A stretch of DNA of 64,000 nt, taken from contig JBFWJC010000001.1 in the NCBI GenBank assembly GCA_050253415.1, forward strand, positions 192,001 to 256,000. The letters are read 5' to 3'. How positions within the stretch are numbered: the first letter of the stretch is position 1; each line of letters opens with the position of its first letter. This document shows positions 1 to 64,000 of the stretch, one piece after another. The stretch comes from Pedobacter sp. Lineage in GTDB: Bacteria > Desulfobacterota > Desulfuromonadia > Desulfuromonadales > Syntrophotaleaceae. Made by a program: the position numbers and the translations under genes. The notes under the pieces were generated by a model. It had not been told where the DNA came from. It ran no database searches and worked only from the letters and a program-made list of their open reading frames with translations.

Positions 1-1
1 G

Positions 2-343
2 CCTTATCGATCCTTTCCGCGCATCCCCATGTGCCTGGAGGTTCGTTATGGGTTAAATGGTCAGGTCATGCAGAGCGGGTCTTGCGTCAACCTTTGCTCG
101 GGTGGCATGTTCATCGAGACAAAGCAACCACCGGCCCTCGATCAATTGTTGCATGTCGAATTCTTACTGCCCGGCACCACCCGGCTTATCACCAGTCAGG
201 CCAGCATAGCCTGGATCAATACAGAGAAGGAGCCTGTCAACAGGAATTTACCCCCCGGTGTGGGCCTGCAGTTTCTGTCCCTGGACCTGAACGATTTGCT
301 GGCCATCTGCCGCTATATCCGATTGCGCTCAGACCAACCCTGA
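2..343 (+). CDS. PilZ domain-containing protein (5'-truncated by window edge)
   Basis: Frame is open from base 2: PYRSFPRIPM (RxxxR) then NLCSGGMFI (variant of D/NxSxxG), ending PPGVGLQF. Confidence 0.8.
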   Translation, partial: PYRSFPRIPMCLEVRYGLNGQVMQSGSCVNLCSGGMFIETKQPPALDQLLHVEFLLPGTTRLITSQASIAWINTEKEPVNRNLPPGVGLQFLSLDLNDLLAICRYIRLRSDQP

Positions 344-390
344 GCCTTTGGTTCAGAGGGCGGACCACTCATAGCACTTCGCCCGGCTGT

Positions 391-2178
391 TCATGCCAGA
401 TCTGAAGCCGGCGCCCCATTGAGATCAAGATGCTGCAACCGCCAAAGGCGCGCGTACAGTCCGTTTTGTGCCAACAGTTGCAGGTGCGTTCCCACCTCGC
501 GAATACGCCCCCGATGCAGCAGTACGATACGATCCGCATGCTGAATCGAACGCAAGCGATGGGCAATCACCAACACCGTGCGGCCATGTCTGGAACGCTC
601 CATCTGCTTTTGAACAATTGCTTCGGTTGCGGCATCAAGGCGGCTGGTCGCCTCATCAAACAACAGGATCGGGGGATCGATTGCCAAGGTTCGAACCAGA
701 CATAATAGCTGACGTTCTCCCGCCGACAGGTTGCGCCCGCGCTCTTTCAGCATACCCTGCAGACCTCCCAGCCTTTCCACCGCCGCCAAGGCGCCGCAAA
801 CATCCAGCAGAGCCCGCAACTGCATATCGGTGAGGCTAACCAGCGGATCGAGATTGTCGCGCACCGTGCCGGCGAACAGAAACGGCTCCTGGGAAACCCA
901 ACCGATGCGGCGACGGACTTCCGCCGGGTCGAGTTCGGCGAGATTCTGGCCATCCAGCAGGATGCGCCCCCGGGTGGGTTCATAAAACCGTAACAAAAGC
1001 CTGCCGAGGGTGGTCTTGCCGCTACCGGTGTCACCCACAATACCGACCATCTCACCGGGAGCAATCGACAATTCAATGTCTGAAAGCACCGCATCCCGAC
1101 CGTCGTAACTGAAGCACAGCTGGTCGAACTGTAATGCCCCCCGTCCCTGGTCAGAGGGCTTGGCGCCGGAAGCCTCGGGCGGTTGGTCGATGAGTTCGAA
1201 AATCCTCTCGAGGGAAGCGTTGCTGGCCTGCAAAAGGGAATATTGGCCACTGAGTTTGCGCAAGGGGGCAAAAAAGCGTTGCACATATTCAAGAAACGCC
1301 ACCAGGGTGCCGAAGGTGGTCACTCCCTGCAGAACCGAAGCTCCGCCGCGCCATAGGACGCCGGCAATAGCAAGTGCAGCCAGCGTCTCCAGGGCGCTGA
1401 ACAGGAAAACATCCCAACGAATGGCGGCAAAATTGCTGATCCGGTACTCTTCCTGCAGGTCATCAAATTCCTGGAGGGTCCGCTGCTCCTGACCGAATAA
1501 GCGCACCGTACCGACCCCGGAGATACGTTCTGCGAGGTAACCGTTGAGCTCTGCCAGCCGGGCGCGAACCTGCCGCATGGCCTGCCGCATGCGGCGACGG
1601 AAGAGGAAAAGCACCAACCCCAACAACGGACACAGGGCAAATGCCACCAGTGTCAGCGACGGACTCAACCAGAACATCGCCGCCACGACGAAGATCAGGG
1701 AGAAGACCTCCCCGAAAGCGGCCGCCACCCCTGAGCTGAACAGTTCCCCGACATTTTCCACGTCGCTGGTCAGACGCGTTACCAGGCGGCCGGATGGATG
1801 ACGGTCGAAAAACGCCACCGGCAGTCGCAACAGGTGCCTGAATCCGCGGCTGCGCAAATCGGCGGTAATCTTCTGTCCAACCCCCTGGGCCAGATACCCC
1901 TGCCAGAAGCCGAGCAGACTTTCACCGCAGGCGGATGCCAGAAACAACAGGGCCACTCCCCCCAGACCGGCCAGATGGCCCGGCATGATATGGTTGTCAA
2001 TGGCCAGTTTGATAAGATAGGGCTGAACCAGTCTTGCCGCTGTGGTCAGAGGAAGCAGGGCCATGGCAACGATGGCGGTACCACGATAGGGACGAATCAG
2101 GCGCACAAACCGGCGGAATAAGGTCCAATCCAGATGGCGCCCGGTAACTTCATCCATGTCGAACATTCCGCGTCTCAC
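391..2178 (-). CDS. ABC exporter, fused permease/ATPase (heterodimer subunit with consensus Walker B and H-switch)
   Basis: TM domain, Walker A GDTGSGKT, signature LSAGERQ, Walker B ILLFDEAT, IAHRL; GTGA overlap with the upstream subunit. Confidence 0.92.
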   Translation of the reverse strand: MRRGMFDMDEVTGRHLDWTLFRRFVRLIRPYRGTAIVAMALLPLTTAARLVQPYLIKLAIDNHIMPGHLAGLGGVALLFLASACGESLLGFWQGYLAQGVGQKITADLRSRGFRHLLRLPVAFFDRHPSGRLVTRLTSDVENVGELFSSGVAAAFGEVFSLIFVVAAMFWLSPSLTLVAFALCPLLGLVLFLFRRRMRQAMRQVRARLAELNGYLAERISGVGTVRLFGQEQRTLQEFDDLQEEYRISNFAAIRWDVFLFSALETLAALAIAGVLWRGGASVLQGVTTFGTLVAFLEYVQRFFAPLRKLSGQYSLLQASNASLERIFELIDQPPEASGAKPSDQGRGALQFDQLCFSYDGRDAVLSDIELSIAPGEMVGIVGDTGSGKTTLGRLLLRFYEPTRGRILLDGQNLAELDPAEVRRRIGWVSQEPFLFAGTVRDNLDPLVSLTDMQLRALLDVCGALAAVERLGGLQGMLKERGRNLSAGERQLLCLVRTLAIDPPILLFDEATSRLDAATEAIVQKQMERSRHGRTVLVIAHRLRSIQHADRIVLLHRGRIREVGTHLQLLAQNGLYARLWRLQHLDLNGAPASDLA

Positions 2179-3905
2179 GGCAGCACCTCCAATTCCCGCT
2201 GCAGACGTTCTTTTTCCAGGAGGCGCGCGTACAACCCTCCTTGAGCCAGCAATGCGTCATGACTTCCGGACTGTACCAGGCGACCGCCCTCCAGGACCAT
2301 AATCCGATCTGCGGATGCCAGCAAGGACGTCTGTGCCGTGACCAGAAAGACAGTTTTTCCGACCAATACGCGTCGTAACTGCTGCCAGATGGTCTGAGCG
2401 GTTGCGGCATCCAGATGGCTGAAAGGATCATCCAGCAACCACAGGCTGCCACCCCGGGCAAGAGCCCGTCCCAGGCAAACCCGCTGGCGCTGGCCGCCCG
2501 ACAGAGCCTGCCCCCCTTCACCGACCCGGGTATCGAATCCCTGCGCAAAACCCGCCACTTCATCGTGCAGGCAGACGGCCTGGCCCACATCATGCAGCAG
2601 CTCGGTATCGCCTCCAGGCACCGCATACAGCAGATTTTCACGCAGCGAACCTGAAAACAGCCGGCCCTCCTGGGATACCATGGCCACCCGTTGCCGATGT
2701 GCGCTACCATCCAGATGCGCAAGATCCTGACCATCGATAAGCACCTGCCCGACCGGTGCCGGATAAAGGCCGGCCAGCAAACGCAAAAGGGTCGTTTTCC
2801 CGGATCCGGTAGGTCCCACGATACCAATCAGGCTGCCGGCGGCTACGTCCAGCTGCAATCCGTGCAAGACCGGCATCTCGCCATAGGCAAAGCTAAGCTG
2901 TTTGAGGACTACCGATGGCGCCTTGTCCGCATGATTGATCGGCATGGCCCGCAGCGGCGGCTCCAAACGCAGAATATCGGCCAGGCGCTCGGCGCTGGCA
3001 ACCCCCCGCTGTACCAACCCGAGAATCCAGCCAAGCATCAAGGTCGGCATGGTCAATTGCACCAGGTACGCGTTGAAGGCCACCAATTCCCCCAGCGTTA
3101 ACTGATGGGCGATAACCCGACGCCCGCCAAAATAAAAGATCAGCAAGGTACCAAGCGGCGCAATAAGCGCCATGCTGGGACCGATAGCGCTGCGTAACCG
3201 GGCCAGCCGCAAGCTGGCACCCAGGTACCGGTCATTCAGGGTGTCAAAATATGCACCCCGCAGGGTTCGCAATCCATAGCTGCGAATAACGGCATGGCCG
3301 CTGATCCCCTCCTCCAGCGCTTCACTTACCTGCCCCAACCCCCGCTGAACCTCGCCAGAAGCAGTCAGCAATCGGCTGGACAGATAGCGGGTCAGCACCA
3401 GCAACAGCGGATACGGCACCAGAGCCACCAAAGTTAATACCGGCGACAGCCTCAGCAGAACAACCAGGGTCATGCCATACACCATCAGGGTATTGATAAA
3501 GATCATCATCCCGAATCCGGCCAGCGTGCGCAGGTTTCCGATATCGTTGGTAAAACGGGACAGCAGGTCGCCAGTGCGAAACCTGTCGAAAAACGGCCCG
3601 CTCTGCGTCAGCAGGCGGGCCAGCAGATGCCGGCGCAAATCGTTTTCCAGGCGACAGGCCGTATTCAAAAAGTAGTGACGCGACCAGATGCGGGTCACGA
3701 ACCGCACCAGGGCAACGACCGCCAGCAAGATCCCGGCGCCGTACAAGGTCCTGGTGGCTCCTGCCTGTACGCCATCGATCCCGACCTTAAGCAGCCAGGG
3801 ACCGAGTAATCCCAGCAAATCGGTCACCAGCAGCCAGATCACACCGGTGACCAGCATCGACCTATAGGTATTCAGGTAGGGGAGCAAAAAGCGCATTTTG
3901 CGCAT
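2175..3905 (-). CDS. ABC exporter, fused permease/ATPase (degenerate-site subunit, MdlA/YheI-like)
   Basis: Walker A GPTGSGKT, LSGGQRQ, Walker B LWLLDDP (E replaced by D), H-switch replaced (VTAQ). Confidence 0.92.
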   Translation of the reverse strand: MRKMRFLLPYLNTYRSMLVTGVIWLLVTDLLGLLGPWLLKVGIDGVQAGATRTLYGAGILLAVVALVRFVTRIWSRHYFLNTACRLENDLRRHLLARLLTQSGPFFDRFRTGDLLSRFTNDIGNLRTLAGFGMMIFINTLMVYGMTLVVLLRLSPVLTLVALVPYPLLLVLTRYLSSRLLTASGEVQRGLGQVSEALEEGISGHAVIRSYGLRTLRGAYFDTLNDRYLGASLRLARLRSAIGPSMALIAPLGTLLIFYFGGRRVIAHQLTLGELVAFNAYLVQLTMPTLMLGWILGLVQRGVASAERLADILRLEPPLRAMPINHADKAPSVVLKQLSFAYGEMPVLHGLQLDVAAGSLIGIVGPTGSGKTTLLRLLAGLYPAPVGQVLIDGQDLAHLDGSAHRQRVAMVSQEGRLFSGSLRENLLYAVPGGDTELLHDVGQAVCLHDEVAGFAQGFDTRVGEGGQALSGGQRQRVCLGRALARGGSLWLLDDPFSHLDAATAQTIWQQLRRVLVGKTVFLVTAQTSLLASADRIMVLEGGRLVQSGSHDALLAQGGLYARLLEKERLQRELEVLP

Positions 3906-3940
3906 GAGAGCCTCGTGTCAATCCTGTAAACCCAGGTAAA

Positions 3941-4483
3941 TCAAGAGGGCGCGGAGAATTGTGCCAGGCGCTGCCGCAGGCGTTCCAACAGAAGATCGGC
4001 AACCACGCCATTAATGGTGCCGGTAACCAGGGCCAGTATCAGTAAAAACGGCAATAAACGCCACAAGCCGGCATGCTGTAACAGCCAGCCAGCCACCAGT
4101 AACTGGGCAAGCACATGCCCGGAAGCACCCAGCACCGATATCCCGACGGGACCCAGGCGCATGCCGGCAACGGTGCGGGCAAACGTCATCAGGGCCGTAG
4201 CAGCCAGGCCGCCGGATAGTGCCAGAAAAAAAGTCGGAGAAAAAAGGGTGCCGAGCAACAAGCTGCCGATGCCGATGCGGGTAAGAGTTACCAGCCAGGC
4301 GGCGCGGGGCCCGTAAAGGAACAGAGCGCAAAGGGTAAGGATATTGGCCAAACCGGGTCGCAACCAGGGCAGCGGTAAAGGCATCAACACTTCCAGGGCA
4401 TGGACACCAATGGCCAAAGCACTGAACAGTGCCAACACAACTTCGCGACGGGTCCGAGTACGATCAGTGGGTGAGAAAGTCAT
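3941..4483 (-). CDS. Gx transporter family protein (heptaprenyl diphosphate synthase component I-like)
   Basis: Hydrophobic 180 aa with LE..MP.PLPWLRPGLAN and GISVLGASGH motifs. Confidence 0.85.
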   Translation of the reverse strand: MTFSPTDRTRTRREVVLALFSALAIGVHALEVLMPLPLPWLRPGLANILTLCALFLYGPRAAWLVTLTRIGIGSLLLGTLFSPTFFLALSGGLAATALMTFARTVAGMRLGPVGISVLGASGHVLAQLLVAGWLLQHAGLWRLLPFLLILALVTGTINGVVADLLLERLRQRLAQFSAPS

Positions 4484-4847
4484 AGTCGGTCATGGTAGAT
4501 GGCGGGCCTACGATGCGCACCAGCAGCCTGTTCGGCAGACAGACAACGGCTTCGCCACTTTTGGAGATCGCCCCCTGACGCTGACAGAAGTGATTGGGAC
4601 AGGAGGATTGGCCTACCCGTACCGTACCCTCCTCTACCAGCAAAACCGTCGGTCCCTCGGGACCCGGCAGCGACACCCGGCAGTCAGAATGCAAAGGGGC
4701 GGTAAAAACAACCCGCCCTTCCTGCTGAACCATCACCGTGGCCCCCGCAGAGCCTCGCGCCAGCAACCAGGCCGCCAGGGCCGCCACCAGCAGAAGCACC
4801 ATGATACAGCCGTCACCGACCGTGATGCGCCCCAGCACGGAATTCAT
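4464..4847 (-). CDS. NusG domain II-containing membrane protein (DUF1312-like)
   Basis: ATG at 4847 overlaps the apbE stop (ATGA); N-terminal TM; SSCPNHFC..QG.I...GE.VVCLPNRL motif. Confidence 0.85.
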   Translation of the reverse strand: MNSVLGRITVGDGCIMVLLLVAALAAWLLARGSAGATVMVQQEGRVVFTAPLHSDCRVSLPGPEGPTVLLVEEGTVRVGQSSCPNHFCQRQGAISKSGEAVVCLPNRLLVRIVGPPSTMTDYDFLTH

Positions 4848-5839
4848 GGCCAGGCGATCTGTTCGCGCAAACCGGGACTGACCACGGTTGTACCATCGGC
4901 TGCGACGATCAACCCCCAGGTTTGGGGATAACGCTCCAGCAGGGCCAATCCTTGTTCCGGGCCGAGGACAAACACCGCCGTGGCCAGAGCATCGGCCCAT
5001 ACCGCTTGACGGGATACCACCGTTACGCTCTGGCAGCGCCCCGCGGGCATACCGGTAGTCGGATCGAACAGGTGATGATAACGCGCCCCGTTTTGCTCGA
5101 AAAATCGCTCGTAATCCCCAGAGGTGACGACCGCAAGCGGTTCTTTCAGAACCAGGGTAGCAAGCAACACATCAACCTGCCGGGGATGACGAATGCCGAT
5201 ACGCCATGCGGCGGCGCGTTGACCGATGAGGCGCAGGTCCCCGCCGGCGTTGACGGCAGCGCAGGTAACCCCGGCTTGTTTCAGCACAGCCACCGCACGA
5301 TCAATGATGTAACCTTTGGCGATCCCGCCAAGATCGATCCAGGCGTTTGTACGCTTGATCACCCTGCCGTCCGCTACAGCCAAAACACCCTGACCGCTGG
5401 CAGCCAGAGCCGCCTCGATTTCAGATGGAGCCGGCAGGCGGGGGTGAGCCGAACCGAACCCCCACAGGACTTTAAGCCGGCCAAGCGTCATGTCAAAGGC
5501 GCCACCGCTGGCTTTGCCTACCTCTAACCCGTGGGCCAGAATCTCCAGGGTTTCAGGTGCGACGGCCAGGTCACCCTGCATGGCGGACAAGCGCGCCGCA
5601 TCACTGTCTCGGCGATAAAAGCTGGTGAGTGCTTCCAGCCGGGACATCTCATCGAACGCCGCCTCGACCGCCGGAGCAAAACGCTGTGGCCGCTGATCGT
5701 AAACGGTGATCTCCACCACGGTCCCGAGCAGCAGCCGGGTACGTTGCAGCGGTTGCTCCCGTCTCTGCAGCACAGACCAGAAAGCTGCAGCGACGCCGAG
5801 CCACAACACCGCGATGGCCAGCATACGATAGCGGGACAC
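4844..5839 (-). CDS. apbE: FAD:protein FMN transferase
   Basis: LLGT, GAFDMT, IDLGGIAKGY, NAGGD, VVTSGDYER, YHHLFDP.TG, ADALATA motifs; N-terminal TM anchor. Confidence 0.95.
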   Translation of the reverse strand: MSRYRMLAIAVLWLGVAAAFWSVLQRREQPLQRTRLLLGTVVEITVYDQRPQRFAPAVEAAFDEMSRLEALTSFYRRDSDAARLSAMQGDLAVAPETLEILAHGLEVGKASGGAFDMTLGRLKVLWGFGSAHPRLPAPSEIEAALAASGQGVLAVADGRVIKRTNAWIDLGGIAKGYIIDRAVAVLKQAGVTCAAVNAGGDLRLIGQRAAAWRIGIRHPRQVDVLLATLVLKEPLAVVTSGDYERFFEQNGARYHHLFDPTTGMPAGRCQSVTVVSRQAVWADALATAVFVLGPEQGLALLERYPQTWGLIVAADGTTVVSPGLREQIAWP

Positions 5840-5872
5840 GGTACACCTCCCTGGCTGAGTCAGAGCCGGAAA

Positions 5873-7249
5873 TCAGAGAGTTTCTTCAGCGGAAGGGTCG
5901 ACGATTTCACCGATAAGATCGTATTCCGAGGAATCGGTAATGCGCAACGGCACAATCTGCCCGATGTCGGCCTGACCGGCGGTAATGTACACCTGCCCGT
6001 CGACATCGGGAGCCTGGCGCACGCTGCGACCGCTCAGCAGCAGCTCGGTCTCTTCGCTGTAACCTTCCACCAACACCGGCTCGATACGACCGATCAATGC
6101 CCGGTTGCGCCTGAAGGAAACACGCTGCTGTGCCTTCATAAGTTTGTTGTAGCGGCTCTTTTTAGTCCGCTCGAGCACCTGATCTGGAAGGGTGGCAGCA
6201 GGTGTCCCTTCTTCACGGGAATACCGGAAGACTCCGACGCGATCGAAATGACCCTCTTCTACAAACGCCAGTAACTTGGCGAATTCCGCTTCCGTCTCGC
6301 CGGGAAAACCAACGATAAAGGAAGTCCGCAGGGTCAGGTCGGGGATCCGCTGGCGCATGCGACCGACAAGGTCACGAATGGTATCTTCACCGACCCGCCG
6401 GTTCATGCGTGCCAGCACCCGATCATCGATATGCTGCAGGGGTACATCGAAATAGCTGCAGATTTTGTCCTCGGTTGCCACAAGTTCGATCAGCTCATCG
6501 CTGATGCCGTCCGGATAGGCGTACAGCAGTCGCAACCAGCGCAGATCGGGCACCTTGACCAGTTCTCGCAGCAAACCTTCCAGGCTGGCGCCATCGTGGC
6601 GATCGGCACCAAAGGCGGTAATATCCTGGGCGATAAGATTGATTTCCTGGGCCCCGGCTGCCACCAGTCTTTCGACTTCCGCCACCACCGAAGCGATGGA
6701 ACGCGACCGCAACGGGCCGCGCAACTGCGGAATAATGCAGTAGGAGCACAGATTGTTACAGCCTTCGGCGATTTTGACATAGGTCGAATAGAAGGGCGAC
6801 GAGGTGACCCGCGGAGTGGTTTCGTCGTAAAGATACTGCGGCAAGCCCACCGACTGGCGAACCGATTCGCCCCGGTCATGGGCGTCGATGAGTTCGAGAA
6901 TACGCGGCACATCCCCGGTGCCGAGAAGAATGTCGACCTCCGGCAGTTCCTTGGCCATATCCTCGGCATAACGTTGGGACAGGCAGCCCGTCACGATCAG
7001 CAGCTTGCAACTGCCGGATTTTTTATATTCGATGGCCTCAAGCAGGGTTTCCACCGATTCCTCTTTGGCGTCGCTGATAAACCCACAGGTATTGACGATA
7101 ATAATATCGGCCAAGGCCTCATCGGTGATGATTTCAAACCGCTGCTGGGGCAAATACCCCAGCATAACCTCGGCATCCACCAGGTTTTTGGCACAGCCGA
7201 GGCTGATCATACTGACTTTGCGTTTTTCCACGTTGTTCAATTCCTTCAC
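5873..7249 (-). CDS. rimO: ribosomal protein S12 methylthiotransferase
   Basis: [16 protein letters not shown], radical [18 protein letters not shown]-terminal TRAM domain. Confidence 0.97.
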
Positions 7250-7270
7250 GTTCTGTTTCAGGACCCTGCT

Positions 7271-7756
7271 TCAGGACCGCATGTTGACAAACTGCAGTTC
7301 GATACCCAGGTCCTGCCCCTTGAGGAGTTGGATGACATCCTGTAAGTCGTCGATTTTTTTACCCGACACCCTCACCTGATCGTCCATGATCTGGGCCTGG
7401 ACCTTGAGTTTGCTGTCTTTGATGGCTTTTATGATTTCTTTGCCTTTTTCCTTGGAAATCCCCTGCACGATGGCCACGCGCTGGCGCACCGCCCCACCGG
7501 AAGCGGGTTCCTTTTTGCCGAAATCGAGACACTTGGGGGAAAGGTTGCGTTTGGCAAGCTTCCCTCTGAGAACATCAATCACGGCATCCAACTTGTAGTC
7601 GTCCGCGCCAAGTAGCACGATGGCGTCGTTCTCCAGGTTGATCTCGTTGTGCGTGCCTTTGAAGTCGTAACGCTGCAGGATCTCTTTCAGGGCTTGATTG
7701 ACGGCGTTGTCAAGCTCTTGCATGTCGACCTTGGACACAATATCAAAACTAGGCAT
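7271..7756 (-). CDS. yajQ: YajQ family nucleotide/c-di-GMP-binding protein
   Basis: [26 protein letters not shown]. Confidence 0.97.
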
Positions 7757-7897
7757 AAATCACCCTTTCTTGCTGAAAATTCTTGATGGTTCAATGGCTT
7801 ATACCACAGGGCACGATAACAGGGGAAGATTTTCCTGCACCCTGGGAGTCTGTCGGACTATACGGGCAGACGGCAAAGTCTGGCGAAGATGAAAAGA

Positions 7898-8644
7898 TTA
7901 TTGCCCGAAAGCATCCTGTTCGGGGCGCAGCACTTCCGTACCCGCGGGCGCCTTGAACCGGAAGAGATCTTCACCCGGCCCCTGGTTAAGGCGCGGTTCG
8001 CTGAACCGTACGACAGTACGATTATCGGATGCACCAAAAAGTGTGGCCGCACGCAGCGGATACACCAACTTGCCTGCCACGACCGCCTGATCAACCTCGA
8101 GCAATAGCTGTTCGAGAAACGCGGAGGGCTGCAGCGGGCGCAGGACCAGGCGGTAATGCCCTTCCGGACTCTGGCGAGGCTCACCCCAGGTGATGCTGAA
8201 CTGGCGACTGAGATTCCCGAGATCGGTCAGAAAAGCCAGCGGATTATCGGTTCCGGTCTGATCACTAGCGGGCATGGGGGATTCGATCACCTGGCGATTT
8301 TCCGGCATATAGACCCACACCGTCTTGCCATCGGACACGATCAACTGGGGATCGGGCAGCAGATATTCCCAACGGAACCGGGCCGCGCAAGCCTTGCTAT
8401 CGGCAAACCGCACCGTGACTCGACCACTGGCAGTCTGTACCTGATCCAGTGAGCTGAGATAAGCCTCCTGGGAAAATTTAGCTTGAAAATCGCGAATCCG
8501 GTTCTGCTTTGTTTCGGACTGAAAGGGCTTTTGCAGAGCCGCAACCACTGTATCCAGGCTGACGGACCCGGCATGGGCGCAGGGGGATATCAGTCCGGTC
8601 AGAAATATCGCAAAAAGGCCTGACAGCAGTAATATTTTTTTCAT
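7898..8644 (-). CDS. lolA: outer-membrane lipoprotein carrier LolA family protein
   Basis: Signal peptide; RFRWEY..PDPQLIVSDGKTVWVY; C-terminal F.FKAPAG. Confidence 0.88.
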   Translation of the reverse strand: MKKILLLSGLFAIFLTGLISPCAHAGSVSLDTVVAALQKPFQSETKQNRIRDFQAKFSQEAYLSSLDQVQTASGRVTVRFADSKACAARFRWEYLLPDPQLIVSDGKTVWVYMPENRQVIESPMPASDQTGTDNPLAFLTDLGNLSRQFSITWGEPRQSPEGHYRLVLRPLQPSAFLEQLLLEVDQAVVAGKLVYPLRAATLFGASDNRTVVRFSEPRLNQGPGEDLFRFKAPAGTEVLRPEQDAFGQ

Positions 8645-10425
8645 AGGGTCTCTCCTTGGGTGGCTATCGGCAAAGGGCTCGGCAGAAAGGAGCAGGGGTC
8701 GATCAGAAAGACCACCCGCCCATCACCTAAGATCGTAGCGCCGCTCAAACCCTGAATGCGATTCAGGGGAAATTCCAGGGGTTTGACAAACACTTCTTTC
8801 TGACCGGTTACGGCATCGACCACCAAACCGGCATGGCCGCCCCGCAGCTCGCAGATAATGGTGGATGAGCCGTTCCCGGTGGAAGGGGAATGACCCAGGT
8901 GTCGGGATAAAAAAACCACGGGCAACTGGCGGTTGCCCAGATCAACCGTATGGCTGTCACCAAAACTGCGTAACTGCTGCCGCGGCACATCCAGGGTTTG
9001 CTCGATCCACATGAGGGGCAAGGCCACTGTTTGACCGCCGGCTTCCACCAACAGTACCGGCACAATGGATACCGTCAGCGGCAGAATAAAGCGGAAGCAG
9101 GCCCCCTGTCCCTGGCCAGGCAGAATTTGAAGCGTTCCGCCGAGCTTGTCGACGGTATGACGAACCACATCCATACCGATGCCACGTCCCGAGGTCTCGG
9201 TTATACACCGGGCCGTGGTAAAACCTGGGCGGCAGATAAGCTGCAGCAGTTCAGCCCCACTCAAGTGGGCCCCTTGCCCGACCTCCAGAAAACCGTCCTG
9301 TCTGGCCCGTTCAACCAAACACTGTGCATCGAGCCCCCGGCCGTCATCAATGACATCAAGAGTGACCCGATCCCGATCGCGCCGCGCGGCAATGGTTATG
9401 GTTCCGTTTTCCTCAATACCATGGTCCACCGCATTGCGCACCATGTGCATCAGCGGTTCGGACATGGCCTCCAATATGGCCCGATCAAGCCGCACTTCGT
9501 TGCCGACCAGATTTAAGCGGATTGTCTTCCCCGTGCTTCGGCAAAGATCCTTGACCAGCCGCGGCAACGACGCGGTGACAGCCTCCAGCGGCACCATGCG
9601 GGCGTCCAGCACTTGATGGCGCAGGTCCGCCAGTAATCGGTCAAGCTGCAAACAGCTGCCCTCGATCCCCTCCTGGTGCCCTTGCTGTAACGACTCCTGC
9701 AATCGGTGGCGTACCGACAGCAGTTCGCCGGACAACCCCACAAACCGATCCAGCAGATTGGTAGAGACCCTCACCGTAGCCTGGCCGACGCCATGCTGCA
9801 TCGCCAATCCCGGTTCTGCATCAGCCCGGATGATCTTCTCCACAACCACCAGGTTACAGATTCTGCGGCATCGCTGCTCAATATCCTCGATATCGAAGCG
9901 GCATAGCAAATCAACTTCCAGCACTGTCGGCAAAGTGCCTTCGGCAATTTCTTCCGGCTCGGGCCGGCAGCTTTGCAGGGTGCCAAACCGCATTAACTCG
10001 TTTACCAGCAGCATCCAAAGAGCAACGTTTCCCTCCGGCATACTGATCCGCAGGGTGTGAACACGTTCCCGCGGGTCGCCATCACCCGCTCCCTCCTGGT
10101 TCTCCGTGTTCCCCGCGGCTATATCGGCAAGCCGTGCCTCGAGCAGTGCCAATCCCCGGTATAAATGTTCGACAGCCTCAGCGGGCAGACTGCCACTGCG
10201 CCGCAGGCGATCCAGTCCGTCTTCCATGCCATGGGCCACCACCGCCAGGCCCTTGAACCCCATGCTGGCAGCCATCCCCTTGATGGAATGCACCGATCGA
10301 AACAAACAAAGCAGGGCTTCCTGGTCCTCCGGGTGATCGGCTATCACCGAAAGCCAACGCTGCATGGTGAGCAGATGCTCCTGCGTTTCCGCCAGAAAAA
10401 TGTGAAAATATTCCGGCTGATTCAC
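8641..10425 (-). CDS. cheA: chemotaxis histidine kinase CheA (DifE-like)
   Basis: Hpt FRSVHSIKG, HMVRNAVDHGIE, DDGRG, SGRGIGMDVV, C-terminal CheW-like domain; GTG at 10425 overlaps the cheW stop. Confidence 0.95.
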   Translation of the reverse strand: MNQPEYFHIFLAETQEHLLTMQRWLSVIADHPEDQEALLCLFRSVHSIKGMAASMGFKGLAVVAHGMEDGLDRLRRSGSLPAEAVEHLYRGLALLEARLADIAAGNTENQEGAGDGDPRERVHTLRISMPEGNVALWMLLVNELMRFGTLQSCRPEPEEIAEGTLPTVLEVDLLCRFDIEDIEQRCRRICNLVVVEKIIRADAEPGLAMQHGVGQATVRVSTNLLDRFVGLSGELLSVRHRLQESLQQGHQEGIEGSCLQLDRLLADLRHQVLDARMVPLEAVTASLPRLVKDLCRSTGKTIRLNLVGNEVRLDRAILEAMSEPLMHMVRNAVDHGIEENGTITIAARRDRDRVTLDVIDDGRGLDAQCLVERARQDGFLEVGQGAHLSGAELLQLICRPGFTTARCITETSGRGIGMDVVRHTVDKLGGTLQILPGQGQGACFRFILPLTVSIVPVLLVEAGGQTVALPLMWIEQTLDVPRQQLRSFGDSHTVDLGNRQLPVVFLSRHLGHSPSTGNGSSTIICELRGGHAGLVVDAVTGQKEVFVKPLEFPLNRIQGLSGATILGDGRVVFLIDPCSFLPSPLPIATQGETL

Positions 10426-10868
10426 CGATCGATCCAATCCGGCACCCTCTCCGCGGGGAGGCTCCTGCTCACCGACAACCTCTGTTCAAGGGTCTGCTGC
10501 AGGGCAACAGGATCGATCAAACCGGCCAATCCACGTGGGTTGATAAAAGTCTCGCGCACCCAGGGCTGCGTAATCCCCCCCGGCATGACGATTGTCCGGC
10601 TGCACAGGCCATGCACAGCATTAACCGCCAAAGCCATGCGGGCCCCCTGCAAAACCACGACATGCTCGCCCACCTCGCCTTGCGCGCCTCGCAGCTGGAG
10701 AAAATCGAACACCGGCACCACCGCATCGTGGACGTTGATCGCCCCCAACAATTCCGCGGGTGCCAAGGGCACATAATGCAACAGCGGCGCCTTGAGTACT
10801 TCACGCACCTCTTTTACATCCAGCCCGAACAACGCCTGGCCCGATGCCAGCAACAGTGTTCGCGACAT
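10422..10868 (-). CDS. cheW: CheW coupling protein (divergent)
   Basis: FGLDVKEVREV, VPLAP..LLGAINVHDAVVPVFD; TGATG coupling to the MCP. Confidence 0.85.
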   Translation of the reverse strand: MSRTLLLASGQALFGLDVKEVREVLKAPLLHYVPLAPAELLGAINVHDAVVPVFDFLQLRGAQGEVGEHVVVLQGARMALAVNAVHGLCSRTIVMPGGITQPWVRETFINPRGLAGLIDPVALQQTLEQRLSVSRSLPAERVPDWIDR

Positions 10869-12145
10869 CAGCTGTTCCGCTTTAATCCGAGGTGAAAACG
10901 ACTGACCCGCTCCTGCAGTTCTTCGGCCAGGGCATGAAGGTCTTGAGCGGAAAGAGCCATACGCTCCATGGCGGCGGATTGTTGTTCGCTGGCCGCCGAA
11001 GATTCTTCACTGGCTGCGGCATTTTCCGAAACGACCCGGGCGATCTCCTCGACGGTATCGGCCACCTTGCCGACCGCTTCAACCTGTTGCCGCGAGAGGC
11101 TGCTGATAGCCTCGGCCCGCTCGCCGGCGGCCTTGGCAGTGGTGATAATCTCTTCGAAGGTTTTGCCGGTCCGGAGCACCGCAGAACGTCCGGAACTCAT
11201 CCCCAGCACGTTTTCCTTCAAAACCTCCTGCACATTGGCACTCTCCTCCTGCAAAGCAGCGATCATTTCGGTGATCTCCGCCATGGCCCGTTCCGACGAA
11301 TCGGCCAGCTTGCAGATTTCTTCGGCCACCACGGTAAACCCCCGACCGTGTTCGCCGGCCCGTGCCGCTTCTATGGAAGCATTGAGAGCCAGAAGATTAG
11401 TTTTTTGCGATATATTTGTAATAAAATCGGCAACTTTTCCGATTTTCTGCACGCGGGCACTAAAGGACAGCATCTGCTGACCATGTTGTTCCACCCCATC
11501 CAGCACTTGACCCAGCTTGGCCATGGCCAAAGTCACCACCTGCCCACCGCGTTCCGCCGTATGCACAGTTTCATCTACCGCCGCGGCAGCGGCTCGAGCC
11601 GCGCCGGCAACCTGATCGACCGACTGTTCCATCTGCCGGAAATGTTCGGTGGCTTTTTCCACCATGGCGGCCTGGGTCTCGGCGCCGCGGCTGATCATCT
11701 CCACCGCGCCGGTCACCTCATGGGCCGAGGCCGTGACTTCCTGCGACATGATGGATAGCCCCTGGGCCTCTTCAGCTACCCTGGAGGAGGACGTACGGAT
11801 ATAGCCTACCAACTCCCGCAGATTGGTCGTCACCCGGTTGAGAGAGTCGGCCAGCTCCGCAGTTTCGTCGGGGAGCATGTTATTGGGCAGATACACAGTC
11901 TGGGACAGGTCGCCATCGCTGATGCGCTCCGCGGCGCTTTTAAGCACCAGGATATTGGCGGTAAAGGCCTTGGAAAAAATCCAGCCCAGTAGCAGTCCGA
12001 CCAACATGGCGCAAGCTGTCGACAGGGTCTGCTCCATATAATGAGGCACCAATGCGGCAGCGGGAACCAGGTAATTCAGTGCCACGATGGAGGCGACCAC
12101 TATGATGAACCCCATAACGAACTTGTAGGTAATTTCAACTCTCAT
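10868..12145 (-). CDS. methyl-accepting chemotaxis protein lacking a periplasmic sensor (DifA-like)
   Basis: Two closely spaced TMs, HAMP domain, hairpin tip [30 protein letters not shown]. Confidence 0.93.
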
Positions 12146-12226
12146 CGACAGCTCCTTTGAAAGGCGGTCATGCAGGGGTTATCAACCCGGCGGCAAGCCG
12201 ACAAATTTAGGTTTACCTATGGCAAC

Positions 12227-12242
12227 AGCAAAGATCGTTCCA
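12227..12242 (-). promoter_or_regulatory. putative sigma54 (-24/-12) promoter for mcp-cheW-cheA-lolA
   Basis: - strand TGGAACGATCTTTGCT (GG-N10-GC; consensus TGGCAC-N5-TTGCW), about 80 nt upstream of the MCP start. Confidence 0.65.
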
Positions 12243-12318
12243 CCGCTGGCTGTCAACGGATACTTGCTTAATAGACGTAGCAAATCGCCCTTGGTTTAAG
12301 GCTATTTGCCACGACTGC

Positions 12319-13332
12319 TCATTTTGCCGTCACGGAGCCGGAAACCCTGGAAAAATGGTTAAATCCCCGGCAGTCAATGTGACGCACTTCGCCGGCCGCA
12401 TTGCGCAGGCGCAGTCCCTCATTGGAAGCGGTAACCATGCCGATGCGTGTCAGGGGCAGATTTAATCCATCTGACAGATCCCGCAACGCGCTCTCGCTAT
12501 CCAGCGGTGCGGTAAACAGCAATTCGTAGTCTTCCCCGCCACTTAAAACAAGCTGCATAAGCTGCGGATCGTTGTGCAAGGCCTCCTGAAAGGGCGCGGA
12601 CAGGGGAAACAGAGCCTCTTCCAGCAGAGCCCCGACACCGGAAGCTTTGAGTATGTGTCCCAGATCGGCGGTCACTCCATCGGAAATATCTATCATGGCC
12701 GTGGCCAGGCCGCTCTCGGCCAGCGCGCCCCCCAGCGCTACGCGTGCGGTGGGATCGTGGTGCCGGGCCTCCAGATAGGGGTCGGGAACGATGCCGGCGG
12801 TGAACAGCTGCAAAGCCAAAGCACTGTCACCCAAGGTACCGGATACATAAATCCCCTGCCCCACCCGGGCTCCGCCACGCAACAGTTCCCGTCCGGCCGG
12901 CACCGAGCCTTCCGCAGTCACGCTGATCAACAGCGGACCGGGAGAGCGGCAGGTATCGCCACCTACCAGACAGGCGCCGTACTCGGTGACCGCTTCGAGA
13001 AAACCGTCCATGAAAAGCTGCAGTTCCTCGACGGAAAAATCCGCCGGTACGCCCAATCCCAGGTACAGGTGGCGCGGCCGTCCACCCATGGCCGCGATAT
13101 CGCTGACATTGACCGACACACTTTTACGCCCCAAACGCCGGCTGTCGGTCCAGCTACGCTGGAAATGGACCCCTTCGATGAGCAGATCCTTGGTGGTCAG
13201 CAGGCGTTGCCCCACAGGCAACTCAAGGACCGCGCAGTCATCACCGATGCCGTGGCAAACCCCTTCGCCGGATGTTGCAGCGGCGCGAATGCGCTCAATG
13301 AATCCGAACTCTCCAAGTTCCGCCAGTTTCAT
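12319..13332 (-). CDS. thiL: thiamine-monophosphate kinase
   Basis: GEFGFI, GIGDDCA, NVSDIAAMGG, GGDT, IDISDG, GGEDYELLF. Confidence 0.97.
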   Translation of the reverse strand: MKLAELGEFGFIERIRAAATSGEGVCHGIGDDCAVLELPVGQRLLTTKDLLIEGVHFQRSWTDSRRLGRKSVSVNVSDIAAMGGRPRHLYLGLGVPADFSVEELQLFMDGFLEAVTEYGACLVGGDTCRSPGPLLISVTAEGSVPAGRELLRGGARVGQGIYVSGTLGDSALALQLFTAGIVPDPYLEARHHDPTARVALGGALAESGLATAMIDISDGVTADLGHILKASGVGALLEEALFPLSAPFQEALHNDPQLMQLVLSGGEDYELLFTAPLDSESALRDLSDGLNLPLTRIGMVTASNEGLRLRNAAGEVRHIDCRGFNHFSRVSGSVTAK

Positions 13333-15674
13333 GCGCCCTCCTGCAGGGCGGCAGCCAGCACGTCTTCTACCCGGTCGGCAAACACCAGCTGCAACTTGCG
13401 CCGCAGGGCAGGCGGCACATCGACCAGGTCTTTTTCATTGCGACGCGGCAGTATCACGGTTTGCATACCGGCCCGCACCGCCGCCAGCAGTTTTTCCTTG
13501 ACCCCGCCGATAGCCAGTACCTGGCCGCGCAGGGTTATTTCGCCGGTCATTGCCACCTCGCGGTTAACCGGCCGACCCGACAAAACGGATACCAGCGCCG
13601 TCACCATGGTAACGCCGGCACTGGGACCGTCCTTGGGGATGGCGCCGGCCGGGACGTGGATGTGGATATCGAGGGTCTTGTGAAAATCCGCGTCGATGCC
13701 CCATTGTCCGGCATGGGAACGTGCATAGGTCAGGGCAGCCTGGGCGCTTTCCTTCATGACCGATCCGAGCTGCCCGGTCAGGTGCAGCTGGCCGCTACCG
13801 GGCATGGTACTGGCCTCGACATGTAGAATCTGGCCGCCGACCTCGGTCCAGGCCAGCCCTGTCACCACCCCGACCTCGTGCTCGCCAAGCTTTTCATCAT
13901 CCAGGTAGCGGGGAGGGCCAAGATATCCGGCCACCGTCCCGCCGGTGACCCGCACGGCCCGCAAATCGTCTTCGGCCCGACGACGCGCCACCTTGCGGCA
14001 GATGCTGCCGAGTTCGCGCTCCAGATTGCGCAGACCGGCCTCGGCCGTGTATTCGCTGATAACCTTGAGCAGCGCGGTGCGGGAAAAAGCCACATCCCCT
14101 TCCTGCAAGCCATTCGCCTCCAGTTGACGGGGGATCAGGTAGCGCCTGGCAATCGCCAGCTTCTGTTCGGTACTGTACCCGGCCAGACGGATAACCTCGA
14201 GGCGATCCCTGAGCGCCGAAGGCACATTGTCGAGGACATTGGCCGTGGCGACGAACATGACCTTGGAAAGATCGTAGGGCAGGTTGATGTAATGGTCGGA
14301 GAAAGCATGGTTCTGCTCCGGATCGAGCAACTCCAGCAATGCGGACGAAGGATCGCCGCGAAAATCGGCGCCGCCAACCTTGTCCAGCTCGTCCAGCATG
14401 AATACCGGGTTGTTGCTGCCAGCCTGTTTCATTCCCTGAATGATGCGCCCGGGTAAAGCGCCGACATAAGTACGCCGGTGCCCACGAATCTCCGCCTCGT
14501 CGCGCAACCCGCCCAGCGATACCCGCACAAACTTGCGCCCCAGGGCGCGTGCTATCGATTTACCCAGACTGGTCTTGCCAACCCCCGGAGGACCGACAAA
14601 ACACAGAATCGGACCTTTGAGTTTCTTTTTGAGCTTGCAGACCGCCAAAAATTCCAGGATGCGGTCCTTGACCTTTTCCAGATCGTAATGATCTTCATCA
14701 AGGATGGCGCGAGCCGTGGACAGATCGATGCTATCGCGGGTACTGCGTTGCCAGGGAAGCTCCGCCAGCCATTCCAGGTAGGTACGCAGCATGGCATATT
14801 CCGCCGCCTCGATAGGCATGGTATCCAGGCGCCTCAACTGCTTATGCGCCTCCTTGCCGACCTCGGCCGGCAGCCGGGCCTTATCGATCTGGGCACGCAG
14901 CTCCAGCAGATCTTCCGCTTTGGCATCGGCTTCACCCAATTCGGACTGGATGGCTCGCAGCTGCTCACGCAGGAAGTATTCGCGCTGGGAACGGCTCATC
15001 TCTTCACGGGCCTGGTTCTGGATGCGTTGCTGCATGCTCCCCAGCTCCAACTCCTTGGCCAGCAGCCCTTTTACGCGTTGCAAACGCTCGATGGGATCGA
15101 TCACTTCCAGCAGTTGCTGGGCGATGACGACTCTCAGTCCAAGATTGCTGGCTACCACATCGGCCAGACTGCCGGGGTCCTCGATGTTGTCCACGGCCAT
15201 CAGTAGATCGTTGGACAAAGTACGTCCCATGCCCTGTAATTCCATTAACTGCTCGCGTACGGCGCGCAGCAACGCCTCGACCTCCAGCGACAGTTCTACC
15301 AGCGGTAGTTCATCTACCTCTTCGATGCTCACACAGAGGCAGGGGCTGGTGGTCAAGTACTGTACAATTCGCGCCTTGGTAAGCCCCTGTACCAGGATTT
15401 TGGTGCGACCATCGGGCAATTTGAGCGATCGCATGATCATCCCGACACAACCAACCGTGTAAATATCTTCGGCAGCGGGGTCTTCCTGGCTCAGTTCCTT
15501 CTGGGACGCCAGCATGATTAGCCGATCCCCTTCCAGGGCCTGCTCTACGGCGGCCAGGGATTGGCTGCGGCCGATAAACAGAGGCAGAATCATATGCGGG
15601 AAGATCACCGCATCCCGAACCGGCAACAGGGGCAAACGGTCGGGAAGTTCAAAGTCTCGGGCAATTTGGTGCAA
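13329..15674 (-). CDS. lon: ATP-dependent Lon protease
   Basis: LON N-domain, GPPGVGKTS, GHRRTYVGA, catalytic PKDGPSAG; likely TTG start at 15674 after AAGGAG (ORF track start 15719). Confidence 0.97.
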   Translation of the reverse strand: MHQIARDFELPDRLPLLPVRDAVIFPHMILPLFIGRSQSLAAVEQALEGDRLIMLASQKELSQEDPAAEDIYTVGCVGMIMRSLKLPDGRTKILVQGLTKARIVQYLTTSPCLCVSIEEVDELPLVELSLEVEALLRAVREQLMELQGMGRTLSNDLLMAVDNIEDPGSLADVVASNLGLRVVIAQQLLEVIDPIERLQRVKGLLAKELELGSMQQRIQNQAREEMSRSQREYFLREQLRAIQSELGEADAKAEDLLELRAQIDKARLPAEVGKEAHKQLRRLDTMPIEAAEYAMLRTYLEWLAELPWQRSTRDSIDLSTARAILDEDHYDLEKVKDRILEFLAVCKLKKKLKGPILCFVGPPGVGKTSLGKSIARALGRKFVRVSLGGLRDEAEIRGHRRTYVGALPGRIIQGMKQAGSNNPVFMLDELDKVGGADFRGDPSSALLELLDPEQNHAFSDHYINLPYDLSKVMFVATANVLDNVPSALRDRLEVIRLAGYSTEQKLAIARRYLIPRQLEANGLQEGDVAFSRTALLKVISEYTAEAGLRNLERELGSICRKVARRRAEDDLRAVRVTGGTVAGYLGPPRYLDDEKLGEHEVGVVTGLAWTEVGGQILHVEASTMPGSGQLHLTGQLGSVMKESAQAALTYARSHAGQWGIDADFHKTLDIHIHVPAGAIPKDGPSAGVTMVTALVSVLSGRPVNREVAMTGEITLRGQVLAIGGVKEKLLAAVRAGMQTVILPRRNEKDLVDVPPALRRKLQLVFADRVEDVLAAALQEGA

Positions 15675-15777
15675 GGCTTGCTCCTTATGATGGTTCTTAT
15701 TGCGGATTAACAGCGGCAACTTTAGGTCGTTACAACGAAAGGCGCCGCTGTGAAAACGTAATCATTGGCATTTCTGC

Positions 15778-15806
15778 ATCATGTGTAACAACACGGCTTC
15801 TGTCAA
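15778..15806 (-). promoter_or_regulatory. putative sigma70 promoter for lon-thiL
   Basis: TTGACA-N17-CATGAT on the - strand. Confidence 0.55.
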
Positions 15807-16567
15807 GAGACTACCGCAAAAGCAAAGCGGCTCTCATCCTCGATCTTGCCATCCGCACCATAGCGGCGTTCCGCCATGCTGACCTGACCACCCCGACCAA
15901 TCGCCAACAGGGTCGAGCAGCGGGTGCCGTATCCAGGAAGCTGCACAAAGATTGCCCCGAGAGCCCTCTCCATATCCGGATCCAGACCGGTTTCCGGTAA
16001 ACTTTTAGCACTTGGCAACCGCCGGTCGGATAACACCTGCCAGAGCTGATCAAGCTTGAATCCAGGTTTTTCCAGGACTGCTTTGAATTGCTGTTTGGCC
16101 TGTTCTACCTTGGGCCAGGGGCTATCCAGAAGATGATTGCTGAGGCCGTAACAACCGGGGGAGAGCAAGCGCACACCGGCATCGCAGTTGGAAAAACTGG
16201 CCAATTCGGAACAGTCCCCGGCTAACAGGTTAAAGCCGGCAAAGCGGTGCCCCCACCTTGCAACTCTTGTCAGGTAGCGCTGCGGCGCGTCCGTGCTGCG
16301 CAAAAAGCCGCTCACCAGCAGTCCGCGAGAGTGGCCGGCAGGTGCGGTACCTGCTCTGCGCACATTGGTCAGAGCTGCCCAACGACCCTGCCGGGTTACC
16401 CCCAGCCAGGTGCCGCCGCCTTGCAGATCGCGCCCGGCGAGAACCTCCGGAGCCTGAGCCCAGAAATCCGCCGCCACCGTCGGCCGTTGGTAGTCCTCAT
16501 CCCTGTTGGCGGCCAGCACCAGGGGATAATCGGGATGCATGCGATGCCCCACAACGATCAGGCACAC
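15803..16567 (-). CDS. NRDE family protein (TANGO2-like)
   Basis: GTG start gives MCLI..; ANRDE, GRDL.GGGTWLG, LTNVR, LSNHLLDSPWPK, YGTR. Confidence 0.92.
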   Translation of the reverse strand: MCLIVVGHRMHPDYPLVLAANRDEDYQRPTVAADFWAQAPEVLAGRDLQGGGTWLGVTRQGRWAALTNVRRAGTAPAGHSRGLLVSGFLRSTDAPQRYLTRVARWGHRFAGFNLLAGDCSELASFSNCDAGVRLLSPGCYGLSNHLLDSPWPKVEQAKQQFKAVLEKPGFKLDQLWQVLSDRRLPSAKSLPETGLDPDMERALGAIFVQLPGYGTRCSTLLAIGRGGQVSMAERRYGADGKIEDESRFAFAVVS

Positions 16568-16569
16568 GG

Positions 16570-17142
16570 TCAGGAAACTCCATCGAGTGGACGCCGCGCC
16601 ACGATGCCTGCCAGACCGCCGCCACGATGGGCCTGGTCGACACCCTCTTCGTGGATCAGCACCTGCCAACCGGCAAACAGTCGCAGCAATTCGCCGGGTT
16701 CCAGGGAAAAATCCGGATTTCCCGGTCCGCCGGGAAAGTCCCCGGCATGACTGAACGTTCGTACTACCGCTACACCACCAGGCCGCACCAGGCGGTGCAA
16801 TTCGGGCAACAGGGAACGCTGCAGATAAAAAAACTGTACCACCAGATCAAAGGGGGGCAGCGCCAGACGCGGCTGCTGTTCCAGATCCTGCTGCATTTGC
16901 GTGATCTGAAGACCTCGCCGCTGCGCTTCAATCACCAATTGCGCTAACGCTTCCCTGGAAGCATCGACCGCCGTTACCGCATAACCGCATTCGGCCAGAA
17001 ACAACGCGTTGCGACCACGACCGCAGGCCAGATCCAGTACGCGACCGGTCGGCAACAGCGGTAAAACTCTGAGCAGCCAGGGATCAGGCTGCAGATCATT
17101 GTTTGCCCTCTCTTGCCAGATTTTATTCCAATCATCGGCCAT
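16570..17142 (-). CDS. class I SAM-dependent methyltransferase (TehB-like)
   Basis: VLDLACGRGRNALFLA, VDAS, L.PGELL motifs. Confidence 0.88.
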   Translation of the reverse strand: MADDWNKIWQERANNDLQPDPWLLRVLPLLPTGRVLDLACGRGRNALFLAECGYAVTAVDASREALAQLVIEAQRRGLQITQMQQDLEQQPRLALPPFDLVVQFFYLQRSLLPELHRLVRPGGVAVVRTFSHAGDFPGGPGNPDFSLEPGELLRLFAGWQVLIHEEGVDQAHRGGGLAGIVARRPLDGVS

Positions 17143-17197
17143 GAAGCGATTCCCTTTCGGATCCTCCAGACAAAATCAAAAACGTCGCGCAAGATCG

Positions 17198-17712
17198 TCA
17201 ACCACGACGGAAAAACTCCCAGATCATGTGGCTTGCCGACAGAACCAACACGCCCACAAAAACTGCCGATTGACAATGTTTAAGGCGGGGAAAGCGAATA
17301 AGCCGCGAGCCGATCTGCCCGCCGAGGATCACCCCGGGAACAGTACCGAACAGAATCGGTGGATTTTGCGGCCAGTCGCGCCACCCCAGCATGACACTGG
17401 CAACAATCAGCAGCCAGAAAATAATCGCTGTAGAAAACATAACGAAAATACCGGTGGCTACCGCCTGACTGACCGGCATGCGCAACCGTCTGACCATGTG
17501 GGGAATCAGCCAATTGCTGGTCCCCACGCTCAATATCCCGGTAAAAAAAGACGAGCCGGTGACCAACAGACGATTGGGACGGGATACCGATGCTTCGGCA
17601 GCGGACGACGAATTTCCCTTGCGCCCTGCCAGCATGGCCACCAGCAGATAGAGCACCACCGCAGCAACCAGACAGCCAGTCTGTTGCTCGCCCCGTAAAG
17701 CAGCGATCTCAT
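17198..17712 (-). pseudogene. probable TauE/SafE sulfite-exporter pseudogene (C-terminal half only)
   Basis: TauE-like motifs FTGILSVG, LRMP..QAVAT and PGVILGGQIGS cover only half the protein; the ATG behind the strong RBS (17712) is out of frame with them. Confidence 0.55.
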
Positions 17713-17770
17713 GCCATCCCTCCTTGCCGACAGATTGCGCACGGATCATTACGCAACAAACACGGTCATC

Positions 17771-18727
17771 TCAGAGTTTTTCGCCCTGACCAAGCCATGC
17801 CATGTAGCGGGCCACACCCTCTTCCACGGTCAGGAATTGTCCGTCAAACCCGGCGCCGCGCAGACGGGTCAGATCCGCCTCGGTGAAACTCTGGTAATGC
17901 CCCTTGAGATGCTCGGGAAACGGCACGTAGTGCAGGTCGCCTTCACCATGGGCCGTCAGCACCGCATGCGCCACGTCGTTGAAAGTCTGGCTGCGACCGG
18001 TGCCGACATTATAAAGGCCCGATACCTGCGGATGATCGAGGAACCAGAGGTTGACATCGACCACGTCGCCGACATAGATAAAATCGCGACGCTGCTCACC
18101 ATCGCCATAGCCGTCGCACCCTTCAAACAGTTTGACTTTGCCTTCCTTGAGCAACTGATTGCGCAGATGGAAAGCAACACTGGCCATGCTGCCCTTGTGC
18201 TGCTCGCGGGGGCCGTAGACATTGAAGTAGCGAAACCCTGCCACCTGGCTGTCGGCCTGCGGCAGAATCCGCCGCACGTACTGATCAAACAATACTTTGG
18301 AATACCCGTAGACATTAAGCGGCCGCTCGAATTGCGGCTCCTCGCGAAACACCTGGCCGCCACCGTAGGTCGCCGCGCTGGAGGCATACAGAAACGGGAT
18401 ACGCCGCTCCAGACAATAATGCAGCAGGGTTTTGGAATAGGCGTAGTTGGTCTCCATCATGTAGCGGCCGTCCCACTCGGTGGTGGTCGAACAGGCCCCC
18501 TGATGGATGATGGCTTCGACCTTTCCGCCAAAGGTATCGCCGGCCTTGATGCGGTCCAGAAATTCGTTTTTATCCAGATAATCGCACAACTGCGCATCGG
18601 CAATGTTGGCAAATTTGGTGCCGTCGGTCAGATCGTCGACGACCAGGATATCCTGACGCCCGCGCGCATTAAGGGCTTGAACAATATTACTGCCGATAAA
18701 ACCGGCCCCGCCGGTGACTATAAGCAT
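17771..18727 (-). CDS. hldD: ADP-L-glycero-D-manno-heptose 6-epimerase
   Basis: [60 protein letters not shown]. Confidence 0.97.
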
Positions 18728-18829
18728 AAATAATTTCTCCTTGTTTATGACTTTGGGTCGGCAAACAACCGACCGGTCTTCTGGTCTTCTAGCATGCGGC
18801 TTACGGTGGCGCAAGCACAAAGCGGCCTG

Positions 18830-21385
18830 CTACCACGGCTCCTGCAACGGTTGCTCGCCGTCCTGCAGATCCTGCGTCAGAAACGCGGTCAAGGCCTGCA
18901 TGACCTTCTCGGTGCGGCCCTTGGCCAGAGGTACATCGGGCAGGGAACGTAAAAAGATGCGTCCATAGCCCTTGTTGACCACTCGGCTGTCGAGAATCAG
19001 CACCACGCCCCGATCTTCGCGATGCCGGATCAGGCGACCGAACCCTTGCTTGAACTTGATGACGGCCTGCGGCACGGTGTATTGCATGAAAGGATCGCCC
19101 CCGGCCGCGGTTATCGCCTCGGCGCGAGCCTCCAGTACCGGTTCCGTGGGGACCTTGAACGGCAATCGGGTGATGATCACCTGCTCCAGAGCGCGTCCCG
19201 GCACATCGACCCCCTCCCAAAAGGAATCGGTAGCAAACAGCACGCTGGTCTCATCTTCGGCAAAAGTCTTTAGCAGTCGATGGCGATTGGCTTCGCCCTG
19301 GCGCAGGCAACGATAACCGCGTGCCTGCAGCACCGGCGACAGTTCGCCATGCACCTGGCGCAACAGTCCGTACGCGGTAAACAGGGCAAAGGTGCGACCA
19401 TCGGCCGCCACCACGGCGCGTTCTACCAGATCGCGAACCATGGCAGGATACCCTGCGCGTCCCGGTTCAGGCACATCGGTCGGCACCACCACCAACGCCT
19501 GACTTGCGAAATCGAACGGCGAATGGAGCAGCAATTCGCGCACCCGGTCCGCCTCGACCCGGTCAAGTCCCACGCGGCTTTTCAGATATTGAAACGAATC
19601 TCCAACCGCCAGCGTGGCGCTGGTCAGCACCACGCTGCGAAACCGGTCGTAAAGCCCTTCTTTAAGTTGGCCGGCGACCTCCAGGGGAGCCGTGCACAGG
19701 CGGGTTATCACTCCCCGTCCGCGACCTATGCGTCCCTCCACCACCTCGAACCAGGCGCAGGTGCGCTCGTCGCGAGCAATAAAAAACCTCAGGTCGCCGG
19801 CGATGCAGGCCAACCGGTCGGCAACCCCGCGAAGATCGGTCAGGGGCGAAACCAATTTGTCCGCCACCGCCTCCGGCAGCTTTTCGCTGGCTTTGAGCAG
19901 CGCTTCCAAGTCCTCTGCCAAGGTGGCACTGGCAGCTGCCAGATCCCGGATACGCTCAACGGCCGAGGGCCAGAATTCGCCGGCTGTCAGTTCCGGAACC
20001 ACCCTCCGACGCAACTCGTCCTGGCCGACACCGGTGCCGCAAGCTGCGGCCAGGTCCAGCCCTACCCCTTCGAGAGTCTGCAGAGCCTGATCGTAAAGTG
20101 CGTGACTGCCGGCCGACAAAGCCTCGATAGCTTCGTAATTGCTCCGATACAGAACATCCTCGGTATCCGGCAATTCCCGTGCCAGCAGATTGATGAAACG
20201 CGGCAGCAAACCCTTGTCCGGCTTGCGTGGGTGACGCAACTTGCCCAGTACCCGGGCAAACGCATAGCGCGTTACCTGCGAGGCGAAATAATGGGTGGCG
20301 ACGTCCTCGAGATGGTGTGCTTCATCGAGCACGATACGATCGAAGGGTGGCAAAACCGCGGCGGTACTATAATTGTCGGTCTGATGGCGCAAAGCCAGAT
20401 CCGACAACAACAGGGCGTGGTTGACCACCAGCAGATCGGCCTGCGCGGCTTGTCGACGGGCCTTATGGAAAAAACAGGCACCGTAATGATTGCACCGAAC
20501 CCGCGCACACTGATCGGCTTCGCAGCGCACCTCTTCCCACACCTCGAGGCGAGGCATAAAAGTCAACTCCTCGCGCGACCCTTCATGGGTAGCCGCCGCC
20601 CACTCCAGAACCGCAGCAAGTTCGCCACTTAATTCATCGTCGAACAACCCCGGTTCCAGACGTGCCGTCTCTGCCCGCCGTCGGCATAGATAGTTGTTGC
20701 GCCCCTTGACCAGTACCGCGCGAAATTCAAGGCCCGCAACCCGCTGCAGGAACGGCAGATCTTTACGAATCAGCTGTTCCTGCAGGTTGATGGTGTTGGT
20801 CGATACCACCACCCGCTCCTCGTTGGCCAATGCCCAGAGCAGCGCCGGTACCAGATAGGCCAGACTCTTGCCTGTACCAGTCCCTGCTTCGATGACCGCC
20901 AGTTGGCTGCGATTAAACGCCTCGCCAACCGCAAACGCCATGCGTAGCTGCTCGGGACGCTCTTCGTAGCCAGGAAGGGTTTTGGCCACCACTCCCAGGG
21001 GGCCCAGCAGGGCATCAATTTTCTCCGGTGGCAGATGTTGGGACTGACGGGGAGCAAAAGGTTCCACCACTTTATAAACATGTTCCACAGAGTTATCCAC
21101 AATCAGAAAACCAACCCCCTGGGAACCGAGTCGCGAAGCAATCTCAAGATCTGCCATCGATGGTTCCAGGCAAGCCGAAGGGTGATTGTGGAGAACGACA
21201 TCGCCATAGCGACATTCCTGCACAATGGCCGGCACCGCACTATCATTGCCACGTGCCAGCACCCGCACCTGAGTGATCCGCAGGTCACTGTCGGTGCTTC
21301 CGAGAAAAAAAACCTCCCGCCCACCAGCCTCAGTTATGGCTTGGCGCATACTGTCGATAACGGGCGTTGTGAAGGTCTTTTCCAT
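18830..21385 (-). CDS. DinG/YoaA-family Fe-S helicase with N-terminal JAB (RadC-like) domain
   Basis: N-terminal EVFF..HNHPS...PS.AD; EAGTGTGKS, NYLC and Cys cluster, DEAHH, LTSATL, FWEGVD, QGFGRLIR; likely ATG at 21385. Confidence 0.92.
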   Translation of the reverse strand: MEKTFTTPVIDSMRQAITEAGGREVFFLGSTDSDLRITQVRVLARGNDSAVPAIVQECRYGDVVLHNHPSACLEPSMADLEIASRLGSQGVGFLIVDNSVEHVYKVVEPFAPRQSQHLPPEKIDALLGPLGVVAKTLPGYEERPEQLRMAFAVGEAFNRSQLAVIEAGTGTGKSLAYLVPALLWALANEERVVVSTNTINLQEQLIRKDLPFLQRVAGLEFRAVLVKGRNNYLCRRRAETARLEPGLFDDELSGELAAVLEWAAATHEGSREELTFMPRLEVWEEVRCEADQCARVRCNHYGACFFHKARRQAAQADLLVVNHALLLSDLALRHQTDNYSTAAVLPPFDRIVLDEAHHLEDVATHYFASQVTRYAFARVLGKLRHPRKPDKGLLPRFINLLARELPDTEDVLYRSNYEAIEALSAGSHALYDQALQTLEGVGLDLAAACGTGVGQDELRRRVVPELTAGEFWPSAVERIRDLAAASATLAEDLEALLKASEKLPEAVADKLVSPLTDLRGVADRLACIAGDLRFFIARDERTCAWFEVVEGRIGRGRGVITRLCTAPLEVAGQLKEGLYDRFRSVVLTSATLAVGDSFQYLKSRVGLDRVEADRVRELLLHSPFDFASQALVVVPTDVPEPGRAGYPAMVRDLVERAVVAADGRTFALFTAYGLLRQVHGELSPVLQARGYRCLRQGEANRHRLLKTFAEDETSVLFATDSFWEGVDVPGRALEQVIITRLPFKVPTEPVLEARAEAITAAGGDPFMQYTVPQAVIKFKQGFGRLIRHREDRGVVLILDSRVVNKGYGRIFLRSLPDVPLAKGRTEKVMQALTAFLTQDLQDGEQPLQEPW

Positions 21386-21586
21386 ACCGTGCTCCCAGAA
21401 GACTGTCGAACTATTCGGTTGAAACGAAGAGTCGTACATCGCAGAACTGTTTTGGCTCCGAAGCAAAACACATCGCCGTAAAAGTGTGCCAAAAGAGTCC
21501 CTATGAACAAACATACTATTATAGGGAAGCACGTCTTAAAAGGAAAGGCTGACAAGGGGGGATAAGGGGGCAAAAAGGGATGGAGA

Positions 21587-21614
21587 TTGACAGATCGCGC
21601 CGAAATGCTACATT
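21587..21614 (+). promoter_or_regulatory. putative sigma70 promoter for doxX
   Basis: TTGACA-N16-TACATT with extended -10 TG. Confidence 0.55.
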
Positions 21615-21705
21615 GCTTAGACAACTTGCCGTGGCGAACGCTGCATGGCGTCACCGCTGACTCGGTTCCTGTCCAGACTTTCCAATTGAACACTAACGTA
21701 GGAGG

Positions 21706-22152
21706 ATGATCATGCTTCGAGGCTTGTGCGCGACCGATAACGATACTGGCAGCCTGATTTTACGGGTGATTTTGGGTGGGGTGTTTTTCCCCCATGGTGC
21801 ACAAAAAGCCCTGGCATGGTTCGGTGGCTACGGCCTGGCGCCGACTGTGGATTTTTTCAACCAGTCTTTTGGAGTGCCCGTACCGCTGGCCTACCTGGTC
21901 GTCGCGGCCGAGTTTCTCGGTGCCATAGCTCTGATCCTGGGTCTGCTGACACGTTTTGCAGCATTCGGTCTGTTTGCCGTCATGGCGGGCGCCATCTATC
22001 TGGTACACTGGCAGAACGGATTTTTCATGAACTGGGCAGGCAACCAGGCCGGCGAAGGCATCGAATACCATCTGCTGGTCATGGGCATAGCCCTGGCGCT
22101 GATGGTGCGGGGCGGCGGCCGCGCCTCCCTTGACCGGTTGCTGAGTCGTTGA
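21706..22152 (+). CDS. DoxX family membrane protein
   Basis: LRVILG..FFPHGAQK, EFLG...LILGLLTR, GEGIEY, GGGRASLD; AGGAGG RBS. Confidence 0.93.
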   Translation: MIMLRGLCATDNDTGSLILRVILGGVFFPHGAQKALAWFGGYGLAPTVDFFNQSFGVPVPLAYLVVAAEFLGAIALILGLLTRFAAFGLFAVMAGAIYLVHWQNGFFMNWAGNQAGEGIEYHLLVMGIALALMVRGGGRASLDRLLSR

Positions 22153-22170
22153 TCCGCAGTACATGGTATG

Positions 22171-22209
22171 AAAAGCCCCGCATGCCTGTAAAGGCCGCGG
22201 GGCTTTTTT
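22171..22209 (+). terminator. intrinsic terminator after doxX
   Basis: AAAAGCCCCGC...GCGGGGCTTTTTT. Confidence 0.8.
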
Positions 22210-22306
22210 GTGGATAATGGCCGGCTTGACTTGCCCCGTCCCCCCCCTTAAGATCAGAGATCGGAAGCCATCGCTTTTGCCACAGGTATCCCCAGAGGAA
22301 TGTACT

Positions 22307-22738
22307 ATGTACAGCAAACAAGTCATGGACCACTTCACCCGACCACGCAACGTCGGTTATCTTGAAAACCCCAGCGTGGCGGTTCAATATGGCGATCCCA
22401 CCTGCGGTGACTGTCTGTTGGTATTTTTGAAGATCGAGCAAGGCGTCATCCAAGACATGAAATACAAGGTAATGGGCTGCGCCGCCGCCATCGCAACCGC
22501 GTCCATCACCAGTGAAATGACTATCGGCCGCACCCTTGACGAGGCTATGGCATTGACCGAAAAACAGGTAGCTGAGGCCCTGGGCGGGCTTCCGCCGCAA
22601 AAGATGCACTGTTCCAACCTGGCGGTGGGCGCTCTTAAAGCGGCCCTGCGGGTGTATCTGGCAGGAGATCGCCCTCCCGATGCCATCGTCAGCGGGCGAG
22701 GGCACGACGCAAACCATCCTCCAGAGGAAAATCCTTGA
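22307..22738 (+). CDS. IscU/NifU_N Fe-S scaffold protein
   Basis: MYSKQVMDHF..PRNVG, CGD, GCAAAIA, LGGLPPQKMHCSNL. Confidence 0.92.
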   Translation: MYSKQVMDHFTRPRNVGYLENPSVAVQYGDPTCGDCLLVFLKIEQGVIQDMKYKVMGCAAAIATASITSEMTIGRTLDEAMALTEKQVAEALGGLPPQKMHCSNLAVGALKAALRVYLAGDRPPDAIVSGRGHDANHPPEENP

Positions 22739-23582
22739 GACTGAAAAATGTTTGCCAGGGATGTGGGTCACAGACATTGCCGGCCAGCAACATCTGCAGC
22801 TGATCGACGGTCAGAGGACAACCCGGCACAGCCTGCAGGCTGGCCAGAAGCGGCTTTACCATCCAGATCGGCTGGTGAATCTTGACCACCTTGCGGCGGT
22901 GCAGTATGCCACCGATAATATCGAGAAGTTCATCGTAAGTTACGCTTTGCCCGCCGCAACAATGAAAGGTTTCACCAGCGGCATCGGAACGACCAAGGCA
23001 GGCAACGATACTGGCGGCAACCTCCTCCACGGCTACCGGCGCCAGGCGATAACGCCCATCGCCCAACACCGGCACCACTGGCAGAGTGCGCACCATTCCG
23101 GCCAGCAAGGTGCAGAAATTATCCTCGGCACCGTACATGACCGAGGGGCGGAAGATCGTCCAATCGAGAGTTGATTTTTTAACAAGCGCTTCCGCCTGTC
23201 CCTTGCTGCGATAATAGGCGGTACGGCCGTCGATACTGGCGCCGTTGCTGCTCATCAGTACAAAACGTCTGACCTTTTGAGCCTGTGCCGCGTCAACCAT
23301 GTGCGCCGTGGCCTGACGATGCAGACGGTCAAACGTAATTCCCTGTCGCGGATACTCGCGAATAATCCCTACCAGATGTACGACGGCCTCGCATCCAGCC
23401 AAGGCCCCCTGTAAGGTCTCCGGCTGAGTCACGTCCCCGAATCGCACCTCTGTTACCCCCGGCAGAAGTTTTCCCTCGGAGCCGGATCGCACCAGGCACA
23501 CCGGCGTATGCCTGGCGGCCAGCAATTGCCGGGTGACTTCGCGACCGACAAATCCGGTTGCGCCTGTAACAAATACCTGCAT
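22689..23582 (-). CDS. NAD(P)-binding atypical SDR, complex I NDUFA9-like family
   Basis: VFVTGATGFVG, VHLVGII, Y..SK, WTIFRPSVMYG. Confidence 0.88.
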   Translation of the reverse strand: MQVFVTGATGFVGREVTRQLLAARHTPVCLVRSGSEGKLLPGVTEVRFGDVTQPETLQGALAGCEAVVHLVGIIREYPRQGITFDRLHRQATAHMVDAAQAQKVRRFVLMSSNGASIDGRTAYYRSKGQAEALVKKSTLDWTIFRPSVMYGAEDNFCTLLAGMVRTLPVVPVLGDGRYRLAPVAVEEVAASIVACLGRSDAAGETFHCCGGQSVTYDELLDIIGGILHRRKVVKIHQPIWMVKPLLASLQAVPGCPLTVDQLQMLLAGNVCDPHPWQTFFSLKDFPLEDGLRRALAR

Positions 23583-23596
23583 GAGGTCCTCCGCGC

Positions 23597-25039
23597 TTAC
23601 CCCTTAACCACCGCCAGCGGTCGCAAGCGCGCAACGATGCGACCGATGCCGGCCTGTTGCACGACCTCCACCACCTCCGAAACATCCTTATACGCCTCCG
23701 AGATTTCCTCGGCCACGGTGCCACGCTCGGCAGCCCGCAGCACAATGCCCCGTGCAGCGAGTTCGGCCTCGATATTGCGACCACGGGCCACTTTTTTGGC
23801 CGCGTGGCGCGACAACACGCGGCCCGCACCGTGGCAGGTCGAACCGAAGGTCTGCTCGAACCCACCGGCGGTTCCCACCAGCACATAAGAATAGCGCCCC
23901 ATATCGCCGGGGATCAGCACCGGCTGACCTATGGCACGATAGCACGCCGGAACTTCGGGATGGCCGGGGGGAAACGCGCGCGTGGCACCCTTGCGGTGCA
24001 CACAGAGCCGACGCCGCACCCCTTGCACCACATGATTTTCCCATTTGGCAATATTGTGGCAGACGTCATAGATAAGCGAGAGTCGCAAGGCCTCGGCGCT
24101 TTGCCCCAACACCTGTTCAAACGATTCGCGCACCCAGGCGGTAATCAGTTGCCGGTTGGCAAACGCAAAATTGGCCGCGCAGGCCATGGCGGCAAGGTAC
24201 TGTCGACCCTCCGGGCTGCCAAGCGGTGCGCAGCACAACTGCCGGTCTGGCAGCGTGATGCCATATTTGGCCGCAGCCCGCAGCATGATCCGCAAATAAT
24301 CGTCGCACACCTGATAACCGAGGCCGCGGCTGCCGGTATGGATGGTCACCGTAACCTGTCCCGGGAATAATCCAAGCACCTGCGCGATTTCCGGTTCCCG
24401 AATCTCCTCCACCATCTGCACTTCCAGAAAGTGGTTGCCTGAGCCAAGAGTCCCGAGCTGGTCGCGCCCCCGTTCCAGAGCGCGATCGGAAAGCAGTTCC
24501 GGGTCGGCGCCTTCGATACGCCCCTCAGCCTCGATATGCTGCAGATCCTGCTCGCTGCCCATCCCGCGATTCACCACCCAGCGGGCCCCCTGCTGCAGAA
24601 CCTTGCGCTCTTCCGCAACACTCAATTTAAGATCGCGTCGATGAGAACCGACCCCGGAAGGTACATTGCGAAACAGAGCATCGGCCAACCTCTGCAAGTG
24701 GGGACGAACCTGCTGCACTTCCAGATCGGAGCGCAGCAGACGCACTCCACAGTTGATATCGTAGCCGACCCCCCCGGGTGAGACGACCCCCTCCTCGGCA
24801 TCAAAGGCCGCCACCCCGCCGATAGGAAAACCATAGCCCCAATGAATGTCCGGCATGGCCAGAGACGGACCGACAATACCGGGCAAAGTCGCGACATTGC
24901 GCACCTGTTCGAGAGCCTGCTCTTTCTGCAATGCCGCCATCATGGCGCGGCTGGCAAAAACCAGGCCGTCGGTACGCATAGCCCCTTCGCGAGGGATGCG
25001 CCAGCGGCATTGATCGATCTGTTGCACTTTGACGGTCAT
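23597..25039 (-). CDS. rtcB: RNA-splicing/repair ligase RtcB (archaeal-like, archease-associated type)
   Basis: MPDIH.GYGFPIGG, GVGYDINCGVR, GTLGSGNHFLE, HTGSRG, HNIAK, HRKGAT, STCHGAGR. Confidence 0.97.
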   Translation of the reverse strand: MTVKVQQIDQCRWRIPREGAMRTDGLVFASRAMMAALQKEQALEQVRNVATLPGIVGPSLAMPDIHWGYGFPIGGVAAFDAEEGVVSPGGVGYDINCGVRLLRSDLEVQQVRPHLQRLADALFRNVPSGVGSHRRDLKLSVAEERKVLQQGARWVVNRGMGSEQDLQHIEAEGRIEGADPELLSDRALERGRDQLGTLGSGNHFLEVQMVEEIREPEIAQVLGLFPGQVTVTIHTGSRGLGYQVCDDYLRIMLRAAAKYGITLPDRQLCCAPLGSPEGRQYLAAMACAANFAFANRQLITAWVRESFEQVLGQSAEALRLSLIYDVCHNIAKWENHVVQGVRRRLCVHRKGATRAFPPGHPEVPACYRAIGQPVLIPGDMGRYSYVLVGTAGGFEQTFGSTCHGAGRVLSRHAAKKVARGRNIEAELAARGIVLRAAERGTVAEEISEAYKDVSEVVEVVQQAGIGRIVARLRPLAVVKG

Positions 25040-25119
25040 AACATCTACCTTTCATGGCCCCGTTACCATAAAGCGTCCCTGTGACCTGTACCGTTTTTCG
25101 TGTCTAGTAATTCAGGGCC

Positions 25120-25147
25120 ATTATCCGGGCTGACAAGGCTACGTCAA
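25120..25147 (-). promoter_or_regulatory. putative internal sigma70 promoter for rtcB
   Basis: TTGACG-N16-GATAAT on the - strand within the archease-rtcB gap. Confidence 0.45.
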
Positions 25148-25237
25148 CCTGGCATAACCGAGTGGTACGTTAAATGGTGGAACGCTGAAATCGCCAGAAA
25201 AGCCGGAAGAAGACATCTGAAATAATGGCATAGATCA

Positions 25238-25717
25238 CTAGAGATCAAGATAAACCCGCGCACGCCAGAGGCCCTGGCGACAGCTGACCATAAGATGGTG
25301 GTAGGTGGCTGCTTTGATTTCCCTTTGAGGGTCTCCGGTCAGCGGCACCACCGCCAACCTGGCCTCAAGCGAGCCGGGTTTCATATCTGTCAAGGTGATA
25401 TCTTGCGGCCACATGCCCTTGGTCTGAATCAGATAAAGCAACTCGTTAAGCCACACGACCAGCAGTTCCTCCACATCGCCTGCGGCAACCTCAAGCGTTA
25501 AAACGCGAATCGGGGTCATACTATCAGCGCTGCCAGCCAACACCGCCAACAACCCTTTTGCCGCCTGCACAAACAACTCCTCACAGCTTGCAGCCTGGGC
25601 TTCGATACCCATATCGGCGGTGTGCTCCAAAAGCCGAAAGGCGGCCGCGCCGCCTTTCTTTTTAACCGGCTTGGATCCCGCCTCTGGAAATTGTCGGGCA
25701 TTTTGGTCCGCATTCAT
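25238..25717 (-). CDS. archease
   Basis: EHTADMGI, LLVVWLNELLY, EIKAATYH, C-terminal YLDL; ATG 4 nt after the upstream stop. Confidence 0.95.
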   Translation of the reverse strand: MNADQNARQFPEAGSKPVKKKGGAAAFRLLEHTADMGIEAQAASCEELFVQAAKGLLAVLAGSADSMTPIRVLTLEVAAGDVEELLVVWLNELLYLIQTKGMWPQDITLTDMKPGSLEARLAVVPLTGDPQREIKAATYHHLMVSCRQGLWRARVYLDL

Positions 25718-25721
25718 AGAG

Positions 25722-26240
25722 TCATTCTTCGCGCTGCCAAGTGACGCGGCAGATGGCATGATCATCCGTCCAGACCACCTTAAGCTCGCCTTGGTGGGAC
25801 TTATGGAGGGCGCGGCCGAGGTGTTCGGCGAGTTTTTCTTCGGTCGTTTCGATCACCAGATCCTGGCCTTCTCGCTCCATTCGGATAATCTGTTCCAGCG
25901 GATTTTTGGCCCTGGCCTTGGTCACCTCATTCCTTAGAATGTTACGGATTTCCTCTTCGTGCGCCCACAGATAGGCGCCACGCAGGGTTACATAGCCTTC
26001 TGCGTAACCATCCTCGATCTTACGGCAACCCGGGCAAAGTTGTCTGGTAACCTTCACATCATCGGAAAGATGCTTAAACGCCTCCACATCGAGGTACCAG
26101 CGCTTGTTACGATAAACCGCCTGGCAACCGGTGCAGATCGTAGGTTCCGGCAGCCCCTGATCCATAATATAGGGATCAGAGCTGGTTTTGCAGCGTCCAC
26201 GTTTGTCACTGATGCCGAACTTTCCGCTCTCTTTTTGCAT
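25722..26240 (-). CDS. BCAM0308-family Zn-ribbon protein
   Basis: DPY, CTGC.AVY...RW, CPGCRKI, NPLEQI, TTEEKLA..LGRAL, RVTW.R motifs. Confidence 0.8.
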   Translation of the reverse strand: MQKESGKFGISDKRGRCKTSSDPYIMDQGLPEPTICTGCQAVYRNKRWYLDVEAFKHLSDDVKVTRQLCPGCRKIEDGYAEGYVTLRGAYLWAHEEEIRNILRNEVTKARAKNPLEQIIRMEREGQDLVIETTEEKLAEHLGRALHKSHQGELKVVWTDDHAICRVTWQREE

Positions 26241-26286
26241 ACTTGAACCCCTTTCCCGAGGAATTTTTAGGGCCTTCCTACTATTG

Positions 26287-26295
26287 ATTATAGCA
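26287..26295 (-). promoter_or_regulatory. extended -10 promoter element upstream of the BCAM0308-archease-rtcB cluster
   Basis: TGCTATAAT about 46 nt upstream of the ATG. Confidence 0.55.
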
Positions 26296-26428
26296 TCAGG
26301 AATGGTATTTGGGGGGGACCGAAGGTGACGGAATGGTTTGCAGGAGTAATTTGTAAGAAGTTGAAGGGGGGTTACAAAACCCGATAGTTGTCAGCTGAGA
26401 ACCTTGCAGTCATAATCATGCATGCATA

Positions 26429-26800
26429 TCACCATGACAGGCTACGGGACACCGTAGTCCACAGCAGATTGGCAACAACCACAGAAAGTCCCGCGGCCAG
26501 AGCCAGAGGCGGGGCTTTAAGGGGTCCGATCAGCACAAAAATGGCCCCGGCCAAACACAATAGTCTGACCAGCGTACCACCTTGAAAGGCCAATCCTGAT
26601 TTTTGACCCGGAGTCAAAAGTAACCGTTTGAGGGAACGATGCAACGCATGGAAACTGGCGATGACCACCAATCCACCCCCCAGCACTCCCACTGTAACCG
26701 GAAGCGATTTCCAAAGCAGACTACCCAAGACCATCACACACAGAATCAACCAGTTGCGCCGAGCCATTTCCCGTATCAGCTGGTCATCCCCTGTCGTCAT
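26429..26800 (-). CDS. atpI: ATP synthase subunit I (AtpI-like, 4 TM)
   Basis: Four hydrophobic segments, GVLGGGL, LVRL, LAAGLSVVV; overlaps atpZ. Confidence 0.8.
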   Translation of the reverse strand: MTTGDDQLIREMARRNWLILCVMVLGSLLWKSLPVTVGVLGGGLVVIASFHALHRSLKRLLLTPGQKSGLAFQGGTLVRLLCLAGAIFVLIGPLKAPPLALAAGLSVVVANLLWTTVSRSLSW

Positions 26801-27032
26801 GCTCTTCCTCCCCCTGGCGGCGCAATTCGCGGCGGGTAAGGATAAAAATATTGCGGAATCCGGCGGCAATTCCGAAGCCGAGGAACAACAGCGTCAGCCA
26901 GGGAGAAGTCCCCAGCCAACGATCGAGATAGTACCCCATAAACAACCCGATAAGGGTCGAAGCCACCAGAGAAATACCGACTCCGGAAAGAAAACCGATG
27001 GATTTGATCAGTTGTTGTCTGTTTTCCGCCAT
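26784..27032 (-). CDS. atpZ: AtpZ/AtpI (ATPase gene 1) family protein
   Basis: GISLV...IGLFMGYYLDRWLGTSPW...FL.FGIAAGF.N. Confidence 0.9.
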   Translation of the reverse strand: MAENRQQLIKSIGFLSGVGISLVASTLIGLFMGYYLDRWLGTSPWLTLLFLGFGIAAGFRNIFILTRRELRRQGEEEHDDRG

Positions 27033-27200
27033 AGTTACCAAAATCCAAGAGACAAGGACGTCGTCCGAATATCTGCTTCCCCCGCAGCCCTTATCTCAAA
27101 AACCCGCCGGGTACGCATTCGAATGATCTATTCAAACCCGTATAACCGAGAGCGTGCTAACGGAAGTTAAAAGGTTTTCTCCCCCAAGAAAATCGTCAAG

Positions 27201-28166
27201 TCATCCCTTAAATAAACGGATAAAATGGGCAAAAATCCCTTGATCGTCATCGGCCACTTCCTGCTCTTTCATAATCTTAAGGGCTTCAAAGGTCGTGCGT
27301 CTTTGATGATAGGGGCGCTCGGCAGTGAGTGCTTCATAAATATCGGCAATACGGCAAATCCGCGCATAAGGATGGATATCCGATCCCATCTTCCCGTGTG
27401 GATAGCCGGTACCATTGTCGCGTTCATGATGCTGCAGAGTAATGGTAAGCGCTTCATCGGTAATGATCCCGTTTTCACTGAGGATGTTGTAACCTTCCTC
27501 AACATGACCATTGACCACCTGGCGTTCTTCCGGCGTCAATTGTCCCGGCTTGTTGATAATCTCAATGGGAATGCGACACTTGCCAAGATCGTGCAGAAAA
27601 AAACCGGTGCCAAGGTTATGCATATCGTGCGAGCGATCCTGGCCGAATAATAATCGCGCCAGTGCCACGCCGAAAATACCGACATTGGTAGAATGAACGT
27701 AGGTGGCATGATCGAAAGCAGTCAATCGTACCAGATATTTGGTTGCTTCTTCATTGTTTACGATGAGATCGACCGTCGGAACGATAACATCGCAGGCCTG
27801 CTTGATAAAGGGACCGCGAGGGTCATCAAAGGCCCGACGCATGACATCGCGACAGGCCGCCTGCACGGCTTTGGCTTTGACAGAAGCCTCAACATTCGGA
27901 TTATGAACAAGGTCGTCCAGCCTGGAGCGTAACATCTGGCTGTAAAAAGCTGCATCCTCGACGCGTACATACAGGTGTTCGGTACCATAAAACTGCAGAC
28001 GATCGATAGCAGGACGGCCTAAAATACCATGTTGAGCGACAAACAGAACGTACTCACCACTCCGGTTACATCGAAACAAATCACACGGAGCTTTTTGGAT
28101 AAAATGAAGGGAGTCGGTACTTACGGAAAATAACTCCTCGCCGCTGATATTTTCGGCCAGATCCAT
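27201..28166 (-). CDS. HD-GYP cyclic-dinucleotide phosphodiesterase
   Basis: TYVHS.NV, HDLGK, HHERDNGTGYP, ADIYEALTAERPY. Confidence 0.93.
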   Translation of the reverse strand: MDLAENISGEELFSVSTDSLHFIQKAPCDLFRCNRSGEYVLFVAQHGILGRPAIDRLQFYGTEHLYVRVEDAAFYSQMLRSRLDDLVHNPNVEASVKAKAVQAACRDVMRRAFDDPRGPFIKQACDVIVPTVDLIVNNEEATKYLVRLTAFDHATYVHSTNVGIFGVALARLLFGQDRSHDMHNLGTGFFLHDLGKCRIPIEIINKPGQLTPEERQVVNGHVEEGYNILSENGIITDEALTITLQHHERDNGTGYPHGKMGSDIHPYARICRIADIYEALTAERPYHQRRTTFEALKIMKEQEVADDDQGIFAHFIRLFKG

Positions 28167-28209
28167 ACGCTCCCCTGTAACAGGTATATTCCAAAAGGGC
28201 CTCGCAGTC

Positions 28210-28227
28210 GATCCCCCGCGGGGGATC
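28210..28227. repeat. perfect 18-bp palindrome at the aminotransferase 3' end
   Basis: GATCCCCCGCGGGGGATC, flanked by CAGTC/GACTG. Confidence 0.75.
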
Positions 28228-29530
28228 AGGACTGCAGATATGCTGTAATGCTGTCAGCGATCTTTTGGAAAATACCGGTAAATTCTTTTTCGTCGCGCTC
28301 CAACAATGTGATGCGGAAACCCTGTTCCTTGGTGCAGAAGGAAGATAAAGGGACCACACAGATACCGGTCGAAGCAAGTAGATAGTACACGAAACGCTTA
28401 TCCAGAGATACCCCCGGTTGATTGACCATACTCTCAACCAGTGTACGAACCTTGGTGTTTTCGATAGGGAGCGTCTGTTGATGTGTAAGCAATTCGGTCT
28501 TGATTACGACACTCATATAAAAAGCACCGTTGGTACGATTGACTTTGATACCAGGGACTTCTTTTAGAACCTCGTAAGCGATATTGGAATTGTTTTCGTA
28601 ACGCGCTCTCCGCTGATCGAGATACGCCGGATATTCCGGGTGTTCAAGGATGCGGGGTATCGCTTTTTGGGGCAATGTAGTGGAACAGACCTCGACCATC
28701 TTGGCGTTCAGGATACTCTGTACATACCGTTTAAAAACAGGATCCCGGTCGGCATTATAGACTTCGATCCAGCCGCAGCGTGCTCCGGGCCAGGGCACTT
28801 CCTTGCTGATGCCACGCAGAGCCATTCCAGGAAGATCGCCGATGAGATCGGATAACGGCTTCGTGGATTGTCCATTATAAACAATATTCAGGTAGACCTC
28901 GTCACAGATCACAAACAGATCGTACTCCCGGGCAATGGCGATCATCTCCCGCAAAATACGCTCCGGATAGACCGACCCGGTCGGATTATCGGGATTGATA
29001 ATCAGTATGCCGGAAATAGCCGGGTTATACTTCACCGACAACCGCAAATCGTCCAGGTCCGGATACCAGTTGTTATCGGGGTCCAAACGGTAGGAAATCG
29101 GCCGCTGACCGGCATGAGCTGCTTCGGCCGATGAGTGGGTGGAATAGGTCGGCGATGGTCCAATAACCCGCGCCTCGCGGCGCAGAAATCCGTAAACCTT
29201 CTGAATGGCGTCGCCAAGGCCGTTGAAAAAGAGAATATCTTCCGCCGTGATTTGCGCCTTGCCGCGCTTATTTGTCCGTTCCGCCAGAAACTCGCGCGTC
29301 TCCAACACTCCCTTGGTCGGGCAATAACCGTAAGTACAATCCTCCATGACCAATTCGGCAACCAGTTGTTTCATCCACTTGGGGATTTTTTCTCCCTTCG
29401 CTACCGGATCACCGATATTTTCCATATTGGTCTTGATACCCATACGCTGGAGAGTCTCGGCAATCTCCACGATCGCCCGAATCTCATAGGTCAACTCACC
29501 TGCGCCTATATGTACGATATCGTTTCTCAT
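28226..29530 (-). CDS. PLP-dependent class I aminotransferase (AlaA-like, probable alanine transaminase)
   Basis: LTYEIR, NIGDP, INPDNPTG, DEVY, ISKEVPWPGARCGW (PLP lysine); substrate specificity is inferred. Confidence 0.85.
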   Translation of the reverse strand: MRNDIVHIGAGELTYEIRAIVEIAETLQRMGIKTNMENIGDPVAKGEKIPKWMKQLVAELVMEDCTYGYCPTKGVLETREFLAERTNKRGKAQITAEDILFFNGLGDAIQKVYGFLRREARVIGPSPTYSTHSSAEAAHAGQRPISYRLDPDNNWYPDLDDLRLSVKYNPAISGILIINPDNPTGSVYPERILREMIAIAREYDLFVICDEVYLNIVYNGQSTKPLSDLIGDLPGMALRGISKEVPWPGARCGWIEVYNADRDPVFKRYVQSILNAKMVEVCSTTLPQKAIPRILEHPEYPAYLDQRRARYENNSNIAYEVLKEVPGIKVNRTNGAFYMSVVIKTELLTHQQTLPIENTKVRTLVESMVNQPGVSLDKRFVYYLLASTGICVVPLSSFCTKEQGFRITLLERDEKEFTGIFQKIADSITAYLQS

Positions 29531-29590
29531 GAATTACCTTAAGCCCCTTCGCCATACCTCGGTTAACTTGAAAAGAAATTAAATCCAAAT

Positions 29591-29623
29591 AAAAAAAGCC
29601 ATGAGCTTCCCCAGCCCATGACC
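29591..29623 (-). terminator. intrinsic terminator (attenuator) in the aminotransferase 5' leader
   Basis: GTCATGGGCT-GGGGA-AGCTCATGGC-TTTTTTT, a 10-bp stem with 2 GU pairs plus U7, 60 nt upstream of the start codon. Confidence 0.85.
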
Positions 29624-29654
29624 TTACTGCACGGTGTCCCTACTTAACGGGATT

Positions 29655-29756
29655 TCAGACAGCAAGACAACGAGCTTCCCTGCGGTTTTTGGCCGCGGTG
29701 CCCATCGCTCGTGCTGCCTCTGCCGGAACCGGCAGTGGATCCCAGTGGTAAGTCAT
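29655..29756 (-). CDS. putative Ala-rich leader peptide MTYHWDPLPVPAEAARAMGTAAKNRREARCLAV (33 aa)
   Basis: AGGAGG RBS 7 nt upstream; 8 of 33 codons are Ala; stop lies about 30 nt before the terminator; absent from the ORF track (<60 aa). Confidence 0.7.
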   Translation of the reverse strand: MTYHWDPLPVPAEAARAMGTAAKNRREARCLAV

Positions 29757-29894
29757 TGGTTTACCTCCTATTACTTCCCGTTGGTTAACACAGCTAAAGA
29801 TAAAAGTCAATCCCCACAGCTTGTAAAGCGGTTGGTTTAAGGATTCATTTCATGCTATAAAGAGTGCTTATTTCTCAAGGAGATAACTACCGAT

Positions 29895-32294
29895 ATGAAC
29901 CTAAGACGTTGGTTAAAAATGGCCCTTCTCAGTTTCCTGGGGCTTTTCCTGGCTGGGTGCCTGGCACTTGGTGCCTCCTATATGATGGTATCGGCCTCAT
30001 TGCCGAAGGTCGACACCTTGGCAGATTATAGCCCCCCTATCGTAACGACCATCTATAGTGACGACGCACAAATTATCAGCGAATTTGCCCAGGAACGCCG
30101 GATTCTTGTCCCCATCGCCAAAATTCCACGTCAGTTGGTGCAAGCTTTCGTTGCCGCTGAAGATTCCAAATTCTTTCAGCATCGCGGCATCGACCTGATA
30201 TCGATTACGCGGGCCGCCATCAAAAATATGCTGGCGGGGGGAATTCGCCAGGGTGGCAGCACGATTACGCAACAGGTAGCTAAAAGTCTGCTTTTGACGC
30301 CTGAGAAAAAATTTTCCCGTAAATTCAAAGAAGCCATTCTTGCCTGGCGAATGGAACAAAAACTTTCCAAAGAGGATATTCTTTTCCTGTATCTGAACCA
30401 GATTTATCTGGGACATGGCGCTTACGGTGTGCAGGCGGCGGCTGAAAATTACTTTGGCAAAAATGTCGATGCGTTAACGCTGGAAGAATGCGCCATACTG
30501 GCGGGCTTGCCCCAGGCCCCAAGCCGCTACTCCCCCTTTCGTCATTATGACAAGGCAAAAAACAGGCAAACCTATGTACTCAGCCGCATGGTCGAAGACG
30601 GTTACATCACTCGTCAACAAGCGGATGAAGCTGGCGCAAAGAAAGTCACCATTCAGCCGCGCAACGATCGACAGATTGCCGGGGCCGCCTATTTTACCGA
30701 ACAGGTTCGCCGCTATCTGGAAGAACAGTATGGCTCTGAAATCATAAATACCGGCGGTCTGAAAGTTTATACGACCATGAATGTGGCCATGCAGCAGGCA
30801 GCACAACTGTCTGTGCAAGCCAACCTTATCCAACACGACCTCCGCTGTGGCTACCGTGGCCCATTGCGTATCCTTGACGCCAAGCAAGAGGCAGCCTTTC
30901 TGTCCAAACAGGATGAAATCTATTCTCAAGCCCCTGCCGAAAAATCTGTTGTCGAAGGAGTTCTGGTCGGAGCCAAGGGCAATAACGCCCAGGTGCGTAT
31001 TGGCCGTTTTACTGGAAATCTGCCCCTCGACAAGGGAGGCCTGGCCAATAAATTGCGTGTGGGCCCCCGGGGACAAACGGTAAAACGCAGTAAAGAGCGT
31101 GCTCTGACATTACCGGTAGGCTCGGTACTACAGGTCAAGATTGAAAATAATTCGCCTGAAGGTCTGATTTTTTCCCTTTACCAGGAACCAGCTGCGCAAG
31201 GCGCCTTTATCGTTCTTAATCCCCATTCGGGGGAAGTCAAAGCGTTGGTGGGCGGTTATGATTTCGCCCAGAGCCAGTTCAATCGCGCCATCCAGGCACG
31301 CCGTCTGCCAGGCTCAGCTTTCAAACCACTTATTTACGCTGCGGCATTGGACAAGGGTTATACGCCCGCGACAATTATGCTGGACACCCCGATTATCTAT
31401 CGTGAACAAGGGGAGGATGGTACCGAAACGGAATGGAAGCCGAAAAACTATGCCGAGAACTTCACCGGAGTCACCACTCTGCGCCAAGCCTTGGCCCATT
31501 CCTACAATGTGGTTACCGTAAAAATGCTGCAGGATATCGGGGTCGGCTATGCCATCAATTATGCAAAAAAACTTGGCATCGAATCCCCCTTGAATCGTGA
31601 TCTGACCCTGGCATTGGGCTCCTCCGCTGTATCGCCGATGGAACTGGCCAGAGCCTATTGCGTCTTTGCCAATGGTGGGGTACTCATCAGACCGGTGTAT
31701 ATCACGCGCGTGGTAGATCGCTATGGAAAAATTCTGGAATCCACGGATCCCGCCGATTTCCCCGCGGGCCCCGGTCCTGGACAGAAGTTGATACAGCAAT
31801 CGCCGCAACGGGTCCTCTCGCCGGAAACCGCTTATCTGGTTACCAATCTGCTCGAAAGCGTGGTGAAGGACGGCACCGGTTATCGGGCCCGGGCTCTACA
31901 GCGCTCTGTGGCATGTAAGACGGGGACCACCAACGATCAGAAAGATGCCTGGTTTGTCGGTTACAGTCCGCGACTGCTGGCCGTTTCCTGGGTGGGATAC
32001 GATCAGGAGCGTTCCCTCGGACCGCGGGAAACCGGATCCAAGGCTGCGGCCCCCGCATGGGTCGAATTCATGCAGAAAACTCTTCAAAATCAACCGAATG
32101 AGGAATTTCCGGTGCCCGATGACATAGAATTCCGCCCCATCGACCCAGCAACCGGTCTGCTGGTTCCGGAAGACAGTCCCAATGTGACCATCGAAGCATT
32201 TGCCCCGGGAACCGCCCCGACCCGTTATGCCCTGGAAAACAAGGAACCTCGCGCCGTCGATTTCTTTGAAATGGATATGGAGGAGATAAACTGA
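29895..32294 (+). CDS. mrcA: penicillin-binding protein 1A
   Basis: AAEDSKF..H.G, QGGSTITQQ, YLNQIYLG, GSAFKP (SxxK), SYN, KTGT. Confidence 0.93.
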   Translation: MNLRRWLKMALLSFLGLFLAGCLALGASYMMVSASLPKVDTLADYSPPIVTTIYSDDAQIISEFAQERRILVPIAKIPRQLVQAFVAAEDSKFFQHRGIDLISITRAAIKNMLAGGIRQGGSTITQQVAKSLLLTPEKKFSRKFKEAILAWRMEQKLSKEDILFLYLNQIYLGHGAYGVQAAAENYFGKNVDALTLEECAILAGLPQAPSRYSPFRHYDKAKNRQTYVLSRMVEDGYITRQQADEAGAKKVTIQPRNDRQIAGAAYFTEQVRRYLEEQYGSEIINTGGLKVYTTMNVAMQQAAQLSVQANLIQHDLRCGYRGPLRILDAKQEAAFLSKQDEIYSQAPAEKSVVEGVLVGAKGNNAQVRIGRFTGNLPLDKGGLANKLRVGPRGQTVKRSKERALTLPVGSVLQVKIENNSPEGLIFSLYQEPAAQGAFIVLNPHSGEVKALVGGYDFAQSQFNRAIQARRLPGSAFKPLIYAAALDKGYTPATIMLDTPIIYREQGEDGTETEWKPKNYAENFTGVTTLRQALAHSYNVVTVKMLQDIGVGYAINYAKKLGIESPLNRDLTLALGSSAVSPMELARAYCVFANGGVLIRPVYITRVVDRYGKILESTDPADFPAGPGPGQKLIQQSPQRVLSPETAYLVTNLLESVVKDGTGYRARALQRSVACKTGTTNDQKDAWFVGYSPRLLAVSWVGYDQERSLGPRETGSKAAAPAWVEFMQKTLQNQPNEEFPVPDDIEFRPIDPATGLLVPEDSPNVTIEAFAPGTAPTRYALENKEPRAVDFFEMDMEEIN

Positions 32295-32300
32295 TCCGCG

Positions 32301-32951
32301 TCAGATAGCCTTATTGATGCCGATACGCGGACATAAAGCTTGTACGGGGCAACAGGAGCAAAGAGGACGCTGCGCCTTGCACAGGTTGCGGCCGTGATGG
32401 ATAAGAAGATGGCTGGTCTGGGTCCAATAGGATTGTGGCAGAATACGGCACAGGTATCGTTCGATGCGTTCCGGATCCTGCTCTTTACTCCACCCCAGGC
32501 GCCTGACTAGACGTTTTACATGGGTATCGACAGCCAATCCCGGAATACCAAAGGCGTTGCCCAATACGACATTTGCAGTTTTTCGCCCGACCCCTGGTAA
32601 GGCAACCAGATCATCCATGGTCTGTGGAACCTTGCCATCATGACAAGCGACAACGGCCGCCGCACACCCGATAAGGTTTTTGGCTTTATTCCGAAAAAAC
32701 CCGGTGCTGCGAATCAGGTTTTCAACCTGTTCAAGGCTTGCCCCAGCCATGCGGTGCGGATCTGGAAACTGCTCAAACAACCCACGCGTTACGATATTTA
32801 CCTGACGATCCGTGCATTGGGCTGATAAGATGGTTGCTGCCAGAAGTTGCCACGGGGTTTGATAATCCAAGGCACAACGAGCATCAGGATATATTTTCTC
32901 TAGTATATCCAATACCTTCAGTATTTCGTCCAGCTTCTTTTTACCCTTCAT
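32301..32951 (-). CDS. nth: endonuclease III
   Basis: LSAQCTD, LPGVGRKTANVV, VDTHV, C-terminal C-x6-C-x2-C-x5-C Fe-S motif. Confidence 0.95.
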   Translation of the reverse strand: MKGKKKLDEILKVLDILEKIYPDARCALDYQTPWQLLAATILSAQCTDRQVNIVTRGLFEQFPDPHRMAGASLEQVENLIRSTGFFRNKAKNLIGCAAAVVACHDGKVPQTMDDLVALPGVGRKTANVVLGNAFGIPGLAVDTHVKRLVRRLGWSKEQDPERIERYLCRILPQSYWTQTSHLLIHHGRNLCKAQRPLCSCCPVQALCPRIGINKAI

Positions 32952-32985
32952 TTTATCTGCCCCAACCTCCTTTGTTGAAACCGGA

Positions 32986-33020
32986 ACGGGCCGTTCGACA
33001 ATCCATGTCGAACGGCCCGT
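32986..33020. repeat. 15-bp perfect inverted repeat (hairpin) upstream of nth
   Basis: ACGGGCCGTTCGACA-atcca-TGTCGAACGGCCCGT. Confidence 0.85.
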
Positions 33021-33088
33021 ATGTCTTGATACAAGTCCCATTTAAGCCGGTTATCAACTTCGTCAACAGACTTATCCACAGCCTGGCG

Positions 33089-33823
33089 TCATCCAGGCGC
33101 TATTTCCATGCGCCTGTGTTTGACCCCCTTGACCTGTGAATAGTTACGCGGATCGGCCACCCTTACCGTCAACAGCAGCGGCAAATGGCTGGATGCGCGC
33201 CTGGCCAATATCGACCTGTATATGCGGGTATCAATGACTCTGAGCTGTCCGCCAATATAAATTCGGTCTCGACCGGAAAGAGGCAACCAGGCGGGAAACG
33301 TTCCCGACCAGAAGGGGCGTCTTGCCAAACGCAAGGAATTCGAAAATAAACGCCGGCTTAACGGCCAGAAGCTATCGCCAAAATCACCGAGCAACATGAC
33401 CGGGCACCCGGAGGAATACATCCGGATACCATCATTTTCGTCAAGTAATCGGGTAATCTGGAATCGACGATGCTTAATTTTTTCGTGCAGTCGAGCATTA
33501 AAAAGATGAAGCGACCTGCCAGCGATATTAACATCGGCACACAGGCAACTGCCTTCCTGGATTTCTATATGGCGCACTGCACGTAGCGGATAGTAAGAGA
33601 GAAAAGCATTGCCATCGGGCGTAGTCGGCCCGTAATATTTCATGGCCAGACGTTCTCCCAACCAGGCCGCCTGGTCGCCATCCAACAGGCCGCCTACCTC
33701 CTGTAGAGCCACAATATCAGGACCTGCCCGGCTTATAACCTCCAAAACGCGGCCAGGATCTATGCGACCATCCGTCCCCTGGCAACGATGTATGTTGTAG
33801 GTCATAATGCGGATGGTGTACAT
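33089..33823 (-). CDS. endonuclease/exonuclease/phosphatase family protein
   Basis: MTYNIH, DIVALQEV, GNAFLS, LLGDF, DRIY, ASSHLPL. Confidence 0.88.
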   Translation of the reverse strand: MYTIRIMTYNIHRCQGTDGRIDPGRVLEVISRAGPDIVALQEVGGLLDGDQAAWLGERLAMKYYGPTTPDGNAFLSYYPLRAVRHIEIQEGSCLCADVNIAGRSLHLFNARLHEKIKHRRFQITRLLDENDGIRMYSSGCPVMLLGDFGDSFWPLSRRLFSNSLRLARRPFWSGTFPAWLPLSGRDRIYIGGQLRVIDTRIYRSILARRASSHLPLLLTVRVADPRNYSQVKGVKHRRMEIAPG

Positions 33824-33854
33824 ACTGCCCTCAGATAACCAGGATTTTTTTTAA

Positions 33855-34856
33855 CTAGGTCAATTCCGCTTTAAGCGAACGCTGCATAAGATCGGCCACC
33901 GCATCGCGCGGCTCCTTGTTCTCAAACAGAATCAGATACATCTGCTCGATAATTGGCGTTTCCACTCCCAGACGCTGAGCAAGCTGATACGCCGAAAGGG
34001 TCGTTTTCACCCCCTCGGCGACCATCTTCATGCCGGATAAAATATCTTCCAGCTTGCGGCCGCGACCAAGTTCAAGCCCCACACTGCGGTTACGCGAGAG
34101 ATCGCCGGTACAGGTCAATACCAGATCCCCCATCCCCGATAAGCCCATAAAAGTGCGTTCCTCAGCACCCTTGGCCAAGCCTATCCGGGTCATTTCCACC
34201 AACCCCCGGGTAATCAAAGCTGCTCGGGCGTTGTAGCCAAAACCAAGTCCATCGGAAATTCCGGCAGCCAGGGCAATGACATTTTTCAAAGCCCCGCCCA
34301 GTTCGACACCGATAATATCGTTACTGCGATAAACCCGGAAATAGGTGTTACTGAAGGTTTTTTGGACCAGACGGGCAATTTCTTCATCTTCGGAGGCTAC
34401 GGTGAGCGCCGTTGGTATTTCCGCTGCCACTTCCCGTGCAAAAGTGGGTCCGGATAAAAAAGCCAAACGCTTGCAGCGCTTGCTCGGCAAAACTTCGCTC
34501 AAAACCTCGGACATGGCCATAAGGGTATCGTTTTCGATCCCTTTGGCTGCTGATACCAAAACCGTATTTTCAGCCATATACGGTTCGGCTTGTCGCACAA
34601 CCGCGCGCAATACCTGGGACGGTGCGACGAGCACCAGCATATCTTTGCCGGCGGCAACTTCACTCAATTCAGAAGTAAAGGCAAGTTTATCATCCAGGGT
34701 GAAATCAGGCAGATAAAGATCGTTTTTGCGGTGTTGGCGCATACGCTCCACCAGGTCCTGTTCGTAGGCCCAGAGGGTGACCGCATGGCCGTTTTTGGAC
34801 AAAAGGTCCGCCAGAGTGGTACCCCAACTGCCTGCTCCTATAACACCGATATTCAT
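33855..34856 (-). CDS. gpsA: NAD(P)H-dependent glycerol-3-phosphate dehydrogenase
   Basis: GAGSWGT, KGIE, LSGPTFA, GGALKNV, GMGDLVLTC..SRN, AEGV. Confidence 0.97.
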   Translation of the reverse strand: MNIGVIGAGSWGTTLADLLSKNGHAVTLWAYEQDLVERMRQHRKNDLYLPDFTLDDKLAFTSELSEVAAGKDMLVLVAPSQVLRAVVRQAEPYMAENTVLVSAAKGIENDTLMAMSEVLSEVLPSKRCKRLAFLSGPTFAREVAAEIPTALTVASEDEEIARLVQKTFSNTYFRVYRSNDIIGVELGGALKNVIALAAGISDGLGFGYNARAALITRGLVEMTRIGLAKGAEERTFMGLSGMGDLVLTCTGDLSRNRSVGLELGRGRKLEDILSGMKMVAEGVKTTLSAYQLAQRLGVETPIIEQMYLILFENKEPRDAVADLMQRSLKAELT

Positions 34857-34868
34857 ACACGCCTCCTG

Positions 34869-35663
34869 TCAGATGGCACGGTTTTTTTTCTTTATTCGTT
34901 GCATGATTTGAGCAATGCGTTGTTCCAGAACAGACTCCTTGGCATACCGTCCTTCCAGTCCTTTCAGCACCTGGAGCGCTTTGCTCAATTCTCCTCGTTC
35001 TTCATGAATTTGGGCCAGAGCAAAATAGCCCTCCAGCGCAAACGCGTTATCCGGATAATCATGACATAGCTTTTGCAACACAATCATGGCATCGCTAAAT
35101 TTTCCTTCAAGGAAAAATACGGAGCCTATACGATAAAGAGCCTCCGGAAAAAGCTTGGTATCCGGATAGTCATTGAGCAAGCTTTCAAATTCTATCCGCG
35201 TTTGCTCAAAATTATTCATGCGAAAATAGGTATCCGCAATTTCATATTGGGTTTGTTCGCTGTCGGGTGACTTGCTGTCCAGAATCTTTTGGTAGGCTAC
35301 CAGTGCCCTGCCATAATCCTGAAGACGATATTTGTATATTGCTGCACCCCTTTGACGCGCAGCCTGCCCCCAGGAAGTATCCGGGTAATCCCGCTCGACC
35401 AGCAAAAAGGAAAGTAAGGCCTCCTGTTCCTTCTGCAGATTCAAAAGTAAAATATCTCCAGCCAAAAGCAAAGCCTGGGGGGCCTTATCCGTGTTCGGAT
35501 AATGCTCATATATACTGCGCAACTGGCTTACCGCACGGCGGTAAGCCCCTTTGTCGACAAGTTTTTCAGCGCGCCTGAACAGCGTTTGAGGTGTTTGGTC
35601 CTGATGCATATGATAGACATACAGGCCGAACACCAGCAGGATCAGAAGAATCCCCGATATCAC
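34869..35663 (-). CDS. membrane-anchored tetratricopeptide repeat protein (BamD/YbgF-like)
   Basis: N-terminal TM followed by repeated YP....A helical TPR units; start codon uncertain (GTG at 35663). Confidence 0.8.
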   Translation of the reverse strand: MISGILLILLVFGLYVYHMHQDQTPQTLFRRAEKLVDKGAYRRAVSQLRSIYEHYPNTDKAPQALLLAGDILLLNLQKEQEALLSFLLVERDYPDTSWGQAARQRGAAIYKYRLQDYGRALVAYQKILDSKSPDSEQTQYEIADTYFRMNNFEQTRIEFESLLNDYPDTKLFPEALYRIGSVFFLEGKFSDAMIVLQKLCHDYPDNAFALEGYFALAQIHEERGELSKALQVLKGLEGRYAKESVLEQRIAQIMQRIKKKNRAI

Positions 35664-35676
35664 CCTCCATCGAAAC

Positions 35677-38184
35677 TTATTCGAAGTCTTCCGGGCTCTC
35701 TTCCGTTCCTCCTTCAAGAGCTGTTTCTTCAACCTCTTCAGTTCCATTTTCCTCGTCTTTTTCAGCAAGTTTGGCCACGGCCACAATGCGCTCACCCGGC
35801 TCCAGAACCATCAGCCTCACACCTTGTGTATTGCGCCCGATAATGGACAGATCGGCCACCCGTGTGCGCAGTACCTTGCCGCCGTCGGTAATGAACATCA
35901 GATCGAAATCTTCATTGATGAGCTTGATATCAACAACCTGACCGTTGCGTTCGGAGGTCTTGATGGTGATGATCCCCTTGCCGCCACGACCCTGCTGACG
36001 ATACTCATCCAGATTGGTGCGCTTGCCGAAGCCTTTTTCCGTTACCGTCACCAACGTAGCGGCCGTGGTATCGGAAACAACTTCCATACCTATAACGCGA
36101 TCATCGCCTTCAAGCTGCATCCCCCGCACTCCGCGAGAGGTACGCCCCATGGCACGGGCTTCTTTTTCAGGGAAACGAATCGCCTTACCGCTTTGGCTGG
36201 CCAACAGAACATCCATGTCGCCATCCGACAGTCGCGTTGAAACCAGACGATCACCTTCATCAACAGTAAGAGCTATAATGCCGCCGACCCGGGGATTGGC
36301 ATACGCCATCAGGTCGGTCTTTTTGACAATGCCGTTCTGCGTGGCAAAGATGATATACCTATCTTCGATAAATTCTTTGACCGGGAGGATGCTGGTGACA
36401 TTTTCACCACTGCTCAATTGCAGAAGGTTGACGATTGCCTTACCGCGAGAGGCCCTTCCTCCCTGCGGAATTTCATGAACCTTAAGCCAATAGACCTTGC
36501 CTGCATCGGTAAACACGAGCACGAAAGAATGTGTCGAAGCGATGAACAATTGCTCGACAAAATCCTCTTCCTTAGGCCGCATGCCTGTCACGCCTTTACC
36601 ACCTCGACGCTGGGAGCGATATAAGGAAACTGCGTTGCGCTTGATATAACCGGAATGGGATACTGTGACCACCATATCCTCATCAACAATCAAGTCCTCA
36701 AGCGACAAATCACCTCTGCGGTCGACTATTTCGGTTCGCCGTGGATCTGCGAATTTTTCCTTAATTTCCAGCAGTTCCGTCTTGATGATGTTGAGAATTT
36801 CCACGTCACTGGCCAGAATTTCCTTGAGGCGTTGAATCTGCGCCAGAATATCCTTGTATTCGGCCATGATTTTGTCCCGCTCCATCCCTGTAAGACGGTG
36901 CAGGCGCATATCGAGTATCGCTTGGGCCTGGATATCGGATAAGGCAAAACGCTCGATGAGACGCTCTTTGGCCTCTCGCGGACTACTCGATTGTTTTATG
37001 ATGGAAATAACTTCATCGAGGTTTTCCAAGGCTATCTTGAAACCCTCGAGAATATGAGCTTTTTCCTCGGCCTTGCGCAGTTCGAAAATGCAGCGACGGG
37101 TTACAATTTCCTTGCGGTGGTCGATAAAATGTTCCAACACCTCCCGCAGGCTCAATACGCGGGGTTGACCATTAACTATGGCCAACATGATGATGCCGAA
37201 AGACGACTGCATGGCCGTCATTTTGTAAAGCTGATTGAGAATGACCTCAGGAATAACATCCTTTTTCAGCTCAATGACCACCCGCACCCCTTCGCGGTCC
37301 GACTCGTCTCGTAAATCGGAGATACCTTCGATTTTACGAGTTTTAACCAACTCGGCGATCTTCTCGATCAATCGGGCTTTATTTACCTGATAGGGCACTT
37401 CTGTGATGACAATCTTTTCCCGACTGGTTCGGCGGTCTTTCTCCACCAATGCGCGTGCGCGCATATGCACGATACCGCGTCCCGTTTCATAAGCCTGCCG
37501 AATACCGTCACGCCCAAGAATGAACCCGGCGGTGGGAAAATCCGGACCGGGAATAAGGCGGAACAGGTCTTCGTTGTCAAATGTCGGGTCGTCCATGATT
37601 GCGATCAAACCGTCGATAACCTCCCCAAGATTATGGGGGGGAATCTTGGTCGCCATACCCACAGCAATACCTTCGGACCCATTGACTAGCAGGTTGGGAA
37701 ATTTACACGGTAAAACCAGGGGTTCCTGCAAAGAGTCGTCGTAGTTGGGACCAAAATCAACGGTCTCTTTTTCCAGGTCGGCCAGCAATTCATGGGCCAG
37801 CTTATCCATGCGCACTTCGGTATAACGCATAGCCGCGGCGCTATCACCATCAAGAGAACCGAAATTACCCTGCCCGTCGACCAACGGATAGCGCATGGCA
37901 AAGTCCTGTGCCATACGAACGATAGTATCGTATACAGCAGAATCGCCATGTGGATGATACTTACCGATAACATCACCGACAACACGTGCCGACTTTTTAT
38001 AAGGCTTATTAAAGGCGTTACCCAACTCGTGCATAGCGAACAAAACACGCCGATGAACAGGCTTCAATCCATCCCGTATATCCGGTAGCGCACGGCCTAC
38101 AATAACGCTCATGGCATAGTCCATGTAGGACTTGCGCAGTTCGTCCTCTATATTAACTGTAATTTTATTTTGTTCCGATAGCAT
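35677..38184 (-). CDS. gyrA: DNA gyrase subunit A
   Basis: [33 protein letters not shown], GyrA box QRRGGKG. Confidence 0.99.
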
Positions 38185-38251
38185 GCCTTATCCTCCGCGG
38201 GAAACCCGGATTGTGTGGCTATATGAAGCATCGTTCGGCGTCAGCCATAGG

Positions 38252-41747
<3,496 letters not shown>

Positions 41748-41789
41748 GTCGGTCGCATTGCCTTTTTTTCTGGCACAATCAGCGACGTA

Positions 41790-42908
41790 CTATAGCCTCA
41801 TTGGCATGATGACCGCAAGATAGTCGTCACTGCCTGTAGGGGTAATGAGGCCTGGAGACAATTGGTCACGCAAAGCCAGGTCGATTTTTTCAGAGTCCAT
41901 CGTTGATAGAATATCTATAAGATATTTAGCGTTAAAGCCTATTGAAAGATCGTTCTCACAATATTCAACTTCAAAATCTTCTCTAGCATCGCCAAATTCA
42001 GGATTTGATGAAGATAAAGTAAGAAGATTTTCCTGAAAATCGATCTTAACACCTTTTGACTTTTCACTTGATAGAATAGCCATGCGGCGCAAAGCATGTA
42101 GAAATTCTTCGCGAGGAATGGAGGCCTTCATTTCATTATTAACTGGAATAACCCGGTTATAGTCAGGGAATTCTCCATCAACCAATCGCATTACGATTAT
42201 TGTTTGAGATTTTTTAACAACAGCATTGTTATCCATGAATCCTAGAGAAATATTACCATCACCCTCTTCAGATATTTTTCTAAGTTCAACTACGCCTTTT
42301 CGTGGAAAAATAACGCCTTTAACCAAAGGTTCAATATGCGAGCAATCCAGAAGAGTTTGCATCAGTGCTAAACGATGGCCATCAGTAGCTACAAAACGTA
42401 AAACTTTTTGAGCTTTGTCTTCCAAAGCGCGTAAGTAAATACCATTTAAATTATATTTACTTTCGTCTGTGGACATCGAAAAGGCGGTTTTTTCAACCAT
42501 TCTTTTTAGAATGTTACTAGGTATTTCAAAAAATTGTTCTTTATCTATTTGGGGAAAATAAGGAAATTCGTCGGCGGATAAACCCACGATGTTAAACAGG
42601 GATTTACCACAACGGATTTCTATCCAACAATTTTCCTTGGCATTGAAAGTAATTTCTTTTTCGGGAAGTTCTTTAATTATTTCAAATAATTTTTTGGCTG
42701 AGACGGTTATTCGTCCTGGATTTATAACCTTCGCAGGATAGGCGGATTTCATACCAACTTCAAGGTCTGTGGCAGTTAAGGAAATGTGATCGCCATCCGC
42801 CTCAATAAGCACGTTCGCCAATATGGGAATTGTATTCTTTTTTTCGACGATTCCCTGTACTCGTGCCAACCCTTTAAGAAACGCTTCTTTTTCAATAGAA
42901 AAATTCAT
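41790..42908 (-). CDS. dnaN: DNA polymerase III beta clamp
   Basis: PILANV, ATDLE, ATDGHRL, FPDY, GFNAKY, VIMPMRL. Confidence 0.99.
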   Translation of the reverse strand: MNFSIEKEAFLKGLARVQGIVEKKNTIPILANVLIEADGDHISLTATDLEVGMKSAYPAKVINPGRITVSAKKLFEIIKELPEKEITFNAKENCWIEIRCGKSLFNIVGLSADEFPYFPQIDKEQFFEIPSNILKRMVEKTAFSMSTDESKYNLNGIYLRALEDKAQKVLRFVATDGHRLALMQTLLDCSHIEPLVKGVIFPRKGVVELRKISEEGDGNISLGFMDNNAVVKKSQTIIVMRLVDGEFPDYNRVIPVNNEMKASIPREEFLHALRRMAILSSEKSKGVKIDFQENLLTLSSSNPEFGDAREDFEVEYCENDLSIGFNAKYLIDILSTMDSEKIDLALRDQLSPGLITPTGSDDYLAVIMPMRL

Positions 42909-43156
42909 GTAGCCCCCCGTTAACAGGAAACGGTTTTTATTATGGTTTTAAAGATTTTATAGTCGTAGTAGTAGTTGCCTGTGTATTTGTGCATAGCAGT
43001 TTTTTACCTATTTATTTCAATGACTTAAGCTGTTTAAGGCTTAGTGGGTATTTGGTGCTCTCTAAAGGCTATTTTGTGTATAACCGCTCTTCGCCTTATT
43101 TATCCCCGATCTGTTGTGGTTTATACCCACACCTTATACAGCGGTTTTTTAGGGGA
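42909..43156. other. oriC: oriC unwinding region (dnaA-dnaN intergenic): DnaA boxes, DnaA-trios, AT-rich DUE
   Basis: Overlapping boxes at 42980-42996, TAG trio run at 42960-42974, TTATACACA at 43075-43083 (- strand), IHF-like TTTCAATGACTTA. Confidence 0.88.
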
Positions 43157-44515
43157 TCAGAGTGTTAAATCCTTTTTTAAGTTACTTATGATAGATCGAA
43201 GTTGGTAATCCTCGTCCATGGCTTTTTCAATTTTTTTTATGGCGTGAATAATGGTGGAATGGTCTTTGCCACCAAAACGTTCTCCTATTTCCGGATAGGA
43301 GCAGGATGTCAATTGCCTGGATAGATACATTGCGATTTGGCGCGGTAATACCAAGGCTTTAAGTCGTTTGGCCGATTTAAGGTCTGAAACTTTAAGAGAA
43401 TATTGATTGGCTACTATTTTTTGTATTTCCTCTACGGTCAGTTCACGACGTTTTTCAACGAGGATATCTTTAAGAACTTCCTGGGCCATGCTAAGGCTGA
43501 TGGGAGTGGAAGTTAAGCTGGCATATGCACCTATACGGACCAGATATCCTTCCAATTCCCTGATATTGCTGCTTACCGAGCTTGCCAGGAAAAAGGCGAC
43601 TTCCTGAGGAAGGTCTATTCCATTATGTTCCGCCTTCATTTTTAAAATAGCCTGTTTTGTCTCTAGGTCGGGGGCCTGGATATCAGCAATGAGGCCCCAT
43701 TCAAAACGAGATCGCAGTCTTTCTTCAAGCCCCGGTATTTCTTTCGGAAATTTATCTGATGTTACTACTATCTGTTTATGTGAATCATAGAGTGCGTTAA
43801 ATGTATGAAAAAACTCTTCCTGTGTTCGCTCTTTTCCGGCAATAAACTGTACATCGTCAATAAGCAACACATCCATGGATCTAAACTTGTTTCTGAATTC
43901 ATCCATTTTTGCGTATCTAAGTGAATTTATTAATTCATTCATGAATTTTTCAGAAGTGTAATAGCACACTTTCATGTCGGGATTTTTTTTAAGAATGGCA
44001 TTTCCCACCGCGTTAACGAGATGGGTTTTACCCAATCCGACACCGCCATATATAAATAACGGGTTATAAGTTGTTGCAGGGTTATTCGCCACTGCCGCTG
44101 CTGCGGCGCTGGCAAACTGATTCGAGGAGCCAAGTACAAATGTTTCAAAGGTATAACGGGAATTAAGATTATAAACATTGCCACGTTGGGGATTATTTTC
44201 ATTTTCTTTTTTTGGTTGTACTGGTGGCGTTGGTGGTGTTGGTGGCTCATCCGAGACGGGATGGGGCTTTACTATTTTATCAGCAATAGAAAGATTGATT
44301 TTGCACGATCCGCCAGCGGCGTTGGAAACGAACTCTTGGAGAAGGTCATGGTAATGTTTTTTTATCCAATCGAGAACAAATCGGTTGGGAACCGCAAGGT
44401 CAACCTTGTTGTTATCTAATTTTATAAATTGAATAGGCTTTATCCAGGTCTCGAATTGTTGAGCAGTCAAGGACTGTTTAAGGCTATCCAAAGTCTTTTT
44501 CCAAATATTATCCAT
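43157..44515 (-). CDS. dnaA: chromosomal replication initiator
   Basis: YNPLFIYGGVGLGKTHL, DDVQF, RLRSRF.WGL, GGKDHSTIIHA. Confidence 0.99.
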   Translation of the reverse strand: MDNIWKKTLDSLKQSLTAQQFETWIKPIQFIKLDNNKVDLAVPNRFVLDWIKKHYHDLLQEFVSNAAGGSCKINLSIADKIVKPHPVSDEPPTPPTPPVQPKKENENNPQRGNVYNLNSRYTFETFVLGSSNQFASAAAAAVANNPATTYNPLFIYGGVGLGKTHLVNAVGNAILKKNPDMKVCYYTSEKFMNELINSLRYAKMDEFRNKFRSMDVLLIDDVQFIAGKERTQEEFFHTFNALYDSHKQIVVTSDKFPKEIPGLEERLRSRFEWGLIADIQAPDLETKQAILKMKAEHNGIDLPQEVAFFLASSVSSNIRELEGYLVRIGAYASLTSTPISLSMAQEVLKDILVEKRRELTVEEIQKIVANQYSLKVSDLKSAKRLKALVLPRQIAMYLSRQLTSCSYPEIGERFGGKDHSTIIHAIKKIEKAMDEDYQLRSIISNLKKDLTL

Positions 44516-44581
44516 AGACTTTTAATTTTTGAAAAGGAGAAAGTAATAAACGGCTTGCGTAGGAAGGTCTATTAAAATAAA

Positions 44582-44613
44582 TAATCCACATTGTTATGAA
44601 CAGTTGTGGATAT
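44582..44613. promoter_or_regulatory. DnaA-box cluster upstream of dnaA (autoregulation / oriC1)
   Basis: TAATCCACA 44582-44590, TTATGAACA 44594-44602, TGTGGATAT 44605-44613. Confidence 0.75.
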
Positions 44614-44674
44614 CTGACTTTTTCTTTGATTTAGACGGGTTTTGGTAAAGGTCAGGGCGCAAAACCGTCGCATT

Positions 44675-44704
44675 AAACTAACAGAGCCCGGGGGGGGTTG
44701 GCAA
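44675..44704 (-). promoter_or_regulatory. putative dnaA promoter
   Basis: TTGCCA-N18-TAGTTT with extended TG, upstream of the DnaA boxes. Confidence 0.45.
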
Positions 44705-44759
44705 GGGGTTTTTTCTCTGTTGGCAGGCTGTGGGTATAGGTGTCTTTTTGTTTTCTTGC

Positions 44760-44790
44760 TTGACAAAATCCGGCCAACGTGGTTAATAAT
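44760..44790 (+). promoter_or_regulatory. putative rpmH operon promoter
   Basis: TTGACA at 44760 followed by TGGTTAATAAT; exact -10 register is ambiguous. Confidence 0.55.
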
Positions 44791-44851
44791 TCGATTCGCT
44801 TAAATGTTGAAAAAATATGCTTTAACCCCATAGATTCAGGAGTTTGACAAA

Positions 44852-45004
44852 ATGTCTAAACGTACGTACCAACCAAGTCGTATTCGTCGTAAGAGAACTC
44901 ATGGCTTTCGTGCCCGTATGCAAAATAAAAACGGTCAGGCAGTTCTTCGCCGGCGTCGGGCCAGAGGGCGTAAGCGCTTGGTGGTTACTATTCCCGTCAA
45001 GTAG
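44852..45004 (+). CDS. rpmH: 50S ribosomal protein L34
   Basis: Translated by hand: [58 protein letters not shown]; not in the ORF track. Confidence 0.98.
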
Positions 45005-45015
45005 TCTGTTTACGA

Positions 45016-45378
45016 ATGGAATATCTGGGAAAATTATTTCCTCGTACCAATAGAATCCGCTGTTCCGCTGATTATCGTTTTATACGTAACCAGGGGCGAC
45101 GGCGGCATACCCAGAATTTCATCGTGTACACACGTTTTAGTGGAAATGGCCCTGCCAGATTGGGACTGACTGTCAGTCGCAAAGTTGGCAGGGCTGTTAC
45201 GCGTAATCGGATCAAGCGTTTATTGCGTGAATTTTTCCGCTTGCATCATTCATTGATGGCCCCAGGGCGAGACATATCCATTGTTGCTAAACCGGGTGCC
45301 GCTTTTCTCAGCTATTGGCAGGTGTGTGAAGAGCTTATGTTTCTTACGCGACACCAAACCATCGAAAAACCTTCATGA
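45016..45378 (+). CDS. rnpA: ribonuclease P protein component
   Basis: [25 protein letters not shown] (RNR motif). Confidence 0.96.
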
Positions 45379-45584
45379 TCCGGAAATTCCTGATCTTCTT
45401 GATACTTGTATATCAGCGATGTATTTCGCCTGTATTGGTACCCTCCTGTCGGTTTTACCCTACCTGTTCCGAATATGCCCGCCAATCCCTCGTTAAGTAC
45501 GGTTTATTTAAAGGATTGGTGAAAATTTGCGGTAGGCTCAGCCGCTGCCATCCCTTTCATCCCGGAGGTTATGATCCTGTTTAA
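45375..45584 (+). CDS. yidD: membrane protein insertion efficiency factor
   Basis: YQRCISP...[10 protein letters not shown]...[13 protein letters not shown]. Confidence 0.96.
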
Positions 45585-45625
45585 CGCCGGATATAATCTT
45601 TTGGGCTAGCGGAGTATCATGCCTT

Positions 45626-47257
45626 ATGGAAAATAAAAATGTTTTTATAGCTCTTTTGTTGATGCTGGCGGTTTGGACAGGTTACACCATGTTTTTTGTG
45701 AAACCGACGACCACGGTTCCGCCTGCTGATGAGCAAGTTATCAGTGAACAACAAGATTTTATCCCTGCGATGAACGGGGAAACGGATAAATCTTCAAAGA
45801 CTACCAGTGTCCCGGTTGTGGTAAAACAGGTAGATGAAATAGCACAAGACTTTGTCGTGGAAACCGAGGATTATCGGGCCGTTTTTACCAACGTTGGTGC
45901 TCGTCTTAAAAGTCTTGAACTCAAAAAATATCGTGAAACTCTTCAAAAAGATTCACCTTTAGTCTCACTTATTGGTAGCAATGGTGATATCAGTACCTTC
46001 GCAACCACTGGCCATGCGGACATTTCCTTACCGGTTGATTATGTGTACACGGCAACTGTTCCGACTGAAGGTTTGGTGCTTCGGGATGGTGATGAGCGAG
46101 TTCTTCGTTTTACGGCTCTTTTAAATAATGGTGTTGTTGTAGAAAAAAATTATACCTTTAAGGGTACTGGGTACGACCTGAATCTTGGTATTCAAATTTA
46201 TAATCAATCCGAGGCGACCTTGCAGGGAAGCCTTGATTTTCTTTTGATGCAACCATGGTTTGAAGGTCGTGATGATTCTCGCTATTCCTTTGTAGGGCCT
46301 GCAGTTTATGACGATGGGGATCTCACCACTTATAAAGTAAAAAAACTTGAAGAACAGCCGATTCGACACGGTAATTCTGCAGTTTGGACCGCATTCGAGG
46401 ATAAATATTTTCTGACAGCTGCTGTACCCCTCGACAGTTTCAAGCACTCTTTTGTTTTGCAGAAAAACGCCGATTCGATCAGTAATATTATTGAGAGCGG
46501 TCCTTTGAAATTAGAAGCTAAACAGTCTTTATCTCTCGAATATCTGCTTTATGCAGGACCCCGGGATCTTGAAATTCTCGAAGGGGTTAATCATAATCTG
46601 GACAAAGCCGTTGATTTTGGTTTTTTTGATATGTTGGCCAGGCCTCTTCTGACGGTTCTTAAATTTTGCTATAACAATGTCATAAAAAATTACGGTGTCG
46701 CGATTATTCTGCTTACCGGCTTTATTAAAATTCTGTTCTGGCCTTTGACCCATAAGAGCTACAAATCGATGCGCGACATGCAAAAGTTGCAACCTGAAAT
46801 GCAGCGTTTGCGTGAAAAATATAAGAATGACAAAGAGCGGATGAACCGTGAAATCATGGAACTTTATCGTAATAATCGTGTAAACCCTATGGGCGGCTGC
46901 TTGCCTATGTTTGCACAGATTCCAGTTTTCTTTGCTCTTTATAAGGTATTGCTTGGATCAATTGCCCTGCGGCATGAACCCTTTATCTTCTGGATTCAGG
47001 ACTTGTCCGCCAAGGATCCCTATTATATTACCCCCATCATTATGGGGATAACCATGTTCATTCAGCAGAAAATGAGTCCGACCACCATGGATTCCCAGCA
47101 AGCAAAAATAATGCTCTTTATGCCTATTATTTTTACTTTCATGTTTTTAAATTTTCCTTCAGGTTTGGTTATTTACTGGCTGGTTAATAATGTTTTGACC
47201 ATTACCCAGCAGTGGTTCATAAATCGTGGCCCGGGTACTTTGACCCAAACTGCCTAA
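45626..47257 (+). CDS. yidC: membrane protein insertase
   Basis: VDFG, NYGVAII, MQKLQP, NPMGGCLP, WIQDLS..DPYY, PSGLVIYW. Confidence 0.98.
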   Translation: MENKNVFIALLLMLAVWTGYTMFFVKPTTTVPPADEQVISEQQDFIPAMNGETDKSSKTTSVPVVVKQVDEIAQDFVVETEDYRAVFTNVGARLKSLELKKYRETLQKDSPLVSLIGSNGDISTFATTGHADISLPVDYVYTATVPTEGLVLRDGDERVLRFTALLNNGVVVEKNYTFKGTGYDLNLGIQIYNQSEATLQGSLDFLLMQPWFEGRDDSRYSFVGPAVYDDGDLTTYKVKKLEEQPIRHGNSAVWTAFEDKYFLTAAVPLDSFKHSFVLQKNADSISNIIESGPLKLEAKQSLSLEYLLYAGPRDLEILEGVNHNLDKAVDFGFFDMLARPLLTVLKFCYNNVIKNYGVAIILLTGFIKILFWPLTHKSYKSMRDMQKLQPEMQRLREKYKNDKERMNREIMELYRNNRVNPMGGCLPMFAQIPVFFALYKVLLGSIALRHEPFIFWIQDLSAKDPYYITPIIMGITMFIQQKMSPTTMDSQQAKIMLFMPIIFTFMFLNFPSGLVIYWLVNNVLTITQQWFINRGPGTLTQTA

Positions 47258-47271
47258 ATAATCCTATTTTT

Positions 47272-47320
47272 GGCCTGGCACTTTCCGATTGCTTTTGCAA
47301 CAGAAAATGTCAGGCCTTTT
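47272..47320 (+). terminator. putative terminator hairpin after yidC
   Basis: GGCCTGGCA...TGTCAGGCC followed by TTTTCTTT. Confidence 0.55.
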
Positions 47321-47386
47321 CTTTGGTTGGTGGGGGTCATTTGGTCATATCCTTTTTTTATGCCTCTTTAAACAATATGTTGAATT

Positions 47387-48772
47387 ATGAATCAAACTCT
47401 AATATTTAGGGACGACACAATAGTGGCGCCGGCTACCCCGCCTGGAGAAGGTGGAATCGGCATCGTACGGCTTTCAGGACCTGGGGCTGAAGATCTGTTA
47501 TTAAGATTCTTCAGCCCCAGCCGTATATCTGCCCGTTTAGATTCTCATTACCTTTACCATGGGATTTTGAGCGATTGTTCCGGGCAACCTTTAGATGAAG
47601 TTATGGCCGTTCTGATGCGCAAACCTCGCTCTTATACCCGCGAGGATGTGGTCGAAATTCATTGTCATGGGGGGACATTGGTCCTCAGGCGTATATTGGA
47701 TTTGTTTCTTGCTGCGGGGGCGCGTTTGGCCAGGCCTGGTGAGTTTACCTTACGGGCTTTTGTTAATGGCCGTATCGATTTAACTCAGGCCGAGGCAGTT
47801 ATCGATCTGATACGCTCTCGTTCCCAGCTGGCCAGTGACGTTGCTCTAGGTCAACTCGAAGGTCGCCTTGCAGGAAAGATCCAGGAGTTCAGGGAACGAA
47901 TTACCGATCTTCTCGCCGAAATTGAAGCGGCTATTGACTTCCCGGAAGAAGATATTGAATTAGATAGTGAACATGTTTTGGGTAAAAAAACCGGAACCCT
48001 GCTCGCTGACATGGACCATGTCATCAATACCTTTGATTCTGGGCGCATATTACGTGAAGGGTTGAATATTCTCATTTTTGGCCGACCAAATGTTGGAAAA
48101 AGCTCATTAATGAATAGTCTTCTTGGTGAGGCTCGCGCCATTGTTACAGATATTCCAGGCACTACGCGCGATACCATTGAAGAGGATTTGGTTTTAGCTG
48201 GAATACCCCTTCGGTTGGTGGATACCGCGGGTATACGCACTACCGATGATCCTGTTGAACAGGAAGGTGTTCGGCGTGCACGTATTAAGGTGGATTCTGC
48301 TGACCTTATTCTTCTGGTTGTTGATGGTAGTGCTGGGTTGACTGAAGATGATTTATTGGCACTGGACTTCTGTCGTGGGAGGGATGTCCTTGTTGTGTTG
48401 AATAAGTCGGACCTTGGTAGTTTACCTATCCCTGAAGCTCTTGAAGGGTTTCCTCTGGTAAGGGTATCTGCACTTGACGGCAACGGGCTTGATTTTTTAA
48501 CTAAGGCTATTCAAGATCGTTTTTCTGGAAATGGAAAAGCGACCGATATCAGAGAAACAGTGGTTATTACAGACAGACGTCATCGTCAGGCGCTGCTTCA
48601 GGCGAGAGAAGCCCTTAGCCGCTTTCGTAAAATACTTACTCAGGGTTTGTCGCCTGAGTTTGGAGCGGTTGAGTTGCACGAGGCTCTTGATGCCGTAGGT
48701 GAAATTACTGGTGAGACTACGCCTGATGAAATACTGGATAAAATTTTTATGAAATTTTGTATTGGTAAATAA
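47387..48772 (+). CDS. mnmE: tRNA modification GTPase
   Basis: DTIVAPAT, GEFTLRAF, GRPNVGKSS, PGTTRD, DTAG, NKSD, C-terminal FCIGK. Confidence 0.98.
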   Translation: MNQTLIFRDDTIVAPATPPGEGGIGIVRLSGPGAEDLLLRFFSPSRISARLDSHYLYHGILSDCSGQPLDEVMAVLMRKPRSYTREDVVEIHCHGGTLVLRRILDLFLAAGARLARPGEFTLRAFVNGRIDLTQAEAVIDLIRSRSQLASDVALGQLEGRLAGKIQEFRERITDLLAEIEAAIDFPEEDIELDSEHVLGKKTGTLLADMDHVINTFDSGRILREGLNILIFGRPNVGKSSLMNSLLGEARAIVTDIPGTTRDTIEEDLVLAGIPLRLVDTAGIRTTDDPVEQEGVRRARIKVDSADLILLVVDGSAGLTEDDLLALDFCRGRDVLVVLNKSDLGSLPIPEALEGFPLVRVSALDGNGLDFLTKAIQDRFSGNGKATDIRETVVITDRRHRQALLQAREALSRFRKILTQGLSPEFGAVELHEALDAVGEITGETTPDEILDKIFMKFCIGK

Positions 48773-48774
48773 CA

Positions 48775-48790
48775 TGTTTCACGTGAAACA
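48775..48790. other. parS: parS centromere site
   Basis: Perfect TGTTTCACGTGAAACA; the palindrome extends to 20 bp (48773-48792). Confidence 0.95.
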
Positions 48791-48844
48791 TGCTTTGGTG
48801 TAGTTTTTATGGATGAGTCTATATAACGGTAAAGCGGATTAGTT

Positions 48845-50704
48845 ATGGCTGGTTACGGTAAGGAATACGAAGTTATTGTGGTCGGTGCGGGGCATGCCGG
48901 ATGTGAAGCTGCTCTTGCGAGTGCCAGGATGGGATGTCGCACTCTGTTGCTTAATTTGCATTTGGATGCTGTGGCACAAATGTCGTGTAATCCAGCTATA
49001 GGTGGTTTGGCCAAAGGACATCTGGTGCGAGAAATAGATGCCTTGGGTGGTGAAATGGCCAGGGTTATTGATGCGACGGGTATTCAGTTCAGAACGCTGA
49101 ATACCAAGAAAGGTCCAGCTGTTCGTGCGACAAGAGCGCAGGCGGATCGACGCGCGTATCAAATGCATATGAAGCAGGTGATCGAGTCTCAGATGAACCT
49201 GGATCTGAAACAGGGGTCGGTTGTGAGACTAGTGATGCAGGGGGAAAAAGTCTGTGGCGTAGAGACTTCGGATGGGCTCTGTTTTTACGGTCAGGCAGTT
49301 GTTTTAACCACCGGAACATTTATGCGCGGCCTTATTCATGTGGGTTTGCAACATTTTCCTGGCGGCAGGGCTGGAGAGCCTGCATCTATGGGGTTGTCCG
49401 ATCATTTGTCCGAGCTTGGTCTGCGTGTGGGACGGTTGAAAACCGGTACCCCTGCCCGTCTTGATGGAAATACGATAAATTATAACGATCTTGAACCCCA
49501 ATTTGGTGATTTTCCTCCCCTCCCCTTTTCCGCTGATACCAAGGCAATTACAAGCAAGCAGGTCCCCTGTTATATTACTGCTACCAATGCCAAAACACAT
49601 GCGATTATTCGTTCTGGGCTCGATAGATCTCCTTTGTACCAAGGGGTTATAGAGGGAGTTGGACCAAGATATTGCCCCTCTATAGAAGACAAGGTCGTGC
49701 GATTTCCGGATCGAGAAAGCCATCATGTATTTTTGGAGCCAGAGGGTTTGGGCACGTCGGAGGTATATCCTAATGGCGTATCAACTTCTCTCCCTCCGGA
49801 TGTTCAATTGGCTTTTCTTAGGACCATACCGGGTTTGGAAAACGTAGAAATTATGCGCCCAGGATATGCCATAGAATACGATTTTATCGATCCGGTGCAA
49901 CTGCAACCTAGTCTGGAAACTAAAATCATTAAAGGTCTTTTTCTTGCCGGTCAGATTAACGGAACATCGGGGTATGAAGAAGCTGCAGCGCAGGGTTTGA
50001 TGGCCGGTATAAATGCTGTTCAGGGTATCCGGAACCAGCCTCCCCTGGTGTTGGGTAGGGATCAGGCTTATATAGGCGTTATGGTAGATGATCTGATTAC
50101 CTGCGGGACATCCGAGCCGTATAGGATGTTTACATCTCGAGCCGAGTATCGTTTGTTGTTGCGGGAGGATAATGCCGACCAGCGCTTAACCCCGATAGGG
50201 AAGCGTTTAGGCTTGATTACGGAAGATCGCTGGACGCGTTTTTCGGAAAAAATGGATCAGATCGAGTTCGGGCGAAAATTACTTGATACTCTGCGAGTGG
50301 CTCCTTCGGACCAGGAGGCGTTGCGTAGTCTTGGTTTAAAAGAACTGAAGAATGGGGTTTCTCTCTCCCATCTACTCAGGCGTCCTGAGGTGCAGTTTGA
50401 CGATATCGTCTTTGCCGATGAACAATTGGCTGATTTTTCTCCTGCGGTACGAGAGCAGTTGCAGATTGAAATCAAATATGAAGGTTATATTGCAAGGCAA
50501 CAGGAGGTAGTTGAGCGCTTTAGGCGCTCGGAGCAGGTCTGCATTCCCAACGATATGGACTATAGTGGAATTGATGGCTTGTCCACGGAGGTTAAAGAGA
50601 AATTAAACAAGGTGCGTCCGGTCAGTTTGGGACAAGCCGCCCGTATTCCAGGAATGACGCCGGCTGCTGTGGCGATTCTGTCAGTGCTTTTGCGCAGGAA
50701 GTAG
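48845..50704 (+). CDS. mnmG: tRNA uridine-5-carboxymethylaminomethyl modification enzyme
   Basis: [50 protein letters not shown]. Confidence 0.99.
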
Positions 50705-50712
50705 TGTTGGCA

Positions 50713-51375
50713 ATGGAAAAAAGATTGCAAGAGTTGTTGTTGGCAATCAATGTGAAGCTTGATCCTTGTGCTCATGGCCAATTGGTGTGGTATCTGCAAG
50801 AAATGCTGCGGTGGAATCGCAGTATTAATCTCACCGCTATTAAGGACCCTGTCGAAGCACTGGAAAAGCATTTGTTTGATTGTTTAACCCTGGTTCCTTT
50901 CCTGCGGGGAGATGAATTGTTGTTGGATATGGGGTCAGGCGCTGGTTTGCCAGGTATACCGTTGAAAATAGCGCGACCTATGCTGCGAGTTTTGTCTGTT
51001 GATAGTGTCCATAAAAAAATTGTGTTTCAGCAGCATGTCGCACGCACGCTGGCTTTTCAGGCGTTTGAAGCTAAATCCTGTCGGGTTGAATCCTTGGCCG
51101 CCACTGCTGATTATAGACATGCGTTTGATGTGGTTACGGCAAGGGCTTTGACCCATCTTTCGCAATTGATGGAAATGGCCGAACCTTTTTTGGAAACAGG
51201 AGGAAGGTTGTTGGCCATGAAGGGTCCTGAGGGGGACAAGGAACTGGATGAGTCGGACGCTATAAGGGATGCTTGTGGGTTCAATGTGGAAAAAATTCAC
51301 CGCATGAAATTACCGTTATCGCAAGCAGAAAGAACCTTAATTGTGTTGAAAAGAAGTGTTCTGCGTCCTACCTAG
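50713..51375 (+). CDS. rsmG: 16S rRNA (guanine527-N7) methyltransferase
   Basis: WN..INLTAI, H..D, DMGSGAGLPGIPL, VTARA, AMKG. Confidence 0.96.
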   Translation: MEKRLQELLLAINVKLDPCAHGQLVWYLQEMLRWNRSINLTAIKDPVEALEKHLFDCLTLVPFLRGDELLLDMGSGAGLPGIPLKIARPMLRVLSVDSVHKKIVFQQHVARTLAFQAFEAKSCRVESLAATADYRHAFDVVTARALTHLSQLMEMAEPFLETGGRLLAMKGPEGDKELDESDAIRDACGFNVEKIHRMKLPLSQAERTLIVLKRSVLRPT

Positions 51376-51459
51376 GGATAAAGCCGACCTTTTCCCTTTG
51401 AGGAAGTGGGTGTTTATGATAGGATTTCTGCCCGGACACAGGGTAAAGGAGATCCAAAT

Positions 51460-52224
51460 ATGGGTCAAATCATCGCCATAGCCAACCAAAAAGGTGGCGT
51501 CGGTAAAACCACTACATCAATAAATCTTTCTGCATCGCTTGCGGTCGCGGAAAAACGAACACTTCTGGTCGATTTGGATCCCCAATCCAATGCCAGTAGC
51601 GGTGTCGGAATGGTATCCGAAAATATTCGCTATACGACCTATCAGGCGCTTCTTGGCCAGGTGGAAACCAGCGAGGTTATTGCGGATACCGGTATTGAAT
51701 TTCTGAAAATTCTGCCTTCGACTACCGACCTAATTGGTGCCGAAATTGAATTGATCGGCGAAGCCGACAGGGAAGCCCGATTGAAATCGGCACTTAGACA
51801 GATTCGGGATGAGTTTGATTATATTCTGATTGATTGTCCGCCTTCGCTCGGACTGTTGACCATTAACGCCCTGACCGCAGCCGATTCCGTGCTGGTTCCT
51901 TTGCAATGTGAATATTATGCCATGGAGGGGCTCAGCCAGTTAACCCGCACCATCGACCTGATCCAGAGACAGTTGAATCCTGCTTTATCTCTGTGTGGAA
52001 TCCTTCTGACCATGTTTGATGGTCGTAATAACTTATCCCATCAGGTCAGTGACGAGATCCGTCGGCACTTTACAGATCGCGTTTTTAAGACAGTTATCCC
52101 GCGCAATGTGCGTTTATCAGAAGCCCCGAGCCACGGACTCCCCATTTTGCAATACGACATTTCTTCCCGGGGAGCCGAAGCCTATCTTGCTCTTGCGAGA
52201 GAAATTATTCATACAGGCATTTGA
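51460..52224 (+). CDS. parA: chromosome partitioning ATPase Soj/ParA
   Basis: ANQKGGVGKTT, DLDPQ, IDCPPSLG, PRNVRLSEAPSHG; AAGGAG RBS. Confidence 0.98.
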   Translation: MGQIIAIANQKGGVGKTTTSINLSASLAVAEKRTLLVDLDPQSNASSGVGMVSENIRYTTYQALLGQVETSEVIADTGIEFLKILPSTTDLIGAEIELIGEADREARLKSALRQIRDEFDYILIDCPPSLGLLTINALTAADSVLVPLQCEYYAMEGLSQLTRTIDLIQRQLNPALSLCGILLTMFDGRNNLSHQVSDEIRRHFTDRVFKTVIPRNVRLSEAPSHGLPILQYDISSRGAEAYLALAREIIHTGI

Positions 52225-52225
52225 T

Positions 52226-53080
52226 ATGGCCAAAAAACCTGCCCTCGGTAAAGGGATCGGCGCTTTGCTGGATCCTGCCATCAAACAAGAATCCCATCGC
52301 TTCTTTTTCTGCCCCATCGAAGAATTGCGGCCTCTGAAGAATCAGCCACGCAAAGTTTTTGATGATCAGAAGCTTGCGGAATTAGAGGCCTCGATCAGAG
52401 CCCGCGGCATTATTCAACCTCTGGTTGTACGCCGAATGTCTGATCATTATCAGATCATCGCGGGTGAACGGCGTTGGCGCGCAGCGCAGCGGTCCGGTTT
52501 GAAAAAGGTGCCGGTCTTAATTCATGAGGCCACCGAAGACGCAGCTGTAGAGATGGCTCTTATTGAGAACATCCAGCGGGAAAACCTCAATCCCATTGAG
52601 GAAGCCACCGCCTATCAGAGTCTCATCCAGGCGTTCAATCTTACCCAGGAGGATGTAGCGGGTCGCGTCGGGAAAGATCGGTCGACTGTAACCAATTCAC
52701 TTCGTCTGCTTCGGTTGCCGGAAGCGGTCCGGGAGGACCTCTCTGTCGGTACCTTGGCCATGGGGCATGCTCGGGCTTTGTTGTCTCTCGAATCTGTGCC
52801 AATGCAGTTGCTACGCGTCCGTGACCAGGTTTTATCAAAGGGGTTGTCTGTAAGGGAAACTGAAGCTTTAGTCAAAAGAGCCAAAAAAGCAGCATTGGCG
52901 CCCCCTGCTCCACCCAAAAAACCCGATGCAAACTTACAGGCTCTCGAAGACAACCTGAAACAAAGCCTGGGAACAAAGGTTAAAATCGTGGCCAAGAAAA
53001 AAGGTGGCAAAATAGAAATAAGCTATTTTTCACCGGATGACTTGGAACGTCTTCTGGAGCGTCTTGGAATATCTTATTGA
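52226..53080 (+). CDS. parB: chromosome partitioning protein Spo0J/ParB
   Basis: LGKG, QPR..F, IIAGERRWRA, ENIQRENL, HTH GKDRSTVTNSLRLL. Confidence 0.98.
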   Translation: MAKKPALGKGIGALLDPAIKQESHRFFFCPIEELRPLKNQPRKVFDDQKLAELEASIRARGIIQPLVVRRMSDHYQIIAGERRWRAAQRSGLKKVPVLIHEATEDAAVEMALIENIQRENLNPIEEATAYQSLIQAFNLTQEDVAGRVGKDRSTVTNSLRLLRLPEAVREDLSVGTLAMGHARALLSLESVPMQLLRVRDQVLSKGLSVRETEALVKRAKKAALAPPAPPKKPDANLQALEDNLKQSLGTKVKIVAKKKGGKIEISYFSPDDLERLLERLGISY

Positions 53081-53099
53081 CGAAGTGGAGATAATATTA

Positions 53100-53489
53100 A
53101 TGGGTCGAAAAGAAAAACGTGCGTTGTCCAAGGATGCCAACACCCAGTCCGGTGAAATTCGGGCTTTTTTAGGGGATGGCAGTAAGTTTGAAGGAACTTT
53201 GGTGTTTGACGACATTGTTCGTATGGATGGCCATTTCCAGGGAAGCATTACCTCTAGCGACACCCTTATTGCCGGCGAAACGGCCCAAATTCAGGCCGAT
53301 ATTCGGGTAGGCACCCTGATCTTGTCAGGCAAGTTCAAAGGGACCATTGAAGCTCGAAATAAAGTCGAATTAAGAGCTCCCGCCATTGTGGAAGGGACTA
53401 TACAGACCCCGGTACTCGTGGTCGAAGAGGGCGTGGTTATTAATAGTTCCATAACCATGATGACCAGCACCCCTACCAGTTCCGACTAG
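53100..53489 (+). CDS. bactofilin (polymer-forming cytoskeletal protein)
   Basis: FLG.GS.FEG.L.F...VR.DG.F.G.I beta-helix pattern; L.VEEG. Confidence 0.92.
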   Translation: MGRKEKRALSKDANTQSGEIRAFLGDGSKFEGTLVFDDIVRMDGHFQGSITSSDTLIAGETAQIQADIRVGTLILSGKFKGTIEARNKVELRAPAIVEGTIQTPVLVVEEGVVINSSITMMTSTPTSSD

Positions 53490-54032
53490 TTTTCGTTCGG
53501 ATAAACCAGTCAAATAATCTCTATACCTATTTTCGCTGACTCGGGTGACCAACCCGAAGCTGTTAGGTATTGAGTCCAAATTGCACAAGGCGCGCAGATT
53601 TAATCCTGCCCATTATTTAAAGTCGGAATTAATTGCGCGCAACATTCCACCTGCGAAGCGGCTTTTAATATAAGTAGAGACGCCTTACGCTATCTGGATG
53701 TTTGCCTCTCGCCCCATGCGCCGACACGTTGCTCCTCTTTCAAAAACACCATAAAACTATACAACCTCAGGTTGAAGAGAAAAAACAGGCAAGATCGATT
53801 GTCCTTTTTGGTTAAAGAGGGGTGTTTTTGTGTTGCTTGTATCATTTTTGTTGCGATCACTATACGTTGTATACCGATAGAGTGAGCGGGCGATAGAATT
53901 TGCAAAAAATCTCTGCCCGTTGCAGAATAAGTTATCTTAAATAAGGTTACCCAGTATAAAATAAATATCTAAAATATCAATAATATCAATGGTATACGCT
54001 CGAATTTAAGGCGCAATTCAAGGGTCTGTGGG

Positions 54033-55229
54033 ATGAGTGGAAAACTTACCGGCAAAACCATTTTACATCTCGATATGGATGCCTTTTACGCCAGTGTCGA
54101 ACAACGGGATCGGGCCGACCTGAGAGGTCGACCGGTGATTGTAGGCGGACACCGTATGCGCGGAGTCGTATGTGCTTGTTCCTACGAAGCCCGCGTTTTT
54201 GGCGTGCATTCGGCTATGCCGATCAGCCGTGCGTTGCGGTTGTGCCCCCAAGCCATAGTCCTGCCGGTGCGTATGTCGCGTTACCAGGAAATCTCTGCAC
54301 AGGTTTTTGGAATTTTTGATAGGTATACCGATCTTATTGAACCCATATCGGTGGATGAGGCGTTTCTGGATGTTACCGGCAGCAAACGTTTGTTTGGGTC
54401 CGGGTGGGACATTGCGAAAAAAATCCGCCGGGATGTCCGTGAGGAATTGGGGCTTGCCATCAGTGCCGGCATTGCGCATAACAAGTTTTTGGCTAAATTG
54501 GCATCGGAACAGGCCAAACCCGACGGTATATTTCAGGTACCGGAGGTCGTAGATGACTTCCTTCTCCCCCTTCCCTTGAAGCGCTTGTGGGGGGTGGGAC
54601 CGGTGACGCTGCGCGAACTTCAGAGCTTGGGACTGCGAACCGTTGGAGATTTACGAACGGTGGATCGTTCTTTTCTGGAAGCTCGTTTCGGCCAGGCCGG
54701 TGCTCTGCTGTTCAGGTTGGCAAGAGGGGAAGACAGCCGACAAGTGCTCCCGCAAAGGGAGCTGAAGTCCATTGGCCACGAGGATACCTTTGATAAAGAC
54801 CTTTGGCAGGTTGAGTCTATGCATGTGGTGCTACTCGATCTTGCAGAACGGGTGGCCACACGGCTACGAAAACATAGCGTAATGGGTACAACCCTTACCC
54901 TCAAGGTCAAGTACGCCGATTTTTCCACAGTGACCCGCTCCAGGACTGTTCCCGATGGGATCGCTCATGCCAGCGACATGCTTGCTTTGGCCAGGGAACT
55001 CCTTGATAAAACCGAAGCGGGCAGGAAGCCTGTTCGCCTGCTTGGCATCAGCATCAACAATTTGATGGAAGCGGGACTTGGCCAGGGATTGTTGTTTGAT
55101 GGAGATAGGCAACAGCAGTTAAACGACCTTGATCGCGCCGTGGACCGCCTGCGAGAACGCTATGGGGAAAACGGTATTTGCCGCGGGACCTTGGTTGGGC
55201 GTCGTAAACGGGGCTTACCGGAGGATTAA
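54033..55229 (+). CDS. dinB: DNA polymerase IV
   Basis: HLDMDAFYASVE, SYEAR..GV, SVDEAFLD, NKFLAK.AS...KPDG, VRLLGI. Confidence 0.97.
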   Translation: MSGKLTGKTILHLDMDAFYASVEQRDRADLRGRPVIVGGHRMRGVVCACSYEARVFGVHSAMPISRALRLCPQAIVLPVRMSRYQEISAQVFGIFDRYTDLIEPISVDEAFLDVTGSKRLFGSGWDIAKKIRRDVREELGLAISAGIAHNKFLAKLASEQAKPDGIFQVPEVVDDFLLPLPLKRLWGVGPVTLRELQSLGLRTVGDLRTVDRSFLEARFGQAGALLFRLARGEDSRQVLPQRELKSIGHEDTFDKDLWQVESMHVVLLDLAERVATRLRKHSVMGTTLTLKVKYADFSTVTRSRTVPDGIAHASDMLALARELLDKTEAGRKPVRLLGISINNLMEAGLGQGLLFDGDRQQQLNDLDRAVDRLRERYGENGICRGTLVGRRKRGLPED

Positions 55230-55988
55230 CGACTTTACCGTGTCCACACAGCGCAACAGGGCGTCGCAGTCATGGATCTCCAGGGTTATACTTGGGGGAC
55301 TCTTGAGGGTGCCAACCAGGCGGAACAGTTTATCGAAATCGATATCGCCCTCTCCTACGGCCATATGTGCATCGCGGTCGCCGCAGTTGTCATGCACATG
55401 CAGATGACGGATCCAGGGGGCAAGCGAGTCAAACCACCGCTCCATCGAGTCTTTGCCGAACAGGCGCCAGTGACCGGCATCAAAACAATGGCCCAGCCAA
55501 GGTGAATCAAGCGTTTTAAGAACCGCAACCAGGGTGTCGGGCGTTTCCTCGAAGATATTTTCCAGAACCAACTGGCACTGTTGCCGGGCGGCCTGTTCCA
55601 GCACAGATGGGAAAAACTCCAGGCAGGCATCGATCCAGGGTTGGCTTTGACCACCATAGCGCCAACGTTCATACCCGGGATGCAGGACCACCAAACTGGC
55701 CTGCAGGAGATCGGCAACCTCCAGGGTTTCCATCCAGCGTTGACGGGTCGCATCGCGGACCAGAGGTTCGAGGGCGCCGGGGTTCAGATCCATAAACGGT
55801 GCATGCACCGTCACCGCCAGACCTTCTTCGGCCAGTCGGCGGCCTGCCTGTTTAACCAAAGGGCGTAGCGAGGGGTCGAGATCGGGCCACTTAAAGGCTA
55901 TTTCGGGTTGCAGGCGATGTTTCTGCAGCAAGGGAAAGTGCCTGTCGAACTGGCTGAAGGGAATATGCACATGCATCTGATCAGACAT
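55215..55988 (-). CDS. sugar phosphate isomerase/epimerase / AP endonuclease 2 family TIM-barrel protein
   Basis: VHAPF.DLNPG, LHPG, LENIFE, CFDAGH, HLHVHDN.G..DAH, TLEIH. Confidence 0.9.
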   Translation of the reverse strand: MSDQMHVHIPFSQFDRHFPLLQKHRLQPEIAFKWPDLDPSLRPLVKQAGRRLAEEGLAVTVHAPFMDLNPGALEPLVRDATRQRWMETLEVADLLQASLVVLHPGYERWRYGGQSQPWIDACLEFFPSVLEQAARQQCQLVLENIFEETPDTLVAVLKTLDSPWLGHCFDAGHWRLFGKDSMERWFDSLAPWIRHLHVHDNCGDRDAHMAVGEGDIDFDKLFRLVGTLKSPPSITLEIHDCDALLRCVDTVKSLILR

Positions 55989-56994
55989 TGGCAACACCTC
56001 CGCAGGCGACCTGCTCCAGCTTGCGAATGGCGGGCGGTTCGCCGAGGGTGATAAGAATATCTTCGGCTTGAATGGTCGTATCGGATTCGGGGTTAAACAG
56101 CATCATACCACTGCTTTTTTTGATGGCTATGATCATGATCCCCCAGGCGCGGCGAATGTCCGAGGATACAAGGGATTTGTCCACCAGGGAAGAGGTGGGG
56201 GCCACGCGGATTTCTTCGAGTTGCAGCTCAAAACTTTCGCTGCCTACCGCAATATCGATAAAATCGACCACCGACGGTCTCAACACTGCCCAGGCCATAC
56301 GGCTGGCACCGATACGGTAAGGCGAAATGACCTTGGAAGCCCCGGCGCGTTTGAGTTTGATTTCGGACCCTTCTTCAACGCTGCGGGCCAGGATAAACAG
56401 ATCGGGGTTCAGGCCGCGAGCGGTCAAGGTGATGTAGACGTTGGCCGATTCCGAGGTGACGGCGGTTATCAGGCCTTTAGCCCGCTGGATACCGGCTTGG
56501 ATCAAGGTGTCGTCGTCGGTTGCATCCCCCTGTACGAACAGAGCACCCTCTCTGGACAAGCTTTCGCAGATGGCGGGGTCACGCTCCACGATAACAAAGG
56601 GGACCGGGCGGGACCGGAATTCCTGACTGATAAGCGTTCCGATGCGACCGTAACCGCAGATGATGTAATGACCTTCCATCTTATTGATGCGTTTTTCCAA
56701 TTTTCTTCTCCCGAGAATGCGTTGGATTTGCCCCTCCACCATCAATTGCAGCAAGCTTCCTGCAGCGTAAGTAATGGTGGCAACACCAAAGACGATGAGG
56801 CCGATGGTAAAAATCTTGCCTTCCGTGGAAAGGTCGTGTACCTCTTTATAACCGACGGTTGCCAACGTGATAACCGTCATATAAAGGGCGTCAAGGAGAT
56901 CCCACCCTTCAATCAAGGTATAGCCGATGGTGCCCAGCCCAACAGCCAGGATCAGAATCAACAGGGAAAAACGCAAGTGGCGGACAGGATGCAT
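55981..56994 (-). CDS. potassium channel protein with RCK (TrkA-N/C) domains
   Basis: Two TMs plus pore TLATVGY; HYIICGYGRIG, GDAT, NP TrkA-C motif. Confidence 0.92.
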   Translation of the reverse strand: MHPVRHLRFSLLILILAVGLGTIGYTLIEGWDLLDALYMTVITLATVGYKEVHDLSTEGKIFTIGLIVFGVATITYAAGSLLQLMVEGQIQRILGRRKLEKRINKMEGHYIICGYGRIGTLISQEFRSRPVPFVIVERDPAICESLSREGALFVQGDATDDDTLIQAGIQRAKGLITAVTSESANVYITLTARGLNPDLFILARSVEEGSEIKLKRAGASKVISPYRIGASRMAWAVLRPSVVDFIDIAVGSESFELQLEEIRVAPTSSLVDKSLVSSDIRRAWGIMIIAIKKSSGMMLFNPESDTTIQAEDILITLGEPPAIRKLEQVACGGVANV

Positions 56995-57209
56995 GGGGTC
57001 TCCGGAATCAGAGGTCTTCGGATCATAGCTTTGAACCGCTAAAAAGGCAAGCTGCGGTGGACTTTGCCTTTGTCGTGGCATTCGTGCCAGAGTGGAATTT
57101 ATAGTATTATAGAGTGAAAAAAAACATGCGCTTAGAATTTCAGCGCACAGGCGGACCGGGATCGGTAATAGCAGTATGGCTGAAAGCGGCAAACCGCAGC
57201 AGGAGAAGC

Positions 57210-58613
57210 ATGACAACCTTTGTAAAAACTCATCTTGCAGAACCGGTAAGCTGCCAAGAGGAACTGGTGAATTACCTGTTGCGGAATATAAGGCCTGCTG
57301 AGCAATGGGGTATCGGCATTGAAGTGGAAAAGCTGGTAGTCGATCGCCAAACCGGCGAGGCAGCTGATTTTTCTCGTATAGAGGCGTTGCTGCAACAGCT
57401 CGAAAGCACCAGTGGCTGGCAAGGTCAGCGAGAGGCGGGCCGTTTGATAGCCCTGATCGGTAAAGCGTCATCCGTGACCCTGGAACCGGGCGGGCAACTG
57501 GAATTATCCGGAAAATTGTGCAATGACCTGTGTTGTTGTCAACGGGACTTGTCCCACCATATCCAGCGTATTGTTGCCGCTGGCAGGCCTCTAGGCCTCA
57601 CCTTTCTGGGGTTGGGGGTGCAGCCGATAACATCGCTGCAATCCATCGATTGGCTACCCAAGCCGCGTTACGCCATCATGCGCGAGTATATGCAGCGCAC
57701 CGGCGATCGTGGCCAGCACATGATGAAGCTTAGTGCCGGCCTGCAGGTCAATCTCGATTTTTGCGACGAAGCTGACTGCATCGATAAATTTCGCACGGGT
57801 CAGTTGCTGGCGCCATTGTTTTACGCGCTGTTCGCGAACTCACCCCTGATGAACGGGCAACCGACAGGATTTTTGTCTACCCGTGGGGAGATCTGGGCGC
57901 GGACCGATCCTGATCGTTCCGGTTTGATTTTAGATATGTATCGGCCCGGCGCGGGGTTATCCACCTATGTCGAGCATGCCCTCGATGTGCCCATGTATTT
58001 TATCCAGCGGGAACAGCACCTTATAAATATGACGCACAGGCGTTTCAGTTTTCGCCAGTTTATGGCCGAAGGCTTCGAGGGCCACTACCCTACCCTGGCC
58101 GATTGGGACCTGCATCTTTCCACCCTGTTTTCCGAGGTGCGTTTGCGTCCGCAGATCGAATTGCGCAGCGCCGACAGTTTGCCGCCGCATCTGGCCATGT
58201 CGGTTGCGGCGTTGGCCAAAGGTCTGCTGTACGATGCTGAGGCTCGCTACCAGGTTGGACGTTTGCTCGACCCCGGCGACGACGCCGGACGTATGGAACT
58301 TTATCGCAACTCCTGGCGTTTGGGCTTGCGAACCCCCTGCGGCAATCATACCTTGCGGGAGGTCGCTTGCGAGGCTTTGATTCTGGCCCGGGAGGCCTTG
58401 CTCAGGCAGGGCCCCGGGCGTTGTACGGGCGCGGACGAAAGCGGTTTCCTGGATGACATGGAAGAAGTGGCGCACAGTGGCGTTACTCTGGCTGAGAGGT
58501 TGCTGCAAAACTGGAAGGGCAGCCCGGAACAACGTTTGGCAGCATTGCTGGCACACTGCGGATATCCCGAGACCATTCCGTTGGGGGATGCAGAGCCGTT
58601 GACAATCATCTGA
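57210..58613 (+). CDS. gshA: glutamate--cysteine ligase (plant/alphaproteobacterial GCS2 type)
   Basis: IGIEVEK, TLEPGGQLELSG, PKPRY, LQVNLDF, FANSP, HLSTLF.EVRL, ELRSAD; AGGAG RBS. Confidence 0.9.
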   Translation: MTTFVKTHLAEPVSCQEELVNYLLRNIRPAEQWGIGIEVEKLVVDRQTGEAADFSRIEALLQQLESTSGWQGQREAGRLIALIGKASSVTLEPGGQLELSGKLCNDLCCCQRDLSHHIQRIVAAGRPLGLTFLGLGVQPITSLQSIDWLPKPRYAIMREYMQRTGDRGQHMMKLSAGLQVNLDFCDEADCIDKFRTGQLLAPLFYALFANSPLMNGQPTGFLSTRGEIWARTDPDRSGLILDMYRPGAGLSTYVEHALDVPMYFIQREQHLINMTHRRFSFRQFMAEGFEGHYPTLADWDLHLSTLFSEVRLRPQIELRSADSLPPHLAMSVAALAKGLLYDAEARYQVGRLLDPGDDAGRMELYRNSWRLGLRTPCGNHTLREVACEALILAREALLRQGPGRCTGADESGFLDDMEEVAHSGVTLAERLLQNWKGSPEQRLAALLAHCGYPETIPLGDAEPLTII

Positions 58614-58663
58614 AAGACCGATGTTCCGGGCACGGTACATCGATTATAGCGAGGAGGACAGTC

Positions 58664-60658
58664 ATGGAACTTGAAATGCTGGATCAAAAGCTGGCTCGGG
58701 AATCTATCGACACCATTCGACTGCTATCCGCCGATGGGGTTGAAAAGGCCCGTTCCGGGCATCCAGGCACCCCCATGGAAGCCTCTCCCATCGCTTACCT
58801 CCTCTACACGCGCCACCTGCGTCATAATCCGGCCAACCCCGAATGGGCGGGCCGCGATCGTTTCATTCTTTCCTGCGGCCACGCCTCCATGCTTCTCTAC
58901 AGCATCCTGCATCTGACCGGATATGATCTGTCATTGGATGACCTGAAACAGTTCCGACAACTCGACAGTCGGACTCCGGGACATCCGGAATTCGGACACA
59001 CACCCGGCGTCGAAACCACCACCGGCCCGCTTGGACAAGGGGTAGCGGTCGGTGTCGGCATGGCCATGGGGGCACGGATGTTGGCAGATAAGGTCCATGC
59101 GGAGCTGTTCGATTACCGGATTTACGCTCTGTGCTCCGACGGCGACATGATGGAAGGGGTCGCCGCGGAGGCGGCCTCGCTGGCCGGCCACCTGCAGTTG
59201 GGTAACCTGATTTACATTTATCTCGACAATCGGATCACCATCGAGGGACAGACCGATCTGGCTTTTAGTGACGAAACGGCGAGCAGGTTTCTGTCGTACG
59301 GCTGGCATGTACAACATGTCGAAGGCGAGAACCTGGCGGAAATCGATGCTGCCCTGGCGCGTGCCAAGGCTGATACGCGTCCTTCGCTGATCATTGCACG
59401 CACCCACATCGGGTTTGGCGCGCCCCATAAGCAGGACACCGCCGAAGCGCATGGTGCGCCGCTGGGAGACCAGGAACTGCGTCTGACCAAAGAATTCTTT
59501 GGGCGAGATCCGGAGGTCACGTTTAATGTCCCCGAAGTGGTGGCAGGCCATATGCTTGCGGTGAGGGAGCGTGGCCAGGAGCAGGAACAAGCCTGGCAGC
59601 AACAACTACGGGATGAAATGGCGAAGAACCATCCGAAGCTGGTTGCCTGGCAGCAGTCTGCTGAAAACGGCTTGCCGCCAGGGTGGCAGGCGGCGTTGCC
59701 CAGCTTTAGCGTCACCGACGGAAAGCTGGCTACCCGTCAGGCCAGTGGCGTGACTCTCAATGCCTTGGCAGAGAGTCTTCCCCTGATGCTGGGGGGATCT
59801 GCGGACCTGGCTCCGTCCAACAATACGGCCCTTAAAAAGGCGGGTTCCTTCAGACCTGGTGCGGCGGACCGGAATATTCACTTTGGCGTGCGCGAACATG
59901 CCATGGGCTCTATTCTCAATGGCTTGTCACATACCCCGGGGCTGATCCCGTTTGGCGGCACCTTCCTGATTTTTTCCGATTATATGCGGCCGCCGATACG
60001 CCTGGCCGCCATGATGGGATTGGCGCCGGTTTACGTTTTCACCCACGACTCTATCGGACTGGGCGAAGACGGCCCCACCCATCAACCCGTGGAACAGTTG
60101 GCCGCTCTGAGGGCTATTCCAAACCTTATGGTTATCCGGCCATGCGACGCCAACGAAACGGTCCAGGCCTGGCGGGCGGCTCTGGAAAATCGCAGGGGCC
60201 CCAGCGCCCTGGTGCTGACACGGCAGGGCTTGCCGGTCCTTGATCGCAATGAGTATGGGGCGGCCGAGGGGTTGCTGCGCGGTGGTTACGTGTTGGCCCG
60301 TGAAGATGGGCCGCTAGGGGTTGTGCTTATTGCCAGCGGTTCGGAGGTCGCTCTGGCGCTCGAGGCACGTGCCATGCTGCAGGTCGAAGGCATCGGTGTA
60401 CGGGTGGTGTCCCTGCCCTGCTGGGAACTGTTCGATGCTCAGCCGCAGGCGTACCGGGAGGAGGTGCTTCCTTCTGGTCCGGCGGTGCGGGTCGCTGTCG
60501 AGGCCGGTATCGGCATGGGCTGGGAGCGCTATGTCGGCTCTTCCGGTGAGGTGGTTTGCATGACCGGTTTTGGTGCCAGTGCTCCTGGCGGCACACTGAT
60601 GAAAAAATTCGGGTTTACCAGCGACCAGCTGGTGGCACGCATCAAGCCGTTGTTATAA
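58664..60658 (+). CDS. tkt: transketolase
   Basis: SGHPG, RDRFILSCGH, TTGPLGQG, DGDMMEG, FGVREHAM, HDSIGLGEDGPTHQP. Confidence 0.98.
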   Translation: MELEMLDQKLARESIDTIRLLSADGVEKARSGHPGTPMEASPIAYLLYTRHLRHNPANPEWAGRDRFILSCGHASMLLYSILHLTGYDLSLDDLKQFRQLDSRTPGHPEFGHTPGVETTTGPLGQGVAVGVGMAMGARMLADKVHAELFDYRIYALCSDGDMMEGVAAEAASLAGHLQLGNLIYIYLDNRITIEGQTDLAFSDETASRFLSYGWHVQHVEGENLAEIDAALARAKADTRPSLIIARTHIGFGAPHKQDTAEAHGAPLGDQELRLTKEFFGRDPEVTFNVPEVVAGHMLAVRERGQEQEQAWQQQLRDEMAKNHPKLVAWQQSAENGLPPGWQAALPSFSVTDGKLATRQASGVTLNALAESLPLMLGGSADLAPSNNTALKKAGSFRPGAADRNIHFGVREHAMGSILNGLSHTPGLIPFGGTFLIFSDYMRPPIRLAAMMGLAPVYVFTHDSIGLGEDGPTHQPVEQLAALRAIPNLMVIRPCDANETVQAWRAALENRRGPSALVLTRQGLPVLDRNEYGAAEGLLRGGYVLAREDGPLGVVLIASGSEVALALEARAMLQVEGIGVRVVSLPCWELFDAQPQAYREEVLPSGPAVRVAVEAGIGMGWERYVGSSGEVVCMTGFGASAPGGTLMKKFGFTSDQLVARIKPLL

Positions 60659-60807
60659 AAGAAAGAGGCAGCCACTGCATGCCAATTCAGGGTGTCATGA
60701 AGGTCAAAGTATACGATTCTAAACGGTATTTTTAACAAAGGCTGCACAAGGATAGCTTTTTTTAACCTGATGTCTAAGTTGCCGCGCAGAAAAAAATTTT
60801 CAAAACG

Positions 60808-60836
60808 TGTAAACCTTGAGGGTGATCGTGCGTCTT
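60808..60836 (+). promoter_or_regulatory. putative ECF-sigma autoregulatory promoter
   Basis: TGTAAAC-N16-CGTCTT about 40 nt upstream of the ECF sigma ATG. Confidence 0.65.
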
Positions 60837-60872
60837 ACAAATCAAAGAGATTATCCATGTAAGGGAGCGGAT

Positions 60873-61517
60873 ATGGACTACCGCAGCACGGCAGCTGTTA
60901 TAGAGGTGGACGAAGTGCCGGAACAGCTTATCGAAGAGACACCTGACAGCGAGACTCTTTTGCTGGAAAGAATTCGCCAGGGAGATGAGTCGGCTTTTAC
61001 ACGGCTGGTTTCGGATCACTTGACACAAGTGGTCAATCTTGCCTATCGCATGCTGGGGGATAGACAGGAAGCCGAGGATCTTGCTCAGGAGGCGTTTATT
61101 CGCCTGCACCGTGCCCTGCCCTCCTTTCGTGGCGAATGCAGGATCAAGACCTGGCTGTACCGGGTGGTTTCGCGGTTGGTTATCGACCACCTCCGGCGTG
61201 AGAAGGTGCGCCGTCGTATCTTCTTTTTTCGCAAGAGTGAAGATGATCTTGATCCGGTGGACAATTGTGCCGATCCGGCGGCATCGCCCAGCGATGTATT
61301 GCTCGGGGAGGAAGCCCGTCAAAAATTATTTAAAGCTATGACGAAACTTTCCGGCAGGCAGCGGGCCGTTTTTGTGTTGCGACACCAGGAAGGCTTGCCC
61401 CTTAAGGAAATAGCAACCCTGCTCCATCTCAAGGAAGGTACGGTCAAGGCTCATTTGCATCGGGCCGTGCAGTTTTTACGTCAGGAATTTACCGACGATG
61501 AAGGGGTAACATTATGA
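60873..61517 (+). CDS. ECF RNA polymerase sigma factor
   Basis: Region 2 AEDLAQEAFI..TWLYRV; region 4 LS.RQRAVFVL...EIA.....GTVK..LHRA. Confidence 0.93.
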   Translation: MDYRSTAAVIEVDEVPEQLIEETPDSETLLLERIRQGDESAFTRLVSDHLTQVVNLAYRMLGDRQEAEDLAQEAFIRLHRALPSFRGECRIKTWLYRVVSRLVIDHLRREKVRRRIFFFRKSEDDLDPVDNCADPAASPSDVLLGEEARQKLFKAMTKLSGRQRAVFVLRHQEGLPLKEIATLLHLKEGTVKAHLHRAVQFLRQEFTDDEGVTL

Positions 61518-61969
61518 AACGCCGCATACAGGGAACCTGCAACGAAAAGGATCTGGTTCTTTTCCATTATGGTGAACTCGATGCCGTGGCCAGGCAGCGT
61601 CTCCTTGATCATCTCGAGGATTGCCAGGATTGCAGAGTCCGACTTGCCAGATTACAGCAGGCGTTGGCCGATCTTCCCCTGCCCGGCCTTATCCTATCCG
61701 AGGTGGAACAGCATCGTATGACAGCGATTATTACCGACCGTGCGTCTCAGCGGTCGCGACCAAAACGCTGGATGTGGGGATCGGCAATTGCGGCGGGAGC
61801 GGTGCTGGCGGTAAGCCTGTTCATTATCCCTGGTGGTCCTGGTAGTCTTCCCGGTGGGGTGCCCCGTTCGGAAACCGAAATCGGCATGCTGCAGGACCTG
61901 GAGTTGCTGCAGAATATCGAACTTTTGGAAAATATGGAGTTGTTGCAGGATCTTGAACGCATAGGTTAA
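61514..61969 (+). CDS. zf-HC2 (ZAS) membrane anti-sigma factor
   Basis: HLEDCQDC (HxxxCxxC), a single TM, ATGA overlap with the sigma gene. Confidence 0.88.
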   Translation: MKRRIQGTCNEKDLVLFHYGELDAVARQRLLDHLEDCQDCRVRLARLQQALADLPLPGLILSEVEQHRMTAIITDRASQRSRPKRWMWGSAIAAGAVLAVSLFIIPGGPGSLPGGVPRSETEIGMLQDLELLQNIELLENMELLQDLERIG

Positions 61970-62011
61970 AGACAAGGGTCCTTAAACAGGACGCTGAAGA
62001 TGGGGGACCTG

Positions 62012-62482
62012 ATGAAAGGAATATGGTGGTTGCTTCTGCTGCTGGCGGGGTTGTTGATGGCTCCGATATCCAGCGCATGGGCCCAAAAAAATGTAAGCCG
62101 GAACCAGCAGACCTGGTTACTTGCCGACAACGGACACCGCTGGCAGGACCTGACGCCGGAACAACGCCAGGAACTCAAAGGACGGTACCGTCAATATAAA
62201 GAACTTACTCCCGATGAGCAGGAGCATTTGCGTCAGAAGTACGACAAATATCGCGACCTGTCCCCCGAGGAGCGTGAACGACTTAAACGGCGCATGGAGC
62301 GCTGGCAGAAAATGCCGGAGGATAAAAAACAGGAACTCAAACAGAGATATCAACACTATCGCCAGTTGCCCCCTGAAAAACAACAGGAACTCAGGAAAAA
62401 GTGGCAGGATCTCAGGCAATTGCCTCCGGAGCAGCGTCATAAACGCTACAAAGAGTTGCAGAAGGAATACGGTCAAGATTAA
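62012..62482 (+). CDS. DUF3106-like exported helical-repeat protein
   Basis: Signal peptide (SAWA) followed by six 18-aa W/Y-x-x-L-x-P-E repeats. Confidence 0.85.
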   Translation: MKGIWWLLLLLAGLLMAPISSAWAQKNVSRNQQTWLLADNGHRWQDLTPEQRQELKGRYRQYKELTPDEQEHLRQKYDKYRDLSPEERERLKRRMERWQKMPEDKKQELKQRYQHYRQLPPEKQQELRKKWQDLRQLPPEQRHKRYKELQKEYGQD

Positions 62483-62506
62483 AGCTGAAAATTATAGGTC
62501 CCGATT

Positions 62507-62548
62507 AAAAAAAGCGCGTCCCGACAAAATAAGGGGACGCGCTTTTTT
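62507..62548. terminator. bidirectional intrinsic terminator
   Basis: AAAAAAAGCGCGTCCC...GGGACGCGCTTTTTT between convergent genes. Confidence 0.9.
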
Positions 62549-62577
62549 AGTTAAAACAGGTACTTGTTCCTGAAATT

Positions 62578-63999
62578 CTACAAAGTGTTGCCGGCGATAG
62601 GTACAAGCTGCAGGTATGCATCGCCGCTGCCGTCGGGTTTTTTGTTGAGCAACAGCACGGCACTGACAACCCGCCCTTGGTGGTGGACCAGGGCAAAGTC
62701 AAGAATAAAAGCCTCAATCCCGGCGCAAGGTTCCGTGACCATGAGCCGTTGACCATTCCAGTGCAAAGCAACGAGATGATCCTGCCCGGAAGCTTTGCCA
62801 ACCAGGGGCAAGCCCATGGAACGCTCTCGTCGAATGGTGTAGGCGGTTCCGTCGGCTGCAATGGCTATGCGCGGCGGGAGTGTTGCCCATGTTTCACGGA
62901 CCACATCTTCTTTGCTGAAACCAGAGCGGTATTCGGGGGTTTCCAAAGGCACAGCGATGCGTGCGCCAACATACTCCCCCAGATCGTAGAGTAAAGTACC
63001 GCCGGGCAGTGGCAGACCGTTGTCAAGAGACACCAGGCGAAGCTGTTGGTCGGCGGTCCATTGCAAAGCAGTGGTCTTGTCAAGCGGGGTAATGTCGAAC
63101 AGGTTACTCTGGGCCCATGGTACCGCCTTATTACCGGCTTCCCAACCATGGGCGGTTGGGAACAACGGAAGTACAGGTCCGCTCCACACCTCGTAGGTGC
63201 CTCGGCTTTGCACCAGGCCCCTGTTGCCGATCAGGCGCACAAAAGCGTGGGGTCCATTGCTGGCGGTAAAACCTGACTGATCCGATTCGAGAATGGTGCT
63301 GCGCAACTGGGAGTCGGTTCCTTCGTAAATGCCCTTCAGGTCTTCAGCCCATACGGCGGCAAGTTCGGTGGTGCCATCGCCATCCGGGTCGCCGCTTTCA
63401 AGATACAGACCACGCATGGCTTTGTTGTCAAGAGTGTATGAGCCAAGGGGCTGCAGCACATTGTTCTGAAGGCGATACCGTGCCACCCCGGAATCGTTCT
63501 GCACGGCCAGATCGAGGATTTGCTCGGCGGTTTCAGCCAGAAATGCCAGGCTCCGTGGATTTCCCGGCAGGGGCACAGGGCCCGGCAGGTTGGAGACCTT
63601 CCGGGTTTCGGCAACTACGATAGGGGCCGCAGGTACCGGCGCGGCGATCGGATGAGCCGGCACGACTATTGGTGGCGTCGGGTCTGCAGGCTGCGCGACG
63701 GCTTGAAAAGTCGACAGAGGGTGGCGTTCGAAGGCTATAATGGCACTGTCGGCGGCCCGGCGCAAAATCGCTATGCTTGATTCTTTGCTTTCGCGCAATT
63801 CGAGAATCAGGCCGCTTCCGCCGGTAGTGAATTCGCTGACAGTCCGCACGGCAAATCCGTGCTGCAGGACCTGCTCCAGCACTTCCTGCACGGCGACCGT
63901 TTCCAGCGGGGCCTCGGCTGCAGAGAGCAGCAGCATTTCTTTGGCTCCCTGCCAGTCTGTCAGAGCTTTATCAATTTTGGGCCAGGGAATATTGACAGC
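62578..63999 (-). CDS. hypothetical protein with FG-GAP/VCBS-like motif (5'-truncated by window edge)
   Basis: Frame open to the window end; Pro/Ala linker, then GDPDGDGTTELAAVW; beta-rich. Confidence 0.7.
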   Translation of the reverse strand, partial: AVNIPWPKIDKALTDWQGAKEMLLLSAAEAPLETVAVQEVLEQVLQHGFAVRTVSEFTTGGSGLILELRESKESSIAILRRAADSAIIAFERHPLSTFQAVAQPADPTPPIVVPAHPIAAPVPAAPIVVAETRKVSNLPGPVPLPGNPRSLAFLAETAEQILDLAVQNDSGVARYRLQNNVLQPLGSYTLDNKAMRGLYLESGDPDGDGTTELAAVWAEDLKGIYEGTDSQLRSTILESDQSGFTASNGPHAFVRLIGNRGLVQSRGTYEVWSGPVLPLFPTAHGWEAGNKAVPWAQSNLFDITPLDKTTALQWTADQQLRLVSLDNGLPLPGGTLLYDLGEYVGARIAVPLETPEYRSGFSKEDVVRETWATLPPRIAIAADGTAYTIRRERSMGLPLVGKASGQDHLVALHWNGQRLMVTEPCAGIEAFILDFALVHHQGRVVSAVLLLNKKPDGSGDAYLQLVPIAGNTL

Positions 64000-64000
64000 G

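Follow-up and report, generated by a model that had tools for sequence, protein, structure and literature searches.

Archease-RtcB operons are well known, and the in-cell targets of bacterial RtcB are debated. To our knowledge, a ribosome-directed helper is known for one RtcB subtype only, and that helper is PrfH. The operon described here lies in a window of 64,000 nucleotides (the whole stretch of DNA that was analysed), and it raised the question of why an RNA-repair operon of this kind should be led by a gene for a small Zn-ribbon protein of the BCAM0308 family. The sequence-only reading of the window had suggested that this protein may be a third component, which targets the ligase to damaged rRNA or tRNA. 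By its named relatives, the order to which the window belongs is Desulfuromonadales.

Inspection of the locus showed an archease-RtcB RNA-repair operon of four genes, all on the minus strand and downstream of the element TGCTATAAT (Table 1). The gene order from the 5' end was the BCAM0308-family Zn-ribbon gene, archease, RtcB of the Thermus/Pyrococcus type and an NDUFA9-like SDR. In an alignment, an element of the form TGnTAtAaT was found at equal distance from the ATG in nine relatives from the genus and family; TGCTATAAT was not among the sites from a simple sigma-70 scan, because it is without a good -35. The co-orientation of the genes behind this element, as described from the sequence alone, was therefore borne out, and the two spacings given with it agreed with the coordinates. 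The Zn-ribbon TGA occupied 25724-25722 and the archease ATG followed 4 nt on, at 25717, while the median of this gap in 29 relatives was 9 nt; the SDR ATG stood 14 nt past the rtcB stop. The genes flanking the operon were assigned by Pfam as AtpI/AtpZ-like, HD-domain, NifU and DoxX. As had also been stated, no RtcA, RtcR or PrfH gene adjoined the operon, and an Rfam scan of positions 21000-29000 gave zero family matches, Y RNA included. The Zn-ribbon, archease and RtcB genes were present in one copy each in the genome. As regards co-transcription, three metagenome runs contained less than 0.06 of the words, on short contigs that were mostly less than 95% alike and spanned no gene junction.

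Table 1. Positions of the operon and its elements in the window
Feature	Position	Strand	Remarks
Extended -10 promoter-like element TGCTATAAT	26295..26287	-	end 47 nt before Zn-ribbon ATG
BCAM0308-family Zn-ribbon gene, 172 aa	26240..25722	-	NF040826 and Pfam NMD3
Archease, 159 aa	25717..25238	-	PF01951
Archease-rtcB spacer, 198 nt	25040..25237	-	promoter-like site inside
RtcB RNA ligase, 480 aa	25039..23597	-	PF01139
NDUFA9-like atypical SDR, 297 aa	23582..22689	-	NAD_binding_10 and Epimerase matches

The archease matched its Pfam profile with 108.6 bits over positions 1-136, i.e. the whole profile. Its HTAD motif and the C-terminal D158 were invariant in an alignment of 30 orthologues, in which the Lys-rich N-terminal extension was genus-specific and carried by same-genus loci only. 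RtcB scored 596.5 bits over positions 1-426 of its profile. Among solved structures, T. thermophilus TTHA1785 was closest with 631.8 bits, P. horikoshii RtcB came next with 604.5 bits and human RTCB after it; residues 1-480 could be aligned end to end with residues 1-481 of the 1uc2 chain, in line with the archaeal type proposed earlier. The catalytic motifs, which had been called intact, were indeed so: D94, C97, H203, H234, H328 and H403 were invariant in the 30 orthologues, and we take these, following the P. horikoshii literature, to be the metal-binding residues and the guanylylated His. Judged by its sequence, this RtcB is of the archease-dependent type found in Thermus, Pyrococcus and human. 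It is established by homology that the archease should activate a GTP/Mn-dependent RtcB, which would join 2',3'-cyclic phosphate or 3'-phosphate ends to 5'-OH ends. The abstract of Desai et al. 2014 (PMC3973293) describes such an operon and reports that archease activates RtcB.

The 198-nt spacer between archease and rtcB, which the sequence-only reading does not mention, is a strain-level insertion. The spacers at this position in 29 relatives measured 8-156 nt with a median of 27; a long insert was otherwise found in one locus only (L084), with unrelated sequence, and the spacer sequence of the window occurred once in the genome. The promoter-like site inside it was TTGACG-16-GATAAT, at 25147..25120. 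The idea of a structured RNA in the spacer was rejected, as there was no Rfam match and the folding z was -0.16 against shuffles. For the last gene of the operon, the top sequence relatives in the PDB were NDUFA9/39-kDa complex I subunits. It followed RtcB in 33 of the 38 linked loci of one set (one of the five misses was cut by a contig end) and also in L004 and L005. We know of no tie between this SDR and RNA repair, and the operon therefore carries at least one apparent passenger.

The lead protein was assigned to NCBIfam NF040826 (lxa_BCAM0308), where its 149.5 bits exceed the curated equivalog cut-off of 100. A tail that is basic and disordered is followed in it by a single 4-Cys Zn ribbon and an eL22-like alpha/beta domain (residues ∼80-172). 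Among 69 diverse family members, the cysteine pairs C36-x2-C39 and C69-x2-C72 were invariant, and P114, T132/T133, G142, R165, W168 and R170 were nearly so. The protein is small and easily expressed. The name-giving gene belongs to the lxa locus of Burkholderia, which is activated by low oxygen according to passages of PMC3721108, and BCAM0308 is tabulated with large expression values in a part of PMC4981469. No description of the function of the family was found in the literature searched; Burroughs and Aravind 2016 (NAR 44:8525), a survey of genes associated with RtcB, may list it.

The sequence-only reading had noted that the layout of the protein recalls the N-terminus of NMD3. It was found that the Pfam profile NMD3 (PF04981) matched with 37.7 bits (cut-off 24.9), covering profile positions 126-218 of 243 only, and that 54 of the 69 diverse family members matched it too. 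An AF2 model of the protein (pLDDT 91) had as its best Foldseek match Nmd3 (5t62_V, E 1.1e-3), so that the comparison with NMD3 proposed in the sequence-only reading gave a match. By VIA, in which 48,161 chains were compared, the three best matches were all Nmd3 (Z of 10.5, 9.3 and 9.2; ∼84 residues, rmsd 2.3-2.5 Å); in the best of these, 5h4p_w (rmsd 2.3 Å, 84 residues), residues 80-172 of the model corresponded to residues 155-250 of Nmd3. Comparison of the family profile with PDB sequences at E <= 1 gave no NMD3 chain and chance zinc-finger matches only. On the basis of the Pfam score over the cut-off together with the fold match, the Zn-ribbon protein is a true NMD3 homologue. The likeness to NMD3 was therefore real but had been placed in the wrong part, since the matched region is the eL22-like P-site domain and not the N-terminus.

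NMD3 comprises two zinc sites and eL31-like, eL22-like, SH3 and OB domains, as mapped in passages of PMC6579518; passages of that paper and of PMC5536393 locate its eL22-like domain at the P site and the peptidyl-transferase centre (PTC) of the large subunit. In both proteins a zinc-binding element precedes the eL22-like domain. The full architecture, with its two treble-clef zinc sites, was not found in the Zn-ribbon protein, which has one 4-Cys site in its 172 residues and is without the eL31-like, SH3 and OB domains. The two also differ in distribution: NMD3 is a eukaryotic and archaeal export and maturation factor of the 60S/50S subunit, whereas the Zn-ribbon family is bacterial and patchily distributed. 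We infer that the protein is a cut-down bacterial relative of NMD3, with one zinc ribbon and the eL22-like domain. Because domains and a zinc site are missing, the binding mode of NMD3 need not transfer to it.

In the window's order, archease was directly downstream of the family gene in 64 of 82 distinct loci, window included, and 64 of the 70 genes of the window's own clade stood in front of archease-RtcB. This adjacency was kept in more than 20 family-level groups, among which identity fell to ∼49% (Zn-ribbon protein) and ∼40% (archease). It is unlikely, in our view, that the Zn-ribbon protein acts as a third subunit or adaptor in physical contact with archease-activated RtcB and delivers this ligase to a defined broken RNA, either rRNA in the ribosome or tRNA, in the manner of PrfH. 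Several observations nevertheless argue for it: the lead gene and archease are co-directional and tightly spaced here and in the relatives, the clade has kept this order, and the abstracts of PMC13166195 and PMC9223846 provide a precedent in PrfH, a release-factor-like protein that helps RtcB2 repair colicin-E3-cut ribosomes. Such an adaptor is at odds with the frequent occurrence of archease-RtcB without a Zn-ribbon gene. In the window's phylum, archease was present in 318 of 401 genomes and the BCAM0308 family in 116. A hand count within the order gave 13 genomes with archease but without the family gene, and eight with the family gene but without archease. Six window-type Zn-ribbon genes were unlinked to archease-RtcB; one of these was in a genome that had no archease and whose sole RtcB was short and of the E. 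coli type. Since archease-RtcB and the Zn-ribbon gene each occur alone in relatives, the protein is not an obligate third component. What stands of that idea is that the gene stably leads the operon across a whole order.

In a quick tree, from which L121, L109 and L030 (broken or short genes) had been left out, all linked Zn-ribbon genes grouped together; their clade (SH-aLRT 98) comprised 69 rows, of which 63 were linked and 6 free. The linkage across the order is thus of single origin and counts as one evolutionary event plus retention. The gene order could accordingly be an inherited accident, i.e. one ancestral rearrangement that was kept through a common promoter with no common function, and the terminal SDR and the rest of the phylum are consistent with this. 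In 38 sampled family loci of the window's phylum outside the order, linkage to archease-RtcB was found in none, and the family had no recurrent neighbour. The most frequent neighbour there was present in 5 of 40 clustered loci, two loci of the order included, and such neighbours were metabolic genes without an RNA theme; AIR-synthase-like, radical SAM, FBPase and YtxH genes were among them, and neither these nor the others exceeded 5 of the 40 loci. Nevertheless, we regard an accident as quite unlikely, because the adjacency has survived the sequence divergence given above and because archease-RtcB was met again beside the family in a second phylum.

In a Burkholderiales-like order of this second phylum, 61 of 301 genomes carried the family. 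The neighbours of the Zn-ribbon gene were compared at 66 loci of this order: they included HPF (PF02482) at 18 loci, a CBS-pair protein at 20, an MJ1316 RNA-cyclic-end domain at three, and archease with RtcB at three. The three archease-RtcB-linked loci had three different arrangements, all unlike that of the window: one was archease-RtcB-MJ1316-ZnR on a single strand (L170), and in another a CBS-HPF-ZnR operon was divergent from archease-RtcB (L176). These further arrangements also count in favour of an adaptor. By estimate rather than computation, well under one such case would be expected by chance, and HPF and MJ1316, the other recurrent partners, likewise concern ribosomes and broken RNA ends; both points weigh against an accident. 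The sequence-only reading's linkage of the family to archease-RtcB therefore held in the window's order and reappeared in 3 of 66 loci of the second phylum, but it failed in the remainder of the first phylum and also in 80 metagenome loci of the Burkholderiales-like clade (0/80), and this scarcity speaks against an adaptor as well.

HPF was co-directional with the Zn-ribbon gene in 16 of the 18 loci, as read from the coordinates. A Pfam check confirmed all 14 neighbours examined, of which 10 were HPF, four of these with a cold-shock domain over the cut-off. The 80 metagenome loci had HPF in 21 and CBS in 30; the loci with HPF from these two sources, second order and metagenomes, are interrelated rather than independent. 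HPF adjacency was found in 1 of 40 loci in the window's phylum, where a Zn-ribbon gene was followed by an HPF-CSD gene (L041, Desulfobacterota). HPF was not beside the operon in the window's order, and the sole HPF match of the genome was on another contig. The neighbourhood link of the BCAM0308 family to HPF is new here. As a recurrent partner elsewhere, HPF points to the ribosome as the target, and to targeting of the ligase only indirectly.

Beyond the Burkholderiales-like order, no more than 7 of 401 genomes in the second phylum had a family gene, three of them new, and these three had no HPF, CBS, MJ1316 or archease-RtcB neighbours within 1.5 kb. A search with one protein of the 'other type' gave 16 close 'Deltaproteobacteria' loci. 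L139, where the match was weak and only 37 residues long, was set aside, and the other 15 had no RtcB, archease or HPF. When a protein collection was searched with the family profile, only Desulfuromonadales-type proteins were among the best 120 matches. The taxonomic range of the family is known here from a protein atlas, in which Nitrospirota and Acidobacteriota clusters are named, and from 967 representative clusters at E <= 1e-3. A small basic zinc-ribbon protein encoded by the first gene of an operon might also be a nucleic-acid-binding regulator of that operon, for example a translational autorepressor, rather than a ribosome factor. In most lineages, however, the family gene stands by itself and its surroundings vary, which is a misfit for an operon-specific regulator; moreover, the conserved portion is the eL22-like domain common to NMD3. 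We consider such a regulator highly improbable.

The reading that we prefer, and hold to be quite possible though somewhat short of probable, is that of a stress operon which combines RNA repair with a ribosome-directed protein, the Zn-ribbon protein binding the large subunit under stress and having been recruited by one lineage. The BCAM0308 family may well represent a stress protein that binds ribosomes and has not been described before, because it is related to NMD3 and stands beside hibernation genes elsewhere; ribosome binding is thus proposed from one homologous domain and the gene neighbours. The Zn-ribbon protein would bind the intersubunit face of the 50S subunit at translation shutdown or after cleavage of rRNA or tRNA, and the bound protein would hold or shield this site much as hibernation factors do. 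A single clade of Zn-ribbon genes, located at the base of the window's order, may then have been recruited as the lead gene of an archease-rtcB-SDR operon, so that ribosome shielding and RNA rejoining would be produced together. The protein might also target the ligase directly. A wider proposal, which we put forward tentatively and think somewhat unlikely, is that the BCAM0308 family forms a new and widespread class of bacterial ribosome-binding stress factors derived from an NMD3 core. On large subunits that are idle or damaged, they would plug the P site and the PTC. They would act with non-canonical HPF in some lineages, and in Desulfuromonadales they would present nicked rRNA or P-site tRNA to archease-activated RtcB.

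The locus is a concrete candidate for a second ribosome-directed helper of RtcB besides PrfH. If the Zn-ribbon protein binds ribosomes, the few bacterial hibernation factors would be joined by a further family. This family would, like Balon, have been borrowed from the archaeo-eukaryotic translation apparatus, and the shielding of ribosomes would be tied to the rejoining of RNA. If it does not bind ribosomes, the locus would be a repair operon of the usual kind, in which two of the genes are passengers.

Several known systems resemble this operon in part. The archease-RtcB operon of P. horikoshii and T. thermophilus, as described in the abstract of PMC3973293, shares with it the archease directly upstream, the Thermus/Pyrococcus-like RtcB of 480 aa and the lack of RtcA and RtcR. 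The operon of the window differs in being led by a BCAM0308-family gene and in usually ending with the NDUFA9-like SDR, and among the loci sampled the window's order alone had the four genes in this form. The operon is not of the enterobacterial Rtc type, in which rtcBA is under RtcR/sigma-54, as neither rtcA nor rtcR is beside the rtcB of the window.

On the side of ribosome hibernation, bacterial aeRF1 homologues were predicted to bind ribosomes from their adjacency to HPF in passages of PMC6514570. For Balon, ribosome binding by cryo-EM and genes that also adjoin RaiA and RtcB are reported in passages of PMC10901736, and HPF-Csp and HPF-CBS chimeras are placed beside non-canonical hibernation factors in parts of bioRxiv 10.1101/2025.11.04.686544. 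Going by these passages, the Zn-ribbon family is likewise a bacterial offshoot of an archaeo-eukaryotic translation factor, with genes beside HPF/RaiA and sometimes RtcB, and with induction by low oxygen in some species in both cases. However, the folds are unrelated, and Balon occupies the A site whereas the Zn-ribbon protein would, by analogy, occupy the P site and PTC; ribosome binding is demonstrated for Balon and predicted for the Zn-ribbon protein. The RtcB2-PrfH pair, going by the abstracts cited above, has a helper of another family, an RtcB of another subtype and no archease. Nevertheless, RtcB is encoded in both systems with a small protein derived from a translation factor, which in the window is a putative helper and would also be directed to the ribosome.

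The operon comprised four head-to-tail genes whose coordinates, strand and family scores agreed with the sequence-only reading of co-oriented genes behind a promoter-like element, and the short gap between the first two genes was read directly in the sequence. Nine relatives from the genus and family, when aligned, showed a TGnTAtAaT element at equal distance from the Zn-ribbon start codon. Because this position was kept, TGCTATAAT is a plausible promoter candidate for all four genes. The Zn-ribbon, archease and rtcB genes were each present in one copy in the genome searched. The closest solved relatives of the SDR were the NDUFA9/39-kDa complex I subunits, in line with its earlier description as NDUFA9-like; as also claimed, rtcA, rtcR and prfH did not adjoin the operon, and no Rfam family was matched in 21000-29000. 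Directly upstream, AtpZ-like (ATPase_gene1) and AtpI-like genes (26429-27041, minus strand) were not followed by atpB or atpE, and the pair appears to be the orphan head of an ATP synthase operon.

Features of the archease-RtcB operon in the window
Feature	Coordinates	Strand	Description
Promoter-like element TGCTATAAT	26295..26287	minus	alignment with nine genus and family relatives
Zn-ribbon gene	26240..25722	minus	172 aa, two CxxC pairs; NF040826 (lxa_BCAM0308), 149.5 bits, cut-off 100
Archease	25717..25238	minus	PF01951, 108.6 bits; start 4 nt past Zn-ribbon stop codon
Archease-rtcB spacer	25040-25237	minus	198 nt, promoter-like TTGACG-16-GATAAT
RtcB	25039..23597	minus	PF01139, 596.5 bits
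SDR	23582..22689	minus	start 14 nt past rtcB stop

In RtcB, whose catalytic motifs were previously noted as intact, six Asp, Cys and His positions (94, 97, 203, 234, 328 and 403) were invariant among 30 orthologues; we take these residues to have active-site roles. Among relatives of solved structure, RtcB was closest to the enzymes of Thermus thermophilus and Pyrococcus horikoshii, with human RTCB next, the kind described as archease-dependent by Desai et al. 2014 (PMC3973293). The archease-rtcB spacer measured 8-156 nt in 29 relatives (median 27). A long insert was found in one same-genus locus (L084) among four, with unrelated sequence but similar size and the same place, and the window insert occurred once in its own genome. 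The 198-nt spacer, which the sequence-only reading had not mentioned, is read as a recent strain-level insertion outside the system. A structured RNA in the spacer was rejected, as there was no Rfam match and folding was no better than that of shuffles. A 10-bp perfect GC-rich hairpin (GAAAGGCGGC/GCCGCCTTTC, 25636-25658), marked on the plus strand by the terminator scan, lay within the codons of a Lys-rich N-terminal archease extension common to same-genus loci only.

The Zn-ribbon protein matched the Pfam NMD3 model with 37.7 bits (cut-off 24.9), as did 54 of 69 diverse family members, and relatives in public sources were already labelled 'Nmd3 N-terminal domain-containing'. Its AlphaFold model (69 sequences, mean pLDDT 91) showed a basic tail that is disordered, followed by a zinc ribbon and an alpha/beta domain. 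The structural comparison proposed earlier gave yeast Nmd3 as the top Foldseek match in the PDB (E 1.1e-3), and three Nmd3 chains ranked first among 48,161 representative chains (Z of 10.5, 9.3 and 9.2), with 84 residues superposed at an rmsd of 2.3-2.5 A and model residues 80-172 lying on Nmd3 155-250. A family profile searched against PDB sequences reached no NMD3 chain. Judged by the Pfam profile and the predicted structure, the protein is homologous to NMD3, so the likeness suggested from the sequence was genuine, but it was misplaced: the earlier reading had put it in the N-terminal layout, whereas Nmd3 155-250 is the eL22-like domain, which is described as occupying the P site and reaching the peptidyl-transferase centre of the large subunit (Kargas et al. 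2019, PMC6579518; Patchett et al. 2017, PMC5536393). The eL31-like, SH3 and OB domains and one of NMD3's two zinc sites are missing from the bacterial protein, which is therefore not an NMD3 orthologue.

In the Desulfobacterota sample of 401 genomes, the family was found in 116 and archease in 318. Neighbourhoods of 10 kb were fetched around family genes in 40 of the 116 genomes, one gene for each of 40 groups at family level, selected by available flank and independently of the result. Archease, RtcB and SDR accompanied the family gene at two loci, both of the window's order; a third had, 4.4 kb away and on the opposite strand, a partial RtcB gene, and neither archease nor RtcB was seen within the fetched 10 kb of the other 37. 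No other neighbour was present in more than five of the 40, and those that recurred were metabolic genes.

Within the order, 80 of 121 genomes contained the family and 85 archease; by a hand count from two tables, 72 had both, 8 the family only, 13 archease only and 28 neither. All 82 distinct family loci were covered, the window included. Archease was immediately downstream in 64, followed by RtcB wherever the contig extended, and SDR came after RtcB in 33 of the 38 linked loci of one batch. The 18 unlinked loci held 12 distant paralogues (<=37% identity to the window protein) and six window-type genes. Three genes, broken or short, were omitted from the quick maximum-likelihood tree, which comprised 117 family proteins. 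It placed all 63 linked and the six unlinked window-type rows in one clade (SH-aLRT 98), and the order's remaining copies with class- and phylum-level relatives. Since the linked rows fall in one clade, the linkage has a single origin, at the base of the order or close to it. With a few losses, it was retained down to ~49% identity in the Zn-ribbon protein and ~40% in archease. That this gene order is simply an inherited accident seems improbable to us, and regulation of the operon by the Zn-ribbon protein highly improbable.

Archease was absent from one genome whose window-type gene is unlinked, and its sole RtcB was short and of E. coli type; in one complete genome with archease-RtcB no family gene was detected (all but 8,000 bases searched). 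Genome G418 carried one archease-linked window-type gene and one distant paralogue, and G481 two distant paralogues; occurring together in one genome, the two clades coexist and are probably not interchangeable. At L025 (G076:C1, 4998-8405) the family match stood at the end of an open frame of 1135-1195 aa, the whole of which gave no Pfam match, and at L059 (G470:C13) at the end of a 712-aa frame, with the archease match split in two. These long frames may be fusions, frameshifts or stop-free GC-rich sequence.

A second order, in another phylum, was entered via a weak match in a Rhodocyclaceae metagenome-assembled genome and is taken to be Burkholderiales-like, the home of the name-giving gene. 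The family occurred in 61 of 301 genomes (7 of 401 in the rest of that phylum), and all 66 distinct loci were covered by exemplar-protein searches, 30 with 1.5 kb and 36 with 3.5 kb of flank. The ribosome hibernation factor HPF (Ribosomal_S30AE) was a neighbour at 18 loci, a CBS-pair protein at 20, and an MJ1316 'RNA cyclic group end recognition' domain at three. Pfam upheld all 14 neighbours submitted (10 HPF, plus CBS and MJ1316 proteins), and four of the 10 HPF had a cold-shock domain over the cut-off. Writing ZnR for the family gene, the orders were CBS-HPF-ZnR, MJ1316-HPF-ZnR, ZnR-CBS-HPF and ZnR-HPF, besides one convergent and one divergent; from the coordinates, HPF was co-directional with ZnR in 16 of 18. 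Many family-adjacent HPF were S30AE plus cold-shock chimeras, and others were short and stood behind a separate CBS-pair protein (L141, L172, L178, L180 and L041 for the two kinds). One Desulfobacterota locus had an HPF-cold-shock-domain gene directly after the family gene. Of 80 loci from metagenomes in the same clade, 21 had HPF, 30 CBS and none RtcB or archease; being akin to the genome sample, these loci are not independent of it.

Archease and RtcB neighboured the family gene at three of the 66 loci, in arrangements that matched neither each other nor the window: a single-strand archease-RtcB-MJ1316-ZnR-(C39-like peptidase)-(RimK-like ATP-grasp N-terminal domain) run at L170 (G701:C257, 403-4370), a CBS-HPF-ZnR operon divergent from archease-RtcB at L176, and convergent ZnR and archease-RtcB 1.8 kb apart at L178. 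The C39-like/RLAN pair also followed the family gene in L144-L146. Linkage held in the window's order and recurred here; it was seen at none of the 38 phylum loci outside the order. The recurrences with MJ1316 and RtcB, the tight gene spacing and the retention across the whole order would suit a Zn-ribbon protein that physically directs the RtcB ligase, as first envisaged; we regard this as rather unlikely, since many archease-RtcB operons have no family gene.

Our tentative reading, held at somewhat less than even chances, is that in stressed or dormant cells the family would bind the ribosome's large subunit, and that the archease-RtcB operon would have recruited one clade. This is the most economical account, given the precedents among HPF neighbours, the membership of the name-giving gene in the lxa locus, which low oxygen activates (PMC3721108, PMC4981469), and the P-site position of NMD3's homologous domain. 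The repair core is already known; databases name and annotate the Zn-ribbon family, though it is uncharacterised. In the literature searched, the BCAM0308 locus tag appeared in one paper, as a table entry. No paper joining RtcB, archease and NMD3 was found, and the RtcB-neighbourhood survey of Burroughs and Aravind 2016, outside this search, may mention the family; nor did the literature searched tie NMD3 to bacterial hibernation in a relevant way or discuss COG1499, PF04981 or 'Nmd3-like' in bacteria. It is the family-wide link to hibernation genes that gives a specific, cheap experiment its worth.

The pairs of CBS-pair protein and short HPF resemble the archaeal HPF-CBS fusion HibA, a factor in which HPF is fused to a CBS module, and a 2025 preprint (bioRxiv 10.1101/2025.11.04.686544) describes chimeras in which HPF is joined to Csp or CBS domains, encoded beside non-canonical hibernation factors. 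From HPF neighbourhoods, bacterial aeRF1 homologues were predicted to bind ribosomes in shutdown (Burroughs and Aravind 2019, PMC6514570), and ribosome binding was shown for Balon, whose gene neighbours include RaiA most often and also RtcB (Helena-Bueno et al. 2024, PMC10901736). We regard Balon/aeRF1 as a direct precedent, since in both cases HPF is paired with a bacterial derivative of a translation factor from the archaeo-eukaryotic line.

Follow-up and report, generated by a model that had tools for sequence, protein, structure and literature searches.

The leader upstream of a PLP-dependent aminotransferase gene in the window, by which we mean the whole 64,000-nucleotide stretch of DNA analysed here, is best read as a classical ribosome-mediated transcription attenuator that is tuned to alanine and controls this gene, a reading to which we assign a probability of about 0.8. 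The anatomy of the leader, its conservation in relatives, the alanine bias of the encoded peptide, the covariation of its terminator, and the conserved complementarity of its antiterminator strands were all observed here. In classical attenuators, including the enterobacterial leader-peptide systems trpL, hisL, leuL, thrL, ilvL, and pheL, a short leader rich in codons for the end product is combined with 1:2, 2:3, and 3:4 pairings and with a terminator upstream of a biosynthetic gene, and the stop codon sits where a ribosome that terminates there will mask segment 2. The leader described here shares the end-product codons, the 2:3 and 3:4 pairings, the terminator before the gene, and the placement of the stop codon, while a 1:2 pairing is predicted in the window's fold, and these sequence-level features would place it in the same class. 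It differs from the classical cases in that the amino acid sensed would be alanine and the target would be one aminotransferase gene and not an operon, that none of the Rfam leader families (Trp, His, Leu, Thr, Phe, and others) matches it, that its Ala codons are spread over approximately 11 codons together with a fixed rare CGA, and that the leader of a sister order appears to lack a 5′ untranslated region (5′-UTR).

An attenuator of this kind had been proposed in a preliminary description of the same DNA, which named a non-conserved upstream open reading frame (uORF), non-conserved Ala codons, or a match to a known riboswitch in Rfam as outcomes that would speak against it. The uORF and its Ala codons proved to be conserved, and a search of Rfam with positions 29000-30400 on both strands returned 0 matches at E <= 10, so the proposal gains support. 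On re-reading the sequence, the TTGACT hexamer, the AGGAGG ribosome-binding site, the 33-codon frame with 8 Ala codons, and the terminator with its U7 tract were all found on the minus strand where they had been placed (Table 1). The leader occupies the intergenic region between the aminotransferase gene and a divergent gene for a penicillin-binding-protein-like product, and the start codon of the aminotransferase gene lies 64 nt after the terminator stem.

Table 1. Features of the putative alanine attenuator and its surroundings in the window
Feature	Position	Strand	Description and basis
Divergent penicillin-binding-protein-like gene	29895-32294	+	
-35 hexamer	29810-29805	-	TTGACT, read in the sequence
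Extended -10 region	29792-29782	-	TGTGTTAACCA, 17 nt past the -35 hexamer; block conserved in relatives
Shine-Dalgarno sequence	29769-29764	-	AGGAGG, 7 nt before the leader ATG
Leader peptide uORF	29756-29655	-	MTYHWDPLPVPAEAARAMGTAAKNRREARCLAV, 33 codons plus TGA, 8 Ala codons; ATG at 29756, TGA at 29657-29655; homologues in relatives
Ala codon cluster	29725-29691	-	Codons 12-22 (GCA GAG GCA GCA CGA GCG ATG GGC ACC GCG GCC); contains the conserved A-A-R-A-x-x-(x)-A-A core
Rare CGA codon	29711-29709	-	Within the conserved core
Segment 1	29718-29700	-	GGCAGCACGAGCGAUGGGC, predicted partner of segment 2 when the ribosome is absent; minimum free energy (MFE) folds
Inner hairpin	29697-29680	-	CGCGG-CCAAAAA-CCGCAG, capping the 1:2 stem; 5′ arm formed by Ala codons 21-22; MFE folds
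Segment 2	29676-29656	-	5′ strand of the antiterminator; last 7 uORF codons and stop codon
Segment 3	29636-29613	-	3′ strand of the antiterminator, including the terminator 5′ arm at 29625-29613
Intrinsic terminator	29625-29591	-	13-bp stem and 5-nt loop at 29625-29595; U7 at 29597-29591
Aminotransferase gene, putative target	29530-28226	-	434 aa, ATG at 29530

Upstream of the uORF, the block CTRTGnTAnCCA is conserved within the order to which the window belongs, and the distance from TTGAC to the start of the uORF is constant in relatives. Transcription is predicted to start near 29775, which would give the window leader a 5′-UTR of ~19 nt (the start being deduced from promoter geometry) that carries the AGGAGG sequence. 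A scan of the window leader region for the sigma-70 consensus called no promoter, the TTGACT site included. A terminator scan by itself was not above background, returning 2 sites against 2.3 expected from shuffled sequences. The fold of the 260-nt leader reached a z score of -2.89, with a comparable stability in 1 of 200 shuffles. What decides that the leader is more than a chance arrangement is its conservation in relatives.

According to the scheme that we propose, transcription would begin at the conserved promoter formed by TTGACT and the extended -10 region, and a ribosome would then translate the 33-codon leader, which is Ala-rich in its middle. When Ala-tRNA is plentiful, the ribosome would reach the TGA codon and cover segment 2, the terminator would form, and RNA polymerase would stop short of the aminotransferase gene. 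When charged Ala-tRNA is scarce, the ribosome would stall on the Ala codons between positions 12 and 22, breaking the 1:2 stem and freeing segment 2, which would pair with segment 3, including the 5′ arm of the terminator; no terminator would then form and the gene would be transcribed. In the absence of translation, segment 1 would hold segment 2 and the terminator would form again. We infer that such stalling and switching take place in vivo. Among public RNA data, 7 runs contained 6-13% of the sequence words sampled from the stretch, all in the form of contigs, from which transcript ends cannot be read. An alanine-making enzyme placed under an alanine-sensing leader would constitute an alanine homeostat loop.

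Orthologues of the aminotransferase gene were found in 40 of 41 close relatives, the exception being a genome that is 90% complete, and in all 121 sampled genomes of the class. Upstream DNA was compared in 75 genomes (77 loci, two genomes being represented twice), a set made up of the 40 orthologous loci of the close relatives, 15 further loci of the class, and 20 picked across families from 60 genomes of the same class. A leader was accepted if 5 or more of the last 28 codons of an open frame encoded Ala and the frame ended no more than 60 nt from a hairpin followed by a U tract. The complete arrangement, consisting of a TTGAC promoter, a uORF of 23-41 codons, a terminator, and the gene assigned to the family PRK06855, was present in 70 of the 75 genomes, one of them placed by hand. 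Four of the five genomes without a leader belong to a single family and keep the promoter. The comparison of upstream regions that the preliminary description had called for thus showed that the Ala-rich uORF is conserved, that the terminator is conserved too and carries compensatory changes, and that the antiterminator columns are complementary.

A covariance model built from 69 leaders and run on 150 genomes of the class gave full-length matches at E <= 2e-9 in 125, weak or partial matches only in 19, and no match in 6. Among the 25 genomes without a strong match, the 7 that were inspected had no leader and showed a short spacer after the upstream gene; the leader has therefore been lost several times, in lineages that keep the gene. 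Two weak full-length matches in other genomes were rejected as leaders, since each proved to cover the 3′ end of a coding gene and the terminator behind it. Outside the class, the orthologue occurred in 24 of 194 sampled genomes of the phylum, and an Ala-rich uORF with a terminator was present at 5 of 20 orthologue upstream regions and absent from 15 (two of the 20 regions being cut by contig ends). A nucleotide search of the window's genome with nhmmer found no further copies of the leader, returning the leader itself and one match confined to the terminator. This second match belongs to a leader with Trp codons (…RLWWRW…) and a terminator before a trpS-like gene, which indicates that the same genome uses the logic of leader-peptide attenuation elsewhere.

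The coding signal was assessed in 69 distinct leader peptides. In the leader frame, Ala accounts for 652 of 2100 residues (31%), whereas the other two frames of the same DNA contain 7.9% and 5.2% Ala and 90 and 31 stop codons. All four Ala codons are used (GCG 210, GCA 194, GCC 153, and GCT 95), their third positions varying freely, and in each of the 69 leaders the densest window of 8 codons holds 4-8 Ala codons. No other residue is enriched throughout the set; Arg makes up 11% of leader residues. In the window, the Ala codons are numbers 12, 14, 15, 17, 21, 22, 28, and 32, six of them lying among codons 12-22, and the bias is modest, at 8 of 33 codons with a longest run of two. Translation-start signals for a short uORF upstream of the gene are present in both the window and its relatives. 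Most leaders of the window's order have a purine run resembling a Shine-Dalgarno sequence before a start codon that lies 48-70 nt (95 nt in one case) from the -35 element. Sister-order leaders lack a Shine-Dalgarno sequence, and in 19 of 19 of them the ATG is found 36-39 nt from where TTGAC begins. These leaders look leaderless, since their ATG sits at the predicted start of transcription.

This pattern bears on the suggestion that the leader functions as structured RNA, as a riboswitch or as a target site for an RNA-binding protein, in which the frame and its Ala codons are by-products of GC-rich helices. The core is indeed conserved at the nucleotide level across two orders, GC-rich stems do yield sequences rich in GCN codons, and the fold is more stable than shuffles. 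However, only one frame is open and enriched in Ala, the third codon positions are free to change, the start codon either lies at a set distance from the promoter or follows a Shine-Dalgarno sequence, the stop codon keeps its distance from the terminator, Rfam gave no match, and the only conserved helix recovered by RNAalifold in the leader family is the terminator; we consider this explanation very improbable.

The distance from the stop codon to the terminator stem is 18-47 nt, with a median of 25, in the 69 leaders. Together with the masking folds described below, this spacing suits a terminating ribosome that covers segment 2 but leaves the terminator uncovered. A catabolic logic of the pyrBI type, in which the ribosome blocks the terminator, was ruled out, the stop codon being at least 18 nt before the stem in all leaders. 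The same spacing weighs against a small gene for an Ala-rich protein that is followed by an ordinary leaky terminator and involves no regulatory switch. The conserved uORF and its good translation signals would fit such a gene, but the peptide varies in length and is poorly conserved outside the Ala core, the uORF always lies directly upstream of the same aminotransferase gene, and the complementarity of the antiterminator is conserved, so that this possibility is hardly credible.

The 1:2, 2:3, and 3:4 pairings named in the preliminary description were the same ones that ViennaRNA predicts, and the sequence that it held to be common to segment 2 and the 3′ arm of the terminator, GGGAAGCTC, is present there, extending over the terminator loop and 3′ arm. 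Across the 69 leaders, the terminator has 10 consensus pairs, 8 of which show compensatory changes. In the window, AGCUCGUUGUCUU is predicted to pair with AAGGUCAUGGGCU, and the predicted helix extends to the whole of segments 2 and 3 once a ribosome is modelled at Ala codons 15-22.

Support for the antiterminator was sought in alignment columns and in folding energies. At 12 column pairs, 77.7% of 811 cells were paired, compared with 36-50% when the columns were slid by 1-3 positions, a paired share that is biased upward because the 12 columns were named from the window and one sister-order sequence, both of which are in the alignment. None of 500 shuffles matched either the pairing or the covariation score. 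Columns 137 and 201 form a U-A pair in 32 leaders and a C-G pair in 17, a change that accompanies the one between CCAUGG and CCGUGG in the terminator; the antiterminator columns stay complementary across two orders. The energy support is mixed. When the terminator 5′ arm is paired with the final 39 nt of the uORF, the duplex energy does not improve on that of dinucleotide shuffles (median z -0.18; p <= 0.05 in 8 of 69 leaders), so by energy alone the complementarity is what a GC-rich sequence gives, and we therefore rely on the column counts and on folds of the entire antiterminator region. When the region from segment 2 to the terminator arm was folded, 23 of 69 leaders reached p <= 0.05 with a median z of -1.15 (window z -2.88), and at least 6 bases of the terminator arm lay on the 3′ end of the uORF in 60 of 69. 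This signal is weak in part of the sister order, for which the median z is -0.42 and 3 of 19 leaders reach p <= 0.05.

The effect of the ribosome was modelled in the 69 leaders by treating the mRNA as covered as far as 12 nt beyond the codon in the A site, and the folds showed the three states expected of an attenuator. The energy that the terminator 5′ arm gains by pairing upstream has a median of -10.4 kcal/mol at the best stall on a core Ala codon (-13.5 in the window), compared with -1.5 kcal/mol when the ribosome is at the stop codon (-1.1 in the window) and -3.7 kcal/mol when no ribosome is present (-5.9 in the window). In the window, the antiterminator state formed by stalls at codons 15-22 has a predicted energy of -26.8 kcal/mol and the completed terminator state one of -30.3 kcal/mol, while a ribosome at the stop codon leaves a structure of -5.4 kcal/mol. 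The terminator is part of the MFE structure of the free leader in 66 of 69 cases, and a ribosome positioned at the final Ala codon of the core still leaves it in the full-length MFE structure in 62 of 69; in these models, the choice between terminator and antiterminator must consequently be kinetic. Classical attenuators likewise choose kinetically.

The MFE structure of the free window leader, as predicted by ViennaRNA, consists of the 1:2 stem with its inner hairpin, followed by the terminator. The inner hairpin, which has an equivalent GCGGCG/CGCCGC hairpin readable in sister-order sequences, may act as a pause hairpin. Across the class, the columns of the 1:2 helix showed no covariation beyond shuffles, the observed pairing being reached by 262 of 500.

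Beyond its Ala codons, the leader contains a second conserved element. The motif A-A-R-A-x-x-A-A-A occurs in the Ala run of 52 of 69 leaders, and its Arg codon is CGA in 51 of the 52. This codon is otherwise rare: two genes of the window use it for 0 of 28 and 3 of 48 of their Arg codons, and it makes up 11 of the 182 other Arg codons in the leaders. The conserved nucleotide block with its fixed CGA speaks for a constraint beyond the coding of Ala, one for which the alanine attenuator does not account. One alternative is that the motif programs a pause or arrest of the ribosome, mediated by the nascent chain or by slow decoding of CGA, and that this element sets the decision instead of Ala-tRNA charging alone, for instance by sensing free alanine or the state of tRNA-Arg. 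The near-invariance of CGA would suit this idea, as would the absence, in the predicted MFE folds, of any constant partner with which the conserved CGAGC block pairs. On the other hand, the 17 leaders without the motif keep their Ala runs, the position of the stop codon, and the terminator (one of them reads AAAAAAAKAAA), CGAGC pairs with GCUCG of segment 2 in the window's own genus, and we know of no arrest peptide with a sequence of this type; we regard this explanation as quite improbable.

A more inclusive proposal keeps alanine sensing and adds a second layer to it. The near-invariant CGA of the A-A-R-A-x-x-A-A-A core would serve to time translation relative to RNA polymerase, either as a programmed slow step or as an element of the nascent chain, and a second input, such as the rate of CGA decoding or free alanine acting on the nascent chain, would gate the response to Ala-tRNA. 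With the sensor of the sister order lying on a leaderless transcript, such leaders would form a distinct sub-type of attenuator. We offer this as a speculative and rather doubtful extension of the alanine attenuator.

The product of the gene is a PLP-dependent class I aminotransferase that matches the NCBIfam family PRK06855 (NF005334) over its full length with 761.5 bits, against a cut-off of 443. The next-best family, an archaeal-type alanine aminotransferase, falls under its own cut-off. The NCBIfam name of PRK06855 is generic only, and a literature search on PRK06855 aminotransferases in this bacterial group yielded nothing useful. The nearest relatives of solved structure are alanine aminotransferases, namely AlaA of E. 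coli (4cvq, 1.3e-44) and the enzyme of Pyrococcus furiosus (1xi9, 4.1e-43). We infer from these similarities that the enzyme most likely makes alanine from pyruvate. The preliminary description had gone further, holding that a genuine attenuator would assign the enzyme to alanine biosynthesis. The leader does argue for a role in alanine supply, but that the enzyme is the sole route is unproven: the same genome also encodes an alanine dehydrogenase, so the supply of alanine need not depend on the PRK06855 enzyme alone.

The closest published analogue that we found is the whiB7 uORF of mycobacteria. In the available portions of the published accounts (PMC10274678; bioRxiv 10.1101/2025.10.10.681568), this "Ala leader" is described as Ala-enriched and as sensing alanine deprivation, a stall favouring an antiterminator over a Rho-independent terminator; WhiB7 itself is a transcription factor whose targets, induced as part of a broad response to translation stress, include the alanine aminotransferase AspC and drug-resistance genes. 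As far as these portions go, the two systems have in common an Ala-enriched uORF, a choice between antiterminator and terminator, and a larger supply of alanine aminotransferase as the outcome. They differ in that the present leader lies directly on the PRK06855 aminotransferase gene, in another phylum, with no intermediate regulator; a whiB7-type attenuator has a WhiB-family regulator behind its leader, whereas the gene here encodes an aminotransferase. By analogy with this precedent, in so far as it is described in the available text, Ala-rich uORFs can sense alanine starvation. The remark in the preliminary description that no well-characterised alanine leader-peptide attenuator was known needs correction, given that the alanine-tuned uORF attenuator of whiB7 has been characterised, according to the same partial source (PMC10274678). 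Our literature search for alanine leader peptides and attenuators found no direct alanine attenuator of an aminotransferase gene, the indirect whiB7 case being the only one recovered.

The whiB7 precedent also suggests a different reading, namely that the leader is a general sensor of translation stress, like the whiB7 or erm leaders, in which any slowing of the ribosome causes read-through and the richness in Ala is mere bias. According to the available part of the whiB7 study, many stresses elicit a response from the mycobacterial Ala-rich uORF, as does starvation for most of the amino acids that it contains (PMC10274678); the leaders described here also hold Arg and other residues, and the window leader has only 8 Ala among its 33 codons. 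Nevertheless, Ala alone is enriched in every leader and is concentrated in a dense run, the Ala codons are positioned where a stall frees segment 2 in the masking folds, and the gene behind the leader is an aminotransferase closest to solved alanine aminotransferases and not a stress regulator. We therefore judge a general stress sensor to be improbable. Jointly, the four rival explanations weighed here retain a small but appreciable share of the probability, the remainder resting with the alanine attenuator.

A further parallel concerns the 5′ end of the transcript. Leaderless short ORFs encoding polycysteine are described as cysteine-responsive attenuators in mycobacteria in the available part of the report (bioRxiv 10.1101/834739). 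To the extent described there, they resemble the Ala leaders of the sister order in having a regulatory ORF at the 5′ end of the transcript that is enriched in one amino acid. The window leader differs from them in its 5′-UTR with AGGAGG, in the amino acid involved, and in the phylum.

Alanine is not usually listed among the amino acids whose synthesis is regulated by the amino acid itself through leader-peptide attenuation, and the leader described here would place an alanine sensor directly on an enzyme gene, in an arrangement that is conserved through the whole class and in some neighbouring lineages. Its natural variants, which include uORFs with a Shine-Dalgarno sequence and apparently leaderless ones, leaders that carry the CGA motif and others that lack it, and lineages from which the leader has disappeared, amount to a mutational series. 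The leader is also a compact candidate for an alanine-responsive expression switch in engineering. For the PRK06855 aminotransferase family, the leader would provide a testable physiological role, namely the supply of alanine.

Within the Ala-rich core of the leader peptide, the arginine codon is the rare CGA in 51 of the 52 leaders that carry the motif A-A-R-A-x-x-A-A-A (among 69 aligned), at the same position as in the window. The surrounding block, GCA-CGA-GCU-AUC-AGC-GCN-GCG, is kept across two orders, and no constant pairing partner for it was found. At four orthologous upstream loci (L004, L008, L085, and L086), approximately 190-245 nt are inserted between the leader terminator and the aminotransferase gene; this insert, in which a long inverted repeat occurs in the case of L004, may represent a small inserted element.

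The leader has been wholly lost in several lineages, including loci L100-L106 and those 25 genomes, out of 150 sampled from the class, in which the covariance model of the leader gave no strong match. One genus is split, with some members lacking the leader and others matching strongly. Where it has been lost, the aminotransferase gene follows the preceding gene closely, with little DNA between them. In a family mostly devoid of the leader, the DNA preceding the aminotransferase gene (L036, L046, L050, L052, and L057) carries a conserved palindrome-like motif, ATACTGTATACAAT, at an upstream distance of approximately 200-330 nt; it may serve as an operator.

Elsewhere in the same genome, outside the window, lies a putative Trp leader-peptide attenuator, in which the -35 element is separated from the uORF ATG by approximately 37 nt and the terminator is followed by a tryptophanyl-tRNA-synthetase-like gene. 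The genome also encodes an alanine dehydrogenase, near which the leader HMM detected no leader-like sequence. Downstream of the aminotransferase, an HD-GYP/HDIG-domain gene starts 59 nt past the stop codon, in the same orientation.

Coordinates of features in the source genome (G000; contig C1) and in the window
Feature	Location	Strand	Details
Trp leader promoter	within G000:C1:976300-977000	-	TTGACG
Trp leader uORF	within G000:C1:976300-977000	-	MLTMSLQHTPTNRLWWRWTASFSGSRACL
Trp leader terminator	within G000:C1:976300-977000	-	GC-rich, U7
Arg codon in Ala core	window 29709-29711	-	CGA
Alanine dehydrogenase gene	G000:C1:689570-690667	-	TIGR00518, 536 bits, above cut-off; outside window
HD-GYP/HDIG-domain protein gene	window 27201-28166	-	

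In the sister order (L058-L077), all 19 leaders show a spacing of 36-39 nt between the start of the -35 hexamer and the ATG of the leader peptide, and none of them has a Shine-Dalgarno sequence before this ATG. Because of this spacing and the missing ribosome-binding motif, the sister-order attenuators seem, as judged from sequence, to be translated from leaderless transcripts.
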